A DNA stretch of 64,000 bases from assembly GCA_963663275.1 (NCBI GenBank), contig OY760183.1, positions 1,536,001 to 1,600,000 of the forward strand, in the 5' to 3' direction. The first letter of the stretch is position 1; each line of letters starts with the position of its first letter. Position numbers and translations under genes: made by a program. The notes under the pieces were generated by a model. It searched no databases and was not told the DNA's origin. It saw only the letters and a list, made by a program, of their open reading frames with translations. This DNA comes from Chloroflexota bacterium. Lineage in GTDB: Bacteria > Chloroflexota > UBA11872 > VXOZ01. Positions 1 through 64,000 of the stretch are shown one piece after another.

Positions 1-48
1 AGAAATGAGCGTAGTTTTCACTCTCATCGCGTTTAATGCGACAACATT

Positions 49-170
49 GGGGACAAGCCCCCGCGCTACGTTAACGCGATAGCATTGGGGCTTGTCTCCC
101 GCCGGAACAAGAAGAATGTTAACGGAGTGCATTGACCCTACGGAAGACGCAGGTTACAAACCTGCGCTAC
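49..170. repeat. REP-like GTAG palindromes (family C at 49-69, family B at 149-170)
   Basis: GGGGACAAGCCCCCGCGCTAC and GCAGGTTACAAACCTGCGCTAC. Both recur elsewhere in the window and read GTAG plus hairpin on the minus strand. Confidence 0.8.
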
Positions 171-216
171 CGGAGAGCGGCGACGCCAATCTGCCCCAGG
201 TTTTGCGGAAGACTTC

Positions 217-1701
217 TCAGTGCCGCACGTCGGCGTTGCTGTACTCGGTGCGGAAGCCGGCGTGATTGGTGGCCGTATTGCGGCGGTCGGCGGTGGTCTC
301 GACCTGGGGCGCGCGCACGGGCAGGGCGCCATCTTCGAGGTAGAGCGAGTTCCGTGCTTGGTGTTTGGCGATTAGCTCCTGCCGGAGTTCCCGCTTCTTT
401 GCCGCATAGCGTGTTTCCTGGGCAAGATTCTGCAATTCCGCCGGGTCGTCGGCGAGATTGAAGAGGTGCTCCGTTGGGCCTTCCGGGTACCAGATGTACT
501 TCCAGCGGCCGTCGGTGATTGCCAGGTAGACGCAGGGGATGCGCTCCGCCTGCGGCCAGCGGGGGCCGCTCATGCCTTCCAGGTATTGGCGTGGGCAGTC
601 GAGTTCGCCGCGTGCCAGCGCCAGCAAGTCCTGTCCGTCGCTATTCTCCGGCGGGTCGCCTCCCGCAACCGAAACCAGCGTCGGCAAGATGTCCGCGTGC
701 GTGATTGGAGCGTCCACTATGGTTCCATGCCGGCGGTTGTCCCAGCTTTGCGGCATGCGCAGAATAAATGGCACGTGTGCGGAGGGTTCATAGAAGAAGG
801 TCTTGGCGCCGTTGCGGTGATCGCCCAGCATCTCGCCGTGGTCGGAGGCGAACATGATGAAGGTCTCGTTGAAGAGGCCGCAGTCCTCCAGGGCGCTGAT
901 AAGGCGGCCGATCACGTTGTCGATATGGGTGATGAGGCCGTAGTAGACCGCCCGCGCCGCGTGAATTGCCTCGTCAGGAATGCTGTCGAACGCCCGCCGC
1001 TGCGCCTGGCGCTGGAACGAAACCGGGCAGTCATCGCCGTCGCGCCACGCGCCGACGGCCGGCTCCGGTATGGGCGAGTTCATATACATGGAATAGTACG
1101 GCTCCGGCGCGTCCAGTGGCGGATGGGGCTTGGCGAACGAGCACCAGAGGAAGAACGGCAGCGTGGGGTCGCGGCGTACCAGGATGTATTCAACGCACTG
1201 CTCGGCGATCCAGGAAGTCAGGGTCAGGCTCTCCGGCACGGTCGCCAGGGTGGGATAGAGTTCGTTCTGGCCGATGCCGTGATGCATGGGCTGTTGCGCG
1301 CCGCCGGAATGGCGCATCCGGCGGTAGTAGTCGTCGGGCAGGATCATCTCCTCGAACCCGTGGCGCACGCGCTGCGGCCCGAAGTGCATCTTGCCAATGG
1401 CGGCGGTCTGGTAGCCGCGGGCGCGCAGGTAGGTCGGGAGCGTGCCCTCTCTGCCCATCACGTTCGAGGTCTGGTCGTTGTTCGCCACGCCGTGGGTGAA
1501 GACCTGCGTGCCGGTCATGATGCCGACACGGGCGGGCACGCAGAGCGGGCAATCGGCGTAGGCGCGGCTGAACTGCACGCCCTGGTAGCCCAGCAGGTCG
1601 ATGTGCGGCGTGCGCAGGAATGGCGGCTTGGCTGCGCCTACGGTATCGAACCGCTGCTGGTCGGTGGTGATGAGCAGGATGTTGGGCGGTGTCTGGGACA
1701 T
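217..1701 (-). CDS. Sulfatase (formylglycine-dependent, choline-sulfatase-like family)
   Basis: PNILLITTDQQR N-terminus, CVPAR (CxPxR) motif, GKMH, KPHPP and SDHG motifs. Start placed at ATG 1701 after AGAGAGG; the ORF-track extension runs through repeats. Confidence 0.92.
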   Translation of the reverse strand: MSQTPPNILLITTDQQRFDTVGAAKPPFLRTPHIDLLGYQGVQFSRAYADCPLCVPARVGIMTGTQVFTHGVANNDQTSNVMGREGTLPTYLRARGYQTAAIGKMHFGPQRVRHGFEEMILPDDYYRRMRHSGGAQQPMHHGIGQNELYPTLATVPESLTLTSWIAEQCVEYILVRRDPTLPFFLWCSFAKPHPPLDAPEPYYSMYMNSPIPEPAVGAWRDGDDCPVSFQRQAQRRAFDSIPDEAIHAARAVYYGLITHIDNVIGRLISALEDCGLFNETFIMFASDHGEMLGDHRNGAKTFFYEPSAHVPFILRMPQSWDNRRHGTIVDAPITHADILPTLVSVAGGDPPENSDGQDLLALARGELDCPRQYLEGMSGPRWPQAERIPCVYLAITDGRWKYIWYPEGPTEHLFNLADDPAELQNLAQETRYAAKKRELRQELIAKHQARNSLYLEDGALPVRAPQVETTADRRNTATNHAGFRTEYSNADVRH

Positions 1702-1773
1702 ACCTCTCTTAATCTCTCCGAGTAGATGGCGCTGGTAATCCGGCAAGGTTGGTTTAGACGGCCAAGTGCAACG

Positions 1774-1998
1774 GTAGCACAGGTTTGTAACCTGTGCACG
1801 CGCGAGTGCGCTGGTATCTTTCATAGCTCCCGAGCAAACGTAGCGCGGGGGCTTGTCCCCCGCCTCCGGATTTCCGATTGCGTTGGGATGACGATGGCGG
1901 ACGCAGGTTACAAACCTGCGCTACCGGAGAGGACAGGCGCAGGTTACAAATCTCTCACCTACCGGAGACAACGGGCGCAGGTTACAAACCTGCGCTAC
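1774..1998. repeat. Cluster of REP-like palindromes (family B x4, family C x1)
   Basis: GTAGCACAGGTTTGTAACCTGTGC at 1774-1797, GTAGCGCGGGGGCTTGTCCCCCGC at 1840-1863, GCAGGTTACAAACCTGCGCTAC at 1903-1924 and 1977-1998, and a partial copy near 1939. Confidence 0.85.
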
Positions 1999-2132
1999 CG
2001 GAGCGGAACCGCCTAATTCGGCTACGTTCGGGGCGGTGACAGGCTCTGGCAGGGCAATGACGGACTCAAGCCGGCCGTATTCGGGGTAATTGGGGCTACG
2101 GTCAGGCGCTCCCGCGGTGAGGGAGCAAATGA

Positions 2133-2164
2133 CGGCGGGGCCGGACACACGTCCGGCCCCGCCG
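2133..2164 (-). terminator. Strong hairpin downstream of the SBP gene (probable terminator or stabiliser)
   Basis: CGGCGGGGCCGGAC-acac-GTCCGGCCCCGCCG, a 14-bp perfect stem about 30 nt after the stop codon. The U-tract is weak. Confidence 0.5.
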
Positions 2165-2195
2165 CGCGTTCACAAAAGGCGCAATCGCAACGCCG

Positions 2196-3590
2196 TTAGC
2201 CGCCGGCGAAGTACGCGGCCATCTCGTCGGTGATGAGTTTCTGGAACCAGTCCGCGTACTCGCGGGTGTCGATCTGGCCCAGTTGGTACTGTTCGCGGTA
2301 GCGCGGCCTTGCCTCGCTGCGAATCTTCTCCCAGGCGCTGTACTTCAACATGCCCCAGCCGTGGGGGCGGGTCTGCTGCGCTTGGAGGAAGTAAGCCTTG
2401 GGGTCGATGCCAAGCTGGTTGCGGAACTCAGCCTGGGAGACCTCGGAGTACGCCGGGTCCAGGAACGGCGAGACGACGTGTCCGGCCGTGCGCGGGAAGC
2501 GTCCGGCGTTTTCCGGCGTCATGAACCAGGTAAAGACCGTCCACGAGGCGTCCTTGGTCTCTTCATTGCCGATTTGCAGGCCGTGGTTCGAGATGCGGGC
2601 CGAGCGGCTGGGGCCGTCGCCGTCGTACGGCAGCGTGCCAGCGGCCCAGTTGAAATTCGTGTCCTGGTTGATGAAGGAGACTTGCATGCCGATCTTGCCG
2701 GTGACGAAGGTATTCATGCGCTGGCCGCCCTTCAACTCGTTGGTTTCGTCCGGGTTGGGCTGCACGTGGTACTTGACCTCGGTCACGTCCCGCCAGAACT
2801 CGAGGCCCTGCATGATGCCGGGCGAATTGATGAAGGCGACTTTGTTCTCGTCGTCCCACGGGCCCTGCCCAAAGTAGGTGCCGGTGGTTTCGCCGGCCGC
2901 GTTGCCGCCGCCCAGGCTGCCGCCAAAGCCGAACTGCCCGTCGCCGGTCAGCTTCTGCGCGTACTCCAGGAAGGTATCCATGTTCCACCACTTGGCGCTC
3001 GTATCAACCGGCGGTTCCTGGAGGCCGGCCTCGGCAAACATGTCCTTGTTGTAGGCCATGGCGTCGGACGAGGTGCTGATGGGCATGCCGCCCAGCACGC
3101 CGTCCAGCACCCATTCGAACAGGGACGACTCGATGTACATCTCCGCCGGCACGAGTTTGGCGGCCTTGAAGAACTCGGTGAGGTCGAGGATGGCGCCGGC
3201 CTGGTACATGCGGTCCCACGTCAGCCAGCCGTTGTGCACGAAGTCGAAGGAGACGCCGCCGGCGTGGGCGGTCATGAACTTCTCGTAGACGCCGCGCCAA
3301 CCGCCGGCCTGGCCGACCACCTCCACCTGGATGTCGGCGTGCTGGTCGTTGAAGTCGTTGAAGATGGCGATTTCCTTCTCCTGGCGCGCCGGGCTCTCCG
3401 GCGAGGCGTAGACGAGGGTCACCACTTCCTTGGCTTCGGGCTGCGCCTCTTCCGCGGGCGCCTCTTCTTCCGCCGGAGCCGCTTCACCGCCGGTCATTTG
3501 CGCTTGGCCGCAGGCCGCGAGCAGGCCGGCCGCGCCCAGCGCGGTACCGGTACCGAGCAGCCGTCTGCGGGTAATGTGAAAGTCGGACAT
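2196..3590 (-). CDS. ABC transporter sugar-type extracellular solute-binding lipoprotein with Tat signal
   Basis: MSDFHITRRRLLG twin-arginine motif, LLAAC lipobox, Ala/Glu/Pro linker, and SBP_bac_1-like motifs (YNKDMFAEAG, FVTGKIGM). SD AGGAGGGAG precedes ATG 3590. Confidence 0.9.
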   Translation of the reverse strand: MSDFHITRRRLLGTGTALGAAGLLAACGQAQMTGGEAAPAEEEAPAEEAQPEAKEVVTLVYASPESPARQEKEIAIFNDFNDQHADIQVEVVGQAGGWRGVYEKFMTAHAGGVSFDFVHNGWLTWDRMYQAGAILDLTEFFKAAKLVPAEMYIESSLFEWVLDGVLGGMPISTSSDAMAYNKDMFAEAGLQEPPVDTSAKWWNMDTFLEYAQKLTGDGQFGFGGSLGGGNAAGETTGTYFGQGPWDDENKVAFINSPGIMQGLEFWRDVTEVKYHVQPNPDETNELKGGQRMNTFVTGKIGMQVSFINQDTNFNWAAGTLPYDGDGPSRSARISNHGLQIGNEETKDASWTVFTWFMTPENAGRFPRTAGHVVSPFLDPAYSEVSQAEFRNQLGIDPKAYFLQAQQTRPHGWGMLKYSAWEKIRSEARPRYREQYQLGQIDTREYADWFQKLITDEMAAYFAGG

Positions 3591-3831
3591 GACTCTCCCT
3601 CCTGATTGCGCTTCAGCCTTGAACCCATTGCAGCGATTGAGATGTATTTCAATCTCATAGCTGCTGGGGGCAGTATAGTCTCTTGCTTTTTCTGTTGTCA
3701 AGCGTGTGAGCGCCTGATTCCTGGAGGCGCAGGGGCGACTGCCGCGGGTGTGGGCGCATCCCACAGGCGTAGGGGGAGCGCTCTCCCTGAATACGTGGGC
3801 ACTCCCTGAAGGCGTAGGGGCACTCCCTGAA

Positions 3832-4134
3832 GAGACCTCTACGAAACCTCGCTGAGAGCCGAAAAGTTCCCTCTCCCTGGGGAGAGGGTTAGGGTGAGGG
3901 GAGATTATGCGGCGACTCGTATCCACATCTTGCGAAATGGGGCGGAACTGACGAGGATTCCCCCTCACCCCGGCCCTCTCCCCAGGGAGAGGGAGTCTGA
4001 TCGCGCGCCGACCTATGTTTCGCAAAGGTCTCCACAGAGAGAGGGGGTAGAAAGAGCGCCGCCCAAGGTTACGCAAAGGTCTCCCCAGGGAGAGGGAGAC
4101 TTCACGCCTGCCGGCTTAGTTATGCAAGGGTCTC
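3832..4134. mobile_element. MITE-like composite element, copy 1 (GAGACC..GCGTAAC-type termini enclosing CCCTCTCCC-N-GGGAGAGGG palindromes)
   Basis: Left end GAGACCTCTACGAAAC at 3832. Right ends of the GTTTCGCAAAGGTCTC type finish at 4032, 4083 and 4134. The interior is homologous in reverse orientation to 9234-9455. Confidence 0.65.
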
Positions 4135-4142
4135 CTGAAGGT

Positions 4143-4170
4143 GTAGGGGCACGACATGTCGTGCCCCTAC
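4143..4170. repeat. Perfect 28-bp REP-like palindrome (family D)
   Basis: GTAGGGGCACGACATGTCGTGCCCCTAC, with identical copies at 17265-17292 and 54273-54300. Confidence 0.9.
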
Positions 4171-4196
4171 ACCTGGGTATGGCGGAAAGGCGTGCC

Positions 4197-5582
4197 CTAG
4201 GCGCTCCCCAGATCGCCTTCCAGGAAATCCACGAACTGGCGGGCGGTGCGGCCGGAGAAGCCGTTCTGCTGCTGTGCCCAGGTGACGGCGCGGGCGTGGA
4301 GGTCCGCCTCAGCGAGCGGCAGGTTGCGCTGCGCGGCGAGGGCAGTCACGATCGTAAGATACTGCGCCTGCGTCGGCGCCGTGAACGTAACGCGGATGCC
4401 GAAGCGGTCGCTCAGGGAGAAGGTCTCTTGCAGCGTCTCCTTGGGATGCACCTCGCCGTCCAGGATGCCCGCGCGGTCCGCGAAGTTTTCGCGGATGAGG
4501 TGGCTGCGGTTCGAGGTGGCGTAGATGACGACGTTGCGCGGTTGGGCCGCCACGCTGCCTTCCAGGATGGCTTTCAGGGCTTTGTAGTCGGTCTCGTGGG
4601 GCTCGAACGAGAGGTCGTCCACGAAGACGACGAACGACTGGGGCCGTTCGCGGAGCTTCTCGACAATGAGGTGAAAGTCGCCGAGGTCGTCTTTGGCCAC
4701 CTCGAGCAGGCGCAGGCCGCGCCCGCCGTAGCGGCGCAGCAGCGCCTTGATCGACGAGGATTTGCCGGTGCCGCGGTCGCCGCAGAGCAGCACGTTGTTG
4801 GCGCGGTAGCCCGCCAGCAGGTGCTCCGTATTCCGCATGAGCAGCCGGCGCTGGCGATCGTCGCCGATGAGTTCCTCCAGGCGAATGGGATCGGGATGGG
4901 CAATGCCTTGCAAGCGACCGCCAGAGTCGTCATGCACCCAGCGAAAGGCGCTGTAGCGGGCGAAATCCCCGGCGCCATGCCGGCGGTAGTGGGCCGCAAG
5001 CGGAGCAACTGCTTCCCGCCAGTCTTGTAGTGACGAAAGCCACTCGTAGATGTCCTGCTCGTACTCATCGTTGTCCGCTGCGTCCGGAGCGGAAAACCCA
5101 TCCCAGGCCAGATAGCGGAGTGTCTCATCCGGTGCGAGCTGACGCGCCAACGTCTGCCAGGCTGCGGCGTTGAGGTCGAACAATCGTTGGAGAATTGAGA
5201 GGTCTTCTTCCGCAAGAGACCGCAGGGCGGTACTCAAGCCATTGGGGCCGGTCAGTGCGGCTCTCTGTGTGAAGGCATTCTCAGCCTCACGAATCTGTTG
5301 GACCAGGAAGCGCTGCCAAGCGTCGCCATGCACCCGCCCGGCGTGGCGTTCGCTGTACTGCGCGAGCAAACCGCTCAGTTTGGCAGCGGCCGCGACAAAC
5401 CGGTATGGCGGATCTCCCGCCGCCACGCAGCGCAGCATGGCGCAATAGCTCTGAAGAATCTCGTCGTGAAGCACGTGGGTATACAGCGCGAGTCGCTCGA
5501 GGCTGTTGAGAATGGTCTGCGCTTCTTGGGCGGAAATGGGAGTGTTGGCGGATATACCCACGCTTGATTGTCTCGGTTTCAC
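4197..5582 (-). CDS. DUF815-family AAA+ ATP-binding protein
   Basis: NNVLLCGDRGTGKSS Walker A, FVDDLSF Walker B, YATSNR, SLSDRFG and GFSGRTARQF motifs typical of DUF815. Confidence 0.85.
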   Translation of the reverse strand: MKPRQSSVGISANTPISAQEAQTILNSLERLALYTHVLHDEILQSYCAMLRCVAAGDPPYRFVAAAAKLSGLLAQYSERHAGRVHGDAWQRFLVQQIREAENAFTQRAALTGPNGLSTALRSLAEEDLSILQRLFDLNAAAWQTLARQLAPDETLRYLAWDGFSAPDAADNDEYEQDIYEWLSSLQDWREAVAPLAAHYRRHGAGDFARYSAFRWVHDDSGGRLQGIAHPDPIRLEELIGDDRQRRLLMRNTEHLLAGYRANNVLLCGDRGTGKSSSIKALLRRYGGRGLRLLEVAKDDLGDFHLIVEKLRERPQSFVVFVDDLSFEPHETDYKALKAILEGSVAAQPRNVVIYATSNRSHLIRENFADRAGILDGEVHPKETLQETFSLSDRFGIRVTFTAPTQAQYLTIVTALAAQRNLPLAEADLHARAVTWAQQQNGFSGRTARQFVDFLEGDLGSA

Positions 5583-5698
5583 AGCGCTGCGCGCACATGC
5601 AGAATACCTGCATGTGCCTCTGCGCGACTCATGGTCTCACTTTTGCATGACGAAGCCAATGTCAGGCCCGGCCTCTTGGGCATGCGGCAAATTGAGTA

Positions 5699-7114
5699 CT
5701 ACGATAGCGGCAACCACTTTGCCGCCCAACGCCGCCAGGGGTCTGTCGTTTCGTTCATCCAGACCATGAGGCGGCGCTCCAGGTCCCGCCGCGCGTCCTG
5801 ATAGGCCGGGTCTTCGCAGCGGTTCTCCAACTCATGGGGATCCCGCGCCAGGTCGTAGAGTTCGTCTACGGCATGCGGGTTATACACAAACTTATAGTGC
5901 GCATAGCGAATCATGCGGGAGGAAAAGAGACCCACTTCGTCACCGTGAAACTCGCAGCCCAACGTGTCCCGCCACGAAGCGTGCTCCGGGTCGCGCCACA
6001 GCGGTTGCAAGGCGCTGCCGTCCATATTCTCCGGGGCAGGCAGGTCTGCGGCCTCCAGAATGGTGGGCATGATGTCGATGAGGCTGGCGAACCGCGCCGT
6101 GGCGGTTCCCGCGGGAATCTGCCCGGGCCAGCGCATGATCAAGGGAATGTGGTAAACCTCCTGATAGAGCAGGGGGCCTTTGTTGAATTGACCGTGGCTG
6201 CCGGTGAAGTCGCCGTGATCGGTATTGTAGATAACGAGGGTATCGTCACGAATGCCGAGGTCGTCCAGCGTTTGCAGGAGCTTGGCAAAGAGGGAATCGA
6301 GATAGGTCACGTAGCCAAAGTACTTGGCTACGGCCGGTTGCCAGTCTGCCCACGTGAAGTTGTGCACGCCCCGATGAAACTTGTGCCGGACGTGCACCTG
6401 CGGCTTGTTTTCGAATTCATCGTGAAAATTCGGCCAGGGTGGAATCTGCTGCGGATCGTAGAGTGAGGCCCAAGGCTCAGGTATCACGTAGGGATGATGG
6501 GGTCCATTGAAGTCTACGCGCAAATAGAACGGCTGTCTGTGCTCGTACTCGCGGAGCAGGCGCATGCCTTCCTCCGCAAAGTAGTACATCAGGTTCCCCT
6601 CTTCCGGATACTGCTCGGTACCGGAGATGATGAACGTATCATTGGCGTAGTCGGCATAGACCGCGTCCGGCGGGGTTGGCGGACGCGCGGGCAGGCCGAG
6701 TTGCCGCCGGTAGCCGGCTATGCTCTGCGCCCCCACGTCGTGAAAGCCACGCGACTTGGGTTCGCCTTTGCGCCCAATATGCCACTTGCCGACGTGTCCG
6801 AGCCGGTAGCCGGCCTCATTCAGCAACTCGCTGAAGGTGATTTCCTCCGCAGGCAACTCCTCCTGAAGGGTTTCTGGCTGGCTGCAATTGTTGTAGATGC
6901 CGTTGTTGTGGGGATAGCGCCCCGTAACCATGGAAGCGCGCGCGGGCGAGCAAATCCCCGCGGGTGTGTAGGCTTCACCATAGTTGATGCCTTCCTGCGC
7001 CAAGCGATCCAGCGTGGGCGTGCGGCAGATGGGGCTGCCGTTCACGCCGACCACGTCGGAGCGCATCTGGTCGACCATGAGATGGAGAATGTTGGGTCGA
7101 TCCGACTGTGGCAT
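5699..7114 (-). CDS. Sulfatase
   Basis: RPNILHLMVDQMR, CSPAR (CxPxR), GKWH, GPHHP, TDHG and ELYDLARDPHELEN motifs. Start placed at ATG 7114. Confidence 0.92.
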   Translation of the reverse strand: MPQSDRPNILHLMVDQMRSDVVGVNGSPICRTPTLDRLAQEGINYGEAYTPAGICSPARASMVTGRYPHNNGIYNNCSQPETLQEELPAEEITFSELLNEAGYRLGHVGKWHIGRKGEPKSRGFHDVGAQSIAGYRRQLGLPARPPTPPDAVYADYANDTFIISGTEQYPEEGNLMYYFAEEGMRLLREYEHRQPFYLRVDFNGPHHPYVIPEPWASLYDPQQIPPWPNFHDEFENKPQVHVRHKFHRGVHNFTWADWQPAVAKYFGYVTYLDSLFAKLLQTLDDLGIRDDTLVIYNTDHGDFTGSHGQFNKGPLLYQEVYHIPLIMRWPGQIPAGTATARFASLIDIMPTILEAADLPAPENMDGSALQPLWRDPEHASWRDTLGCEFHGDEVGLFSSRMIRYAHYKFVYNPHAVDELYDLARDPHELENRCEDPAYQDARRDLERRLMVWMNETTDPWRRWAAKWLPLS

Positions 7115-7344
7115 GGAAGCATCCCCGCTGTGTTGTCCTGGCTGCAAGTCCCTCCGGTCAGGAAAACAGTATATCACTCCGGCGGCGGTAGCCGCGCCGC
7201 GCGGCCGCGGCGCTGGTGACGCCGCGATGAAGGGATAGGCCGGGCGCGGGCTTCTCCTATTTCGGTCGGCGCCACTTTACACGATGCGGCAATTAGTGAT
7301 ATAGGTATGAATAGTGTATTTTCCGCCTAGTAGAATTGGAGACG

Positions 7345-9012
7345 ATGATGTCCCTAATCCAACGTATTGGAATCCGATCCGCCGTTTGGTGGCTGACGGC
7401 CTTGTTGTTTGCCGCCGTGTTGGCCGCGGGCTGCGCGGTGCAGCCGGTAACGATACAGGACGACGAGGCGCTGACGCTGGCGTACGTGGCCGAGGCCATC
7501 GAGTTCTTCGAGGAGAATGGGCTGGAGGCCACCGTCGAGCGCTACAATACCGAGGCCAGCATCGAGGGCGAACGGTCGCTGCTGCTCATCGACGTCGAAG
7601 AGGGCGTGGTGCTGGCGTCCGGAGCCGTCCCGAATCTTGTGGGCCAGTACGTTGGCCCCGGCGGGAACTTTCCGGTTGCCGCGCAATTGATGGAGAACGC
7701 CGCCGCAGATGGCTACTGGACCTCGCGGCAGGGGGTCAATTCGGCTACCGGCCAAGTTGAACCCCGGCGCATTCTTGCCGTGCTGCACGAGGGCCTCGTA
7801 TTCTCTGCGGGCCACTCGCTGTTGCAGGAGAACGTGGAAGAGGCCACGAAGGATTACGTGAACCGGGCGATCGAGCGCTACCAGCAAGAGGGCCTGGACG
7901 CCACCATCGCCTACTATAACAGCCAGGATAGCGTCGAGGGCCAGTTCTATCTCTTCCTGATGGACGCAAACGACATCTATCTGGCGCACCCGATCTTTCC
8001 GCATCTGATTGGCACGGACCTGAAGGACGTGGTCGGTTCGGACGGCCAGGAACTGGGCAAGGAGATCGCGCAGGCGACGGCGGACGGGTTGTGGGTGGAA
8101 TACCTGTGGCCGCATCCGGCGACCAGGCGGGAGCAGAAGAAGATTGCCTGGGCGGTAAGGCACGACGGGCTGCTGTTTGCCTCCGGCTACTATCTGGGAG
8201 AGCCGGAGACTGAGGAACCGGCGTGGCGCGGCGCGGACCCACGGGAGTACACGTTAGCCTACGTAGAGCGGGCGATCGAGCGGTACCAGCAGGGCGGGCT
8301 GGAGGCGCTGCTGAACCACTACAACAGCGTCGCCAGCTTCGAGGGCCAGTGGTATCTCTTTGCCACGGACGCGGACGACATCTACATCGTGCATCCGCTG
8401 CTAAACCGGCTGATCGGGACGGACATCAAGGACGTGGTGGGTTCGGACGGATACGAGTTGGGCAAGGCCTTGGCCGCGGCGACGGCAGAAGAAGGCGTGT
8501 GGGTAGAGTACCTGTGGCCGCATCCGGTGACGCTGAAGCAAGTGCCAAAGGTGGGCTACGCGGTGCGCTACGACGGACTCCTCTTTGCCTCGGGCTACTA
8601 CCCGGCGGAAGAAGACCCGGCGGCGCGGACGCGGGAGTACGTGCAGGAAGCGATCGCGTACTACGAGCGCGAGGGGTTGGAAGCCACGGTGAAGTTCTAT
8701 AACTCTGAGGAGAGTTTCGACGGGCAGTGGAATCTCTCGGTGTGGGACGCGAACGGCATCGCGATTGTCGCTCCCGTCCTCACCCGCTCGCTCGGCACGC
8801 ACATCGAGGACGTGAGGTTGCGGAGCGGCCGGGAACTCGGCAAGGAGTTTGCGGCAGCGGCTGAAGCCGGCGGTTGGGTGACCTACGCTGTGCCGAATGT
8901 CAGAACGTCGGAGGCCTTGTACGCTCACCAGTGGGTAATCAAGCACGACGGGCTGATCTTCGCGTCGCGCTACTACGACGACCAAGCCGACGTGCCTGAG
9001 GAAGGGCAATAA
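7345..9012 (+). CDS. Lipoprotein with four tandem single-Cache-like domains
   Basis: LAAGC lipobox. Four repeats of about 125 aa (YV.xAI..Y...GL.A....YN...S.eG.wYlF ... G.WV.Y.WP.P ... DGLlFaSGYY). No C-terminal TM or signalling domain. Confidence 0.75.
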   Translation: MMSLIQRIGIRSAVWWLTALLFAAVLAAGCAVQPVTIQDDEALTLAYVAEAIEFFEENGLEATVERYNTEASIEGERSLLLIDVEEGVVLASGAVPNLVGQYVGPGGNFPVAAQLMENAAADGYWTSRQGVNSATGQVEPRRILAVLHEGLVFSAGHSLLQENVEEATKDYVNRAIERYQQEGLDATIAYYNSQDSVEGQFYLFLMDANDIYLAHPIFPHLIGTDLKDVVGSDGQELGKEIAQATADGLWVEYLWPHPATRREQKKIAWAVRHDGLLFASGYYLGEPETEEPAWRGADPREYTLAYVERAIERYQQGGLEALLNHYNSVASFEGQWYLFATDADDIYIVHPLLNRLIGTDIKDVVGSDGYELGKALAAATAEEGVWVEYLWPHPVTLKQVPKVGYAVRYDGLLFASGYYPAEEDPAARTREYVQEAIAYYEREGLEATVKFYNSEESFDGQWNLSVWDANGIAIVAPVLTRSLGTHIEDVRLRSGRELGKEFAAAAEAGGWVTYAVPNVRTSEALYAHQWVIKHDGLIFASRYYDDQADVPEEGQ

Positions 9013-9109
9013 AGCGAGTAGGCGCAGTGGTGCGACGAGGCACGCTGCGGCGCGTGTGCCGGTGGGGGCCTTTTCCCCGCTGCGCTCGCGCGGGATAAGC
9101 TAGGCAAAC

Positions 9110-9147
9110 GGAGAGGCGGGGGAACACTCCCCCGCCTCCTCTACTTT
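9110..9147 (+). terminator. Probable intrinsic terminator
   Basis: GAGGCGGGGGA-acac-TCCCCCGCCTC hairpin followed by a pyrimidine/T-rich tail, downstream of the Cache gene. Confidence 0.5.
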
Positions 9148-9505
9148 AGGAGACTCTTGGGCATAGGTCTCCTATGCGCATAGGAGACCTTTACTTTAGG
9201 AGACCCTTGCGTGTAGGAGGCCTTCGCGTATAGGAGGCTTTTGCGTAACATAGGTCGGCGTGCGCTCAGGCCCCCTCTCCCTGGGGAGAGGGCCGGGGTG
9301 AAGGGGGAATCCGCGTCGGTTCCGCCCCATCTTGCAAGAATTGGGAATGATTCACCGCGAAATCTCCCCTCACCCTAATCCTCTCCCCACAGGAGAGGGA
9401 ATAAGAGGCGCGCGCTGGGGTTCGTCCGCTCCTTCTCCAGTTACGCAAAGGTCTCCACAGGGAGAGGGGACTGTTCGCCTCTCAGTGAAGTTTCGCAAAG
9501 GTCTC
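9148..9505. mobile_element. MITE-like composite element, copy 2, preceded by a stack of decayed terminal repeats
   Basis: Tandem TAGGAGACC/TAGGAGGC units at 9147-9250. The body 9234-9455 is homologous to 3832-4032 in inverted orientation. Right ends GTT(A/T)CGCAAAGGTCTC finish at 9455 and 9505. Confidence 0.65.
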
Positions 9506-9585
9506 TTTAGGGGTTGTGCGCCCCGGCCCCTTTGGGATGTTCCCGGCGCAGTGCGGCGCGCCGCCGCGCGCTCATGGGCGGCGGG

Positions 9586-10674
9586 CTAGCGAAACTGGGG
9601 CACGTCCAGCCAGACGCCGCCCCGCATGGCGGCGTCGTGGGCCACGATGCCGGGCGCGGTAAACTCCACGGCCCGCACGGCGTCGATGGGCGCTTTCGTA
9701 TTGGTGTCGATTGCGTTTATGAAGTCCTGCACCATGAAGTATTCGGACGTGCCGTGGCCGCCGTGCCGGGCTTCCGGCGGCGCGTTGGGGTCCACCAGCG
9801 GACAGGCAATTTCCTCCGCCCCCGCCTGCTTGGACATGGTGTCCACGTTGAAGTAACGTCCGGTGGAGGCGCTGTTTTCTATGTGGCGGCCGTTCTCGAT
9901 GAAGCCCTTGGCGCCGTACAGCGTGTAGTAGACCGAATGCGGATGCCGGTGCGCCACCTGGCTGCGCAGGATCTTGACCACGTGGCCGCGCGCGGTCTGG
10001 AAGAGCCCCACTTCCATGTCCAGGTGGCCCAAGTCCTCCTCGTCCGGGTGCATGTTGCGGCCGGCGGAAGCGCCGGTAGCTTTCACGATGCGGTCGTCCA
10101 TGAGCGTGAGCACCGGGCCGAGGGTGTGGGCGCAGTACCAGATCGGCGCGCGGGGCAGCCGCCACTTGGGTTTGCCGGTTTCCGGGTCGCGCAGCAGGTC
10201 GGCAATCTCGTGGACGTACTCCGCCTCCGCGTAGAAGAGCGTGCCCAGCGCGCCTTGCCCGATGAGGTCGCGCCACCCGCGGATGTAGTGGAAGTAGCAG
10301 TAGTTCTCCGCCATCATGTAGACCTTGCCGGTGCGCTCCTGGGCGGCGATGACCGCCGCGCACTCGTCCAGGGTGTAGGCCACGGTCTGCTCGCAGAGCA
10401 CGTGCTTGCCGCTCTCCAGGGCGGCGATAGCCTGCGGCGCGTGAAACTCGATCGGCGTGGCGATGACGATGACGTCCAGCGGCGCGTTGACAAAGTCGTC
10501 GAACGCGGTAAAGAGCCGGTTGTCCGGCAGGCTGAAGTCCGCGGCCATCGTGGTCAGCGTGTCTTCATTCAGGTCGCAAAGCGCCGCGACCGCGACGCGG
10601 GGATGCGCCGCCAAGGCGCGCACGAGACCCCCGCCGCGGCGGAGGCCGACGAAGCCGACGTGTAGTTTAGCCAT
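9586..10674 (-). CDS. Gfo/Idh/MocA family oxidoreductase
   Basis: VGFVGLRRG N-terminal Rossmann fold, IATPIEFHA, GKHVLCE, MAENYCY and GHGTSEY motifs. Start at ATG 10674. Confidence 0.9.
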   Translation of the reverse strand: MAKLHVGFVGLRRGGGLVRALAAHPRVAVAALCDLNEDTLTTMAADFSLPDNRLFTAFDDFVNAPLDVIVIATPIEFHAPQAIAALESGKHVLCEQTVAYTLDECAAVIAAQERTGKVYMMAENYCYFHYIRGWRDLIGQGALGTLFYAEAEYVHEIADLLRDPETGKPKWRLPRAPIWYCAHTLGPVLTLMDDRIVKATGASAGRNMHPDEEDLGHLDMEVGLFQTARGHVVKILRSQVAHRHPHSVYYTLYGAKGFIENGRHIENSASTGRYFNVDTMSKQAGAEEIACPLVDPNAPPEARHGGHGTSEYFMVQDFINAIDTNTKAPIDAVRAVEFTAPGIVAHDAAMRGGVWLDVPQFR

Positions 10675-11020
10675 GGTTTGTGCCTTTCTGAAATAACCCA
10701 CGATTGAATGCGATGCGGCCCGCTCGCCGCCGCTTCCGCTTACGGCGTCCTCAGAACGAGAATGGGACAGCTTTTCACGGGGATGGCGGGAGTGTAGTGC
10801 TGCCAAATTGACGAATTGCCGCCGCGATAGGGCGTAACGGCATTCGTTGAGCGAACGGCGCAGGCGCCCGCATAGCGTTGACAGCCACGCCGCGCGCGTG
10901 GGACGATTATAGCCGCACAGGCGTTGCGGTGTGAAGCTTGCGGAGAGACTCCTTGCCTTGACGCTTGGTGTGCAAGCGATCGTGGTGAACGTGTGATTTC
11001 TTCCTGGAAGGACGCTTGGG

Positions 11021-11251
11021 ATGGAAAACTACGAGTTCTGGGTCACAATCGCCACGATTGTGCTGGCCGCGGTTGCAATTATCGGTTTTGTTACCCGCGG
11101 GCAGGAGAGTCTGCGCGTAGAATTCCGCGAAATCAACGCGCGCCTCTCAAGTCTGGAGGCGCGTGTTTCGAGTCTCGAGCAGCGCGTGGCTCGACTGGAA
11201 GGGCTGTTCGAGGAGTTGCGGGACATAGTCCGGCAAAGAAACAGAAAATAA
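11021..11251 (+). CDS. Small hypothetical protein: N-terminal TM helix plus heptad coiled coil ending RVARLEG
   Basis: SD-like AAGGA before ATG, hydrophobic FWVTIATIVLAAVAIIGFV, heptads LSSLEARVSSLEQRVARLEGL. A paralog lies at 42010-42171. Confidence 0.7.
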   Translation: MENYEFWVTIATIVLAAVAIIGFVTRGQESLRVEFREINARLSSLEARVSSLEQRVARLEGLFEELRDIVRQRNRK

Positions 11252-11349
11252 GCATGAGTATCGCGATGGGAGATATGGGAAGTTTGCCGGGATAGTAATC
11301 GCGATGCTCAGAGCGCCCGCTCCAGAGCGCATTTACCGCTTCGATGAGT

Positions 11350-11392
11350 AAGAAGAGGCGCGTCGCCCCAGGCGACGCGCCTCTTCTCTTCG
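11350..11392. terminator. Bidirectional terminator hairpin
   Basis: AGAAGAGGCGCGTCGCC-cca-GGCGACGCGCCTCTTCT between convergent genes. Confidence 0.7.
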
Positions 11393-11411
11393 TCTCTTCG
11401 TTCCGGCACCC

Positions 11412-13733
11412 CTATGCAGAAGGCTCGCCGTTCGACTTTGCCTCCTTCAGTGCCATCACGATGCGCTCCGGCGTGAGCGGCATGTTGTGCAGCGGGATGC
11501 CGAGGGCGTCGCTGATCGCGCTGGTGATGGCCGCGCCCGGGGGCACGATGCTCGGCTCGCCCACGATGCGGGTGCCGTGCCAGCCGTACGGGTTGTACTT
11601 CTCCACGATGACGGCGTCCACGTTGGGCACGTCCGCCGCCGTGGGCAGGCGGTAGTCGAGCAGGCCGGGATTACGCACGCGGCCGTCGTCGTCGTAGACG
11701 ATCTCTTCCAGCAGAGCGTAGCCGACGCCCTGGATGGTGCCGCCCTGGATCTGGCCTTTCACCGAAAGCGGATTGATGGCAAAGCCGGCGTCCTGCACGC
11801 CCACCAGGTTGAGAATGGTCACCAGGCCGGTCTCGGTGTCCACTTCCACGTCGGCGATGGTGCCGGCGAACCCCGGGTTGCCGCGGGCCGGCTTGCCGTG
11901 GCCGGTGCCGGTGATAGGCCCGTTGGCCGAGCCGACGGCCTCATCCGCAATGCGCCGGTACGTGACGTAGCGGTCGGGGTCGCCGTTGGCCCACATCTTG
12001 CCGTCGTCGAACTCGATGTCCTCGGCGTCCGCGCCCAGGCGCTGGGCCGCCACCGCTTTCATCTGCCCCAGCACGTCGTGGGCCGCCGCGGCGGTGGAGA
12101 GGCTCATGGTATAGGTGACCTGGCTGCCGCCGGCCACCGGGCCAAAGGGCGCTTCGTTCGTGTCGCCCTGGTGCACGCTGACGTATTCCAGCGGCACACG
12201 CAACTCCTCAGCCGCGACCTGGGCGATGGAGGTGGTCGAACCGGTGAGGTTGATAGTGCCGACGAGCACGCTGAACGAGCCGTCCGCTTCCAGCTTCATG
12301 GTGGCGGCGGAACCGCCCGCGCCGCCGGACCAGCAGCCGATGGCCATGCCCCGGCCGCGCGGCTTCCCGTTGGCGTCCTGTTCCAGAGGCGTATTCCAGA
12401 CCTCATGGTCTTTGATGGCTTCCAGCACCTCAACCGCGCCCACGTCGGGCAGCGGCTGGCCGTTGGGCCAGCGATCGCCTTCGCCGATGGCGTTGCGCAG
12501 GCGGAACTCCACCGGGTCCATGCCGATGCCCTGGGCAACCCAGTTCATCACGTTTTCCACGGCGTGCGCCGAATTCGGCGCGCCCGGCGCGCGGTACGCG
12601 CCCACGCTCACCTTATTGGTCAGTACCTCCAGGCCTTCCAGTTCCATGTTGGGGAAGACGTAGCAACTGCCCAGGAGCATGGTGGCCGTGGACATGGGCG
12701 AGCCGGGATACGCGCCGGTGTCCATGACCACGCGGCCTTGCAGCGCGGTGATGGCGCCGTCGCGCTTTGCCCCGATCTTCACGTCGATAACCGACTGCGG
12801 GGCCGGATTGGCGGCCACGAGTTCCTCGCTGCGGCTCCACACCACCTTTACCGGGCGGCGCGCCTTCTTGGAGAGGATGGCCGGAATGGGCGCGAGCAGC
12901 GTCATCTTGCCGCCGAAGCCGCCGCCGATGGCGGTGCCCTGCACGATGACCTTGTGGGCCGGCAGCTTGAGCAGGCGCGCCACCGTATCCCGCACGTAGA
13001 ACTGGCCCTGGGACGTGACCCACATGCGCATGTCGCCGGACGGCGAGTAGTCTGCCAGCGCGGCGTGGGGCTCCAGATAGGTTTGGTGGACCATGGCCGC
13101 CGTAAAGCGGCCTTCCCTGATCACATCCGCTTCGGCGAAGCCTTCATCGACGTCGCCGCGCGAGAATTGCACCTGCGAGGAGACGTTGCCGGATTCATCT
13201 AGGTCTTCGGCGGACGAAGCCACGGAAGAGTGGAAGGACATCTCGGTGCGGTCGATTTCGCCGCCGTCGCCGTGGCGAATGGCGGGCGCGTTGGGTTCCA
13301 TAGACTCCAACGGGTCCAGGACGTGGGGCAGAGGTTCGTAATCGACCTCGATGAGTTCCAGCGCCGCTTCCGCGTCCTCCATCGTGACGGCCGCCACCGC
13401 CGCGATCGGCTCGCCCAGGAAGAGGGCAAAGTCCCCGGCGAACACGTTGTGCGGGCGCGAGGTGGGTTCCACCACGTCGTCGTCGAAGTCGGCGGCCGTG
13501 GCCACCGTAACGACGCCTTGGGCCGCCAGCGCCTTGGTATAGTCGATGCTTCTGATGCGGGCGTGGGCGTAGGGGCTGCGCAGTATCGCGCCCCAGAGCA
13601 TGCCGGGCAGCGAGAAGTCCGCGCCAAACTTGGTCGCGCCGGTGACGTTCTCGATGCCGTCGACGCGACTCACCGGTTGGCTGGCGACGCGCAGCGCGGT
13701 CTGCTGCTGGGGACGTTCGACCACTTTTGCCAT
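11412..13733 (-). CDS. Xanthine dehydrogenase-family molybdopterin-binding (large) subunit
   Basis: LRSPYAHARI, HQTYLEPH, GGGFGGK, AYRAPG, GQIQGG, LLDYRLPT and catalytic GEP motifs. Lacks the CODH AYxCSFR motif. Confidence 0.92.
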   Translation of the reverse strand: MAKVVERPQQQTALRVASQPVSRVDGIENVTGATKFGADFSLPGMLWGAILRSPYAHARIRSIDYTKALAAQGVVTVATAADFDDDVVEPTSRPHNVFAGDFALFLGEPIAAVAAVTMEDAEAALELIEVDYEPLPHVLDPLESMEPNAPAIRHGDGGEIDRTEMSFHSSVASSAEDLDESGNVSSQVQFSRGDVDEGFAEADVIREGRFTAAMVHQTYLEPHAALADYSPSGDMRMWVTSQGQFYVRDTVARLLKLPAHKVIVQGTAIGGGFGGKMTLLAPIPAILSKKARRPVKVVWSRSEELVAANPAPQSVIDVKIGAKRDGAITALQGRVVMDTGAYPGSPMSTATMLLGSCYVFPNMELEGLEVLTNKVSVGAYRAPGAPNSAHAVENVMNWVAQGIGMDPVEFRLRNAIGEGDRWPNGQPLPDVGAVEVLEAIKDHEVWNTPLEQDANGKPRGRGMAIGCWSGGAGGSAATMKLEADGSFSVLVGTINLTGSTTSIAQVAAEELRVPLEYVSVHQGDTNEAPFGPVAGGSQVTYTMSLSTAAAAHDVLGQMKAVAAQRLGADAEDIEFDDGKMWANGDPDRYVTYRRIADEAVGSANGPITGTGHGKPARGNPGFAGTIADVEVDTETGLVTILNLVGVQDAGFAINPLSVKGQIQGGTIQGVGYALLEEIVYDDDGRVRNPGLLDYRLPTAADVPNVDAVIVEKYNPYGWHGTRIVGEPSIVPPGAAITSAISDALGIPLHNMPLTPERIVMALKEAKSNGEPSA

Positions 13734-13802
13734 GGTTTCTCCTCCTCGCGTGTGCTTTTGCTTACAGCGTGCGGCAGGCGCCTGGCCGCTAACGGGCCGG
13801 TG

Positions 13803-14327
13803 CTATTCGCCTTCAGGTTCCGGCACGAGTTCCTGCGGTTCCGGGGACACCTCGATGCGTTCTACTCTGCCGTCGATAACGGAGTGCAGGGCGGTCATAA
13901 TGGTTTCGTAGCCGGTGCAGCGGCAGAGGTTGCCGGCAACGCCCATGCGCAGTTCGTCGTCGGTGGGATTGGGGTTGTCGCGCAGGTAGGCGGTTGCCAT
14001 CACCACGAAGCCCGGCGTGCAGATGCCGCACTGGGTCGCGCCTTCACTCACGAAAGCCGACTGGACTTCATTGAGTTTGTCGTCGGTCACCAGGCCCTCG
14101 ACGGTGGTGACCGCCGCGCCCTCGGCTTCCACGGCCAGGGTCAGGCAGGAGTGGTGCGGGTCGCCGTCAATGAGCACGGTGCACGCGCCGCAATCGCCGG
14201 TGCCGCAGCCTTCCTTCGCGCCGGTGAGGCCCAGGTCTTCGCGCACGAAGTCGAGCAGCCGCACCTGCGGCTCCACGACGCGCTTCACCGCTACGCCGTT
14301 TACCGTGAGTTGCAACGGATAGTCCAT
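13803..14327 (-). CDS. (2Fe-2S)-binding small subunit of the Mo hydroxylase
   Basis: GCGTGDCGACTV, QCGICTPG and GNLCRCTGY motifs. An alternative TTG start lies at 14345. Confidence 0.93.
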   Translation of the reverse strand: MDYPLQLTVNGVAVKRVVEPQVRLLDFVREDLGLTGAKEGCGTGDCGACTVLIDGDPHHSCLTLAVEAEGAAVTTVEGLVTDDKLNEVQSAFVSEGATQCGICTPGFVVMATAYLRDNPNPTDDELRMGVAGNLCRCTGYETIMTALHSVIDGRVERIEVSPEPQELVPEPEGE

Positions 14328-14371
14328 CGCTTGTGCTGCCTCCAAGAGTGTGATGCTGCTGTCGGGTGTGG

Positions 14372-15250
14372 TTAGCTTGCCGAGCGGGCGCGCTCGATTG
14401 CCGTGGCCAAGGCGCGCCGGGTGTAGACGTCCACCATCATGCGGCGGTACTCCGCCGAGGCGCGCACGTCCGAAATCGGACGGGAGTCGGCGGCGGCGGC
14501 CTCGCCGGCGTCCGCCAGGGTTTTGTCGTTGACCGGCTGGCCGCGCAGCGCCTGCTCCGCGGTCGTCGCGTGAGGCCAGGTGGGCGCGACCGCGGAGAGC
14601 ACCACGCTGGCGTCCTTGATCGTTTCCAAGTCGTCTTCCAACGTCACCAGGGCCGCGATGCCGACCACGGCGATGTCCATTTCCCGCCGGGGCACGTGGC
14701 GCACGTAGCGCGTGCCGGTGTGGGCGGGCAGCGCCGGCACGGAGAAGGACTGGATCAACTCGCCGGGTTCCAGGGCCAGTTGACCCGGGCCGGTCATGAG
14801 GTCGCCCACCGGGGCCGTGCGCGTCCCTTTCGCGCCCACGATGCGGGCCGATGCGCCGGCGGCGACCAGGGGCGGGGCGGCGTCGGCGCTGGGGGCGGCG
14901 TTGCCCACGTTGCCGCCCAGCGTGCCGCGATTGCGTATCTGTATAGACCCGAGCAGTTCCGCGCCTTCGCTGATGAAGAGGGCGCGCTCCTGTACGAGGG
15001 GGCTGTGGTTCACCTCATGGCCGGACGCCATCGCGCCGATGGTCAGCGAGCCGTCGGCCTCCTGGCTGATGCCCTTCATGTCCGCAAGGTTGCGCAAACT
15101 GACGATGAGGCGCACCCGGCGTCCGCGCTCCCTCATTTGCACGATGAGGTCCGTGCCGCCGGCCAGGGCGCGCGCCTCGTCGCCCCGATCCGCCAGCAGC
15201 GCACAGGCTTCATGGGTTTGCGTTGGCGCAGCATAGTCGAAACGTCTCAC
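14372..15250 (-). CDS. FAD-binding medium subunit of the Mo hydroxylase
   Basis: LAGGTDL, QIRNRGTLGGN, PSAD and DVRASAEYR motifs. Confidence 0.92.
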   Translation of the reverse strand: MRRFDYAAPTQTHEACALLADRGDEARALAGGTDLIVQMRERGRRVRLIVSLRNLADMKGISQEADGSLTIGAMASGHEVNHSPLVQERALFISEGAELLGSIQIRNRGTLGGNVGNAAPSADAAPPLVAAGASARIVGAKGTRTAPVGDLMTGPGQLALEPGELIQSFSVPALPAHTGTRYVRHVPRREMDIAVVGIAALVTLEDDLETIKDASVVLSAVAPTWPHATTAEQALRGQPVNDKTLADAGEAAAADSRPISDVRASAEYRRMMVDVYTRRALATAIERARSAS

Positions 15251-15632
15251 GCGTCCTGTTTCCTCCGGATGCTTTGCGCCGCTCAGCGGCAGTTGATGAT
15301 CGTATTTCCGCGTTCGGCTCAGTTACGTAGATACCATACCATAGCGCGCACATAGCGTAAATGGAGCAGGCGCGCCGCGTCCGGCGATGGTGGCATACAC
15401 GCGGGTTTAGGATTCCCGTTTGTGCGGCTCGCGGCGGGGCGGCGGGCGCCGGCGCGTGAGTGCGGTGAAGCGGCGCTGCGGTACAGGCAGGCCGGCGCCG
15501 CCTGCCGTGCTAGACAATCACGAATAAAGTCTGGTAACGTGGATTATTGGATGAGTAAGTAGGTTGATTGCGGTTCAGAGAAACGAGGACGTTCCTGGAC
15601 CACGAGTTCATGCGCTTTGAGGAGGTCAGAGC

Positions 15633-17096
15633 ATGGCGGCGACGTACATAACTGGTTCGGATTCAGACGCTGCGCCCACGCCTGAGGCAGTAATTGCCTT
15701 TGCGAATGAGCATGGCTGTCAAATGGTCGATCTACGCTTTACCGACCTGCCGGGCACGTGGCAGCACTTTTCCATACCGATGACTCAGCTTGAACCGGAC
15801 GTGTTTGCCGAGGGCCTCGGCTTCGACGGCTCGTCCATTCGCGGGTTCCAGAGCATCGACGAGAGTGACATGCTCGTTATCCCCGACCCCTCCAGCGCCT
15901 TCATCGACCCCAACCTCGAGGTGAAGACCCTGGTGTTGATCTGCAACGTGGTGATCCCCGGGTCGTTGGCGCCGTACAACAAGGACCCGCGCCACGTGGC
16001 GCAGAAGTCCGAGCAGTATCTGAAGGACACGGGCATTGCCGACACGATCAACATCGGGCCCGAGGTCGAGTTCTTCATCTTCAACGACGTGCGCTTCGAC
16101 CAGAACGTGAACAGCGGCTACTACTTCATCGACTCCAGCGAGGGCGTGTGGAACACCGGCAACCTGGACGATGAAGCGCCCAACCTGGGTTTCCGGCCGC
16201 GTCTCAAGGGCGGCTACTATCCGACGCCGCCGGTGGACCAGTTGCAGGACGTGCGCTCCCGGATAACGCTCAAATTGCAGTCGGTCGGCATTGAGGTTGA
16301 GGTGCAGCACCACGAGGTGGCCACCGCCGGCCAGGCCGAGATCGACATGCGCTTCGATACGCTCACGCTCATGGCCGACCACGTCATGAAGTATAAGTAC
16401 GTGGTGCGGCAGACCTGCGTGGAGCACGGACTCACGGCCACGTTCATGCCCAAGCCGCTGTTCCAGGATAACGGTTCCGGCATGCACACCCACCAGAGTC
16501 TGTGGAAAGACGGCACGCCCATCTTCTACGACGCCGACGGCTACGCCTTGCTGAGCGACGAGGCCCGCTGGTACATCGGCGGCCTGCTGGAGCACGCGGC
16601 GGCGGTGCTGGCGTTTGCCGCGCCCACGACGAACTCGTATCGCCGCCTGGTGCCGGGCTACGAGGCGCCGGTCTACCTGGCCTACAGCGAGCGGAACCGC
16701 AGCGCGATGGTGCGTATTCCCACGTATTCCGAGAGCCCGGCCGCGCGCCGCCTGGAGTTCCGGCCGCCGGATCCTTCCTGCAACCCGTACTACGCCTTTG
16801 CGGCCTGCCTGATGGCGGGGCTGGACGGCATCCAGAACAAGATCGAGCCGCCGGAACCGCGCAACGTGGACCTCTATGAGCTTTCGCCTGAGGAGATGGC
16901 CGACATCCAGGCGGTGCCGGGTTCGCTGGGCGAGGCCCTGGACGCGCTGGAGGCCGACCACGAATTCCTGCTGAAGGGCGGCGTGTTTACGCAGGACCTC
17001 ATCGATAGTTGGCTGGAATATAAGCGCGTGGAGGAAGACGATCAGATCAGGTTGCGCCCCCATCCGTACGAGTTCTTCCTCTATTACGACGTGTAA
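15633..17096 (+). CDS. glnA: Glutamine synthetase type I (beta)
   Basis: FDGSSIRGF, HHEVATAGQAEI, TFMPKP, NGSGMH, RRLVPGYEAP and NRSA motifs, plus the DLY adenylylation tyrosine. SD GAGGAGG. Confidence 0.97.
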   Translation: MAATYITGSDSDAAPTPEAVIAFANEHGCQMVDLRFTDLPGTWQHFSIPMTQLEPDVFAEGLGFDGSSIRGFQSIDESDMLVIPDPSSAFIDPNLEVKTLVLICNVVIPGSLAPYNKDPRHVAQKSEQYLKDTGIADTINIGPEVEFFIFNDVRFDQNVNSGYYFIDSSEGVWNTGNLDDEAPNLGFRPRLKGGYYPTPPVDQLQDVRSRITLKLQSVGIEVEVQHHEVATAGQAEIDMRFDTLTLMADHVMKYKYVVRQTCVEHGLTATFMPKPLFQDNGSGMHTHQSLWKDGTPIFYDADGYALLSDEARWYIGGLLEHAAAVLAFAAPTTNSYRRLVPGYEAPVYLAYSERNRSAMVRIPTYSESPAARRLEFRPPDPSCNPYYAFAACLMAGLDGIQNKIEPPEPRNVDLYELSPEEMADIQAVPGSLGEALDALEADHEFLLKGGVFTQDLIDSWLEYKRVEEDDQIRLRPHPYEFFLYYDV

Positions 17097-17150
17097 GCCG
17101 GCGGTCTTCAGACCCGCGAGACGGCAGCGGCCTCCGTCGGCCGCCCATTG

Positions 17151-17437
17151 GCGGGGGGCAAGCCCCCGCGCTACGGCAGCGGTGGGTTGGCGGTTGGCGT
17201 GGTTGGGGTCTGGCGCGACGAGGCGGGGAACAAGCCCCCGCGCTACAAGGTTGGTTACGCAGGTGTAGGGGCACGACATGTCGTGCCCCTACACCGCATG
17301 GCAGAACGTGTAGAGGCATCCTGCTCACACGGCCGGTGGTGCATCCTGCTCCCTCTGGCGGCGAGGCGGCTTGTTCTCTCTGCCGGCGAGGCATTATGCT
17401 CCCTCTCACTGGGGAGAGGGTTGGGGTGAGGGGAGAT
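17151..17437. repeat. Cluster of REP-like palindromes (C x2, D x1, CCCTCTC-GGGAGAGGG x1)
   Basis: Family C copies at 17151-17174 and 17223-17246, family D at 17265-17292, and CCCTCTCACTGGGGAGAGGGTTGGGGTGAGGGG at about 17401-17434. Confidence 0.8.
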
Positions 17438-17467
17438 TTCGCGGCAATTCCCAGCCAGGGCAAGCGT

Positions 17468-17827
17468 ATGCCGACTTACGAATACCAATGCCGTGACTGC
17501 AAGCAGGCGTCATCGCACTTCTTCCGCAGCTTTTCGCAGGTGCGGGCGCCGGTCTGTCCGCATTGCGCCTCCACCGATCTGGAGCGTCTGGTCTCGCGCG
17601 TTGCCGTGCACCGCGGCGGCGTCTCCCCGGAAGACCCTTCCTTCATCGATGACTTCGACGAGAGCGATCCCCGCGCGCTGGGCCGCTTGGCGCGCACAAT
17701 GGGCGAGGAGTCCGGTGAAGAGCTGCCCGGCGAATACGAGGATATGGTGCGGAAATTGGAGTCAGGCAAGATACCCGATGACGACGACTTTGGCGGAGCG
17801 GGCGATGCGAACGAGCCGCCGCTTTGA
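17468..17827 (+). CDS. FmdB-family zinc-ribbon protein
   Basis: MPTYEYQCRDC ... CPHC ... LERLVS, followed by a DESDPRALGR acidic tail. The true start is ATG 17468. Confidence 0.88.
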   Translation: MPTYEYQCRDCKQASSHFFRSFSQVRAPVCPHCASTDLERLVSRVAVHRGGVSPEDPSFIDDFDESDPRALGRLARTMGEESGEELPGEYEDMVRKLESGKIPDDDDFGGAGDANEPPL

Positions 17828-17836
17828 CGAAACACG

Positions 17837-18724
17837 ATGACTGCTGCGAAGTCGAATGCTGAGGCGGCTGCCGCGCCTTATCGCTTGATCGCCTTAGACG
17901 TGGACGGCACGCTGCTGGACTCGCGCGGCGGGGTCACGCCGGGCACGAAAGCGACGCTTCAGGAACTTGCCGGGCGGGGCGTCCACGTGGCGCTGGCAAC
18001 CGGCAGGCGCTATCTCATAGCCAATTTCATTCCGCCATTGCTCGAAATCCCGCTCTACATGATTCTCAGCAACGGCGCGGTGATTCGCGATCACACCGGC
18101 GCGATCGCGTACGAGAGTTACCTGCCGAGCGCGTGGGCGTGGCGCGCGGTGGATGAGGCGCGCCGCCTGGGACTGCAAGCGACCATCTACGAGAACGCTG
18201 CGGCCGGCGACCGCATGTTGTTCGACGGCGACTGGCGCGCGCACAGAAGCCCGCAGGCGCAGATCAAGCGGCGGCCGGAACTGGAAGCGCTGTTCGTCGA
18301 CCTCACGACCGTCACCGACCTGCCGGACCCGGTGGAAATCGTGCTCTGGGGCAGCGACGAGGAGATGCAGAGCCTGGCTGAGGCGCTGCGGGCGACGGGA
18401 CATGACTACACGCTGGTCTTCTGGCGGGGGCGGGAGTCCAGTTCGTTCGTGCGCGACGGGCAGAGCGCGTTGGAAATCCTCGGGCCGAACACCTCGAAAG
18501 CGACGGCCCTCGCGTGGCTCTGCGCGCGCCTGGGCGTGGAACCGGCCGCGGTGGCGGCGTTCGGCGACGACGTGAACGACGTGGAGATGCTGCGCTTCGC
18601 GGGTCTGGGCGTGGCCGTGGGCAACGCGACCCAGGCGGCCCGCGACGCGGCGGATATTTATACGCACAACGATGACGATGAGGGCGTGGCGCGCACCTTG
18701 CGGCGGCTCATGGGGCAGGCCTAG
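17837..18724 (+). CDS. Cof-type HAD-IIB hydrolase
   Basis: LIALDVDGTLL, ATGR, SKA, FGDDVNDVEML and GVAVGNA motifs. Confidence 0.92.
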   Translation: MTAAKSNAEAAAAPYRLIALDVDGTLLDSRGGVTPGTKATLQELAGRGVHVALATGRRYLIANFIPPLLEIPLYMILSNGAVIRDHTGAIAYESYLPSAWAWRAVDEARRLGLQATIYENAAAGDRMLFDGDWRAHRSPQAQIKRRPELEALFVDLTTVTDLPDPVEIVLWGSDEEMQSLAEALRATGHDYTLVFWRGRESSSFVRDGQSALEILGPNTSKATALAWLCARLGVEPAAVAAFGDDVNDVEMLRFAGLGVAVGNATQAARDAADIYTHNDDDEGVARTLRRLMGQA

Positions 18725-18772
18725 AGGCGCTGCGTCTCTATTAGGAAGCGCGAACTGAAGGAGTGCGAGATT

Positions 18773-19768
18773 GTGGAACCGATTCGTGTGGCGCAAATGG
18801 GATTGGGCGCGGTAGGGTGCGGCATCGTCCGGACGGCCTTGGGGCGTTCCCAGTTGCGCGTGGTGGGCGCGGTGGACGTAGATCCGGACAAGGTGGGGCA
18901 AGACCTGGGCGAGGTGCTGGGCGTGGACGCGGCGCTGGGCATTCCGGTGCGGGCGTCGCTGGGAGACGTGCTGGAAGCGCAGCCGGTTGACGTGGTGTTG
19001 CAAGCGACCGGCTCGCACATACCGGACGTGGCGGGCCAACTCACGGACATCGCGGCGGCCGGCTGCCACGTGGTGAGCACCTGCGAGGAGTTGGCCTATC
19101 CCTGGCTGCGCCATCCCACGCTTGCCCAGGAGATCGACGCCGCGGCCCGTGAAAACGGCGTCACCATCCTGGGCACCGGCGTCAACCCCGGTTTCATCAT
19201 GGATACGCTGGTGCTGGTGGCCACGGCGGTGTGCGGCGACGTGCGGCGCATCGTTTCCACGCGGGTCGTGGCCGCGCGGGAGCGGCGCCTGGCGTTGCAG
19301 CAGAAGATCGGCTCCGGCATGGCGGAGGCCGACTTTCGCGCGCTGGCGGCCCGCGGCGAGATCGGCCACGTGGGGCTGCGGGAGTCGTTCTATCTGATCG
19401 CCGCCGGCCTGGGCTGGGAGATGCCGGAGCCGCAAGAGACCATCGACCCGGTGCGCGCGGATGAGCGAATCACTACCGAAGACTTCGACATCGCCGCCGG
19501 GCAGGTGGCCGGCATCCATCAGACGATCCAGGCAAGCAGCGCGGGCCGCGAACTCGTTCTCGATCTCACAATGAGCATGGCGGCGAGTGAAAGCCGGGAC
19601 AGCATTGCCGTCGAGGCCGCGCCGCCGATGCACCTTGAAGTGGTGGGCGGCACGCACGGCGATCAGGCAACGTGGTCCATGGTGGCGAATATGGTACCGC
19701 GCGTAGCGGCCGCGCCGGCCGGCCTGCTGACGATGCTCGACGCGGGCCTGCCCCGCGCCATCGGATAA
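18773..19768 (+). CDS. NAD(P)-dependent amine dehydrogenase (2,4-diaminopentanoate dehydrogenase / DapB-like)
   Basis: GLGAVG Rossmann motif, VVSTCEELAYP, LGTGVNPGF, QQKIGSG, GHVGL and GDQAT motifs. SD AAGGAG before a GTG start. Confidence 0.8.
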   Translation: MEPIRVAQMGLGAVGCGIVRTALGRSQLRVVGAVDVDPDKVGQDLGEVLGVDAALGIPVRASLGDVLEAQPVDVVLQATGSHIPDVAGQLTDIAAAGCHVVSTCEELAYPWLRHPTLAQEIDAAARENGVTILGTGVNPGFIMDTLVLVATAVCGDVRRIVSTRVVAARERRLALQQKIGSGMAEADFRALAARGEIGHVGLRESFYLIAAGLGWEMPEPQETIDPVRADERITTEDFDIAAGQVAGIHQTIQASSAGRELVLDLTMSMAASESRDSIAVEAAPPMHLEVVGGTHGDQATWSMVANMVPRVAAAPAGLLTMLDAGLPRAIG

Positions 19769-19778
19769 GGGATGCGCC

Positions 19779-20645
19779 GTGGCTCGCCCGCTCAGACGGC
19801 TCTCGCCGAGCAGCATCCGCGCCTACGAGCGCTGCGCGTACATGTACCACCTGCGGTACAACGAGCGCATCCGCACGCCGAACACGGCGGCGCAACTGCT
19901 TGGCCGGGCGGTGCACGCCGTCATCGAGCTCTTCTATAAGGAAAGACGGGATAAGAACGCCGTGCTCGACGTTGAGGCGGCGTTCGACGCGCTCGACGAC
20001 TCCCTGGACGCCACGCTGCACGAACTCGACGAGGAAGGGCGCGCGGAAGTCGAGGATTTGCGCGAACTGGGCTACGACCTGGTGGAGTACTACGTGGAGG
20101 AGGTCGCGCCCCACGTGCGGCCCCATCTGATCGAGCAACGCTTCTCGTTTACCCTGCCGGGGGTTGACGTTCCCATCGTGGGCTACGTGGACCTGGTAGA
20201 CCAGGATGGCACAGTGATCGACCACAAGACCGCCGCTTCACCCTTTCCCGAAGACTATCTCGCACAAGACGTGCAGTTGCTCACGTACAGCCTCGGCTAC
20301 CACGCCCTGCGCATGGGCGCGCGCCAGCGGCCGGGGCAACTGCCTTTCGTCCACATGCTGCCCCCCGTGCGGCTGGACGTGCTCATCAAGGGCGAGGAGA
20401 TCACCTACCAGCGGCTCGACTTTCGCTATGAGCAGGAACACGTCGAGCGGTACGTGGAGCGGGTGAACGGTGTGGCCGCCGGCATCCGGTCAGCGGACTT
20501 CCGCCCCTTCTGGCAAACGCGAGAGCCGGACCCGGACGTCTGCGGCTACTGCGACTTCAAGCACGTCTGCACGTACCGGCTGCCTGATTCCGTGGATGCC
20601 CCCGCCGAGGGCGGCGCGGACGATCCGGCAACAGACGTCGGGTGA
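19779..20645 (+). CDS. PD-(D/E)XK nuclease, RecB/AddB/Cas4-like, with an Fe-S cysteine motif
   Basis: LSPSSI...C, GRAVH, IEQRF, GYVD, IDHKT, QLLTY and C-terminal CGYCDFKHVC. Confidence 0.85.
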   Translation: MARPLRRLSPSSIRAYERCAYMYHLRYNERIRTPNTAAQLLGRAVHAVIELFYKERRDKNAVLDVEAAFDALDDSLDATLHELDEEGRAEVEDLRELGYDLVEYYVEEVAPHVRPHLIEQRFSFTLPGVDVPIVGYVDLVDQDGTVIDHKTAASPFPEDYLAQDVQLLTYSLGYHALRMGARQRPGQLPFVHMLPPVRLDVLIKGEEITYQRLDFRYEQEHVERYVERVNGVAAGIRSADFRPFWQTREPDPDVCGYCDFKHVCTYRLPDSVDAPAEGGADDPATDVG

Positions 20646-20838
20646 GCGCGGCGCGGGCCGGGTGGAGTTTGCGGCTGCCGCGTGCGGCGGCTATGGGGCG
20701 CGCGTCCCGACTTGCGCTCAGCAGTTTTCCCCTCATGTCCTTTCCCCGCGCCTCTCGCTTCTCAATTTGCGCCGCATTTCCGCGGCGTTGCCGACCGGTA
20801 ACAAATATGAGAATGCGATAAGAAAACCCTCCGGCGTC

Positions 20839-20867
20839 TTGCCACTGGCGGACAGTCTCAGTATGAT
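20839..20867 (+). promoter_or_regulatory. Sigma70-like promoter with no adjacent CDS
   Basis: TTGCCA-N17-TATGAT. Confidence 0.45.
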
Positions 20868-20952
20868 GGTGCCTAAGCTACGGGGGAACGGGTGCGCGGG
20901 GAGCAATGGAAGCAGCGCACGCGGCGTAGCCGGTTGGGAGGAAGCCTAGACT

Positions 20953-21072
20953 CGGCTTTGTGCGGGTCGTGGACGTTCATCCTTCGACAGGCTCAGGACG
21001 AACGGGTAGATGCGGCTTTGCGCGGGGCGTGGTCGTTCATCCTTCGACAGGCTCAGGACGAACGGGTAGACG
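20953..21072 (+). repeat. 60-bp tandem duplication containing the CCTTCGACAGGCTCAGG element (family F)
   Basis: Two copies of CGTTCATCCTTCGACAGGCTCAGGACGAACGGGTAGA, 60 bp apart. Related cores occur at 44704 and 60187. Confidence 0.85.
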
Positions 21073-21415
21073 CAACCTTGCGATGGGGCGTGGTGCGCCT
21101 TTCTCGATGCGCGGTGTTTGCGGCGGCTGCTTGCGGTTGCTGCGACTGCGGTGCGCGAGACCCCCCTTTTTCCACGCGCGGAAGTTCCTCAAAAACCCCT
21201 TCCCCATTGAGGGGGAAGGTTGGGATGGGGGTGAAAAGGCTTAAAGTCAAGCCACCCTTAGTTGAGTAGATCTGGATTCCGGCTTCTGCCGGAATGACGG
21301 AGTTTCGCAGAGGTCTTCTGCGGAGAGACGCGGCGGGCGCGGTCGTACTATACTGTAGACCGCAACGGATCACCGCAGCAGAAGCGTCGTAATCGAGGAG
21401 TCAGGCATTCGTAGA

Positions 21416-21835
21416 ATGCGAGCACGAGCAGAATCACATCCGCCACTGCCGGATGCGCTGCGCAAGCGGCTGCTGAAGCTGGGCGGCCGATTGCCGGGAT
21501 ACGCCTTTGTGCTGGGCGCGGCCTTGCGGCGGCGGAGCATAACGGCGGCCTACGGGCAGGCCTTGGCGCGGGAGGCCGGTTTTGGACGCCTGCCGGTGGC
21601 GGCGCCGGGCCGCGCGTTGCCCGGCTTTCGCCGGCTTGGTAGAGTAGCGGTCATTGGCGTAGTGTTGCACGTGCTGCTGCGCCAGAGCGGCGGCGGGTGG
21701 AGGCGGCGCGGCCTCAGGCTGGCCGGTCTCAGCCTCGCCGCCCTGCGGCACGATGCCGGCACCCTCATCGCGGTGGCGCGCTGGGCGGTCCTGGGCCTGG
21801 TTGCCAGGCGGGCGCGGCTGCGCACGGGCGTATGA
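21416..21835 (+). CDS. Hypothetical protein, possibly a degenerate YkvA/DUF1232-like membrane protein
   Basis: SD-like GAGGAG upstream. RLPGYA...LPG...LG...V.....LR...GLSLAAL..D spacing resembles YkvA-like proteins, but the acidic DLIP/LDD residues are missing. Confidence 0.4.
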   Translation: MRARAESHPPLPDALRKRLLKLGGRLPGYAFVLGAALRRRSITAAYGQALAREAGFGRLPVAAPGRALPGFRRLGRVAVIGVVLHVLLRQSGGGWRRRGLRLAGLSLAALRHDAGTLIAVARWAVLGLVARRARLRTGV

Positions 21836-21874
21836 CTTGCAAGCGCCGGGCGGTGATTGCGCGGTCTTTCCTTA

Positions 21875-22936
21875 ATGTATAGAGTAATGCTGCCGGCGGG
21901 CGGCCGGAATGCGGAGACCAGGGAGAAAGCGGACGTGGCCATTGCGGAGGAACGGCTGGGCCAGGAAATCTGGGCCGACTTGCAGAGCGACGCGCGGGAG
22001 CGCATCCACGGCGCGCTGCTCATGCTCAGCGAGCGGGAGCGGCAGATCGCGCTGATAGACCTGGCGCGCATGGTCGGCACGCCCAACCAATATAGCGTCA
22101 CCGAGCGCGTCTCGGTGGGCAAGGCGCTCTCGTTCGTCGGCGACCCCCGCATCCGCGTCCACGACCCCATGTTGGTGCGGGCGCCGGGCGGCGGCTTCAC
22201 CATGGGTACGTCAGAAGAAGCGGTAGAGCGGATGCTGGCGGAGGACGGCGCCGGCGCAGGCGGCGATGCGGAACCGCTCCACCACACGGAGCGGGGCGCG
22301 GCCCTGATGGAAACGCCGGCGCGTACGGTCGAGTTGCCGCCGTTCTCTATTGGCAAATTTCTCGTGACGAATCTCGAGTTCCGCTCTTTCGTGCTCGCCG
22401 GCGGGGCCCCGGCGCGAGAGTATTGGGAAGGCACGACCGTAGACCCCTGGATCCAGAATCAACCGGTGCGCGGCGTTACGTGGGACGAGGCCGTGGCGTA
22501 CTGCGACTGGCTGGCAAACGAGACCGGTCGCCCTTTTCGCCTGCCCACCGAGGAAGAATGGGAGAAAGCGGCGCGCGGTCCGGACGGCAGGACGTTTCCG
22601 TGGGGAGACGAGTTCCGCTACAATAACGCAAACGTGTGGGAGTGCGGTGTCGGCGCGCCCACGCCGGTCGGGGTCTATCCCGAAGGGGTGAGCCCCTACG
22701 GCGCGCTCGACATGGCCGGTAACGTGGCGGAGTGGACGGCGTCGTTCATGGGGACGTATCCGGATTCCGCCGGCGGCGAGGCGGTTGACGGCGCGGTGGC
22801 CGAGTACGGGCGCTACCGGGTGATACGCGGCGGTTGCTGGCGGGACGGGCAGCGGCAGGCGCGCTGCGCGCGGCGCGGCAACCCCAACGCCCCCCAGGGT
22901 CCCGCAATCGGGTTCCGGGTGGCTCTGGACGCCTGA
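21875..22936 (+). CDS. SUMF1/FGE-sulfatase-fold protein (probably non-catalytic type)
   Basis: GGFTMG, VTNLEF, QPVRGVTWDEA, RLPTEEEWEKAARG, DMAGNVAEW, RGG and IGFR motifs. The start is uncertain. Confidence 0.88.
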   Translation: MYRVMLPAGGRNAETREKADVAIAEERLGQEIWADLQSDARERIHGALLMLSERERQIALIDLARMVGTPNQYSVTERVSVGKALSFVGDPRIRVHDPMLVRAPGGGFTMGTSEEAVERMLAEDGAGAGGDAEPLHHTERGAALMETPARTVELPPFSIGKFLVTNLEFRSFVLAGGAPAREYWEGTTVDPWIQNQPVRGVTWDEAVAYCDWLANETGRPFRLPTEEEWEKAARGPDGRTFPWGDEFRYNNANVWECGVGAPTPVGVYPEGVSPYGALDMAGNVAEWTASFMGTYPDSAGGEAVDGAVAEYGRYRVIRGGCWRDGQRQARCARRGNPNAPQGPAIGFRVALDA

Positions 22937-22994
22937 GCGGCGTAAGACAATTTCAGAGTCTTCCACGCGGCGTGGCGTAGAAGCGTCCATTTAC

Positions 22995-23024
22995 TTGACG
23001 CTGATAAGAATCGTGTGCTAGCGT
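22995..23024 (+). promoter_or_regulatory. Candidate promoter of the ABC operon
   Basis: TTGACG-N18-TAGCGT with a TG extended -10. Confidence 0.4.
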
Positions 23025-23160
23025 ACACTGTAATGTGGAGCGCAGGCTCCGGTTGGGGTAGAGTCCGGTCACGGTGAGAACAGGAAATGCTTAGTCCGCG
23101 CCGGTGTCGAGGGTCTGTGGCGCGTGATGTGTCGCTCGTAACGTGAGGGTGGAAAAGTTC

Positions 23161-26100
23161 ATGGATAACCTGAAGAGAGAAGTCATGCGGCTTCAGGCGG
23201 CGATGAGAAAATCCGAAGCGGTGCGCAATCTGCGTTCGTGGAGCGTTTGGCTGAACGTCGCTCTGGCCGTAATGCTGGTGACGATTTCCATCCCAACCGC
23301 GGCCTCGGCCGCGGTCTTCGCGCAGGCGAGCCAGCCGAAGGACGGGGAAGAAGAGGATGCGGAGGAGAAGGAAGGCACGTTCATTACGCACGCTACCGGC
23401 GTGATCGAAGTGAAGCTGGAGGCCAATTACGCCGAAACGCTTGAAGATTACGCCAAGCAAGGCTACGAGTGGGTCGAGGACGCGGATATTCCCATCGACC
23501 TGTCGAATTTCGTCCGCTTCCGGGGCCAGGAGCCGGAGATTCTGAGCGAACTCGACGGACGCACCGGCGAAATCATCAACTGGCAGGAAGAGACCGAGTG
23601 GATGGAGTGGCGCGTAACCGTGCCCAAGACCGGTCTCTACAATATCGAACTCGAATACTACCCCTTGGCGGGCAAGCGCGCTTCCATCCAGCGGCGCATC
23701 CAGATTGACGGCGAGTACCCGTTCCAGGAAGCGCGGCGGCTGGTCTTCGTGCGCTTCTGGACGGACAAGGGCCTGCCGACCACGGATAATCAAGGCAACG
23801 ACCGCCGCCCCGGCCAACGGGAAGACCCGCGCTGGGAGACGGTGCGCATCATCGATGGCGACGGCATGTACCCGTGGCCCTTCGACTTCTATCTGACTGA
23901 AGGCGAGCACGTGATTCGCATGATCACCGTGCGCGAGCCAATGGCGATCCGCAGTATGCGCCTGGTTACGCCGGATCGCCCGCCAACTTACGCCGAGGTG
24001 CTCAAGTCCTACGCGGAAAATGGCTACAAGAACGCGGGCGAGACCTTGATTCGCCACCAGGCCGAGTTGCCGGTGGAGCGCACCGAGGCCACCATCCGCA
24101 TGGAGTACACCTCCGGCCCGCTGGTGGACCCGTATTCCGCGGGCTACGTGCGCCTGAACGCCTATGGCTCCTATCGCTGGCGCCGCGCGCTGCAAGCGGC
24201 CACGTGGGAGTTCGAGGTGCCGGAAGACGGTCTCTACAAGATTGCCTGGCGGCGCTGGCAGGCCTACGCCAGCTTCCTGCCCTCGGCCCGGCGCATTCTC
24301 ATTGACGGCAAAGTGCCGTTCCAGGAACTCAACAGCTTCCTCTTTACGCCGGATAACGACCGCGATTGGCGCATTGTGCCTTTCGGCGATCGCTCCGGCG
24401 AGGGCGAGCCTTACCTCTTCTATCTGACGAAAGGGAAGCATACCCTGACGATGGAGGTCACCGTCGGCCCCTCGGCGGAGACCATTCGCGCCATCAACAA
24501 GGTGGTGACGGACCTTTCCATCATGGTGCGCGAGATTACGATGATTACGGGCGTCAATCCGGACCCGTACATGGAATTCGACCTTACCTCGCGTATTCCC
24601 ACGCTGGTGCCGCGCCTGGTGACGAATTACGAGTTGCTGGAAGCGCAAGTCGACCACATGACCATGGTGAATAACGGCGTTAAGCCGAACGTGGCCAACG
24701 TGTTGGGCGAGGTGGCGTACCAGTTGCGCGACATGGCCCGGGACCCGGAGAGCATGTCCCGCCGCCTGAGCGACCTGAGCGCCAGCCAGGGCCGTCTCTC
24801 CCAGTGGCTCCTCTATTTGCGCGAGCATCCGCTCTGGCTCGACTACCTCTTGATTACCAATCCTGAGTTCGAGCTTGGCGTGGGCAAGGCCAGCATCTTC
24901 CAGAAGGGCTGGGCCGGCTTCATGAACTTCCTGAGTTCATTCGTGCGCAACTACTACGGCGTCGGCTCCATCTACGGCGATAGCGACGACACCATTACGG
25001 TGTGGGTGGCGCGCGGTCGTGAGTGGGGCATGATCATGAAGGATATGACAGAGGACGACTTTACGCCGGCCAGCGGCATTGCCGTTAACCTGCAAGTATT
25101 CCCGCCGGCGCAACTTAGCGCGGGCTCGGTGAACGTGTTGCTCCTGTCAGTGGCCAGTGGCGTGACTCCGGATGTGGCCACCGGCGTTCTTCCCGATGTC
25201 CCCGTGGAGTTTGCTATCCGTAACGGCGTTGCAAACATGAATAAGTTTTTGGACTATCAGGAGGTGACAACGCGATTCCGGCCCGGCGCGCTGCTGCCCT
25301 TCCGTTGGGAGGGCGGAGACTACGCAATACCGGAAACGCAGGACTTCCTGATGATGTTCTACCGTACGGACATCTTCACTGAATTGGGTCTGACGCCGCC
25401 CGACACGTGGCAAGACCTCTACAACATGATCTGGTTGCTGCAACAACGCGGCATGGACTTCTTCTTCCCGCCGGTAGGAGTCTCCGCGGGCGGCGGCATA
25501 TACGGCTTGGCTGAGTCCCTTGTGCCGGGGTTCCTGCCTTTCCTCTACCAGAACGGTGGCGACTTCTATACCGAGAAAGGCCTGAGCGCGCTCGACTCGC
25601 CGGAAGCCCTGGCGGGATTCCGCGAGTGGACGGAGTTGTACACGAATTACAAGATTACCCAGCAGGCCGACTTCTACAACCGTATGCGTACGGGAGAAAT
25701 GCCGATTGGTGTATCGGGCTTCTTTACGTACATCCTGCTATCCGTGGCCGCGCCGGAGCTTGAGGGCCGCTGGGAAATGCTGCCGCTGCCCGGTAAACGC
25801 CGTCCGGACGGACAGGTAGACCGTACCTCAGGCGGCTATGGTCAAGCGGTTGTGATCATGGACAATTCAGATAAACAGGACAAGGCTTGGGAGTGGGCGA
25901 AGTGGTGGACGTCAACGCGGGCCCAGGCGCGCTTTGGTGAAGAGCTCGAGGCCCTGATTGGCACGGAAGCGCGCTGGAACACGGCCAACGTGAAGGCGCT
26001 CAACCAACTGCCCTTCCCGCAAAAGGACATCGAATCCATCCAGGAGCAATGGCGCTGGTTCAAGGAGCAGCCGGTGACCCTGGGCGGCTACTTTACGCCG

Positions 26101-26262
26101 CGCCACATCATCAATGCGTGGAACCGCGTGGTGCTGCAAGGATGGAACGCGCGCGAAGCCCTGGAAGAAGCGGTCAAGCAGATTGACCGCGAACTCATCC
26201 GCAAACGCGAGGAGTTCGGCCTTGAAGTCGATCTCACGAAGACGAAGGGAGGTCTGGAATAA
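23161..26262 (+). CDS. Giant (about 1030 aa) extracellular solute-binding protein with N-terminal beta-sandwich (CBM-like) domains
   Basis: Signal or TM segment; two W.V.VP..GLY.I / R.I.IDG..PFQE / FYLT.G.H repeats; helical linker; C-terminal SBP_bac_1 (MFYRTDIF, GEMPIG, APELEGRW). Start could be 23143-23203. Confidence 0.85.
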   Translation: MDNLKREVMRLQAAMRKSEAVRNLRSWSVWLNVALAVMLVTISIPTAASAAVFAQASQPKDGEEEDAEEKEGTFITHATGVIEVKLEANYAETLEDYAKQGYEWVEDADIPIDLSNFVRFRGQEPEILSELDGRTGEIINWQEETEWMEWRVTVPKTGLYNIELEYYPLAGKRASIQRRIQIDGEYPFQEARRLVFVRFWTDKGLPTTDNQGNDRRPGQREDPRWETVRIIDGDGMYPWPFDFYLTEGEHVIRMITVREPMAIRSMRLVTPDRPPTYAEVLKSYAENGYKNAGETLIRHQAELPVERTEATIRMEYTSGPLVDPYSAGYVRLNAYGSYRWRRALQAATWEFEVPEDGLYKIAWRRWQAYASFLPSARRILIDGKVPFQELNSFLFTPDNDRDWRIVPFGDRSGEGEPYLFYLTKGKHTLTMEVTVGPSAETIRAINKVVTDLSIMVREITMITGVNPDPYMEFDLTSRIPTLVPRLVTNYELLEAQVDHMTMVNNGVKPNVANVLGEVAYQLRDMARDPESMSRRLSDLSASQGRLSQWLLYLREHPLWLDYLLITNPEFELGVGKASIFQKGWAGFMNFLSSFVRNYYGVGSIYGDSDDTITVWVARGREWGMIMKDMTEDDFTPASGIAVNLQVFPPAQLSAGSVNVLLLSVASGVTPDVATGVLPDVPVEFAIRNGVANMNKFLDYQEVTTRFRPGALLPFRWEGGDYAIPETQDFLMMFYRTDIFTELGLTPPDTWQDLYNMIWLLQQRGMDFFFPPVGVSAGGGIYGLAESLVPGFLPFLYQNGGDFYTEKGLSALDSPEALAGFREWTELYTNYKITQQADFYNRMRTGEMPIGVSGFFTYILLSVAAPELEGRWEMLPLPGKRRPDGQVDRTSGGYGQAVVIMDNSDKQDKAWEWAKWWTSTRAQARFGEELEALIGTEARWNTANVKALNQLPFPQKDIESIQEQWRWFKEQPVTLGGYFTPRHIINAWNRVVLQGWNAREALEEAVKQIDRELIRKREEFGLEVDLTKTKGGLE

Positions 26263-27227
26263 TGGCTGAGGTAAAGAGCGGCGACCCGGGCGTCGAGGCG
26301 ACAACACAGCCGCGGGCCGTCGCGGAGCCGAAGACCGGCCTGCAACGGCTGATCGCGCAGTACGGCGTCTCGTATGCCTTCTTGCTGCCCTATATGATCT
26401 TCTTCTTCGCCTTCCTGATCATCCCCGTGGGGGTGGCTATCTGGCTGAGTTTTACGTATTTCAACATGCTGGAACCGCCGCGTGTGATCGGCTGGTCCAA
26501 CTACCGGCTGTTGTTCCTGGAGGACGACATCTTCGTCCTCTCCATCCGGAACACGCTCTTCTTCGCGTTCATTACCGGGCCGGTCAGCCTGACGGCGTCG
26601 TTCCTGCTGGCTTGGTTCATCAACCAGATCCGGGTGCGCACCATCTACGCGCTGGCCTTCTACGCGCCGTCGCTGACGAGCGCGATCGCCATGGCGGTGG
26701 TATGGCGCATCGTCTTTTCCGGCGACCGCTACGGCTACATGAACTACTTCCTGATGCGCATGGGCTTCATCCAGGAGCCGTTCCTGTGGCTCATCGACCA
26801 GCGCACCATGCTGCCGGTCATCATGTTCGTGATGCTGTGGATGAGCATGGGCAACAACTTCCTTGTGTTCCTGGCCGGTTTGCAGACGGTGAATACCGAG
26901 CTCTACGAAGCCGGCAAGGTGGACGGCATCGCCCATCCGCTGCAAGAGATGTGGTATATTACCTTGCCGTCCATGAAACCGCAGGTGCTGTTCGGCGTAA
27001 TCAACGCGGTGGTGCTGATGTTCTCGGCGGGATTTGAGATTTCGCTCTCCCTGGCCGGTCTGCCCAGCCCGCTGTACGCCGCGCACATGATCCTATCGCA
27101 CCTGTACGACTATGCGTTCATCCGGTTTGAAATGGGGTACGCGGCAGCGATTGCGGTGATACTCTTCATCATTACCTTCGGTGTCGGGCAGGGCGCGCTG
27201 CGCCTGCTCTCGACCAAGGACGAATAA
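26262..27227 (+). CDS. Carbohydrate ABC transporter permease (MalF-like)
   Basis: Six TM segments and the EAA loop ELYEAGKVDG...ITLPSMKP. Overlaps the SBP stop codon (TAATG). Confidence 0.93.
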   Translation: MAEVKSGDPGVEATTQPRAVAEPKTGLQRLIAQYGVSYAFLLPYMIFFFAFLIIPVGVAIWLSFTYFNMLEPPRVIGWSNYRLLFLEDDIFVLSIRNTLFFAFITGPVSLTASFLLAWFINQIRVRTIYALAFYAPSLTSAIAMAVVWRIVFSGDRYGYMNYFLMRMGFIQEPFLWLIDQRTMLPVIMFVMLWMSMGNNFLVFLAGLQTVNTELYEAGKVDGIAHPLQEMWYITLPSMKPQVLFGVINAVVLMFSAGFEISLSLAGLPSPLYAAHMILSHLYDYAFIRFEMGYAAAIAVILFIITFGVGQGALRLLSTKDE

Positions 27228-27245
27228 GGAAGGGGAACCGTAACG

Positions 27246-28106
27246 ATGATAATCCGAGTTGGCAGATTCAAGATGACCAGCGGCGAGTTCACCACCATCG
27301 CCGCCCTGACCATACTTGCGGCATTCATGTCGTTGCCGCTCATCTTCGTGGTGTCGCACGCCCTGAAGCCGATCGACGAGCTTTTCCTCTTTCCGCCGCG
27401 CTTCATCGTGCGCAACCCCACCTTGCGCAATTTCCAGGACCTGCTCATCGCCACCTATTCACTGAACGTGCCCTTCATCCGGTACATCTTCAATAGTGTG
27501 TTCGTGGCGTTCTGCACGGTTGTCGGCGGAGTGTTGCTGGCAAGCCTGGCGGCCTATCCGCTGGCGAAGCACAACTTCCCGGGCCGCAACGCAATGTTCA
27601 TCGTCGTCATCGCGGCTCTCATGTTTACGCCGCAAGTGACGGCGATTCCGCGTTACCTCGTGGTGTACCAGCTTGGCATCATCGACACGTACTTCGCGCT
27701 GGTGCTCCCCAATCTGGCCATTCCGTACGCGCTGTTCCTGATGAAGCAATTCATGGAGCAGATACCGGCGGCGCTGATTGAATCGGCGAAAATCGACGGC
27801 GCCACGGAATGGACGGTGTTCTGGCGGGTGGTGATGCCGTTGGTGACCCCGGCGTGGGCCACCTTGGTGATCATCATCTTCGTGGGCACGTGGAACGACA
27901 TCTGGGCGCCGTTGGTGTTTACGCGCACGGAGTCGATGCGGACGCTGCCGATTGCGCTGCAAACGCTGATTAGCCAAGGCTCGGTAGCGCGTCAAGGCGC
28001 GTACGCGGCCGCGACGTTCATCATGATTACGCCGCCGGTGGTGCTGTTTACCTTGGTGCAGCGGCGCGTGATTGCCACCATGGCGCACTCTGGAATCAAG
28101 GCGTAG
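27246..28106 (+). CDS. Carbohydrate ABC transporter permease (MalG-like)
   Basis: NSVFV, AAYPLAK, the EAA loop IESAKIDGA, WND and TLPIAL motifs. Confidence 0.93.
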   Translation: MIIRVGRFKMTSGEFTTIAALTILAAFMSLPLIFVVSHALKPIDELFLFPPRFIVRNPTLRNFQDLLIATYSLNVPFIRYIFNSVFVAFCTVVGGVLLASLAAYPLAKHNFPGRNAMFIVVIAALMFTPQVTAIPRYLVVYQLGIIDTYFALVLPNLAIPYALFLMKQFMEQIPAALIESAKIDGATEWTVFWRVVMPLVTPAWATLVIIIFVGTWNDIWAPLVFTRTESMRTLPIALQTLISQGSVARQGAYAAATFIMITPPVVLFTLVQRRVIATMAHSGIKA

Positions 28107-28107
28107 G

Positions 28108-28200
28108 AGACGGCGCTGAAAGCGAAAGACGGCGCTGAAAGCGAATTCGGCGCTAATAGCGAATTCGGCGCTAATAGCGAAAGTCGCCGCTGAGAGCGAC
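28108..28200 (+). repeat. Five tandem 18-19-bp mini-hairpin units
   Basis: CGGCGCTGAAAGCGAA x2, CGGCGCTAATAGCGAA x2 and CGCCGCTGAGAGCGAC. Each unit is CGCT-N3-AGCG. Confidence 0.85.
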
Positions 28201-28240
28201 GGTAACAACAAGGGTCGATAACGGGTAAGGAAGCGGAACG

Positions 28241-30349
28241 ATGCGTGGATTCAGAAGGTCTCGAATATGGCTGGTGCTGGCGGTATTGGCGGCGATTTGG
28301 CTTACGCTGACGTCTGCCGGCACGATCTCCGCGCTGGAGCTTGATCCCAAGCTCTCGTACACCATCGACCCCCGCAAGCAACGGGTGCCGTCGCCGCTGC
28401 CGTATATCTTCGAGAAGGAGATTAACGGCATCCACCTGCCGACGGGCGCGTTCAAGGAACCCTCCGACCTGTTCCTCGACCACGAGGAGCACTTGTGGCT
28501 CGCCGACACCGGCAACGACCGGGTGCTGCGCTTCACGAAGACCGGCGAGTACCTGATGGAAATCAGCAACCTGAGCAAGCCTGAAGGCGTCTACGTGGAC
28601 CCGGACGGCAATATCTTCGTGGCGGACACCGGCAACAACCGTATCTTGCGGCTGGATCCGGAGGGCAACTTCGTCGATGAGTTCTTCAAGCCTGAGACGA
28701 CGTTGATCCCCATCGACCATACCTTTGCGCCCAGCAAATTGGTGGTTGACCGCAGCGGACGCATCTACACGCTGGAGGCCGGCAGCAACCTGGGTATCAT
28801 CGTGCTGGACGGCGAGGGCAATTTCCGCGGTTTCTTCGGCGCGACCCGCCTGGACTTCAGCCTGCGGCGCCTCATCGTCAGCATGTTCGCCACGCAGGAA
28901 CAGCGCCGCAAGATCTTCTTGCCGCAACCGACGCCGCACTCCAACCTCTTCCTCTCCAGCGACGGCTTCCTCTACACAGTTGTGGCCACCGCGGTCAAGG
29001 ACCAACTGCAGAAGCTGAGCCCGGTAGGCGTGAACGTCTACCCGCATTCCACGTCGGTGGCGATTTACATGCGGTTCTTCAAGGAGGATTCGCTCAAGTT
29101 CTACGGCGAACGGGAAGGAGCGGGCCGGCGCACCCAGTATCCGCGCTTCTCGGACGTCAACGTCAATGAGGCCGGTATCATCACGGTGGTGGACGCCAAT
29201 TCGGCGAAGGTCTACCAGTACGACCAGGACGGCGAGCCGTTATTGGCCTTCGGCGGTCGCGGCGTGCAGCAGGGCCAGCTAGGGTACCCGACCAGCGTGG
29301 TGACGGACGATGAGGGCGCACTCTATATTCTGGACGCGATTCGCAATAACATCCAGGTGTACCGGCCCACGCTCTTCGCCCGGCTGGTGCATTCCGCGAG
29401 CAAATTCTATTGGGACGGCCGCTACGACGAGGCCGCCAACCTCTGGCAGCAGGTGCTGAAGCTGGACGCCAACATGTACCTGGCGCACAGCGCGCTCGGC
29501 AAGGCCCTCTACCGCCAGGAGCGTTACGACGACGCGATGGTGGAGTATTTCCGGGGCTACGACAAGGCGGAATACGCCAGAGCCTACTCTGAAGCGCGCT
29601 ACCTGTGGATGCGCGCCAACTTCGGCATGTTCATGCTCTACTTGTTCCTGGGCATCGGCGCGATCATCGTCATTCCGCGCGGCACGCGCCGCGTGTTCGA
29701 GCTTGGCTTCCGCCGGGGCATTCTGAAGCGTGAGAGCACCTGGTTCAAGATCTACCGCCAAGGCACGGGCGTCTTGCGAGACCCCATGGAGACCTTCTGG
29801 GCACTGCGTGAAGACTCGACGTGGTGGACGGTCTGGACCATGCTCGCGCTGGCTATCCTCGTGCGCATGCTTACCCTCAACACGGTGAGCTTCCATTACT
29901 CCAGCATCGACCCCGAGGACATCAACTTCGTGCTCGAAGTGTCCCGCATCATGGTGCCGTACCTTGTCTGGGTAATCGCGAACTACGGCGTGAGCGCAAT
30001 CTTCTACGGTGAGGGTTCGCCGAAGGTCGTCGCCGCCACCACGGCGTACTGCCTGCTGCCGTACATTCTCATCGCGCTGCCCCTGGCGCTGGTGTCCAAC
30101 GTGCTGACCACCGATGAGAGCGCGTTGTACGGCTTTGCGCAGACGGCCATGTATTGGTGGATGGGCATACTCATCTACTTGCAGGTCAAGGTGGTGCACG
30201 ACTTCGAGTTCAAGCGGGCCGCGGGTGTGAGCTTCTTGAACGTGTTGGGCATGGTTGCCATCTTCGGCATCTCCGCCCTCAGTTACTTCATGTCGTCGCG
30301 GGTGATCCGCTTCCTCTGGGAGGTTATCTATGAAGTTGTCACTCGCTAG
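28241..30349 (+). CDS. NHL-repeat beta-propeller + TPR + Yip1-like membrane domain fusion
   Basis: LADTGNDRVL and VADTGNNRIL NHL repeats; TPR-like GRYDEAANLWQQVL...AHSALGKALY; central TM; C-terminal five-TM region with PMETFW and AYCLLPYI. Confidence 0.8.
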   Translation: MRGFRRSRIWLVLAVLAAIWLTLTSAGTISALELDPKLSYTIDPRKQRVPSPLPYIFEKEINGIHLPTGAFKEPSDLFLDHEEHLWLADTGNDRVLRFTKTGEYLMEISNLSKPEGVYVDPDGNIFVADTGNNRILRLDPEGNFVDEFFKPETTLIPIDHTFAPSKLVVDRSGRIYTLEAGSNLGIIVLDGEGNFRGFFGATRLDFSLRRLIVSMFATQEQRRKIFLPQPTPHSNLFLSSDGFLYTVVATAVKDQLQKLSPVGVNVYPHSTSVAIYMRFFKEDSLKFYGEREGAGRRTQYPRFSDVNVNEAGIITVVDANSAKVYQYDQDGEPLLAFGGRGVQQGQLGYPTSVVTDDEGALYILDAIRNNIQVYRPTLFARLVHSASKFYWDGRYDEAANLWQQVLKLDANMYLAHSALGKALYRQERYDDAMVEYFRGYDKAEYARAYSEARYLWMRANFGMFMLYLFLGIGAIIVIPRGTRRVFELGFRRGILKRESTWFKIYRQGTGVLRDPMETFWALREDSTWWTVWTMLALAILVRMLTLNTVSFHYSSIDPEDINFVLEVSRIMVPYLVWVIANYGVSAIFYGEGSPKVVAATTAYCLLPYILIALPLALVSNVLTTDESALYGFAQTAMYWWMGILIYLQVKVVHDFEFKRAAGVSFLNVLGMVAIFGISALSYFMSSRVIRFLWEVIYEVVTR

Positions 30350-32780
30350 AGGGTGGCGTTACGCGCGGTACCTAATCCCGCTGTTCCTGCTCTTTACCCT
30401 GTTGCCCATCACGCCGCTGGCGGCCTCCACCAGCGCGGATCCGGCCAGGGAATTGGGCCCGCAGTTCGAGTTGGTGACGCAGGTCGAACACCTGTCGCTC
30501 TATCTGAATAAAGAGAATTCGCAACTGGCGGTTTTCGACGACCGCGAGTTCGGGCGGCTGTGGCGCAGTTCGCCTATTCTGGAAAACCCGGAAGCGGTTT
30601 CTGATTCCATCAAGGCACGCCTCAATTCGGTGGTCATCGTCGAATATACCGATAAGGTCCGCACTCAAACCCGCGTGGCCGACATAATTTCCGACGTGCC
30701 GCGCATGACGTACGAACCGATCGACAGCGGCATCCGGGTGGACTACCTCTTCGAAGAACTGAACATCGGCTTCACGATCGACTACCGGCTGCAAGACGAC
30801 CGCCTGGTGGTCTCCGTGGCCGAAGACAGCATACGCGAGACGGAAGAGCGGCTGCTAGTCACGTTGGACGTGCTGCCGTTCCTGGGCGCGGCGACGAACG
30901 AGGAGAAGGGCTATCTCTTCGTGCCGGACGGCCCGGGCGCTATCGTGCACTTCCGGCCGGAACAGCCGGAGTACCGGCACAATTTCCTGGCCGAGGTCTA
31001 CGGCCCGGCGCTCTTCTCGTTCGAGCCGGAGCAGCAGCAAGGGCCGATTCCGGTGCCCGTCTTTGGCCTGGTGCGCGGCGATTCGGCCTTCACCGGCATC
31101 GTCACCCAGGGTGACATGGACGTGAACATCAGCGCGGCGCTGAGCTACACCGCGCTGGGCTACAACCGCATTTCCGGCCAGTTCATCTTCCGGCGCAAGG
31201 CGCCGTTCCCGCTGCGGCGGGCGTCGTTCGTGACGCGCTTCGAGCAGGAGCGGGTGGAAGGCGACCGGGAGCTCAAATACGCGTTCCTGCGCGGTTACGA
31301 CGCGACGTACGTGGGCATGGCGAAGGTCTACCGCGAATACCTGATGGCCGATCGCGGCATGCAGAAGCTGGAAGAGGCTAACCCCTTCCTGCATCTCCGC
31401 ATCTTCATGGCCATGCAGCGCCAGGCGTTCCCACGCGACCAGTTCATTACGATGACGACGTTCGACGACGCTTTGGGAATGCTCAAGACGCTCAAGGAAG
31501 AGCGGGGATTGGACAATCTCCGCGTGACCCTGGTGGGCTGGTCCAGCGACGGCTACGACTGGTCGCTGCCCAAACGCCTGCCGCCCGATGGACGCATTGG
31601 GGGCGAGGACGGGCTGCAAGCGGTCGCGAACTACGCGAACGCCAACAGCATCCCGCTCTATCTGGAAGACAACTACCTGTTCGGCTTCCGCAATCTGGAT
31701 TCGTTCCTGCTCTTCAATCCGCTGACGGACGTGATTCGCGGTGCCAACCGCCTGCCGATTACGACGAACTACGTCGGCTTCAAGCGGAAAGAGGACGAGC
31801 CGCATACCGAGGTGCAACTGCTGCGGCCGGAAATCGCCCGCGACCGCTATGCGGTTGACGATATCGCGAAGATGCGCGAATACGGCGTGTCCGGCGTGGA
31901 GTTTCGCTTCTTTGGCAAAGTGGCGCTCAACCACTATCCGATTCTGTTTTCCGGCCGGTCGTCGTTCGTGATTGGCTTGCGGCTGTTTGCTTTGGCGGCG
32001 TTTGTGTTCATTGGGCTGTACGTCGTCTTGATTGGGACGCGGCGCCCGGGCGACGCGATCCTCGGCCAGCTTGTGGGCGGCCCCCTCTGGCGGCCGATTG
32101 CTACGGTGGCGCTCTTGATTGTGCTGGCAGTCGGCGGGTTCTTCGAAATCCGGAACGCGCAACAGCCGGTGGATACGACACAAGGCGGCACTAAATTGAG
32201 CCGGCAGGACTTCGTCAATGTATGGAAGGACATCCTGGAAATCAGCAAGCAGGAAACCGGCACGGCGGTGGTGCAGGGCGCTAACGCCTACATGCTGGAT
32301 TCGACCGATTTCTTTACGCGGGTACCGTTGGACCGCTACAACTACGTATTCAGCGAGGAAACGGTGCCGTTCTTCCCGTTGGCGGTGCACGGACTGGTGC
32401 GGTACACGGGAGATGAGAGCAATCTCCGCAGCGACCGCGATGAGTTCCTGCGCGCCATAGAGTACGGCGCGTTGCCGACGTTCGAGCTTACGGCGAATCC
32501 GAGTGTGCTGCTTACGCGCACGCAATACAACCGCCTCTACTCGTCGCGCTTTGCCGACTGGGAACCGCAGATTGTCGATGAGTACGAACTCTTCATCAGA
32601 CAGTTGGGGTATACCGTCAATCTGCTTATGGATGACCATCGGCAGTTGGCCGAGAGCGTCTATGAGACCGTCTACGAAGACGGAACGCGCGTAATCGTAA
32701 ACTACCACACCAGCCGCTATACCGACGGGGACTATGCGGTTGAGGGCCAGAACTATCTCATCATTCCGCCGCGGAGGTAA
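30330..32780 (+). CDS. DUF5696-like secreted protein (putative glycoside-hydrolase-like fold) with an internal TM hairpin
   Basis: Signal peptide; LPFLGA, GYLFVPDGPGA, PVFG, YVGMAKVYREYL, VPFFPLAVHG, LRAIEYGALP and YEDGTRVIVNY motifs, recognised from the family usually found at this operon position. Confidence 0.7.
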   Translation: MKLSLARGWRYARYLIPLFLLFTLLPITPLAASTSADPARELGPQFELVTQVEHLSLYLNKENSQLAVFDDREFGRLWRSSPILENPEAVSDSIKARLNSVVIVEYTDKVRTQTRVADIISDVPRMTYEPIDSGIRVDYLFEELNIGFTIDYRLQDDRLVVSVAEDSIRETEERLLVTLDVLPFLGAATNEEKGYLFVPDGPGAIVHFRPEQPEYRHNFLAEVYGPALFSFEPEQQQGPIPVPVFGLVRGDSAFTGIVTQGDMDVNISAALSYTALGYNRISGQFIFRRKAPFPLRRASFVTRFEQERVEGDRELKYAFLRGYDATYVGMAKVYREYLMADRGMQKLEEANPFLHLRIFMAMQRQAFPRDQFITMTTFDDALGMLKTLKEERGLDNLRVTLVGWSSDGYDWSLPKRLPPDGRIGGEDGLQAVANYANANSIPLYLEDNYLFGFRNLDSFLLFNPLTDVIRGANRLPITTNYVGFKRKEDEPHTEVQLLRPEIARDRYAVDDIAKMREYGVSGVEFRFFGKVALNHYPILFSGRSSFVIGLRLFALAAFVFIGLYVVLIGTRRPGDAILGQLVGGPLWRPIATVALLIVLAVGGFFEIRNAQQPVDTTQGGTKLSRQDFVNVWKDILEISKQETGTAVVQGANAYMLDSTDFFTRVPLDRYNYVFSEETVPFFPLAVHGLVRYTGDESNLRSDRDEFLRAIEYGALPTFELTANPSVLLTRTQYNRLYSSRFADWEPQIVDEYELFIRQLGYTVNLLMDDHRQLAESVYETVYEDGTRVIVNYHTSRYTDGDYAVEGQNYLIIPPRR

Positions 32781-32785
32781 GGGCC

Positions 32786-33760
32786 ATGCAATTTGAGGAT
32801 AACTTTACGTGGGTAATCCTGCTCACGGGGTTGGCGTTCGTTGTGCCGGCGTGCATCCTGTCGTTCCGGGTGATACTGTCGGCGGTGGGCGTGCACCTGA
32901 CCTATCGCTTCCAACGCGCTATGGACGGCTATTTCTACATCAGCACGTGGATCGTGGGTTTCATGATCTTCCTGGCCTGGCCCCTCTTCCAATCGCTCTA
33001 CGTCAGCTTCCATAACGTGAAGATTACCAGTTCCGAACTCAAGCTGACGTTCATCGGTTGGGAGAACTACGCGGAACCGTTCCTGGAAGACATCCATTTC
33101 CTGCCCTTGTTTACCAAGACGGTGGCTAATCTGCTGACCGACTTGCCCATCATCCTGGTGTTCTCGCTGTTCGTCTCGATTTTGGTGGTGCAGGACCTGC
33201 CGGGTCGCGGTATCTTTCGCATGTTGCTCTTCATGCCGGTGGTGATTGGCTCGGCGATTGTCATTCGCCGCCTCTTTGGCGAGGGGGTGAGCACCGAGGC
33301 GATTGGCGTCAGCGTGCAGACGTTGAGCGAGGTGGTGTTCACGTACTTGCAGGGCACCATCGCCGACTGGGTGCTGGACCTGGTGAACCGCGTGACCCTG
33401 GTGCTGTGGCGCACCGGCGTGCAAATCCTCATCTTCGTGGCCGGTCTCCATAGCGTTCCCATCACGATGCGCGAGGCCGCCAAGACCGACGGCGCGTCCG
33501 GCTGGCAGATCTTCTGGCGGATTACGCTGCCCATGCTTTCGCCCGTCATCCTGGTCAACGTTGTGTACACCATCGTGGATTCCTTCACCGATAACTTCAA
33601 TCAGGTGTTGACGTATATTCAGACCGTAGGCTTGACCCGGGACTTTCGGCTTGGCTACGCGGCGGCTCTGGGCTGGATGTACTTTGCTTCGATCTTCCTT
33701 ATCATGGGGCTTGCCCTCCTGATTTCAGGCCGCTTCGTGTTCTACGCCGGTGAACGTTAG
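32786..33760 (+). CDS. Carbohydrate ABC transporter permease (MalF-like) with an extra N-terminal hydrophobic segment
   Basis: GYFYISTWIVGF, IGWENY and the EAA loop EAAKTDGASGWQIFWRITLPML. Confidence 0.92.
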   Translation: MQFEDNFTWVILLTGLAFVVPACILSFRVILSAVGVHLTYRFQRAMDGYFYISTWIVGFMIFLAWPLFQSLYVSFHNVKITSSELKLTFIGWENYAEPFLEDIHFLPLFTKTVANLLTDLPIILVFSLFVSILVVQDLPGRGIFRMLLFMPVVIGSAIVIRRLFGEGVSTEAIGVSVQTLSEVVFTYLQGTIADWVLDLVNRVTLVLWRTGVQILIFVAGLHSVPITMREAAKTDGASGWQIFWRITLPMLSPVILVNVVYTIVDSFTDNFNQVLTYIQTVGLTRDFRLGYAAALGWMYFASIFLIMGLALLISGRFVFYAGER

Positions 33761-33774
33761 GGAGTACCTTGGGC

Positions 33775-34713
33775 ATGGCTGATTCTGTATTCGTCATTCG
33801 GCAGCGGCGCGGCATACTGGGCGCGCTCACCTCTCGCAAGTGGTGGGAGAACGCCTTCCTGCGCATTGCCACCTACATCGTCCTCATCAACGTCTGCTTC
33901 GTGTTCCTCTTTCCCGTCATCTACATGTTCTCCACCTCGCTGAAGACGGTGGCGGACCTGGCGGACCTGACGGTGCTGTGGATTCCCCGCACGTTCTTCT
34001 GGCGGAATTATGAGCTGGCCATCAGCGGTATGCTCTACTGGCAGGCGGCCAGGAACAGCATCATCATCTCGGTGGGATCGGCGGTATTGCAGACGGTAGC
34101 CTGTTCGTTCGTGGCCTACGGCTTTGCCCGCATCCCGTTCCCCGGCCGCGAGCCGCTCTTCATGCTGGTGCTCTTTACGTTCCTGGTGCCGCCGCAGACG
34201 ATTATCGTGCCGCTCTTCATTCTGTACCGCAACCTGGGATTCATGGATACCTACTTCCCGTTCCTGATCCCGGCTCTGTTCGGTCACGGCCTGCGGGGCG
34301 CGCTCTTCATCCTGGTGTTCCGCCAGTTCTTCCGCAATCTGCCGTATGAATTGGAGGATGCCGCCCGTATCGACGGGGCCGGCCCGTTCAGCGTCTATTG
34401 GCGTATCATGCTGCCGCTGGCGGCCCCGGCGATTATCGTGGTCTTCCTCTTCTCGCTGGTATGGCATTGGAACGACTTCTTCGAACCGACGATCTATCTC
34501 TTCGACCAGAATAACTTCACCCTGCCCTTGCGCCTCTCCATCTTGAGCGCGGCGCTCTTGCAGATGTTGGCCGGCCAAGGCGCGGGAGACGAATTCAATG
34601 AGGCTGTGATTATGGCGGCGTCGTTCCTGACCGTCATGCCGCCGTTGATCGTCTATCTCTTTACCCAGCGCTATTTCGTGGAGAGTGTGGACCGCACGGG
34701 CCTGGTTGAATAG
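33775..34713 (+). CDS. Carbohydrate ABC transporter permease (MalG-like)
   Basis: AYGFARIPFPGR, ELEDAARIDGA, WHWNDFF and QRYFVESV motifs. An alternative TTG start lies at 33769. Confidence 0.93.
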   Translation: MADSVFVIRQRRGILGALTSRKWWENAFLRIATYIVLINVCFVFLFPVIYMFSTSLKTVADLADLTVLWIPRTFFWRNYELAISGMLYWQAARNSIIISVGSAVLQTVACSFVAYGFARIPFPGREPLFMLVLFTFLVPPQTIIVPLFILYRNLGFMDTYFPFLIPALFGHGLRGALFILVFRQFFRNLPYELEDAARIDGAGPFSVYWRIMLPLAAPAIIVVFLFSLVWHWNDFFEPTIYLFDQNNFTLPLRLSILSAALLQMLAGQGAGDEFNEAVIMAASFLTVMPPLIVYLFTQRYFVESVDRTGLVE

Positions 34714-35046
34714 CCGCGTCCGCGGTTCCTGCTTGGATTCCCTGTCCGCGTGGGCGGCTCGCTGCGTCGCGGTTCGGTTTTCTCGGTTTGCCTTGAATCC
34801 CGCTGCGCGCGTGTGGGCCATTCCCGGCTTTTCCCTGCTGGAACTGCTGCCGTAGCGCGGCGCGCCCATAGTAGTGAGATGGCGATTCTTGGCTGGCGTC
34901 TGCGGCTTGCTGTACCCGCCGTCCGGAAGAGCGCGGCCTGGGCGCGGTGCACGCTCCTCTTTGATTTCTTTCTCCCGACTTACTCCGCTATGGATTGGCC
35001 TCGAGTGGGTTTTACGATTGCGAGGGCGGCCTAGCCGTTCAAGTCC

Positions 35047-36048
35047 ATGGGCATGGATCCGTATAAGTACCGCTCACGCACCCCGCCGGCGCGCAAGGGC
35101 CGGCCTGCGTTTCGCGCATGGATAATCGGGATGGTCATAGTGCTGGCGGGCATTGCGACCTACACGCGGCTTTCCCCGGATGCTTCGGAACCGATCATTA
35201 CGCAGGCTGAGAGCACGCCGGTACCGGCGGAGAGCACGGAAATAGCCGCCGCGCAGCCGCCAGTGCACTTTTCCTACGCGTGGTTGGAGGCTAATCCGCA
35301 GCCAACGCTGGCTAACGTCGTGGCGCAAGCGGCGTTCGTGGTGGATCTCTCTACGCGCACCGTCTTGTACGCCAAGAACGAACACGAGCGGCGCCCTCCG
35401 GCCAGCACCACGAAAATCCTCACCGCGGTGGTTGCCTTGGAGAACAGCGAGCCGGAGCAAGAGGTGGTGGTTTCGCAGCGGGCGGGGGGCGCGGAGCCAA
35501 ACGTGATGGGCTTGCAGACCGGCGAGGTGGTGCCGATCGATGTACTGCTGTACGGCATGATGCTCTCATCCGGGAACGACGCCGCGATCGCCGTGGCCGA
35601 GGGCACGTTCGGCTACCAGGCGTTCGTAGACCTCATGAACGCCAAAGTGCGGGAACTGGGGTTGCAGAATACGAAGTTCAGCAATCCCACCGGTTATGAT
35701 GAAGACGTGCTGCCCCACTATTCGTCGGCCTACGACCTGGCGGTGATTGCCAAGTACGCCCTGGAGTGGACTCCCGCCATCATCGAGTACGCCAGTACCG
35801 TGCGCAAGGAGTTTACGGCCACCGAAAAACACGGCTGGTACGGGCCGGGGAACCTCAATCGCCTGCTGTGGACGTATACGGGCGCTTACGGCCTGAAACC
35901 GGGCTATACGCCGGACGCGGGCTACTGCCTGGTGGCGGTGGCCCAGCGCGGAGGGCGGCACGTGCTGGTGGTGGTGCTGGGTTCCACGCAGCACTTTACC
36001 GATGCGGCGATTCTGCTGGACTACGGCTTCGCGCAGGCGGCGCAGTAG
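35047..36048 (+). CDS. D-alanyl-D-alanine carboxypeptidase (peptidase S11)
   Basis: N-terminal TM, PASTTKI (SxxK), SGNDAA (SxN), NPTG and KPG (KTG-like) motifs. Confidence 0.9.
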   Translation: MGMDPYKYRSRTPPARKGRPAFRAWIIGMVIVLAGIATYTRLSPDASEPIITQAESTPVPAESTEIAAAQPPVHFSYAWLEANPQPTLANVVAQAAFVVDLSTRTVLYAKNEHERRPPASTTKILTAVVALENSEPEQEVVVSQRAGGAEPNVMGLQTGEVVPIDVLLYGMMLSSGNDAAIAVAEGTFGYQAFVDLMNAKVRELGLQNTKFSNPTGYDEDVLPHYSSAYDLAVIAKYALEWTPAIIEYASTVRKEFTATEKHGWYGPGNLNRLLWTYTGAYGLKPGYTPDAGYCLVAVAQRGGRHVLVVVLGSTQHFTDAAILLDYGFAQAAQ

Positions 36049-36071
36049 CCGGAAGGGCGCCAGACGACCGC

Positions 36072-37139
36072 CTAGCCCTCGTTGTCCTCACAGGCGTGAA
36101 TGCGGATGCTGCCGCCGCTGCTGCGCAGTTGCAGTGTGGCCGTCCCCGCGCCCACGGCGCCGGTGTATTGGCCGGTGCCGTAGCGGTTGCGCGCCTCGCC
36201 CGTGGCGCCGGGCAGATTGACGTCTACGCCGCCGCCGGATGCCGCGGCCTCGATGGAGACTGAGGCGTCCTGGTCCAGCACCAGCATCACGCCGCCGCCG
36301 GCGCTCTCCACATGGTGGTCGCCCTCTTGGAGCAGGGCGTGGTTGATGTTCACGCTGCCGCCCGCGGACTTGACGTTCAGCGCGCCCACCGTGCCCAGCA
36401 GGGAGACCGCGCCGCCCGCGGCGACGGCCTGGAGCGACGGCACGTCGCCCAAGACCCCGATAGTGCCGCCGGCCGAGTCCAGCTTGAGCGCCCCGCTGAC
36501 GTCATTGAGCTGGATGGAGCCGCTGGAGACCGAGACTTCCTGCGGCGCAGTGAGATTGCGGCCCGACATGCTGCCGCCCGCCACTCTACAGGTCAGGGAA
36601 CTCACCGGCGGCAGGCGCAGGGCGACGTTGGGCACGCCGGCCCAGACGGCGTTGGCGTAAACGGAGAGGACGTAGGTGTCGTCCAGCTTGAGCACGGACC
36701 ACTCCCAATCGTGGCCCTCCCGGTCGAAGCTGACGCGCGCCTCGCCCGGCGCTTCCTCGATGGTTACGGAACTGCCCTCGATGTCAACTACCATGCTGGC
36801 GCCGGGTGGAAGCGCGAAGGACTGATCTTGCGTTTCTACCGGCGTATAGCCCTGTTCCTCGCGCTGCCGGTTGCGTTTGAGGCCGCGCAAGGGCACGCGG
36901 ATGCTCTTGCCCCGGGGGATGTCGGTTACGGCGCGCGAAATGCGGTCTTCCACCTTGGAGAGCGTTTCGCCGAGCGAGCGTTCGACTTCCTCCCACCAGT
37001 TGCTTTCCAGAATTGAGGAGAAGCCGCGATTGTCGTTGGCGCTGCCGTTGCGCACCGCGCCCAGCAGGCGTTCGGCGTCTTCCACCGTAATTTTGCCTTC
37101 GCGCAGCATTTCCAGTATCAAGCGTTCTTCCGCGCCCAT
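36072..37139 (-). CDS. SHOCT-like N-terminus + DUF4097 beta-repeat protein (YvlB/LiaX-like)
   Basis: EERLILEMLREGKITVEDAERLL, and C-terminal S.GG.I/V repeats. SD GGAGGAG before ATG 37139. Confidence 0.8.
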   Translation of the reverse strand: MGAEERLILEMLREGKITVEDAERLLGAVRNGSANDNRGFSSILESNWWEEVERSLGETLSKVEDRISRAVTDIPRGKSIRVPLRGLKRNRQREEQGYTPVETQDQSFALPPGASMVVDIEGSSVTIEEAPGEARVSFDREGHDWEWSVLKLDDTYVLSVYANAVWAGVPNVALRLPPVSSLTCRVAGGSMSGRNLTAPQEVSVSSGSIQLNDVSGALKLDSAGGTIGVLGDVPSLQAVAAGGAVSLLGTVGALNVKSAGGSVNINHALLQEGDHHVESAGGGVMLVLDQDASVSIEAAASGGGVDVNLPGATGEARNRYGTGQYTGAVGAGTATLQLRSSGGSIRIHACEDNEG

Positions 37140-37143
37140 TGCG

Positions 37144-37545
37144 TTACTCCTCCTCCGCCAGGCGGCGCAAGGCTTCTTCAACACTGAGCGAGCCGCTCTC
37201 TACGTCCTGCAGCGTCTGCAAGCGTTCGGCCTGAAGTGTTGCCTGGTTGGTGGTCGGTCTATGCCCGAGTTGGCCGATGATTTCTTCCAGGCGCGCGCGC
37301 ACCGTGGGATACGAGACGCCGAGTTCCTTCTGCACCTCGCTCATGTTGCCGCGAGCCACGAGGAAGATTTCCACGAAACGTTGCTGCTCCGCGGAGAGGC
37401 GGTTGAACGGATTCAGGTGAAATTCCCCCTCCAACGCCACGCTGCACGACGAACAACGCAGACGGTGCACGGTGAGTTCGCCGGAGCAGACGGGGCAGCG
37501 CCCAAGCACTTCCGGTGTTTGGGGATTGCCCAAGATGTTGCGCAT
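37144..37545 (-). CDS. DUF2089-family protein (zinc ribbon + HTH)
   Basis: CPVC...CSSC, F..L..EQ..F...F...RGN..E....LGVSYPTVRARL, and a C-terminal SHOCT-like tail. Confidence 0.9.
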   Translation of the reverse strand: MRNILGNPQTPEVLGRCPVCSGELTVHRLRCSSCSVALEGEFHLNPFNRLSAEQQRFVEIFLVARGNMSEVQKELGVSYPTVRARLEEIIGQLGHRPTTNQATLQAERLQTLQDVESGSLSVEEALRRLAEEE

Positions 37546-37567
37546 GGCGCGCCTCCCACTTTGCCGA

Positions 37568-37625
37568 CTAAAGTATTCTAATCTGTATCTTTAGAAAATA
37601 TAGCAGATGGCGCGGTAGATGTCAA
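37568..37625 (-). promoter_or_regulatory. Sigma70 promoter with overlapping palindromic operator candidates
   Basis: Minus-strand TTGACA(37625-37620)-N17-TATATT(37602-37597). Inverted repeats CTAAAG..CTTTAG (37568-37594) and TTCTAA..TTAGAA (37576-37596). Confidence 0.65.
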
Positions 37626-37759
37626 CAGATGGATGCGGGAGTTAGAAAAATGGATAATCCGGTTGAGCGGAAGCGCAGGCGCGGTTGGGCGGGGCAAAGC
37701 GGGGAGGTCGCAGGACCGGCCCGGGGATTGCAGATTGCTGTGGCGCGGACGCCGCCGCC

Positions 37760-38758
37760 CTAGCCGCCGATCTGGGACATGGTGCGGTTGGCGCGCTGGA
37801 AGAACTCGCCCTCGTTGATGCGGTGCTTGAGTTCTTTCTGCCAAATGGCGGCGCGGATGAGGCGCTCGAGTTCGTCGTCGTCGGCGCCGCCGCGCAGCGG
37901 CAGGCGCAGGTCGGTTTCGCGCACGGAGAAGAGGCAGGTGCGGAGCATGCCCTCCGCGGTGAGGCGGATGCGGTTGCACGTGGCGCAGAAGGGTTCGCTG
38001 ACGGGATTGATGAAGCCGACCTCGCCGTTGCCGTCGGCGAACCGGTAGACCCGCGACGTGGAGGAGGGGTCGGTGGGTACCGGCTCCAGCGGCACGGGCA
38101 TGGCGTTGTTTATCATATCCAGTATCTCGCCGCCGGTCAGCACCTTTTCTTCGCGCCAGATGCCGTCGGCGTCCAGCGGCATGAACTCGATGAAGCGCAC
38201 CACGTAGGGCTTGCGCCGCGCTAATTCAGCAAACGCCACCACCTCGCGCTCCGTGAATCCGCGAATGCCCACGCAGTTCAGCTTAATCGGCCGGATCGAC
38301 GGGTACTTCTCAAGCTCTTCAAGGCCCTCCAGCACGGCTGCCAGGGCCTTGCGGCGCGTGATGTAGGCGAAGTGTTCCGGCTCCAGGCTATCCAGGCTGA
38401 CGTTGATGCGGGTCAGCCCCGCTTCGGCGAGGGGCCTGGCCAACGACGCCAGCCGGAAGCCGTTGGTGGTGATCGAAAGACTTTCCAGGCCGTCAATCAG
38501 GCGCAGGCGGCCGATGAGGTAGGGCAGGTCTTTGCGCACGGTGGGCTCGCCGCCGGTGATGCGAATGTCGCGGACGCCCAGGCGAACGAAGAGCCGGGAG
38601 AGGCGCTCGATCTCCTCATAGGTCAGGATTTCGTCGCGGGGCACCCACTGCATCATCTCTTCCGGCATGCAGTAGCGGCAACGGAAATTGCAGCGATCCG
38701 TTATCGAGATGCGCAGATTTTCGATCTGTCGCCCAAAGCTGTCAATCAGCGGCTGCAT
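37760..38758 (-). CDS. moaA: GTP 3',8-cyclase
   Basis: LRISITDRCNFRCRYCMP, TGGEP, RFIEFMP, CATCNRIR...CL and C-terminal MSQIGG motifs. Confidence 0.97.
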   Translation of the reverse strand: MQPLIDSFGRQIENLRISITDRCNFRCRYCMPEEMMQWVPRDEILTYEEIERLSRLFVRLGVRDIRITGGEPTVRKDLPYLIGRLRLIDGLESLSITTNGFRLASLARPLAEAGLTRINVSLDSLEPEHFAYITRRKALAAVLEGLEELEKYPSIRPIKLNCVGIRGFTEREVVAFAELARRKPYVVRFIEFMPLDADGIWREEKVLTGGEILDMINNAMPVPLEPVPTDPSSTSRVYRFADGNGEVGFINPVSEPFCATCNRIRLTAEGMLRTCLFSVRETDLRLPLRGGADDDELERLIRAAIWQKELKHRINEGEFFQRANRTMSQIGG

Positions 38759-38846
38759 TCCCTGCTCTCCGAATTGGCGAATACTTCCGGCTATTACCGC
38801 GTGGACATTGCTGCCCTTGGTTCACATTATAGCGCAGCGCCGCCGC

Positions 38847-40247
38847 TCACGTCGGGAGCGCAGCCAGGGCGCGCTTCACGGCCTGGTCCTGCTCCGGCAG
38901 GACCGTGCGCGGGTCGAGCGCAACGGCGTCGTCTTCGATGCGCGCCACCAGCGGCGGGTCGGCGGCGCGCAACCGCTCGGCCAGCGTGACGGGAGAGACC
39001 GCCGGTGAGGTAAGGCGCAGCGTCCACGTGGGCAAGGTTTCGCCCGGGAGCGCGCCGCCGCCGATGGTCGATTCCGCAGGAACGATAGCCGTCGTAATGG
39101 CGGCGTGGGCGGTGAGGGCGCGTTGCCAGACGCGGGCGCGCCGCTTGAGCCGCTCCGGCCGCGCGGCGATCATCTGCCAGACCGGAACGTGCGCCGGGGC
39201 CTCTCGGCGGCGGTAGTGCAGCAGAGTGGCTTCCAGCCCTGCGATGGTTGCCTTGTCCAGCCGGAAGGCGCGGGCCAGCGGGTGGCGCTTCATGGCGGCG
39301 ATGAATTCGCCGCGGCCCGCGATCAAGCCGGCCTGCGGCCCGCCCAGCAGTTTGTCGCCGGAAAAGCTCACCACGGCGCAGCCGGCGGCCAGCGCCGCGT
39401 GGACGGTAGGCTCCGGGCGCAGGCCGTAGGCTGCGGTGTCCAGCAGAGAGCCGCTGCCCAGGTCGTAGAGGACGGGAACGTTCTGTTGCGCCGCTTTGTG
39501 CGCGAGGCTATCCAACGCGGGCTCGTGTGTAAAGCCGACGACCCGGAAGTTGCTGGAGTGAACGCGCAGGATGGCGGCGGTGGCGGGCGTAATGGCGCGC
39601 AGGAAGTCTTCCGCGTAGGTGCGGTTGGTCGTGCCGACTTCCACCAGGCGCGCGCCGCTCTGCGCCAGCACGTCGGGAATGCGGAAGCCGCCGCCAATCT
39701 CCACCGCTTCACCGCGTGAAACGATGACCTCTTTGCCCGCCGCCAGCGCGCTCAGCGCCAGCAGGACGGCGGCGGCATTGTTGTTGACCGCCAGGGCGTC
39801 TTCCGCGCCGCAGAGCGCGGCCAGCGTGCCGGCGAGATGCGTGTAGCGGGAGCCGCGCGCGCCGCCGGTGAGGTCGAATTCAAGATTGCTGTAGCCCGCG
39901 CCCACGGCGGTCATGGCCTGGATGGCGGCCCGGCTCAGGGGCGCGCGCCCCAGGTTGGTGTGCAGGATGACGCCGGTGGCGTTGATCAGCGGGCGGAGAG
40001 AGGGCAGAAACCGCTCTCGCGCGGCGCGTTGCAGGTCGTGGACCAGCGCGTCCAGAGGGGGCGCTTTCGCGCCGTCGAGGATGTCCGCGCGGGCCGTTTC
40101 CAGCACCGCGCGCGCCAGGTCTACCTGGACGTCGTGGGGAAGATCGAGTTTCAGTGCCTGCACGGCGGGCGCAAGGAGCAGGCGGTCGACGCTGGGTAGC
40201 TGGCGGAGGGCGCGGCTACGCGCCGTACTTGGCGAGTTTTTGCGCAT
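38847..40247 (-). CDS. selA: L-seryl-tRNA(Sec) selenium transferase
   Basis: LRQLPSVD, INATGVILHTNLGRA, VNNNAAA, SRGE..EIGGGFRIP, EVGTTNRT, DLGSG and FSGDKLLGGPQAG motifs. The nearest ATG (40247) overlaps the end of apgM. Confidence 0.95.
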   Translation of the reverse strand: MRKNSPSTARSRALRQLPSVDRLLLAPAVQALKLDLPHDVQVDLARAVLETARADILDGAKAPPLDALVHDLQRAARERFLPSLRPLINATGVILHTNLGRAPLSRAAIQAMTAVGAGYSNLEFDLTGGARGSRYTHLAGTLAALCGAEDALAVNNNAAAVLLALSALAAGKEVIVSRGEAVEIGGGFRIPDVLAQSGARLVEVGTTNRTYAEDFLRAITPATAAILRVHSSNFRVVGFTHEPALDSLAHKAAQQNVPVLYDLGSGSLLDTAAYGLRPEPTVHAALAAGCAVVSFSGDKLLGGPQAGLIAGRGEFIAAMKRHPLARAFRLDKATIAGLEATLLHYRRREAPAHVPVWQMIAARPERLKRRARVWQRALTAHAAITTAIVPAESTIGGGALPGETLPTWTLRLTSPAVSPVTLAERLRAADPPLVARIEDDAVALDPRTVLPEQDQAVKRALAALPT

Positions 40248-41421
40248 GGCCCATCGCCAACAGCATGGCGTCCTGCGCCGGGAAACGGCCCAGGCTGCCC
40301 CGCACGAGCGCGCGTTCCGTGAACTCCGCAATGTCGTCGCTGATGCAGGTGTCGCTATAGAGGGCGAACGGCACCGGATGCCAGGAGTGTCCACTGAGCG
40401 CGGATGGTGAAGAGTGGTCGCCGGTGATGATGAAGACGTCCGGTTGCAGGCGGAGCAAGGCGGGCAGCAGGCTGTCTAGCTCTTCGAGCACCTGCACCTT
40501 CTGGTTGAAGTCGCCGTCTTCGCCGGCGGTGTCGGTGGCTTTAACGTGAAAATAGAAGAAGTCATGCTCGTCCCAGTGCTGCTGCAGGGTCTCGAACTCG
40601 TCCCAAATGGTGCTGCCGGTCTCCAGCGGCTTCATGCCCACCAGCTTGGCCAGGCCCCGGTACATGGGGTAGGCGGCGATGGCGGCCGGGGAGAGCTTGT
40701 AGACATCGGGCAGCGTGGGAATGGCGGGCATACTGGCGGCGCCGCGCAACAGCAGCGCGTTGGCGGGATCCTGGTCTTGCAGCACCGCGAAGGCTTCGGC
40801 CAGAAAGCCATTGACGATCTGCGCCGTCGGCGTGGCGCTTTCGTCCAGCGGCGCGGCGGCCGGCGGTTGGACGCCGGTGCGCTGGGGATCCGTGTCCGTG
40901 ACGCGGTCCGAAAGTCCTTCGCCGCGCAAGACCACCAGGGCGCGGTGGCCGGACTCGGTCTCCACGAACACTTCAACCTCGGAGAGGTGGATGTGCCGCA
41001 GCAGCGCGCAGAGTTCGCGGTTGAGTTCGGTGGCCAGCCGGCCGGCGCGGCGGTCGGTGATCTCGCCGTTGCCGTCGATGGTGGCAAAGTTGGCGCGGAA
41101 ACAGACGTCGTGCGGGCCAATGGGAAAGTCGATGCCCAGCGCGGAGAGCACGCCCCTGCCGATGTCGAATTCGATCGGGTCGTAGCCGAAGAGCGCCAGG
41201 TGCGAGGGGCCGCTGCCGGGGGTGATGCCGGGCGCAATCGGGTCGGTGACGCCGCAGATCGAGAGGCCGGCAAAGCGATCCAGGTTGGGAATGCGCGCCA
41301 CTTCCAACTCGGATTGACCGACCTCCGGATGCGGCATACCGCCGAGGCCGTCCAAGATGAGGAAGAGTATCTTGGAGGGCGTCGGCTGCGCTAAATCTTG
41401 TATGAGCGACAACGGTACCAC
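40216..41421 (-). CDS. apgM: 2,3-bisphosphoglycerate-independent phosphoglycerate mutase (archaeal type)
   Basis: ILDGLGG, TPGSGPSHLALFGYDP, DRRAGR, YPMYRG, HVKATD..GEDG, TGDHS and HSWHPVP motifs. Confidence 0.93.
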   Translation of the reverse strand: MVPLSLIQDLAQPTPSKILFLILDGLGGMPHPEVGQSELEVARIPNLDRFAGLSICGVTDPIAPGITPGSGPSHLALFGYDPIEFDIGRGVLSALGIDFPIGPHDVCFRANFATIDGNGEITDRRAGRLATELNRELCALLRHIHLSEVEVFVETESGHRALVVLRGEGLSDRVTDTDPQRTGVQPPAAAPLDESATPTAQIVNGFLAEAFAVLQDQDPANALLLRGAASMPAIPTLPDVYKLSPAAIAAYPMYRGLAKLVGMKPLETGSTIWDEFETLQQHWDEHDFFYFHVKATDTAGEDGDFNQKVQVLEELDSLLPALLRLQPDVFIITGDHSSPSALSGHSWHPVPFALYSDTCISDDIAEFTERALVRGSLGRFPAQDAMLLAMGHAQKLAKYGA

Positions 41422-41507
41422 GAGGAATTCCTGCCGTCAGATGCGCGACCGCTTCAACCGCCATGCTAGCAGGTGGGGGCGGCGCTGTCTAACGGGCGGC
41501 CGCGGCG

Positions 41508-41978
41508 CTAGCCGCAGCGGCCCAGAGCGGCAAAGTAGTCGTCCTCATCGCGCGGGTTCAGCGGCTCGTTGACGATCTTGCCCTGGATCACGCCGTTCTT
41601 GTCGATGATGAACGTGCCGCGGGTGGCAAAGCCCAACTCGTCCAGGAAGACGCCGTACTGCTGGCACACCGCGCCGTGGGGCCAGAAATCGGCCAGGAAC
41701 GTGGCGGGGAACCCGTTATCCTCTTTGAACTGCTTGAGCGTCCACTTGGTGTCGGTGCAGACGCCGATCACGGCGGCGTCGCTGGCGTCGTAGCGGCCGG
41801 CGTTGCCGGCCATGCCGCGAAACTCGCCGTCGCAGATGCCGCTGAACGCGCCCACGTAGAAGACGAGCACGACGTTCTGCTTGCCGCGATAGTCGGAGAG
41901 GGATACTTCCTCACCGTCCTGGTTTACGAGTGTGAAGTCCGGCGCGATCTGGCCGACTTCGGTGCCTTCTGCTGACAT
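41508..41978 (-). CDS. Peroxiredoxin (AhpE-like)
   Basis: [34 protein letters not shown] and RGTFIIDK motifs. SD AGAGGAGG before ATG 41978. Confidence 0.9.
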
Positions 41979-42009
41979 GAACTGTGCCTCCTCTATGAAA
42001 TCTAGTGCG

Positions 42010-42171
42010 TCAATCCGTTTCCTGCTTGCGCGCCTCCCGCAGGAAGTAGCCCTCAAGCAAGCCCTCGATGCGGGAAACACGCCCCTCAAGCCGCATGATG
42101 AATCCAACGACCGCGAGTATTGTCACGACGTTTGCGCCAACATTGATGGCAAGGATGACTTCCGGCTGCAT
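42010..42171 (-). CDS. Small TM protein (53 aa), paralog of 11021-11251; absent from the ORF track
   Basis: Hand translation: [53 protein letters not shown]. Confidence 0.65.
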
Positions 42172-42339
42172 CGTTGGGTTGCTCTCGGCGCCCGCTGCCC
42201 ACTGCGTTGTGCCACTTACAACACCGCCGTCGCTCCGGCGCTGCCACCTCTATGGTACACCAATCCGGCTCCGGTTAGAAGAAGAGTTCGCTGAGATGCA
42301 AGCTCGGGTGGAAGAAAAGCCCGACTGCGTGACGCTGCG

Positions 42340-44574
42340 TCACCGGCCTGCATAGTCCACGAAAACCGGGCTCGACCATGCCATTTCCATGTCGGTTTGG
42401 ACAACCCGCACCCAGTAGGGATTGACGCCCGGTTGCGGCGCGGGGTCGGTGAACGTGAACGCGGCGGTTTCGGGGCCGCGCGCTTGCGGCGCGAGCGAGA
42501 CCGTAACCTTGCGGCCGAGCGGTCCCAGAGCGAACTCCTGGGGGCCTGCCGCCAGATCGTCCAGAACCACGTGGCAGGCGAGGGATTCTCCGGGAGCGTA
42601 GGCGAGTATCTGCGGCCCCGCCGCGCCGTACGCGCCAAAGCGCGGCCGGCTGATGAGGGATGACGTTAAGGCAAGATCGAGAATCGCCTGCTCGTCGTCC
42701 GTAATGGTCAGCACCACGCCGCCGCGGTAGCCGCACGTCACGGAATGCCATCGCAGGCCGCGCTCGGTTACGCCTGACAGATAGGAACGCGGGCTATCGA
42801 AACGGATGGTATGCGCCGCCGCGAGCGAGCCGCGCCTGATGGTTGCCGCGCCGTCCCAAACCACGCCGGAGTAGCTGGACTTGCGGCTCGCCCCTTGCCA
42901 GAGGATGCGCACCCGTTGTGGGTCCGGCGCGGTTTCCAGGGGGTGGTCGTAGACGCGCTCTAATCCGCGAAATATCTCCACGCTCTCCAGCGGGGCGGTA
43001 CCGGTAACGGAGACCGTGACGGTTGGCGGCGCGTCGGTCGCGCAGGCCGCGCCCATGGGGTGGCGGCCGGCGTCTACCTCCAGCGCGATGCGCGCGCCGG
43101 TGGTGGCGTAGCAGCGGCGCGCCTTCAGCGCCTCGTGAAACGCCTCCAGCGTCAGGTCGCTGGCGTAGATGCCGGTGAGACCCGCCTGGGCGTAGCGGCG
43201 CGGCTGGTAGCCGGGAGTGTCCGTGCCGGGGCGTCCCGTGTGGCTGTCGCTGCCGCCGACGAAACCGACCGTGTAGCGGCGTTCCAGGGCTTCCTCCAGA
43301 AACCACTCAAAACTGCCGTGGGTTGACGTAATTTCGATCGCGGGTTCGATAGCGGGTTCATGGTAAGCAAGATCCGCGTGCGCGCCGCCGACGTGGGGGG
43401 TGATGAGCACGTCGGCGTGTCGATAGGCGGCGTACAGGTCGCGCACGTGGGGGAGATCGGTGGCGGCGTCCGATTTATCGGCCACCTGCGCATGGCTGTT
43501 GCGCCGGATCGGCTGCTCCTGGCGGCGGAAGTAGACGTTGTGGTGCCCGCCGCGGGCCGTCTCCGGCGACCACTCGAAGCCCGGCAGCGGCACGAAACGG
43601 CCGGGTTCCGCAAAGGCGGCCTCCGCTTCTTGCTGCGCGCGCCAGTCATCCGCCGAGACCATGTGGTCGTTGCGCTGGTAGCCCACGAAGTCCAGCGCGG
43701 CCACGTCACGGGCAAAGCGGAAGAAATCGGGAATCTTTTCGGCTAACGCCACCTGGCCGCCGTGGGGGTCCGCCCAGTAGAGCGTATGCTCCGGCCGCCG
43801 CTGCGCGCAGATTATTGGGTTGCTGCGGGCTTCCAGGCCGCTGTCGGCATCCGCGACGCGTATGCGGTTTGTGCCGGGAAGAGAGGCGATGCAGCCTTCA
43901 ATTGCGCGGACGCCGTGGTCGCCTGGGCGCAGGCGCAGGCCGCCCGCCGAATCCGGTATGCGGATGTTCTCCGCGTGTACGGCCAGTGTGCCGTCATAGT
44001 CGTGGGCAGGATTGCCCCAGGCGTCTTCAGCGCGCACCAAGATACGGAACGGCGCGCCGGCGACCACGGATGACGGCGCAACCACCACCAGCTTCTGCGC
44101 CGCGCCGCCAACGATGGAGAGATGCGGTGAATCCGGCAGGGTAACGAACTCGCCGCCGCCGCTGGCGTCCACGGCGACCCAGAAGTAGCGCTTGGACTCC
44201 AGGAAGGTCTGCGCCCGGGACCCCGACCCGCCGCCGGTGCGATCGCCGTAGGTCACGGTGACGGTCTCTCCCGGTCGCAGCGGCCGCCCGTGCACCCGCA
44301 GGCGCAGCGACTTGATGTCCTCGACCAACACGTCGAGGCGGGCCGCCGGCGGAGCGCACACGGTCAGGTATTCGGCGCCGGCGGGGTCGGTTACCTGGGG
44401 CAGGCCCCAGTCGGTATCCGAATCCGTGGAGACGCGGATGGCGCCGCCGGCCGCGACGCCGCCCGCGCCAACGGTATAGCGGAGTTGCCAGGTACCGTAC
44501 GCGCCGGCAACGACCGGAGCGCCCGGCTCCAGCGTAGCCGCGCCGTTCTGCTCGTGAAGGGTTTTACTGGGCAC
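42340..44574 (-). CDS. DUF3604-family protein (PHP-like metallo-domain)
   Basis: YWADPHG, GFEWS, GGHHNVYF, PHVGG, GFVGGSDSH.GRPG, RRCYATTG and MAWSSPVFV motifs. Confidence 0.82.
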   Translation of the reverse strand: MPSKTLHEQNGAATLEPGAPVVAGAYGTWQLRYTVGAGGVAAGGAIRVSTDSDTDWGLPQVTDPAGAEYLTVCAPPAARLDVLVEDIKSLRLRVHGRPLRPGETVTVTYGDRTGGGSGSRAQTFLESKRYFWVAVDASGGGEFVTLPDSPHLSIVGGAAQKLVVVAPSSVVAGAPFRILVRAEDAWGNPAHDYDGTLAVHAENIRIPDSAGGLRLRPGDHGVRAIEGCIASLPGTNRIRVADADSGLEARSNPIICAQRRPEHTLYWADPHGGQVALAEKIPDFFRFARDVAALDFVGYQRNDHMVSADDWRAQQEAEAAFAEPGRFVPLPGFEWSPETARGGHHNVYFRRQEQPIRRNSHAQVADKSDAATDLPHVRDLYAAYRHADVLITPHVGGAHADLAYHEPAIEPAIEITSTHGSFEWFLEEALERRYTVGFVGGSDSHTGRPGTDTPGYQPRRYAQAGLTGIYASDLTLEAFHEALKARRCYATTGARIALEVDAGRHPMGAACATDAPPTVTVSVTGTAPLESVEIFRGLERVYDHPLETAPDPQRVRILWQGASRKSSYSGVVWDGAATIRRGSLAAAHTIRFDSPRSYLSGVTERGLRWHSVTCGYRGGVVLTITDDEQAILDLALTSSLISRPRFGAYGAAGPQILAYAPGESLACHVVLDDLAAGPQEFALGPLGRKVTVSLAPQARGPETAAFTFTDPAPQPGVNPYWVRVVQTDMEMAWSSPVFVDYAGR

Positions 44575-44911
44575 GTCAGCGTTCTCTACTTTGATCTTTT
44601 CCGATTACTGTGACGACCGCTGGTAGTGTACAACGAAAGCGGTTGCCGTGTCAGGGAAGGATCGCGCTTGCATGGAGCGCGAACGTTGCCGCGGGCGGCA
44701 TTGCCCTTCGACAGGCTCAGGCCGAATGATAGGAGTCCTCGCCGGCGCGGATTGCACGTAGACGTGGCAAGGCGGCGGCTGCGGCAAAGCGCGTGTTCTC
44801 ATTTGAAGATTCGGCGGCTGTTGGCTAGACTGAAATTAAGGGAAGTCATGTGACCAAAATGTGTCGCCTGGCCGGAATGAGCGGCCCAGGCCAGATAGGA
44901 AGGGAGCCGGT

Positions 44912-46981
44912 ATGGCCCAGGGGATGCCGTGGTACGATCAGTACGTGCGATTTGGACAGGTGGCGCTCCACGAGGCTGATCCGCCGCACGTAGACGTTGG
45001 CTGGTGGCAGGAGCGCTGGCAGGAGAGCGGCTTTGGCGGCGTGGCGTTGAGCGCCGGCGGTGTCTTGGCATTCTACCCCACGACCGTGCCCTTTCACCGG
45101 CGGAGTCGTTGGCTGGGCGAGCGCGACGTCTTCGGGGAGTTGGTGGAAGCGGCCAAGCAGCAGGAACTTATCGTGCTGGCGCGCATCGATCCCAGTCTCG
45201 CCCACGAGGACCTTTACTATACCCATCCCGACTGGTTCATGGTAGACCACGACGGCAAGCCGCGCCGGTCGAACGGTCTCTATTACACGTGCGTCAATTC
45301 GCCGTACTACCGCGAATATCTCCCGGCAATCGTGCGCGAGATTGGCGAACGGTATCCGGTGGATGGCTTCTTCGGCCACAATTGGCACGGGCGGCGGGAG
45401 ATTTGCTACTGCGCCTACTGCGAGCGGCGCTACGCGCGGGAAGCCGAGATGCGCTTGCCCAAACCGTCCGGCGGCCCGGCGCGAGAACAAGACGAGCGCG
45501 CGCAGCGGGGCTGGCAGCGCTGGCGCAGGGAAGTGGATGAGGAACTGTGGACGTTTCTCGAGCGGGTGACCAAAGAAGCGCGGGCCGAGGCGCTCTGGGT
45601 GGGGGATACGACCCAGGGGCGCGTGGCCTCGTTGGCGGAATTCGTCGTTGGCCGGCATGAGGGCGGCCGCGGCGCGCAGCCGCTCTGGGCGGCGGGACTG
45701 GCCAGCCGCGTGGCCCAGGGCATGGCCGGCCGGAATAAAGCGGCCTACGTCACGGTCGCCATGGGCAGCGGCGCGGCCGGTGAGACGCCGCCGGCCGAGA
45801 TACCGGTGACCCTGGCGGAGGTGCTGGCGCATGGCGCGTGGCCGTGGGTGAGCATGGCGGCCGTGCCCCGGGACCGGCGCATGTTCAAGGAGTTGGCCCC
45901 GGCCCTCGCCTGGCGCAATCAGCACGAGCGCATCCTGGGCGGACGCCTGCCCGGGGCTTCCGTGGGCGTGTTGTACGCTGCCTGCGCCGCTGAGGACGCG
46001 GTGAGCGGGCTGGATAGCCACACGCTGGGCGCGTGCCTGGCGCTGCTGCGGGCGCGGATTCCGTTCGACCTGGTGGACGTAGGGCGCCTCCAGCCGGGAG
46101 CGTTGCAGGACTACCAGTTGGTTGTGTTGCCCAATCTCAGCGAGCTATCGGACGGCCAGGCGCAGGAGGTGCGGCGCTTCGTGAGCGGCGGGCGCAGCTT
46201 GGTGGCCACGTTCGAGACCTCGCGCCGGGATCCGTCCGGCGGCTACCGCGCCGACTTCGGCCTGGCGGACGTATTTGGGGTCACGGCCTCAGGCAGCGCG
46301 CCGCTGGAAGGGCTGGAGAACACCCAGTACCAGATTGGCGGCGACCACCCGATCGTCCACGACTTCGGCGATACGGTCGTATTGCCGGCGGCGGGGCGTC
46401 TCAGTCTGGTGCAGCCGCTGGCGCGGGCGGAAACGCCGCTGGTGCTGGTGCCGCCGGCGGCGGATACGCCGCTGGAGTATGGGCTGTCGGAGTTGCCGCA
46501 GATTTCCCGTCCGGTCTTGTTTGCGCGGGAACAGGAGCGGAGCCGCATCGTCTACTTCCCCGGAGACGTCGATCACGCCATCTGGGAGCGCAATCATACG
46601 GACCTGGCGGCCTTGCTCGCCGGCGCGGTGCGGTGGGCGCACGGCAGCGAACTGCCGGTAACGGTGACGGGCCCGGGATTGGTGGACGTGGGCGTGCACG
46701 TTTACGGCAACATGCTGCAAGTGCACCTGGTAAACCTCACCAGCGCCGACGCCTGGCGGGGCTCGATTGAAGAGGTGGTGGCCGTGGGCGCGCAGGAACT
46801 GCGGGTGGTGTTGCAGCCGGGCAACGCGGTGCAGGAGGCGCAATTGCTCGTGAGCGGCGCCAGCGCCGAGTACAGCGTGCAAGACAACGTGCTGCGGATT
46901 GCGATTCCGCAGATCGAGACGCATGAATTCGTAACCGTCCGCTTTGCGGCAGAGGCCGCGCAGACGGCCGAAGCTGAATAG
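44912..46981 (+). CDS. Putative glycoside hydrolase (GHL6-like TIM barrel + beta-galactosidase trimerisation-like domain)
   Basis: AGG..AFYPT, DVFGELVEAA, ARID, HPDWF, CVNSPY, YPVDGFF, CYCAYC, IPFD, LVVLPN, GG.LVATFETS and VHLVN motifs. SD GGAAGGGAG. Confidence 0.72.
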   Translation: MAQGMPWYDQYVRFGQVALHEADPPHVDVGWWQERWQESGFGGVALSAGGVLAFYPTTVPFHRRSRWLGERDVFGELVEAAKQQELIVLARIDPSLAHEDLYYTHPDWFMVDHDGKPRRSNGLYYTCVNSPYYREYLPAIVREIGERYPVDGFFGHNWHGRREICYCAYCERRYAREAEMRLPKPSGGPAREQDERAQRGWQRWRREVDEELWTFLERVTKEARAEALWVGDTTQGRVASLAEFVVGRHEGGRGAQPLWAAGLASRVAQGMAGRNKAAYVTVAMGSGAAGETPPAEIPVTLAEVLAHGAWPWVSMAAVPRDRRMFKELAPALAWRNQHERILGGRLPGASVGVLYAACAAEDAVSGLDSHTLGACLALLRARIPFDLVDVGRLQPGALQDYQLVVLPNLSELSDGQAQEVRRFVSGGRSLVATFETSRRDPSGGYRADFGLADVFGVTASGSAPLEGLENTQYQIGGDHPIVHDFGDTVVLPAAGRLSLVQPLARAETPLVLVPPAADTPLEYGLSELPQISRPVLFAREQERSRIVYFPGDVDHAIWERNHTDLAALLAGAVRWAHGSELPVTVTGPGLVDVGVHVYGNMLQVHLVNLTSADAWRGSIEEVVAVGAQELRVVLQPGNAVQEAQLLVSGASAEYSVQDNVLRIAIPQIETHEFVTVRFAAEAAQTAEAE

Positions 46982-47212
46982 CCGGCTTTCCTGCTGCGCG
47001 ATGAGAGTGGCACGCTGCCGCGATAGGGGAGGGATGCGAAGATCGGTTCCTCAGATTACGAACGTTCGGAAGAGAGTGACGGCGTAAACGACGGCGGCGT
47101 CCTTGGCGAAGGCGACGCTCGCCAGGCGGATGCGCAGCGCGTCCCTCGGGTTGCGCACATCGCGGCGCCCCCCCGGCAAGGGCGGGGACGGCGGCGGGAA
47201 TCATCCCCTTCC

Positions 47213-48514
47213 GTGGTGCTTGTGGGCGGCTTTGCCGTGCTCATCGCGGTGGGGACGCTGCTCCTCATGCTGCCGCCGGCCGCGGCGTCCGGCAGGTCCA
47301 CGTCCTTCATCGATGCTCTCTTCACCGCCACGTCGGCGGTATGCGTAACCGGGTTGGTGGTGGTCGATACCGGCGAGCACTGGAGCGCGTTCGGCCACGC
47401 GGTCATTCTGGCGCTCTTCCAGCTTGGCGGCTTCGGTTTCATGACCGGCTCGATTCTGATTTTGATGATTCTCGGGCAATCGATCCGGCTGCGCCAGCGT
47501 GTCCTGATGCGCGAAGCCCTCAACCTCTCCAACATCGGCGGCATTGTGTCCATCGTGCGCAATATCGCCATCTGGACGTTGGTGGTGGAGGCCGCCGGCG
47601 TGCTTGCGCTGGCGCTCTTCTTCGCGCGGGAGAACGAGCCGGGGCACGCCCTCTGGATGGGGTTGTTTCACGGGGTATCGGCTTTCAATAACGCCGGATT
47701 CGACCTGATGGGCGGCTTTTCCAGCTTGACCCAATATCGCAGCGAAGGGTTCCTGCTTACGGTTATCGCCCTGTTGGTGGTATTCGGCAGCACCGGGTAC
47801 GTGGTGTTTGAGGATATGGCGCGCTCGCGGCGCTGGCTGCGCCTGAGCCTGGAGACCAAGCTCATCGTGCTCGTAACCGGCGCGTTGTGGCTGATTGGCG
47901 GCCTGGCGTTCTTCTGGCGCGAACGGTCCAATCCGCTTACGCTGGCCGGCGAAGTGTGGCACGTGCAACTCCTGGACACGTTCTTCCACAGCGTGGCCGC
48001 CCGCACCGCGGGGTTCGTCGCGCTGCCGGTGGGCAGCATGACCGAGGATACGACGTTCTTCACCATGGTGCTCATGCTCATTGGCGGCGCGCCGGGCTCC
48101 ACGGCGGGGGGCATCAAAGTGACGACTTTTGCTATTCTCATCGTGACGGTCATGGCGGTGATGCGCGGCAGAACGCGCATCACGATACTGCGCCGCACGC
48201 TGCCCCAGGAAGTGGTGCTGCGCTCGCTTGCCATCACTTTGCTGGCCGCCTTGCTGCTCATCGCCGTCAGTTGGGTGCTGGCGGAGTTCGAGACCGGCGG
48301 CTTCATGCCGGTGCTCTTCGAGGCCGCGTCGGCGCTGGGCACGGTAGGCATGTCGTACGGCATAACGCCCCAGCTGCACGACGTTAGCCGTCTCGTGCTG
48401 GTGGCGGCCATGTTCGTGGGGCGACTCGGCCCGCTTACGCTGGTGCTGCTGTTAGCGCAGAAGACCCAGCGCGAGCATCTGCAATTTCCTCGTGAATCGG
48501 TACGTGTGGGATAG
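47213..48514 (+). CDS. ktrB: Ktr/Trk potassium uptake membrane subunit
   Basis: FTATSAVCVTGL, SAFNNAGF, RTAGF, GSTAGGIK, SALGTVG and MFVGRLGPLT motifs. The true start is probably further upstream (see findings). Confidence 0.92.
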   Translation: MVLVGGFAVLIAVGTLLLMLPPAAASGRSTSFIDALFTATSAVCVTGLVVVDTGEHWSAFGHAVILALFQLGGFGFMTGSILILMILGQSIRLRQRVLMREALNLSNIGGIVSIVRNIAIWTLVVEAAGVLALALFFARENEPGHALWMGLFHGVSAFNNAGFDLMGGFSSLTQYRSEGFLLTVIALLVVFGSTGYVVFEDMARSRRWLRLSLETKLIVLVTGALWLIGGLAFFWRERSNPLTLAGEVWHVQLLDTFFHSVAARTAGFVALPVGSMTEDTTFFTMVLMLIGGAPGSTAGGIKVTTFAILIVTVMAVMRGRTRITILRRTLPQEVVLRSLAITLLAALLLIAVSWVLAEFETGGFMPVLFEAASALGTVGMSYGITPQLHDVSRLVLVAAMFVGRLGPLTLVLLLAQKTQREHLQFPRESVRVG

Positions 48515-48524
48515 GAGTGACGCC

Positions 48525-49175
48525 ATGCCGAATCAACAGATCGCGGTGATCGGGCTGGGCCGCTTTGGCACCAGCGCGGCTATTCAGCTTGCCAGCCTGG
48601 GCTACGACGTGCTGGGGGTGGACAAGAGCGCGGACAAGGTGGAAAGCATGTCGGACGAGCTTACCCACGTGGTGCGGGCGGATACGGCAAATGAAGGCGC
48701 GCTGGAAGAACTGGGCATTCGCAACTTCGACGTGGTGGTGGTGGGCATTAGCTCGGACGTGCAGGGCAGCATCATAACGACGTTGATCCTCAAGCATCTG
48801 GACGTGCCCTACGTAATCGCCAAGGCGCGCGACGAACTCCACGGCGAAATCCTGGATAGGATCGGCGCCGACAAGGTGATCTATCCGGAGCATGAAGCCG
48901 GCGTGCGCATTGCGCATACGTTCATCTCCCACGCCATCATCGACTATGTCGAAGTGGTGCCCGGCTACGGCGTGAGCAAGCTCAAAGTGCCCGATCGGTT
49001 CGTGGGCCGCTCGCTGCAGGTGCTCGGCTTCGGCGAGGACAGCGGACTGCGCATTTTGATGATCGGACGCAACGACAGTGTGGTGCACGACCCCAAACTG
49101 AGCGAACGCATCCAGGACGGCGACGTCTTGATGATGGTGGGCGAAGACCGGTACTTGAGCGAGATGGAACTCTAG
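48525..49175 (+). CDS. ktrA: Ktr/Trk RCK regulatory subunit
   Basis: VIGLGRFG, VIAKA, IGADKVIYPE and a TrkA-C tail. SD AGGAG. Confidence 0.92.
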   Translation: MPNQQIAVIGLGRFGTSAAIQLASLGYDVLGVDKSADKVESMSDELTHVVRADTANEGALEELGIRNFDVVVVGISSDVQGSIITTLILKHLDVPYVIAKARDELHGEILDRIGADKVIYPEHEAGVRIAHTFISHAIIDYVEVVPGYGVSKLKVPDRFVGRSLQVLGFGEDSGLRILMIGRNDSVVHDPKLSERIQDGDVLMMVGEDRYLSEMEL

Positions 49176-49242
49176 CGGTCAGTCTTGCGCGGTCGCTTCA
49201 CGCGGGGAGCGCGAGACTGCCAGGCAAATGGCGCGTGAAGGC

Positions 49243-49271
49243 TTGACGAAGTTCGCGCTATGTGGTTAAAT
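49243..49271 (+). promoter_or_regulatory. Candidate sigma70 promoter
   Basis: TTGACG-N17-TTAAAT preceded by TG. Confidence 0.5.
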
Positions 49272-49324
49272 GGAATAGGAGAGGGCGTGAGTCCTCGAAA
49301 CGGCACCAAGGAGGGAGGTGAGCG

Positions 49325-49393
49325 ATGAGAGGCATACGCTTGCCGTTGGATAACCCGAGAGTGCTGTACGGTGTTTGGCAAGTGGACAGGTAA
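49325..49393 (+). CDS. Putative 22-aa small peptide MRGIRLPLDNPRVLYGVWQVDR
   Basis: Very strong SD (AAGGAGGGAGGTGA) immediately before the ATG. Lies inside a unit bounded by a promoter and a terminator. Confidence 0.5.
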   Translation: MRGIRLPLDNPRVLYGVWQVDR

Positions 49394-49580
49394 CCCTCCA
49401 TCCGCGCACGATTGAGACAGGTTCGATGCGGGTGGAGGGCCAGACCGCAGGGTGGCGGGTTTTGCCGCTCGATGCGTAGCAACGGCCGGACGTCTGAAGA
49501 GCCCGGCCGCGCTAAAGCTGACGCCCCAGTCCAGGGCAGTTGAATACGGCGAAACTACGGCCCGACCCATCATTGGGAAT
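49394..49580 (+). ncRNA. Putative structured RNA with a hammerhead-like CTGAAGA...GAAA core
   Basis: 12-bp stem 49394-49405/49428-49439; hairpin 49450-49470; CGTAG(49475-79) pairs with CTACG(49555-59); CTGAAGA at 49494-49500; GCC/GGC then GAAA at 49551-49554. Confidence 0.4.
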
Positions 49581-49582
49581 GA

Positions 49583-49617
49583 AGCGCGCCTCGGATACGT
49601 TCCGAGGCGCGCTCTTT
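49583..49617 (+). terminator. Intrinsic terminator
   Basis: AGCGCGCCTCGGA-tacgt-TCCGAGGCGCGCT, a 13-bp stem followed by CTTT. Confidence 0.75.
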
Positions 49618-49717
49618 GGTTGGCGAGAGGGGGCTTGGTTCTGCCCGCGTGCGGCACGCTGTGCGCGGCGCGCCGGGCGGCGGCAGAGTGTCAACCCACG
49701 GAGATCCGGAGAGAGTC

Positions 49718-50050
49718 ATGAGGGATATGCGCGCGCGCACACCGGCGGTGATCTCACGCGGCGAGGCTGAGCGCACGCTGGTGATCGAATGGCGCGACGG
49801 CCACGTTACGCGCTACGACTGGGAAGCTTTGCGCCGCCTGTGCCCGTGCGCGCTCTGCGCGGGCGAAATGGGCGCGCCGGGCACAATGAAACCCGGCACG
49901 ATTCTGATGGCTAGCCAGACGTTTCTCGAATCGATCGAACAGGTGGGCAACTACGCGGTGCGCATGCAGTGGGAAGACGGCCACAACACGGGAATCTACA
50001 CGTTCGACGGCCTGCGCGAGCAATGTCCGTGCTGTGCGGAAGCCGGATAA
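49718..50050 (+). CDS. DUF971 / gamma-butyrobetaine hydroxylase N-terminal-like protein
   Basis: IEWRDGH, LRRLCPCALC, VGNYAV and WEDGHNTGIYTF..LR motifs. Confidence 0.9.
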   Translation: MRDMRARTPAVISRGEAERTLVIEWRDGHVTRYDWEALRRLCPCALCAGEMGAPGTMKPGTILMASQTFLESIEQVGNYAVRMQWEDGHNTGIYTFDGLREQCPCCAEAG

Positions 50051-50062
50051 AGGCGGCGGGCG

Positions 50063-50764
50063 TCACTGCTTGAGATAGAGGGCCGCGCTGGGGCAGAGGT
50101 CTTGCACGGGGCACGCGCCGCAGTCCGGCTTGCGGGCGGCGCAGACGGCGCGGCCGTGGTGAATGAGCAGGTGGCCGACGTCGATCCAGTCGGCCTCGGG
50201 CACAACGTCCATGAGGTCGCGCTCGATTTTGGCGGGGTCTTTGTGACGGGTTAGCTTGAGGCGCTGCGAGAGGCGCGAGACGTGAGTATCGACCACCACC
50301 CCGTCCGCAACCTGAAACGCCACGCCCAGCACGACGTTGGCGGTCTTGCGCGCCACGCCCGGCAATTCCAGCAACTCAGCCATCGTCTGGGGCACGTCGC
50401 CGCCGAATTTCTCCAGAATGACGCGCGCCGCGCCCTGGATGTTCTTGGCTTTGTTGCGGAAGAAGCCGGTGGTCTTTACGGCCGCTTCCAGGTCCTCCCT
50501 GGAGGCGGACGCAAAGGCTTCCACAGTTGGAAACTGCGCGAACAAGGCCGGCGTGACGATGTTCACGCGCTTGTCCGTGCATTGGGCGGAGAGAATCGTC
50601 GCTACCAGCAGTTCCCAGGCGTTGCGGTAGTGCAGGGCGCACTCGGCATGGGGATAGGTAGCGCGGAGACCGGCGATGACCTGGCCCACGCGCGCGCGCA
50701 GGGCGCGTTTCGACTCTCTTCCCCGCCTCGCCTGCGGCGGCTTTGCGTTCTTCCGGGTAGGCAT
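50063..50764 (-). CDS. nth: Endonuclease III
   Basis: LVATILSAQCTD, HhH LPGVARKTANVV, VDTHV and the C-x6-C-x2-C-x5-C Fe-S motif. Confidence 0.96.
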   Translation of the reverse strand: MPTRKNAKPPQARRGRESKRALRARVGQVIAGLRATYPHAECALHYRNAWELLVATILSAQCTDKRVNIVTPALFAQFPTVEAFASASREDLEAAVKTTGFFRNKAKNIQGAARVILEKFGGDVPQTMAELLELPGVARKTANVVLGVAFQVADGVVVDTHVSRLSQRLKLTRHKDPAKIERDLMDVVPEADWIDVGHLLIHHGRAVCAARKPDCGACPVQDLCPSAALYLKQ

Positions 50765-50780
50765 GGCGGCGGAACGCGGG

Positions 50781-51089
50781 CTACGAGGATTGGTCGGCGC
50801 CGACCAGGTCGCCGCGGCCGCGCAGGCTTTCCAGATTCTGCGTATGCACGTGATTGCCGGGCACGATGTCCTGCGTCGCGGCGCCGATAGATTCGCCGTA
50901 CTTGATCACGTGCTCGCCGTTGGCGATGGGCTTCACCGCAACCTTGTGGCCGAAGGGAATGTCGTCGCGGATGGTGATCTCCTGCTCACCGTCCGGCCCG
51001 GTGAAAGAGACCGTAGTCCCCGGAGTGAGGTCCGCCAGCGCAATGGCGGTGTTGTCCTTGTCGTCGATGATGTGGAGCACTTGCTTCAT
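50781..51089 (-). CDS. UxaA-family SAF-domain protein (altronate/sulfolactate dehydratase small subunit-like)
   Basis: DNTAIAL, IPFGHKVA, VIKYGESIG, HVHTQN and RGRGD motifs. Confidence 0.88.
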   Translation of the reverse strand: MKQVLHIIDDKDNTAIALADLTPGTTVSFTGPDGEQEITIRDDIPFGHKVAVKPIANGEHVIKYGESIGAATQDIVPGNHVHTQNLESLRGRGDLVGADQSS

Positions 51090-51347
51090 GCGGCGCAATC
51101 CTCGCGGCAGGTGTGTGCTTTGAATGACGAACAGCCGTACAAAGTGAATAATTGGGCACGGCTGGTACCAGCATAGCGCAATCTAACCGTATTTGCCAGA
51201 GGATCTCTTGACGTTTCGGAGGAGGCAGAGAACGAAGTCCCGGATAGAGAGCATAGGTGAGTGTGTGGAATAAATCCAGCACAACCGGCCAACACACCAA
51301 GAATCGCAGTCGCAGGACTAACGAACCAACGTGAGGGGCGGGATACG

Positions 51348-51776
51348 TCACGATACTGCTGGGAAAGCGTCCTCCAGGCCAACTAGTGCTCTGATTTCCA
51401 CTGCAATCTCGAAGTCGTCCACGGTATATCCGAATATGCCGGCGTGGGACTCGTCGTCAACGAGGGGCATGTGCTCAACGCTAAGTGAACGCTCAGGAAT
51501 GGCTAGTGTGGCGCTCTTGATGTCCTGAACGTTGAGCGCAGCGAACCGACCGTTCGGTCGAACTCGATACCCTTTGGCATCGAAAGCCGTTCGAACTAGC
51601 TGAATAGCGACGTTCAAATCGGATGTGTCAAAGAACTCCAGCCAGTTGACGGAGAGGTAGTCCTCGCCCTGCCGGGGTCTGAAGGCGCTCACTGCTGGCA
51701 ATCCGTCCGTGCCAACGGACGAAGGCTTGCAGTATCTCGCTACGTGGTCTTCATCAGGAAGCGGGTTGCCAGGCAT
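51348..51776 (-). CDS. Hypothetical protein, ADP-ribosyltransferase-like R...S...H pattern
   Basis: HVARYC, SAF, YLSVNW and SHAGI motifs; lower GC than flanking genes; overlaps the upstream gene by 23 nt. Confidence 0.65.
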   Translation of the reverse strand: MPGNPLPDEDHVARYCKPSSVGTDGLPAVSAFRPRQGEDYLSVNWLEFFDTSDLNVAIQLVRTAFDAKGYRVRPNGRFAALNVQDIKSATLAIPERSLSVEHMPLVDDESHAGIFGYTVDDFEIAVEIRALVGLEDAFPAVS

Positions 51777-52212
51777 TGCTCGTGATCTGCGCTGTGAAGA
51801 CTTCAACGGCCTTTAGCGTAGCGGCCAACTGCAATGTGCCGCTCACTCTCATCCTTGGAGAGTTGCTCCTGGCGGAAGCGGAGACGGCTGCAAAGCGGAT
51901 CAACTCATCGGGCAGAAACTCCATTGCCAGAACACCGGTTTCGCCAACCCGCCACTCGATTTGCGCCAGTCCGTCCGGACTGATGGCAATCTGAGGTTCA
52001 GGCAGTTGTCGTTCGCTCATGAGGAAATAGGCCAACTCTCGCATGGAGTGGAGCGCCATTGGCTGTTCATCCGGATCCTCTGCGGCAAGGCTCTGGAGGT
52101 AGCTGAGGCGATCCGCGACCTTGCCCAAGCCGTAGAACCTGAGCAAGGCAATGATGTCCGCTTGCTCCGCGGCCAGGGATAGTTCCTCTTTCCAAGAGAG
52201 TTTCTCAATCAA
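51754..52212 (-). CDS. Hypothetical protein, partner of the downstream gene
   Basis: SD AGGAGG and TTG start; acidic protein with P.I....DG....EW......L...F motif; lower GC. Confidence 0.65.
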   Translation of the reverse strand: MIEKLSWKEELSLAAEQADIIALLRFYGLGKVADRLSYLQSLAAEDPDEQPMALHSMRELAYFLMSERQLPEPQIAISPDGLAQIEWRVGETGVLAMEFLPDELIRFAAVSASARSNSPRMRVSGTLQLAATLKAVEVFTAQITSNAWQPAS

Positions 52213-52270
52213 AGCCTTAAACGCCTCCTAGAAGGACTAGTGATACTGCCCTATGGTTTTCTTGATTCGC

Positions 52271-52279
52271 ATTATATCA
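52271..52279 (-). promoter_or_regulatory. Extended -10 promoter for the two-gene pair
   Basis: Minus-strand TGATATAAT (perfect TGn-TATAAT) about 60 nt upstream of the TTG start. Confidence 0.6.
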
Positions 52280-52438
52280 TCGAAAAGAAGACGAGCGTCA
52301 CGGGCATCTTGTTGGGGAGGCGATTCTCTTGACTGGGTACTACGGCACTCTTTGCCAACTGCCGTGCCGCTGTCGTAGGCTAGAGGGTACGGTTACGGCA
52401 CGACTATACTGCCAGAAGCAACGAGAAGAGCAAAGAAG

Positions 52439-53537
52439 ATGATCAAAGAACGCATTGCGGCCTTGAGCGCGCGCGCGGCGGAACTTCGGAGGCGCCTTTG
52501 ACCTGGCGGCGTGGGAAGCGGAGATTGGCGCACTGGAGGCGAAGTCGCTAGATCCCGGGCTTTGGGACGCGCCGGCCCGGGCGCAACAGGTGATGCAAAA
52601 GCTGGCCGGACTGCGCCGCCTGGTCGATGATTGGCGCGGGTTCTTCGATGACGTTGAGACCCTGGAAGAGCTTGCGGCCCTGGACGATCCGGCGCTGGAG
52701 ACGGAACTCGAGGCCGAGGTGAGCCGTCTGGAGGCGGAAGGCGAGAAGCGCGAAATCCAGACGCTCTTCCAGGGTTCGTATGACGAGCGGGACGCGCTGC
52801 TTTCCCTGCACGCCGGTGCGGGCGGCACCGATTCGCAGGACTGGGTGGAGATGCTCCTGCGCATGTATATCCGCTGGGCGGAGACGCACGCGCACAAGCC
52901 GGAAGTCCTGGATAGCACGCCCGGCGAAGAGGCCGGCATCAAGAGCGTCACCCTGCAAGTCAGCGGCCCGTATGCCTACGGCCGGCTCCGCTCTGAGCAC
53001 GGCGTGCACCGGCTGGTGCGGCTCTCGCCGTTCGACGCCAACAGCCGCCGCCACACCTCGTTCGCGCTGGTGGAGGCGCTGCCGGTGATCGATGACGACG
53101 TTACGGTTGAAATCAAGCCCGACGACGTGCGGCTGGATACATTTCGCGCCAGCGGGGCCGGCGGGCAGCACGTGAACAAGACGAGTTCCGCCGTGCGCAT
53201 TACCCACATTCCCACGGGTATCGTCATCTCCTGCCAGAATGAGCGTTCGCAACTGCAAAACCGCGAGGCGGCCATGCGCATCTTGCGGGCGCGCCTCCTG
53301 GAGCGCAGACTGCAAGCGCAGCGGGAGGAACAGGCGGCGCTGAAGGGCGAGCACACCAGCGCCGAGTGGGGCAACCAGATTCGCTCCTACGTGCTCCATC
53401 CGTACACGATGGTGAAAGACCTCCGCACCGGCGCGGAAACCGGCAATACCCGAGCGGTATTGGACGGCGCGATCGATGCGTTCATGGAGGCGTACCTGCG
53501 GCAAGAAGCCGAGAACCGGCCAAGACAGAGCGGGTAA
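52439..53537 (+). CDS. prfB: Peptide chain release factor 2 with programmed +1 frameshift
   Basis: ATG 52439 opens 20 codons ending CGG AGG CGC CTT TGA C (TGA at 52499-52501). The +1 frame continues DLAAWE... and contains the SPF and GGQ motifs. Confidence 0.96.
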
Positions 53538-53571
53538 GCGTTCCGATCATGGCTTTTGAGGTGTTTGAGCG

Positions 53572-54237
53572 ATGATTCCGGTGGTGTGCGTCGTCGGCAA
53601 GCACAACGCGGGCAAGACGACGCTGCTGGAGCGGCTGATTCCTTGTCTGCGGGAGCGCGGGCGGCGGGTGGCGGTGATCAAGCACGCGGCGCACGGCTTC
53701 GCGCTGGACCGCGAGGGCAGCGATTCGTGGCGTCTGGCCCAAACGGAGGCCGGCGCGGTGGTGGTCGGCGGGCCGGGGAGCGCCGCTGCTTTCATTCCTC
53801 TGCGGGATGATGCCTCGTTGCCGCACCTCCTGGGACTGCTGCCGCCGCTGGGGTTCGATCTCGCGCTGGTGGAGGGCTTCAAGCGGTCGGACTACCCCAA
53901 GATCGAGGTGCACCGCAGCGCGCTGGGGCCGGACTTAATTGTGCCGGTGGAGCACCTAGAGGCGGTCGTGAGCGACGGCGAGGGCGACTTCGGGGTTCCC
54001 GTTTTCGCTGCCGACGACGCGGCGGGACTGGCGGCTTTTCTGGATGAGCGCTACGTGCGCCCACGCCTGGAGCGCGACGCCATCCGCGTCACGGTGGACG
54101 GCGAGGAGGTACGGTTGAACGCCTTTGCCAGCGCGGTGATTGCCGGCGGGATTCAGGGCATGTTGTCCGCGCTCAAAGGCGTCGGCGAACCGGAGACTGT
54201 CCGCATTGAATTGCGCCGCGGGCGGAGAGACACGTAG
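53572..54237 (+). CDS. mobB: Molybdopterin-guanine dinucleotide biosynthesis protein B
   Basis: GKHNAGKTTL, VAVIKH, D..G.DS, LVEGFK and PKIEV motifs, plus a C-terminal extension domain. Confidence 0.9.
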   Translation: MIPVVCVVGKHNAGKTTLLERLIPCLRERGRRVAVIKHAAHGFALDREGSDSWRLAQTEAGAVVVGGPGSAAAFIPLRDDASLPHLLGLLPPLGFDLALVEGFKRSDYPKIEVHRSALGPDLIVPVEHLEAVVSDGEGDFGVPVFAADDAAGLAAFLDERYVRPRLERDAIRVTVDGEEVRLNAFASAVIAGGIQGMLSALKGVGEPETVRIELRRGRRDT

Positions 54238-54306
54238 CGCGGGGGCTCGTCCCCCGCCAGAGTAAGAAAGGCGTAGGGGCACGACATGTCGTGCCCCTAC
54301 GCCTTT
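54234..54306. repeat. REP pair (family C + D) between convergent mobB and leuA; likely bidirectional terminator
   Basis: GTAGCGCGGGGGCTCGTCCCCCGC supplies the mobB TAG stop. AAAGGC-GTAGGGGCACGACATGTCGTGCCCCTAC-GCCTTT follows. Confidence 0.8.
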
Positions 54307-54322
54307 TGGCCGAACCGGACGT

Positions 54323-55900
54323 TCAGGACGTGGGCGCAGCCTCGGCGGCCGCGGCGGCCAGCGGCGCGCCGTCTCCCTGCGTTTCAGCGGCGTTCTGCGC
54401 CGAGATGTGCTTATTGAGGGCGTTCATGTAGGCTTTCGCGCTGGCGACCACGATGTCGGTGTCCGCGCCGTAGCCGGTCACGGAGACCCCCTCGCTTTCC
54501 AGGCGGATGCTCACCTCGCCTTGGGCGTCGATGCCTTCCGTAACGGCCTGCACGCGAAACTCGGTGAGGTTGGCCGGCACGTTGATGATGCGGTCGATGG
54601 CCTTGCAGACCGCGTCCACCGGCCCATCGCCCAGCGCCGCATCCTCGAAGACCCGCTCCTGGTCATCCACGATGCGCACGGTGGCCGTGGGGATGCTCTT
54701 ATCGCCGCAACTCACCTGCACGTGGTCCAGATGGAAGTACTCCTTGGCGTGCAGCACGTCGCTGGAGAGCAGCGCCTCGATGTCGCGCGCCGTGACGTTG
54801 CGCCGCTTGTCGGCCAGGTCCTTGAAGCGGTCGAAGGCTTCCTGGAACTCCTGCTCGTTCAGGCGGTAGCCCATCTTGGCAAGCTGGTCGCGGAAGGCGT
54901 GGCGGCCGCTGGTCTTGCCGAGCACGATGCGGCTGCCGCCCATGCCCACGCTTTCGGGCGTCATGATTTCGTAGGTCTGCCGGTCTTTCAGCATCCCGTC
55001 CTGGTGCAGGCCGGATGAATGAGCAAAGGCATTTGCGCCGACGATAGCCTTGTTGGGCTGCACCGGCATGTGCATGAGTTCGCTCACCATGCGGCTGGTG
55101 CGGTAGATTTCTTCAGTGTTGATACGATGCTCGACCTTGAAGAAGTCCTTGCGCACGGTGGTATTCATCACCACCTCTTCCAGGGAAGCGTTCCCCGCGC
55201 GCTCGCCAACGCCGTTGAGCGTGCACTCAATCTGATCCACACCGTTCAGAATGGCGATCAGCGAGTTCGCGTTGGCCTGGCCCAGGTCGTTGTGGCAGTG
55301 CACGGAGAGCGTAATGTCGTCGATGCCCGGCGTGTGCGCGCGGAGGTACTGCAAGAGTTCCGCAAACTCGTCCGGCTGGGTGTAGCCCATGGTGTCGGGC
55401 ACGTTGATGACCTTGGCCCCCGCCGCAATCGCGTCGCCGAACAACTGACACAGATAGTCCCAATCGCTGCGGGTAGCGTCCATTGCCGAGAACTCGACGT
55501 TGGAACAGTAGCCGACGGCTTGCTCGACGCACGCCACCGCGGCCTCGCGCACTTCCTGGCGCGTCATGCGCAGTTGGCGCTCCAGGTGGATGTCGCTGGA
55601 CGAAATGAAGACGTGGATGCGGGGCGCTTCACCTTCCTTGATGGCCTCCCAGGCGGCCTCGACTTGGTCGGGCTTGAAGCCGGAGAGGGCGCAAATCTGA
55701 ACGTCGCGCAGTTTCTCCGCCAGGAGTTGCACCGCCTGGAAATCGCCGGGCGAGGTGCGGGGAAAGCCGGCCTCGAGAATATCGACGCCGAGGCGTTCCA
55801 GTTGCTGCCCCAGATACAGCTTCTCATCTACCGTCAAAGACCCGCCCGCCGCTTGCTCGCCGTCGCGCAGGGTGGTATCGAAGATTTGCAGGGTTCGCAT
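54323..55900 (-). CDS. leuA: 2-isopropylmalate synthase
   Basis: FDTTLRDGEQ, HCHNDLG, GERAGNA, NKAIVGANAFAHSSGLHQDG and GPVDA motifs, with regulatory domain. Confidence 0.96.
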   Translation of the reverse strand: MRTLQIFDTTLRDGEQAAGGSLTVDEKLYLGQQLERLGVDILEAGFPRTSPGDFQAVQLLAEKLRDVQICALSGFKPDQVEAAWEAIKEGEAPRIHVFISSSDIHLERQLRMTRQEVREAAVACVEQAVGYCSNVEFSAMDATRSDWDYLCQLFGDAIAAGAKVINVPDTMGYTQPDEFAELLQYLRAHTPGIDDITLSVHCHNDLGQANANSLIAILNGVDQIECTLNGVGERAGNASLEEVVMNTTVRKDFFKVEHRINTEEIYRTSRMVSELMHMPVQPNKAIVGANAFAHSSGLHQDGMLKDRQTYEIMTPESVGMGGSRIVLGKTSGRHAFRDQLAKMGYRLNEQEFQEAFDRFKDLADKRRNVTARDIEALLSSDVLHAKEYFHLDHVQVSCGDKSIPTATVRIVDDQERVFEDAALGDGPVDAVCKAIDRIINVPANLTEFRVQAVTEGIDAQGEVSIRLESEGVSVTGYGADTDIVVASAKAYMNALNKHISAQNAAETQGDGAPLAAAAAEAAPTS

Positions 55901-56122
55901 ATTGATTCAAGTCCTTCATGCCTTGTTGAGATCGACTACGTGCCCAAGCGCACGTCAACCACTACTGACGCAAGGCATGGCAAGCGGGCAGGCCCGCCAG
56001 CAAACCAAGGCAGTTACGCCCTGGCGCCGGAAGGGCCTGAGACCACTCTCCTGTTCGACTACACGTGGCGGCAGTGAAAAAGGCGGATACCGCAGTATCT
56101 CCATCGCTTGTAATCCTTCTAA

Positions 56123-56254
56123 GAGCGCTTTGCGTAACTCTGACGAATACAGGCCATGTGCCCGGAACGGTGAAGTTCTCCCCCCTCACCCCGGCCCTCT
56201 CCCCAGGGAGAGGGTGACGTTTCGCCTGCCGGCGTGAGTTGCGCAAAGCGTATC
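56123..56254. mobile_element. Degenerate MITE-like element, copy 3
   Basis: GAGCGCTTTGCGTAAC ... CCCCTCACCCCGGCCCTCTCCCCAGGGAGAGGG ... CGCCTGCCGGC..AGTTGCGCAAAGCGTATC, similar to 4084-4134. Confidence 0.55.
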
Positions 56255-56286
56255 CCGCATGTGATACGGGATCTTCTCACAGGTGT

Positions 56287-57282
56287 CTACTTCGGGTCGA
56301 GCCACGGCATCATGGCGCGCAGGTTCTTGCCCACGGTTTCGATTTGGTGCGACTTATCCATTTCGCGGTAGGCGTTGAAGGCCGGGCGGCCGGCCATGTT
56401 CTCCAGGATCCACTCGCGGGCGAACTCGCCGTTCTGGATTTCGCGCAGGATGCCCTGCATCTTCTCACGCACGTGGTCGTCCACCACGCGGGGGCCGCGG
56501 CTGTAGTCGCCGTACTCGGCGGTTTCGCTCACCGAGTAGCGCATATAGTTGAGGCCGCCCTGGTAGAAGAGGTCCACGATGAGCTTGAGTTCGTGCATGC
56601 ACTCGAAGTAGGCGATTTCCGGCTGGTAGCCGGCTTCCACGAGCGTCTCGAACGCCATCTTGACCAGCGCGCTCACGCCGCCGCAGAGGACGGTCTGCTC
56701 GCCAAAGAGGTCGGTTTCCGTTTCCTCTTTGAAGGTCGTATTCAGCACACCGGCGCGGGTGCAGCCGATGCCGCGCGCGTAGGCCAGGGTCAGTTCGCGG
56801 GCGTTGCCGCTGGCGTCCTGCTGGATGGCGAGGAGGCCGGGCACGCCGTTGCCTTCCTCGAACGTGGCTCTCATGCGGTGTCCCGGCGCTTTCGGCGCGA
56901 CCATGCTCACGTCTACGACGGCGGGCGGGACGATCTGCTGGAAGTGGATGTTGAACCCATGCGCGAAGAGGAGCATCTGGCCGGCGCGCAGGTGCGGCGC
57001 GATGGCCTCCTGGTAGAGGCTGGGCTGCACGGTGTCGGGCGCGAGCATCATGATGAGGTCGGCCTGCTGCGCCACCGCTTCGGTGGTGCCGACGCCGAGC
57101 CCGTCGCTCTCCACTTTCGACCAGGAGCGGCTGCCTTCGTAGAGGCCCACCATGACGTTGCAGCCGCTGTCGCGCAGGTTCAGCGCGTGGGCGTGCCCCT
57201 GGCTGCCGTAGCCAATGATGCCGATCGTCTTGTCATTGAGCAGATCGATATTCGCGTCTTCGTCGTAGTAGACCTGAACCAC
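56287..57282 (-). CDS. ilvC: Ketol-acid reductoisomerase
   Basis: [38 protein letters not shown] and SETAEYG motifs. Confidence 0.97.
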
Positions 57283-57383
57283 GGTTCCCTCTCTTCACTC
57301 TGCAAATGTGTCGTTACCTTAGAGGACGGATAGCCAACAGTGAAAGACAGAGTGCCGACCTCCGTCACACCCGAGTCCATTCC

Positions 57384-57453
57384 GTCATTCCGGCGAAAGC
57401 CGGAATCCATCTTTGCCGCGCGCACCCTGGATTCCGGCTTTCGCCGGAATGAC
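57384..57453. repeat. Palindromic element (family E)
   Basis: GTCATTCCGGCGAAAGCCGGAATCCA-N18-TGGATTCCGGCTTTCGCCGGAATGAC, with a half copy at about 21273-21298. Confidence 0.85.
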
Positions 57454-57760
57454 AGCAAAGAAGCCGGAGTGACGGTCGAGGAGTCTCATGCCTTTCTTCT
57501 TTGTTTTCCTGCTTGGCCTGGGCAAGGCCACGGTGATGGCTGTTCGAGAAACGGGCCACCTCTAAGCTATGAGGCGGCCCACGCCTGGCGCTCACCCTCA
57601 CCCTAACCCTCTCCCTCAGGGAGAGGGGATAATCTCGGAGCCGATTCACCAGCCAAAGCCATCAGCCAAGGCTAAGTATCTGCCGTTGCTATCAGTTGCA
57701 ACTGTCAGCCAAGGCTGTGTGCCTGGGCTAACTGGAAGCGCTTCCAGGCTATCGCATACG

Positions 57761-58282
57761 CTATGCGGCCGGGCCCTCGTGGGCCAGGACCGAGGGCGAC
57801 GGCATGGCGCGTCCGCGCACCATGGCGACCTCGCCGGTGCGGCTCAGTTCCAGGATGCCGTAGGGGCGGATGATCTCGACGAACGAGTCGATCTTATCCT
57901 CGTCTCCGGTAATCTCCAGAATGATGCTGCCGGGCGAGACGTCCACCACTTGCGCGCGGTAGACGTTGGCGAGTTGCAGAATCTCGGTGCGCTTCATCTC
58001 CGGCGCGGCGATCTTGGCCAGGGCCATTTCGCGCGAGACGTGGCGCTGCTCGGTGACGTCCGTCACCGCAACCACCTCGATCAGCTTCTCCAACTGCCGC
58101 GCCACCTGGATCGATTCCTTGTGGTCTTCCGCCACCACGATTGTCATGCGGGAGATGCCCGGCCGGTGCGAGTGGCCGACGGCCAGGCTCTCGATGTTGT
58201 AGCCGCGCTTGCGGAAGAGGCTGGCAATGCGGTTCAGGACGCCGGGATGGTCCTCGACGTCCGCGATGAGGACGTGTCTCAT
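57761..58282 (-). CDS. ilvN: Acetolactate synthase small (regulatory) subunit
   Basis: GVLNRIASLFRKRGYNIESL, QLEKLIEV, REMALAKI and ELSRTG motifs. Confidence 0.95.
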   Translation of the reverse strand: MRHVLIADVEDHPGVLNRIASLFRKRGYNIESLAVGHSHRPGISRMTIVVAEDHKESIQVARQLEKLIEVVAVTDVTEQRHVSREMALAKIAAPEMKRTEILQLANVYRAQVVDVSPGSIILEITGDEDKIDSFVEIIRPYGILELSRTGEVAMVRGRAMPSPSVLAHEGPAA

Positions 58283-59982
58283 GCGTACCTCGCTTCTTCC
58301 ACGGCGTCGCCTTCAATCGTCTCGGCCAGGCTGGAGCCGGCCGGCACCATGGGGTAGACTTTTTCCACTTCGTCCACCACCAGATCGAGCACCACCGGTC
58401 CGGGGATCTTCTCCGCCTCTTTCAGCACCTTGAGCACGTCGGCCTTGTTCGAGGCGCGCAGGCCCGGCAGGCCGTAGGCCTCGGCCAGCTTGACGAAGTC
58501 CGGGTTCTCCAGCTTGGCGCTGATGAAGCGGCTATCGTAGAAGAGCGTCTGCCACTGGCGAATCATGCCGAGGTGGTTGTTGTTGATGATGGCGATCTTC
58601 ACGTCCACGTTGTGCTCTTTGACGACCGCCAGGTCTTGCAGCGTCATCTGGAAGCCGCCGTCGCCGATGATGCACCACACCTGCTCGTTGGGGCGCGCGT
58701 ACTTGACGCCGATGGAGGCCGGGAAGGCGTAGCCCATCGCGCCGAGGCCGCCGGACGAGAAGAAGGTGTTGCGCCGGTCGTACCAGAAGTGCTGCGCGGC
58801 CCACATTTGCGCCTGGCCCACGTCCGTGACCACCACCGCCTCGCCGTTGGTGATGTGGTAGATCTGGCGAATGACCCACTGGGGCAGGACGATGTCGGTC
58901 TCGCGGATGGCGAGGCTGGGATGCTCCTCGCGCCACTCGCGGATCTGATTGACCCACGGCGAGTGGTCAAGCTGGTCGATTTCGTCGATCATGGCGCGGA
59001 TGGTGGGCTTCAGGTCGGCCACGATGCCCACGTCGGTGGCCACGTTCTTGCCGATTTCCGCCGGGTCGATGTCCACGTGGATGATGCGCGCGCTGGTGGC
59101 GAAGTCTTCCAGCCGCCCGGTCACGCGGTCGTCGAAGCGCATGCCCAGGGAGATGAGCAGGTCGGCGCGGTCTACGGCCCAGTTGGCGTAGAGATTGCCG
59201 TGCATGCCCACCATGCCGAACGAGAGTTCATGGCTCTCCGGGAAGGACGAAACGCCGTGGAGCGTGGTGATGACGGGTATGTTCGCCTTCTCCGCGAACG
59301 CCAGCAGTTCGTCATACGCGCCGGAATAGTGGATGCCGTGGCCGGCCAGGATGATCGGCTTCTCAGCGCCGTGAATCACCTCCGCGGCGGCGCGCACGAG
59401 CGTGGGGTCGGGCTGGGTGCCTTCCTCCGGGTTGTAGCCGGGGATGTTGGGCGGCGGAAAGCCGTCGAACTCGACCTCTTCCAGGTAGACGTCCTTGGGC
59501 ACGTCCACCTGCACCGGCCCCTTGCGGCCGGTGTTGGCGATGTAGAAGGCCTCTTCCATCACGCGGGGGAGTTCCTCGGCGTTCATCACCAGCCAGTTGT
59601 GCTTGGTGACGGGCAGCATGACGCCGGTGGCGTCGGTTTCCTGAAAGCCGTCGGTGCCCAGCAGGTTGCGCGGCACCTGGCCGGTGAGGGCCACCACGGG
59701 CACGGAATCCATGTGGGCGCCGGCAATGCCGGTGACGAGATTGGTGACGCCCGGGCCGCTGGTGGCGATGCAGACGCCCACGTCGCCGCTGGCGCGGGCG
59801 TAGCCGTCGGCGGCAAAGGCCGCGCCTTGCTCGTGGCGCACCAGGATGTGGTTGAGCCGGTCCTGGTAATGATAGAGGGCGTCGTAGAGGGGCAGGCACG
59901 CGCCGCCGGGATACCCGAATACGGTGTGCACGCCGTGCGCCACCAAGCTATCCAAGATGATCTGTGCTCCGGTCCGTTTCAT
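58279..59982 (-). CDS. ilvB: Acetolactate synthase large subunit (biosynthetic)
   Basis: FGYPGG, RHEQGA, TSGPG, RFDDRVTG, SGGLGAMG, GDGGFQM and GMIRQWQ motifs. SD AAGGTAGGGAG before ATG 59982. Confidence 0.96.
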   Translation of the reverse strand: MKRTGAQIILDSLVAHGVHTVFGYPGGACLPLYDALYHYQDRLNHILVRHEQGAAFAADGYARASGDVGVCIATSGPGVTNLVTGIAGAHMDSVPVVALTGQVPRNLLGTDGFQETDATGVMLPVTKHNWLVMNAEELPRVMEEAFYIANTGRKGPVQVDVPKDVYLEEVEFDGFPPPNIPGYNPEEGTQPDPTLVRAAAEVIHGAEKPIILAGHGIHYSGAYDELLAFAEKANIPVITTLHGVSSFPESHELSFGMVGMHGNLYANWAVDRADLLISLGMRFDDRVTGRLEDFATSARIIHVDIDPAEIGKNVATDVGIVADLKPTIRAMIDEIDQLDHSPWVNQIREWREEHPSLAIRETDIVLPQWVIRQIYHITNGEAVVVTDVGQAQMWAAQHFWYDRRNTFFSSGGLGAMGYAFPASIGVKYARPNEQVWCIIGDGGFQMTLQDLAVVKEHNVDVKIAIINNNHLGMIRQWQTLFYDSRFISAKLENPDFVKLAEAYGLPGLRASNKADVLKVLKEAEKIPGPVVLDLVVDEVEKVYPMVPAGSSLAETIEGDAVEEARYA

Positions 59983-60263
59983 CTGCTCCCTACCTTCTCC
60001 TTCACTTGAGCGAAATCTCGCCATTGCTATGCAGTGTACTACGTTGGGCGGCGGCGCGCCCGCCACGGGCGTGGAACGCCGCGTCTTCTTGCCTCATGCC
60101 TCCGCTATCGCCGCTGTGCCGATCCACTTCATGATACTCGTCACACCGGCCGTTGTTAAGGGATTGCCCGCACGGCCCGCAATTGGCCCTTCGACACGCT
60201 CAGGGCTTGCCCCGTACGCGATACGGGGGCGAACGGCGCTCATGCGCGCAACCTGAAGTCTCC

Positions 60264-60608
60264 TCATGCTACGGCAATGCCAAACTTGGCCAACACCCGC
60301 CGCACGACGAAATAGAGCGCCACCAGCGTCCAGCCCAGCGCGAACTCCGCGGCCAAGAGGAACGGGCTCGCGCGCCATAGCTGCGCCAGCGTGCGCTCGG
60401 CGGCTGGCCAACTACCCTCTACCATACCAGTAATCAGCGCGATGGGGATGCCCAAGAGCACGAGGGCGAGCACGCCCAAGACGAGAATCGCCCCGGAGAG
60501 CGCCAGCGCGCCCAGCAGCAGCGCTCGCTTGCTCCAGCGATAGGCCGCGGTGTCCGGCTCGGTCTCGATTTGCAGGTCTACGGAAGATTCCGGAATGGCG
60601 TCGAACAT
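60264..60608 (-). CDS. Hypothetical two-TM membrane protein
   Basis: 114-aa ORF with two long hydrophobic segments, located between the attenuator and ilvB. Confidence 0.65.
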   Translation of the reverse strand: MFDAIPESSVDLQIETEPDTAAYRWSKRALLLGALALSGAILVLGVLALVLLGIPIALITGMVEGSWPAAERTLAQLWRASPFLLAAEFALGWTLVALYFVVRRVLAKFGIAVA

Positions 60609-60645
60609 CGTGTCTGCTGCCTGGCTGCGCCTGAGGCGCGTCTAC

Positions 60646-60680
60646 AAAAAAACCCGTCCCTTTCGCGTGGGGACGGGCAT
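60646..60680 (-). terminator. Attenuator terminator of the ilv leader
   Basis: Minus strand ATGCCCGTCCC-cacgcgaaa-GGGACGGGT-TTTTTT. Confidence 0.88.
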
Positions 60681-60868
60681 CCGCAATCTCAACTGCAATA
60701 CGTACAGTATGTTTCGTTCTCTAGCCGCCTGCGCGCCGTCCGCGCCGGAATGCCTGTGCGAACTGTCCGGCGAGATGAATTCCGGTTGCGCGTCGCGCCG
60801 CTATGCGTGGCGCTGGGGATGCTGCCGTCCCGCTGGTGGTGGTGTGAGTGTTATCATTCTTGCGCCGC

Positions 60869-60964
60869 CTAGGCGGCTACAAGAATCATCAACACGAGCG
60901 GCCACAATTCAGGCGTGTGGCCGCCGCGTAGCGCGAGGTTTCGGCTGTCCGCAGCGCGGTTCAT
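60869..60964 (-). CDS. ilv operon leader peptide MNRAADSRNLALRGGHTPELWPLVLMILVAA
   Basis: Leu/Val/Ile control codons (LVLMILV) just before the stop. These codons pair with the downstream CAAGAATGATAACAC. Lies between the promoter and the terminator. Confidence 0.75.
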   Translation of the reverse strand: MNRAADSRNLALRGGHTPELWPLVLMILVAA

Positions 60965-61020
60965 AGTCGCGTTTCTTGCCTCTACCGTTTCACGTGCTTC
61001 GACTCTCTGTGCGTACGTTA

Positions 61021-61048
61021 AGTATAGCGAATTCGGCGGCGGCGTCAA
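61021..61048 (-). promoter_or_regulatory. Sigma70 promoter of the ilv leader
   Basis: Minus strand TTGACG-N16-TATACT. Confidence 0.7.
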
Positions 61049-61243
61049 GTGCGCCGGACGGAAGTAGTTGACAACAATTCGCAGATTCTGGTAGCTTTTG
61101 ACGTAGGCGGCGAGCGTTGTTCGCTTCGCCGGTAGGCGCGCCCCATTGCTTCTCAGCGAGGATCGAGCGGCGGGAGCGCGTGCCTTCACTCAATACGCAA
61201 CCACACCGCAAGCGCGCGCCGCGTTTGGAAAGAGGATTACATA

Positions 61244-61690
61244 ATGATGACTATTCCCGGTCGGCCGGATCTGACGATCGTGCCCACGCTGGAGGGCGGC
61301 CAGGAAATCTTGCAGATGAAGGCGGGCTTCCTCTTCGTGTGCGAGGGCTGCTGCTGCGGCAATGGGCACTCCTTCCCCAGACTCGAGAAAGCGCACTACC
61401 TGCGCGAAGCGCGCCGCCGGGGCATCTCGGAACACGTGAGCATCGTCTTCACGGCCGATGACGGCGGCGGCTGCCTGGGCCCGTGCGGGCTTGGGAACAA
61501 CGTCTTCCTCTACCTCTACGGCAGCGGTCTGTGGTTCCAACGCATGAACGCCAAGGCGGACATCGACGCGCTGTTCAGCTACCTGGAAGAGAGTATCGAA
61601 CTCAGGCAGCCGGCGCCGGTTGAGGGCAGCCTGGCCCAGCGGGTCTACACCCGGGTGCACAACGAGCGGATTCCGGTCGCCGCGACGTAA
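61244..61690 (+). CDS. Thioredoxin-like (2Fe-2S) ferredoxin-domain protein
   Basis: FVCEGCCCG ... GGCLGPC..GNNV ... WF motif. SD AGAGGA. Confidence 0.7.
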   Translation: MMTIPGRPDLTIVPTLEGGQEILQMKAGFLFVCEGCCCGNGHSFPRLEKAHYLREARRRGISEHVSIVFTADDGGGCLGPCGLGNNVFLYLYGSGLWFQRMNAKADIDALFSYLEESIELRQPAPVEGSLAQRVYTRVHNERIPVAAT

Positions 61691-61711
61691 AGCGCGCCGG
61701 CCGCTACGCGC

Positions 61712-62104
61712 CTAGCCTGCGTTCGGATCCGGCTGCATCATGCCGAAGATGTTGCTTTCGGTATCCTTGGCGTACGCCACCCAGCCGACGCCCGGCACGG
61801 CGCCTTTGGGTACGGCAATCACGCCGCCGGCCGCGGTGATATTCTCGAGGGTCTCGTCGAGGTCCGTGACTTGGATGACGCAGGCGTAGCAGTTGACGGC
61901 GGCGCCTTCTTCAGGCGGGTCGCCGCGCCGCCGCCCCAGGCCGCCGTCGATGCCGGGCTCGTCTGCGGGGCCGGTGGTGATGAGCCAGTATTCCGCGTCG
62001 CTGCCTTCCCACTTGTCGAATTTCCAGCCAAACACGCCGGCGTAGAAGCCGATGGCCCGCTCCGGATCGGCGGCTTGGATTTCGAAGTGTATGATGCGTG
62101 ACAT
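61712..62104 (-). CDS. VOC/glyoxalase family protein
   Basis: IIHFEI, FYAGVFGW, GIDGG, VPGVGWVAY and DTESNIFG motifs. Confidence 0.92.
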   Translation of the reverse strand: MSRIIHFEIQAADPERAIGFYAGVFGWKFDKWEGSDAEYWLITTGPADEPGIDGGLGRRRGDPPEEGAAVNCYACVIQVTDLDETLENITAAGGVIAVPKGAVPGVGWVAYAKDTESNIFGMMQPDPNAG

Positions 62105-62144
62105 GGCGCAATCCTTTCATGCCGCAACGTGACGACGGCGTGTG

Positions 62145-62591
62145 CTATAGGGCGGTTGCGGGGCGATAGTTGCCAAAACTCCACTCGTAGCCTTCCGGGT
62201 CGCGGACGCGGTAACGGCGCGTGCCCCACCCGGTGTCTTCCGGCGGGAAGACGATTTCCGCGCCGGCTGCCTGATCCTGCCGATAATGGGCGTCCACGTC
62301 TTCGACGTACACGTAGATGCCGTGCTCCAACTCCCCCCTTGCGCCGGCCTCCGCCGGTTGTGGAGTAGTGGACGTGCCCAGCATGATCGCGCCGTTGCCA
62401 CAGGTCATTTCGGCGTGCATTATGGTTCCCTCGTCGTCCTGGAACGCGGCGGTCTTCACGAAGCCGAAGGCTTCCGCCAGCCAGTCCAGGGCCGCGGCGG
62501 CGTCGCGGTAGCTCAAGTAGGGGTAGAGTGCCGGTGGGGCAGCGCCCGCTTCCGGTTGCAATTGCCGTCTAGTCCTTTCCAATCTTCTCAA
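62145..62591 (-). CDS. VOC/glyoxalase family protein (PhnB-like)
   Basis: PYLSYRDAAAALDWL..AFGF, HAEM, WGTR.Y and RDPEGYEWSFG motifs. The start is uncertain. Confidence 0.9.
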   Translation of the reverse strand: MRRLERTRRQLQPEAGAAPPALYPYLSYRDAAAALDWLAEAFGFVKTAAFQDDEGTIMHAEMTCGNGAIMLGTSTTPQPAEAGARGELEHGIYVYVEDVDAHYRQDQAAGAEIVFPPEDTGWGTRRYRVRDPEGYEWSFGNYRPATAL

Positions 62592-62952
62592 GCTCCAACG
62601 TGTAGCCGTTGGGCGTCTTGACCTGCATTTCCCACGAGTCCATTGCTTCCCAAAACTGCCGGGGATGGGAATACTCGATGCCGTGCGCTTCGCAGACGGC
62701 GATGACCGCGCGGAAACTGGCCGTTTCCATCTGCCAGACGAAAGTGTCTACAATCTTCTCCGGGTCGAAGCCGGCGCGTTCTTTCAGGCCGAATTCGACT
62801 CCGCCGTTGCGCAAGCCGACGAATCCGGGAAACTCGTTCCCCTGATACGAAATCTCAAAGCCCAGGGTCAGGTAGAAGGCTACTTCCCGGTCTAAGTCGC
62901 CGACGTAGAGAATCGGAACGAGGCGGTTGAAATGGGGTTTCTCGGCGGGCAT
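62569..62952 (-). CDS. VOC/bleomycin-resistance family protein
   Basis: LVPILYVGDL....AFY..LGF and TPNGYTLE motifs. Confidence 0.8.
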   Translation of the reverse strand: MPAEKPHFNRLVPILYVGDLDREVAFYLTLGFEISYQGNEFPGFVGLRNGGVEFGLKERAGFDPEKIVDTFVWQMETASFRAVIAVCEAHGIEYSHPRQFWEAMDSWEMQVKTPNGYTLELEKIGKD

Positions 62953-63031
62953 GGCCGTTCTCCATGACCGGAGGGACGCCGCGACGGGGACGTGAAGCAG
63001 GTCAGCGCGCGGCTGTGGGAATCAAGGCAAC

Positions 63032-63123
63032 TGGCGGAGAGGGTGGGATTCGAACCCACGACGCCCTTTTGGGGGCGTAATCGTTTTCGAGACGATCTCC
63101 TTCAACCACTCGGACACCTCTCC
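63032..63123 (-). tRNA. tRNA-Ser(CGA)
   Basis: GGAGAGG acceptor stem, anticodon arm ATCGT-CTCGAAA-ACGAT, long variable arm, GGTTCGAATCC T-loop, G discriminator and encoded CCA. Confidence 0.97.
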
Positions 63124-63293
63124 CAGGGTTGATAGTTAATACGATAGCGAAACCGGGCGCGCGGCACAACCCGCCAGGCGTAAAGGGGGGTTGCCGCTTG
63201 CCTGGATTCTGTGGATATGCTGATGGGATTCTGCCGAGCGGTTTGGAGGTGGGCTGTAGCGAGGCAGGATTCCCCTCACCCCGGCCCTCTCCC

Positions 63294-64000
63294 TGTAGAG
63301 CCCGGGGACATAGGTAACACATTTTCAGGGACATAGGTTACACCATAAGGCATGGGAATTCGTCACTAGAGGAGGACGACCATGTCGTGGAAAGTGAGTA
63401 CACCTATGTCTGAGCGGGAAGAGTTTATAGCCGTGATGCTGACGGGTGAGGTGAGCATGAGCGCACTGTGCAAGCGTATGGGCATCAGCCGCAAGACCGG
63501 CTACAAGTGGCGCACGCGCTACAGGCAGGGCGGGATGGAGAACCTGGGGGACCGGTCGCGGCGTCCGCACACCAGCCCACAGCGCACGCGTCCAGAGATG
63601 GAGCGGCACATCATCGCCTTGCGCCTGGCACATCCGGGGAAGGGCGCGGACGCGCTGGGCCGGATGCTGCGGAACCGCGGCTACGCCGACGTGCCCGCCA
63701 GGAGCACCATCAACGCCATTCTCAAGCGCCACGGGTTGATCGACCCGGCCGAGAGCGCCAAGCGCATGCCCTTCATTCGCTTTGAGCGCCCGCTGCCCAA
63801 CGAACTCTGGCAGATGGACTTCAAGGGGCATTTCGCCATGTCTCGCGACCGCTGCCATCCGCTCACCGTGCTCGACGACCATTCCCGCTACAACCTGGCT
63901 GTGGAGGCCTGCGCCGACGAGCGGGGTCAGACCGTCCAGGAGCGCCTCACCCGCGTCTTTCGGCGCTACGGCCTGCCTGCGGCCATGCTCATGGACAACG
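63294..64000 (+). mobile_element. IS481-family insertion sequence (left end, truncated by the window)
   Basis: 5'-TGT end at 63294; subterminal direct repeats GGGACATAGGT(A/T)ACAC at 63305-63320 and 63328-63343; transposase downstream. Confidence 0.88.
63382..64000 (+). CDS. IS481-family transposase (partial; not in the ORF track because it runs off the window)
   Basis: SD GAGGAGG. Translation MSWKVSTPMSEREEF...GISRKTGYKW...DRSRRPH...PNELWQMDFKG...LDDHSRY...MDN (HTH + DDE/rve). Confidence 0.93.
   Translation, partial: MSWKVSTPMSEREEFIAVMLTGEVSMSALCKRMGISRKTGYKWRTRYRQGGMENLGDRSRRPHTSPQRTRPEMERHIIALRLAHPGKGADALGRMLRNRGYADVPARSTINAILKRHGLIDPAESAKRMPFIRFERPLPNELWQMDFKGHFAMSRDRCHPLTVLDDHSRYNLAVEACADERGQTVQERLTRVFRRYGLPAAMLMDN

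Follow-up and report, generated by a model that had tools for sequence, protein, structure and literature searches.

A candidate family of peptide-encoding structured small RNAs in Chloroflexota

The element at positions 49243-49617 of the window (the whole 64,000-nucleotide stretch of a Chloroflexota genome analysed here) is a self-contained unit in which a conserved promoter, a 5' hairpin, a strong Shine-Dalgarno sequence (SD), a 22-codon ORF, a 13-bp hairpin, a three-way-junction domain and a terminator follow one another. Judged by comparison with its relatives, we give about even chances to the reading that it is an independent small gene belonging to a new Chloroflexota family of dual-function small RNAs that are structured and encode a peptide. 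A first-pass annotation had already seen a self-contained unit here and had suggested a peptide mRNA not described before whose 3' domain is structured, or a new RNA class; both suggestions hold, given that promoter, coding ORF, stems and terminator are conserved and that Rfam offers no match. Its further suggestions of a ribozyme and of a type I toxin fare worse.

Results

Organization of the element

The features of the element are collected in Table 1. Its own promoter and terminator, as expected of a dual-function small RNA, are conserved and delimit a predicted transcript of ~340 nt (~49278 to 49617). The promoter, annotated before as TTGACG-N17-TTAAAT, is of sigma-70 type and indeed has a 17-nt spacer. 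A strict promoter scan reported no promoter at the element because it demands that the second base of the -10 box be A, and a looser scan placed the same site at that alignment column in 16/17 aligned relatives. The GNRA hairpin, the very strong SD with its small ORF and the 13-bp terminator had likewise been recognized correctly. A stem right after the stop codon had also been described and is present, though with 13 bp; the further hairpin thought to follow it falls outside the conserved fold. This stem, P2, begins at the first base past the stop codon, which is 6 nt after the Asp codon. The terminator U-tract is short. The small hairpin that precedes the terminator is uninformative, because its three pairs never vary in the 17-sequence alignment.

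Table 1. Features of the element, in positions of the window.
Feature	Position	Strand	Remarks
-35 box TTGACG	49243-49248	+	TTGAC invariant in 17/17 genus members
Extended -10 (TG-G-TTAAAT)	49263-49271	+	TTAAAT at 49266-49271, TG at 49263-64; first and last T invariant
Transcription start	~49278	+	predicted from promoter spacing
5'-terminal hairpin P1, GAGGGC-GTGA-GTCCTC	49281-49296	+	six pairs, 100% paired (17 sequences)
Shine-Dalgarno GGAGGGAGGTG	49310-49320	+	seen in sequence
SD-region helix	49313-49323 with codons 5-8 (49338-49348)	+	98% paired, variation mostly one-sided
22-codon ORF MRGIRLPLDNPRVLYGVWQVDR and TAA	49325-49393	+	open in 17/17 genus members
Peptide family core RVLYGVWQVD (codons 12-21)	49358-49387	+	
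Hairpin P2, 13-bp stem	49394-49439 (49394-49406 with 49427-49439)	+	99% paired
3' domain, three-way junction	49450-49563	+	helices 6-10, 85-99% paired
3'-domain closing helices	49450-53 with 49560-63; 49458-65 with 49549-56	+	
3'-domain arms	49477-49514; 49522-49538	+	two stacked helices in 49477-49514
Hammerhead-like string CGTAG...CTGAAGA...GAAA-CTACG	49475-49559	+	not a conserved feature
Small hairpin CCA-N4-TGG	49567-49576	+	between 3' domain and terminator; three pairs
Intrinsic terminator, 13-14-bp stem then CTTT	49582-49617	+	stem 49583-49613: 13 pairs, 10 G-C

Conservation within the genus

The element was matched in all 16 same-genus genomes sampled as well as in the window's own (17/17), with identities of 69-83%. 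It is always a single copy in the same place, and the gene order ktrB-ktrA-element-DUF971-endoIII is constant (17/17). Among these homologs from between ktrA and the DUF971 gene, whose comparison had been suggested beforehand, ORF and stems are both conserved. The spacer beyond the terminator is not.

Residues 5-15 and 17-21 of the peptide are invariant in 17/17 members, and nine of these codons vary only synonymously, among them L6, P7, L8, D9, N10, R12, Y15 and V17, with changes such as TTG/CTN and AGA/CGA. Codon 16 holds the single replacement in residues 5-21, a G/C change, together with a synonymous TGT/TGC change. Counted by codon position, the variable columns of the ORF in the 17 genus members number 6/4/13. 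On this comparative evidence the 22-codon ORF is coding and purifying selection acts on its amino-acid sequence, and the synonymous-only variation found both in the genus and in the wider family supports its translation. Two minus-strand ORFs of 161 and 74 codons that cross the element were rejected as coding, since gaps of 1-2 nt run through them in the genus alignment.

RNA fold and covariation

The genus structure has 97.5% paired cells and compensatory changes at 22 pairs (17 sequences), as against 9.5 +/- 1.8 in shuffled alignments, where 0/500 reach the observed value, and 3-6 when partners are slid. One of these pairs lies in P1 (CG 14, UA 2, AU 1) and two lie in P2; helices 6 to 10 contribute 1/4, 4/8, 3/4, 3/5 and 1/5 of their pairs, and the terminator stem 6/14. 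In the 3' domain, the helices that are conserved and covary pair GCGAAACT (49549-56) with GGTTTTGC (49458-65), TAGC with GCTA and GGCCG with CGGCC, and further covarying helices join 49477-80 with 49511-14 and 49484-88 with 49504-08. The whole-transcript fold is predicted at -155.5 kcal/mol, compared with -132.1 +/- 5.2 for shuffles (z = -4.5; 0/100 shuffles as low). By covariation, then, the RNA adopts a conserved fold consisting of the 5' hairpin, a helix between the SD region and codons 5-8, the stop-abutting hairpin and the three-way-junction domain.

Two regulatory ideas drawn from this fold were rejected. Predicted SD accessibility is modestly reduced in the genus (0.23 vs 0.42 in shuffles) but not in type-A members of the wider family (0.46 vs 0.33), so that SD sequestration is no general family trait. 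The thought that P2 and the terminator, whose arms look alike by eye in type A, might form a terminator/antiterminator pair was dropped because no such relation exists in the window's genus.

Relation to known RNA classes

The 3' domain had been read as a variant type III hammerhead, possibly as part of a switchable ribozyme. The letters are there: in the window's genome alone, CGTAG-CA-ACG..CGT-CTGAAGA-GCC..GGC-GAAA-CTACG can be drawn as a hammerhead. However, the core is not conserved, as CUGANGA occurs in 1/17 aligned genus members, and is absent even from the closest relative (83% identity), and GAAA stands at the corresponding place in 8/17. Position 16.1 is a C. The covarying helices use the same bases otherwise and are incompatible with the proposed stems I-III, and the CGGCCGG/CCGGCCG pairing that had been regarded as a mere alternative is actually the conserved, covarying one. 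When 49150-49730 was compared with Rfam by cmscan at a cut-off of E = 10, no hammerhead model came up, the only match being BcKCsr2 on the terminator (17.3 bits against a gathering score of 40). We take the likeness to type III hammerheads for a chance occurrence of the CUGANGA and GAAA strings between stretches that could form stems; the hammerhead reading is already refuted on comparative grounds, and we see practically no chance of a ribozyme in this domain. A hammerhead string that looks convincing in a single sequence can arise purely by chance.

Nor does the element belong to another known class among those searched, in agreement with the first-pass annotation, which had matched it to none. 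At gathering thresholds, Rfam recognized in the whole window just a tRNA at 63035-63123. At 19 and 14 loci of the wider family it gave a tRNA and, below threshold on the minus strand, His_leader (29.2 bits with a gathering score of 49) and ctRNA_p42d, and nothing on the family itself. A tmRNA is excluded, as ARAGORN found neither tmRNA nor tRNA in 48000-51000 and a canonical tmRNA (170 bits) lies elsewhere in the genome. Three peptides of the family had no match in Pfam or NCBIfam, and a protein search with a 42-residue open-frame translation from a relative gave no candidate among proteins of 23-74 residues.

A wider family in Chloroflexota

Outside the genus, the same layout recurs: each member has its own promoter and terminator, and between them an ORF of 12-30 codons, a hairpin 6-7 nt past the Asp codon and a 3' domain that covaries. 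The ORF ends in [RH]-x-hydrophobic-[YFWL]-GVWQVD-x-stop. Its N-terminal part varies in sequence and in length, from 0 to ~20 residues, and the residue after the Asp is not conserved; judged by these alignments, the selected part of the peptide is the C-terminal core that ends with the Asp. The invariance of GVWQVD is partly by construction in members found by DNA pattern, and what is free of this bias is the wobble variation and the loci found by HMM. In 67 distinct members, among the matches listed, 3 codons are used for G, 4 for the first V, 2 for Q, 4 for the second V and 2 for D. All 20/20 loci fetched from weak peptide-HMM matches, in other families, carry a promoter and an SD, followed by a small ORF that ends in GVWQ(V/I)D and by a hairpin. 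Among the matches listed, 49/54 of those titled Chloroflexota have a hairpin of 7 bp or more that starts 5-8 nt after the Asp codon, as against 1/26 of the chance matches in other phyla.

The 3' domains also covary within subfamilies. In the Dehalococcoidia-type domain 14/14 pairs of the closing helix show compensatory changes and 95.3% of cells are paired (0/500 shuffles reach this); the corresponding model found 22 further loci beyond its 29 seeds, every one directly after the ORF. Covariance model R1 gave no match on the element of the window's genome. Within subfamilies the junction sequences are conserved, and between subfamilies the 3' domains cannot be aligned.

Members with record titles all come from Chloroflexota lineages, among the matches listed. 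Their spread is patchy: the family occurs in 26/387 genomes sampled from the phylum beyond the genus and in 0/81 further genomes of the window's class, with up to three diverged copies in some genomes. This distribution argues against a core function. In viral contigs the pattern matched 11 times, and 9 of these matches appear to be accidental; the remaining two, related to each other, are ambiguous, with a promoter, an ORF ending in MRLR..GVWQVDN-stop and a terminator but without P2 or a 3' domain.

Literature searches for the GVWQVD motif and for arrest peptides in Chloroflexi did not bring up the family, nor did the papers listed on Chloroflexi RNA motifs and small ORFs. With Rfam, Pfam, NCBIfam and the papers searched all lacking it, the family seems not to have been described before.

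Genomic neighbourhood

In the window's genus the DUF971 gene (49718-50050) is co-oriented and begins 100 nt downstream of the element in 17/17 genomes, and together with the short U-tract this makes read-through possible in the genus. One might therefore think of a cis-acting leader or attenuator of that gene. Elsewhere, however, there is no DUF971 gene near the family members; neighbouring genes differ, those downstream bear no relation to each other, and in 8/19 loci the first Pfam-supported ORF beyond the element lies on the opposite strand. Because the same layout stands beside unrelated genes in other Chloroflexota, the element is not a leader tied to a single gene. We found no alternative antiterminator pairing, and the post-terminator spacer varies even within the genus. 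A role as DUF971 leader is thus very improbable.

Discussion

Staphylococcus aureus RNAIII, which encodes delta-haemolysin, and Bacillus subtilis SR1, which encodes SR1P, are dual-function small RNAs, and the element resembles them in being a stand-alone transcript of a few hundred nt with its own promoter and terminator, a tiny peptide and conserved structured domains. It has no sequence or structural relation to either and no Rfam match, its peptide core is far more conserved than its RNA, and the stop-abutting hairpin and the Chloroflexota-only distribution (among the matches listed) are particular to its family. In our preferred reading of an independent small gene of dual-function type, the peptide would be the primary product, since the core and the hairpin behind the ORF are the parts common to the subfamilies. 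The RNA structure may gate or limit translation and stabilise the transcript. A ribosome completing the ORF would have to melt the abutting hairpin, which would link translation with the folding of the 3' domain. With its functional-RNA-like covariation, this domain probably adds a riboregulatory or protein-binding activity, and such an added activity would make the molecule a dual-function RNA in the manner of RNAIII/hld or SR1/SR1P. Alternatively, given that the 3' domains of the subfamilies cannot be aligned, the RNA part could be mainly a stabilising 3' UTR.

Taken further, this leads to a plain micropeptide gene, in which the peptide alone matters and acts in trans while hairpins and 3' domain serve as stabilisers and terminator. 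The core is the only part conserved in all subfamilies, which fits such a gene, as do the two related viral contigs that do without P2 and 3' domain, insofar as these uncertain members count. On the other hand, the dense compensatory change and the conserved junction sequences of the 3' domains exceed the needs of a stabiliser, the position of the hairpin is fixed relative to the ORF end, and the 5' end pairs with codons 2-3 in 38 type-A members. We regard the plain micropeptide gene as unlikely.

Food for a different idea comes from the position of the conserved residues. The core of ~10 residues might act in the exit tunnel of the ribosome, where a stall would hold P2 open and switch the 3' domain, making the element a stand-alone riboregulator. 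The Asp codon or the next one would then lie at the decoding centre and the ribosome would sit on the 5' arm of P2. Conservation is confined to the last ~10 residues behind a variable N-terminal part, the hairpin stands 6-7 nt past the Asp codon in nearly all members, and some ORFs have only 13-14 codons; given the length of the ribosomal tunnel, peptides this short would still be inside at termination. The usual stop codon is lost in 8/68 members (among the matches listed), in which reading extends for 5-18 codons and motif and hairpin are retained. Such a loss would be tolerable if the stall came before the stop, although the constant spacing in these variants is a trivial result of single-base changes. 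In its W and D the peptide may resemble TnaC, SecM or AAP. Stalling at an Asp codon has a precedent in ErmBL, on which the ribosome stalls at the tenth codon, Asp (PMC8274638, PMC9178857). With ErmBL, TnaC, SecM and MifM the element shares a short ORF, conserved C-terminal residues and an RNA structure close behind, without sequence similarity between the peptides. However, those known arrest peptides act in cis and precede the gene they control, whereas the element ends in a terminator, its neighbours vary and are convergent in 8/19 loci, and the members share no downstream gene. The unconserved residue after the Asp also speaks against arrest. An arrest sensor of this kind, with its proposed stall, is a minority possibility and the boldest of our readings; that the GVWQVD nascent chain arrests the ribosome, holds the hairpin open and so switches a trans-acting RNA domain, as a stand-alone translation sensor, we consider, as a model, distinctly doubtful.

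The first-pass annotation had also thought of a type I toxin locus, that is, a restrained, structured mRNA for a toxic peptide under the control of an antisense RNA. As in the mRNAs of hok, fst and tisB, the small ORF sits in a structured, self-contained promoter-terminator unit with its start region paired, the distribution is patchy and there are occasional extra copies. The peptides differ: MRGIRLPLDNPRVLYGVWQVDR and the M(R/K)LHx..GVWQVDx peptides are without a membrane-spanning stretch, and family peptides are hydrophilic or amphipathic, 13-30 residues long and marked by an invariant motif. Type I toxins are not known to carry a hexapeptide invariant in this way across a phylum. A consensus scan, which could miss such a promoter, showed no conserved antisense promoter-like site in the 17 aligned members (0 minus-strand columns reach 3/17), and in the genus the element is stable and syntenic (17/17). 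A type I toxin-antitoxin-like locus is therefore highly unlikely.

Abundant small RNAs are known from the phylum. According to PMC12961961, sRNA1-3 of Dehalococcoides mccartyi CBDB1 are abundant and unassigned, monocistronic and intergenic, with sigma-70-type promoters and no Rfam match, and sRNA3, at 311 nt, is similar in size to the element. Three 1.4-1.5-Mb single-contig genomes that we took as Dehalococcoides had neither the peptide motif (0/12 for their family in one survey; no match below E = 0.25 in another) nor the type-A 3' domain. A link to sRNA3 was rejected on this indirect basis, sequences not being shown in the paper (PMC12961961).

Chloroflexota are environmentally abundant and genetically little studied, and their small RNAs and small proteins are almost uncharted. 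The present family, overlooked by gene callers, brings together an unusual trio: a hexapeptide invariant across the classes of a phylum, an ORF that can shrink to 13-14 codons, and a hairpin set in fixed geometry to the ORF end and followed by a covarying domain. Whether conserved peptides this short work after release or as nascent chains could be tested cleanly here, and so could the coupling between translation and RNA folding within one molecule. If the translation sensor were true, the logic of arrest peptides would be freed from a downstream gene and would set the activity of a small RNA instead.

Architecture of the element

The element lies between the ktrB/ktrA pair and the DUF971 gene, and its parts are collected in the table. 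The promoter, GNRA hairpin, Shine-Dalgarno (SD) sequence, ORF, stop-abutting hairpin and terminator described in the first-pass annotation can all be read in place, and the terminator has the 13 pairs ascribed to it; the stem after the stop does begin at the very next base, but is 13 bp long rather than 12. A strict scan leaves the promoter unlisted because it requires A at the second -10 position; under relaxed criteria the site turns up in 16 of the 17 relatives in the alignment. The terminator has a short U-tract (CTTTGGTT). In each of the 17 genus members a gap of 100 nt (49617-49718 in the window) separates the terminator from the co-oriented DUF971 gene. Partial read-through towards DUF971 may occur.

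Features of the element and of its flanks (window coordinates)
Feature	Position	Strand	Remarks
TrkH	47213-48514		upstream flanking gene
TrkA_N/TrkA_C	48492-49175		upstream flanking gene
Element	49243-49617	+	
-35 box TTGACG	49243-48	+	17-nt spacer to -10
Extended -10 TG-G-TTAAAT	49263-71	+	
P1 (5' hairpin)	49281-96	+	GNRA loop
Helix with codons 13-15	49300-06	+	genus consensus fold
SD GGAGGGAGGTG	49310-20	+	
Helix of SD region with codons 5-8	49313-23/49338-48	+	genus consensus fold
22-codon ORF	49325-49393	+	
P2 (13-bp hairpin)	49394-49439	+	first base follows the stop; further structure before terminator
Three-way junction	49450-49563	+	closed by 49450-53/49560-63 and 49458-65/49549-56
Junction arms	49477-49514 and 49522-38	+	
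Terminator	49583-49613	+	13 pairs
GBBH-like_N (DUF971)	49718-50050	+	downstream flanking gene
Endonuclease III gene			after DUF971 gene, opposite strand

Rfam 15 at gathering thresholds gave nothing for the element; its sole match in the whole window is a tRNA gene (63035-63123, minus strand). ARAGORN found no match in the element region, and the canonical tmRNA is located elsewhere in the genome, so that a tmRNA identity was rejected. Pfam and NCBIfam searches with the peptide gave no match either. By these searches the element belongs to no described family, in line with the undescribed RNA first proposed.

Conservation of peptide and fold in the genus

Among 41 related genomes searched at the DNA level, the element is present, as a single copy, in the window's own and in all 16 of the same genus (69-83% identity); the 24 genomes that represent five other families of the class gave no match. 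Genus synteny is constant (ktrB-ktrA-[element]-DUF971-endoIII), and the conserved block of the alignment spans the -35 box to the terminator, with diverging flanks. The ORF is open in all 17 genomes, one of which has TAT for the stop and continues the frame. Residues 5-15 and 17-21 (RLPLDNPRVLY-x-VWQVD) are invariant, and all changes in the codons of L6, P7, L8, D9, N10, R12, Y15 and V17 are synonymous, some of them at two positions (TTG/CTN, AGA/CGA). Codon 16 also shows synonymous TGT/TGC variation, its G/C exchange being the sole replacement in residues 5-21. Because variation is biased towards synonymous changes, with 6, 4 and 13 variable columns at codon positions 1, 2 and 3, the ORF is, judging from the alignment, a real coding sequence with selection on its amino-acid sequence and not on the RNA.

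Compared with dinucleotide shuffles, the fold of the predicted transcript is better by 4.5 standard deviations (0 of 100 as good). The RNAalifold consensus, minus one spurious helix involving the untranscribed promoter, has 81 pairs with 97.5% of cells paired. Compensatory changes occur in 22 pairs; shuffles give 9.5 +/- 1.8 (none of 500 attains 22), and sliding the partners by 1-3 columns leaves 3-6. The ORF and stems, singled out by the first-pass annotation for a check in relatives, both held up there. The element is an independent unit: purifying selection on its peptide is strong, and in its conserved fold the first hairpin on the 3' side directly adjoins the end of the ORF; a plain micropeptide mRNA is a less likely reading.

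A type III hammerhead had been proposed for the 3' domain, the junction downstream of P2. Its CUGANGA core occurs in the window's genome only (1 of 17) and is absent even from an 83%-identical relative; GAAA is retained at the equivalent position in 8 of 17 genus members. The GAAAC bases belong to a covarying closing helix with GGTTTTGC, and the 'alternative' GGCCG/CGGCC pairing, which according to the first-pass annotation could sequester the core, is actually the conserved helix. A search of 49150-49730 against Rfam, with E up to 10, returned no hammerhead model; its one match, below threshold, was to a Burkholderia sRNA and covered the terminator. With the core unconserved, its bases engaged in other covarying helices and no model matching, the ribozyme was rejected.

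A wider peptide/RNA family

A profile of the genus peptide had no match in 81 further genomes of the class; in a 401-genome phylum sample it gave weak matches to the C-terminal peptide half, in tiny open frames. All 20 loci fetched from these matches share one layout: a promoter (TTGACA / TGnTAnnnT), a short leader, an SD, an ORF of ~12-30 codons ending ...GVWQ(V/I)D-x-stop, a hairpin beside the stop (usually GCCCUGC...GCAGGGC), ~120-150 nt of structure and a terminator. A back-translated motif scan with one genome per species yielded at least 119 stretches, and the adjoining DNA was examined for 80. Among the matches listed, 54 of these 80 come from Chloroflexota-titled records (Dehalococcoidia, Thermomicrobiales, Ktedonobacterales, Chloroflexia and others), and a hairpin of >=7 bp starts 5-8 nt past the Asp codon in 49 of the 54, against 1 of 26 other-phyla matches serving as chance controls.

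GVWQVD was fixed by the search pattern in most of the 67 distinct members, therefore only wobble use and flanking preferences count as independent evidence. Every wobble option is used (Gly 3 codons, Val 4, Gln 2, Val 4, Asp 2); four residues before Gly, His (32), Arg (27) and Gln (6) are preferred, and the residue just before it is Phe, Tyr, Leu or Trp in 66 members. In many Dehalococcoidia just 14 codons make up the entire ORF, M-(R/K)-L-H-x-hydrophobic-(F/Y/L)-GVWQVD-x. The stop is changed by one base (TGA->TGG or TAA->GAA) in 8 of 68 members (L058, L062, L066, L086, L092, L131, L038, L046), where the frame runs 5-18 codons longer, mostly to a stop in the hairpin loop, with the hairpin's place kept.

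The main rival reading is a nascent-chain arrest sensor. Conservation restricted to ~10 C-terminal residues, ORFs so short that the peptide never exits the tunnel, the fixed hairpin spacing and the retention of motif and hairpin in the members lacking the usual stop all speak for it, and ErmBL, reported to stall at an Asp codon, sets a precedent (PMC8274638, PMC9178857). However, there is no cis-regulated gene, the residue after Asp is variable, and the stall is hypothetical.

For 29 members of the Dehalococcoidia-type subfamily (type A), RNAalifold predicts P2, a closing helix of 14 bp and two inner hairpins. The covariance model built from this region matches in 51 of 100 family loci, 22 of them outside the seed alignment, and every match starts directly after the ORF. 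The resulting alignment is fitted to the model; in it 95.3% of cells are paired and all 14 closing-helix pairs show compensatory changes. None of 500 shuffles attains the observed values, and the 21 pairs counted compare with 5-12 in slid controls. Since this model misses the window's element, the subfamily 3' domains share architecture (hairpin, three-way junction, terminator) and not sequence. Codons 2-3 (RGCUUC) are paired with the 5'-terminal hexamer GAAGCY in 38 type-A members, and one of these pairs is C:G in 14, U:G in 13 and U:A in 11. Predicted SD accessibility is 0.23 against 0.42 in shuffles for the genus and 0.46 against 0.33 for type A; given these mixed results, general SD masking is not claimed. 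The genus element also carries three GGAGGG-like and two CCCTCC-like segments (P1 arms, SD, P2 arms) that could form alternative pairings; the set is missing from other subfamilies.

Distribution and genomic neighbours

The spread of the family is patchy. The exact pattern occurs in 51 of 301 genomes of a Dehalococcoidia class-level sample (controls 0), with 0 of 12 in its taxonomic family f22; family f51 has one copy in each of 14 of 15 genomes (reversed-pattern controls 0). In the phylum sample (genomes >=90% complete), a broader peptide profile at E <= 0.001 finds 40 of 401 genomes; without the window's genus the figure is 26 of 387, and G301, a genome flagged as unpublished, is among these 26 and was used in this count only. 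Two Dehalococcoidia-class genomes, G631 (L265, L266, L268) and G664 (L269, L271, another contig), hold three diverged paralogues each, with sequences such as MNLQALYGVWQVDE, MTIQKLYGVWQVDL and ...LLKWYGVWQVDL; their remaining pattern matches lie inside long ORFs and look like chance.

Neighbours include genes for transketolase, FAD-binding oxidoreductase, gamma-glutamyltranspeptidase, sulfatase, ferritin, Ffh, phosphofructokinase and others. Because these differ between members, and the nearest downstream Pfam-matching ORF is on the opposite strand at 8 of 19 loci, the unit is not the leader of one particular gene; a DUF971 leader, the reading that would tie it to its constant genus neighbour, is less likely. 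The gamma-glutamyltranspeptidase gene adjoins the unit in two families (L040, L041, L048); in one it lies upstream in the same orientation, in the other it is downstream and convergent, and the recurrence may be coincidence or old synteny. In a small genome (L049, G288:C27) the unit adjoins a tRNA gene and an opposite-strand phage-type integrase ORF, a single case that need not signify mobility. Two related viral IMG/VR contigs, L275:150-650 and L282:150-650 (minus strand), carry a TTGACA-N17-TAGAAT promoter, a small frame ending MRLR(M)I(Q/L)GVWQVDN-stop, a terminator and, just downstream, a tRNA gene; they lack the stop-abutting hairpin and a clear SD, a second frame is also open, and their membership is uncertain.

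A literature search of a limited collection for the GVWQVD motif, arrest peptides and small-ORF RNA motifs in Chloroflexi gave nothing on the family. A 2026 study of the Dehalococcoides mccartyi CBDB1 transcriptome describes three abundant unassigned sRNAs, one of 311 nt, and prints no sequences (PMC12961961). The GVWQVD motif and the type-A 3' domain are both absent from small single-contig genomes presumed to be Dehalococcoides.

Possible function

The favoured reading, at about even odds, places the element with the dual-function small RNAs; a type I toxin, also suggested in the first-pass annotation, is less likely. As a dual-function RNA, its main selected product would be the peptide core, and the RNA would limit or gate translation and stabilise the message. 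A ribosome at the ORF end would have to open P2, and translation would thereby be coupled to the folding of the 3' domain, which probably has an activity of its own.
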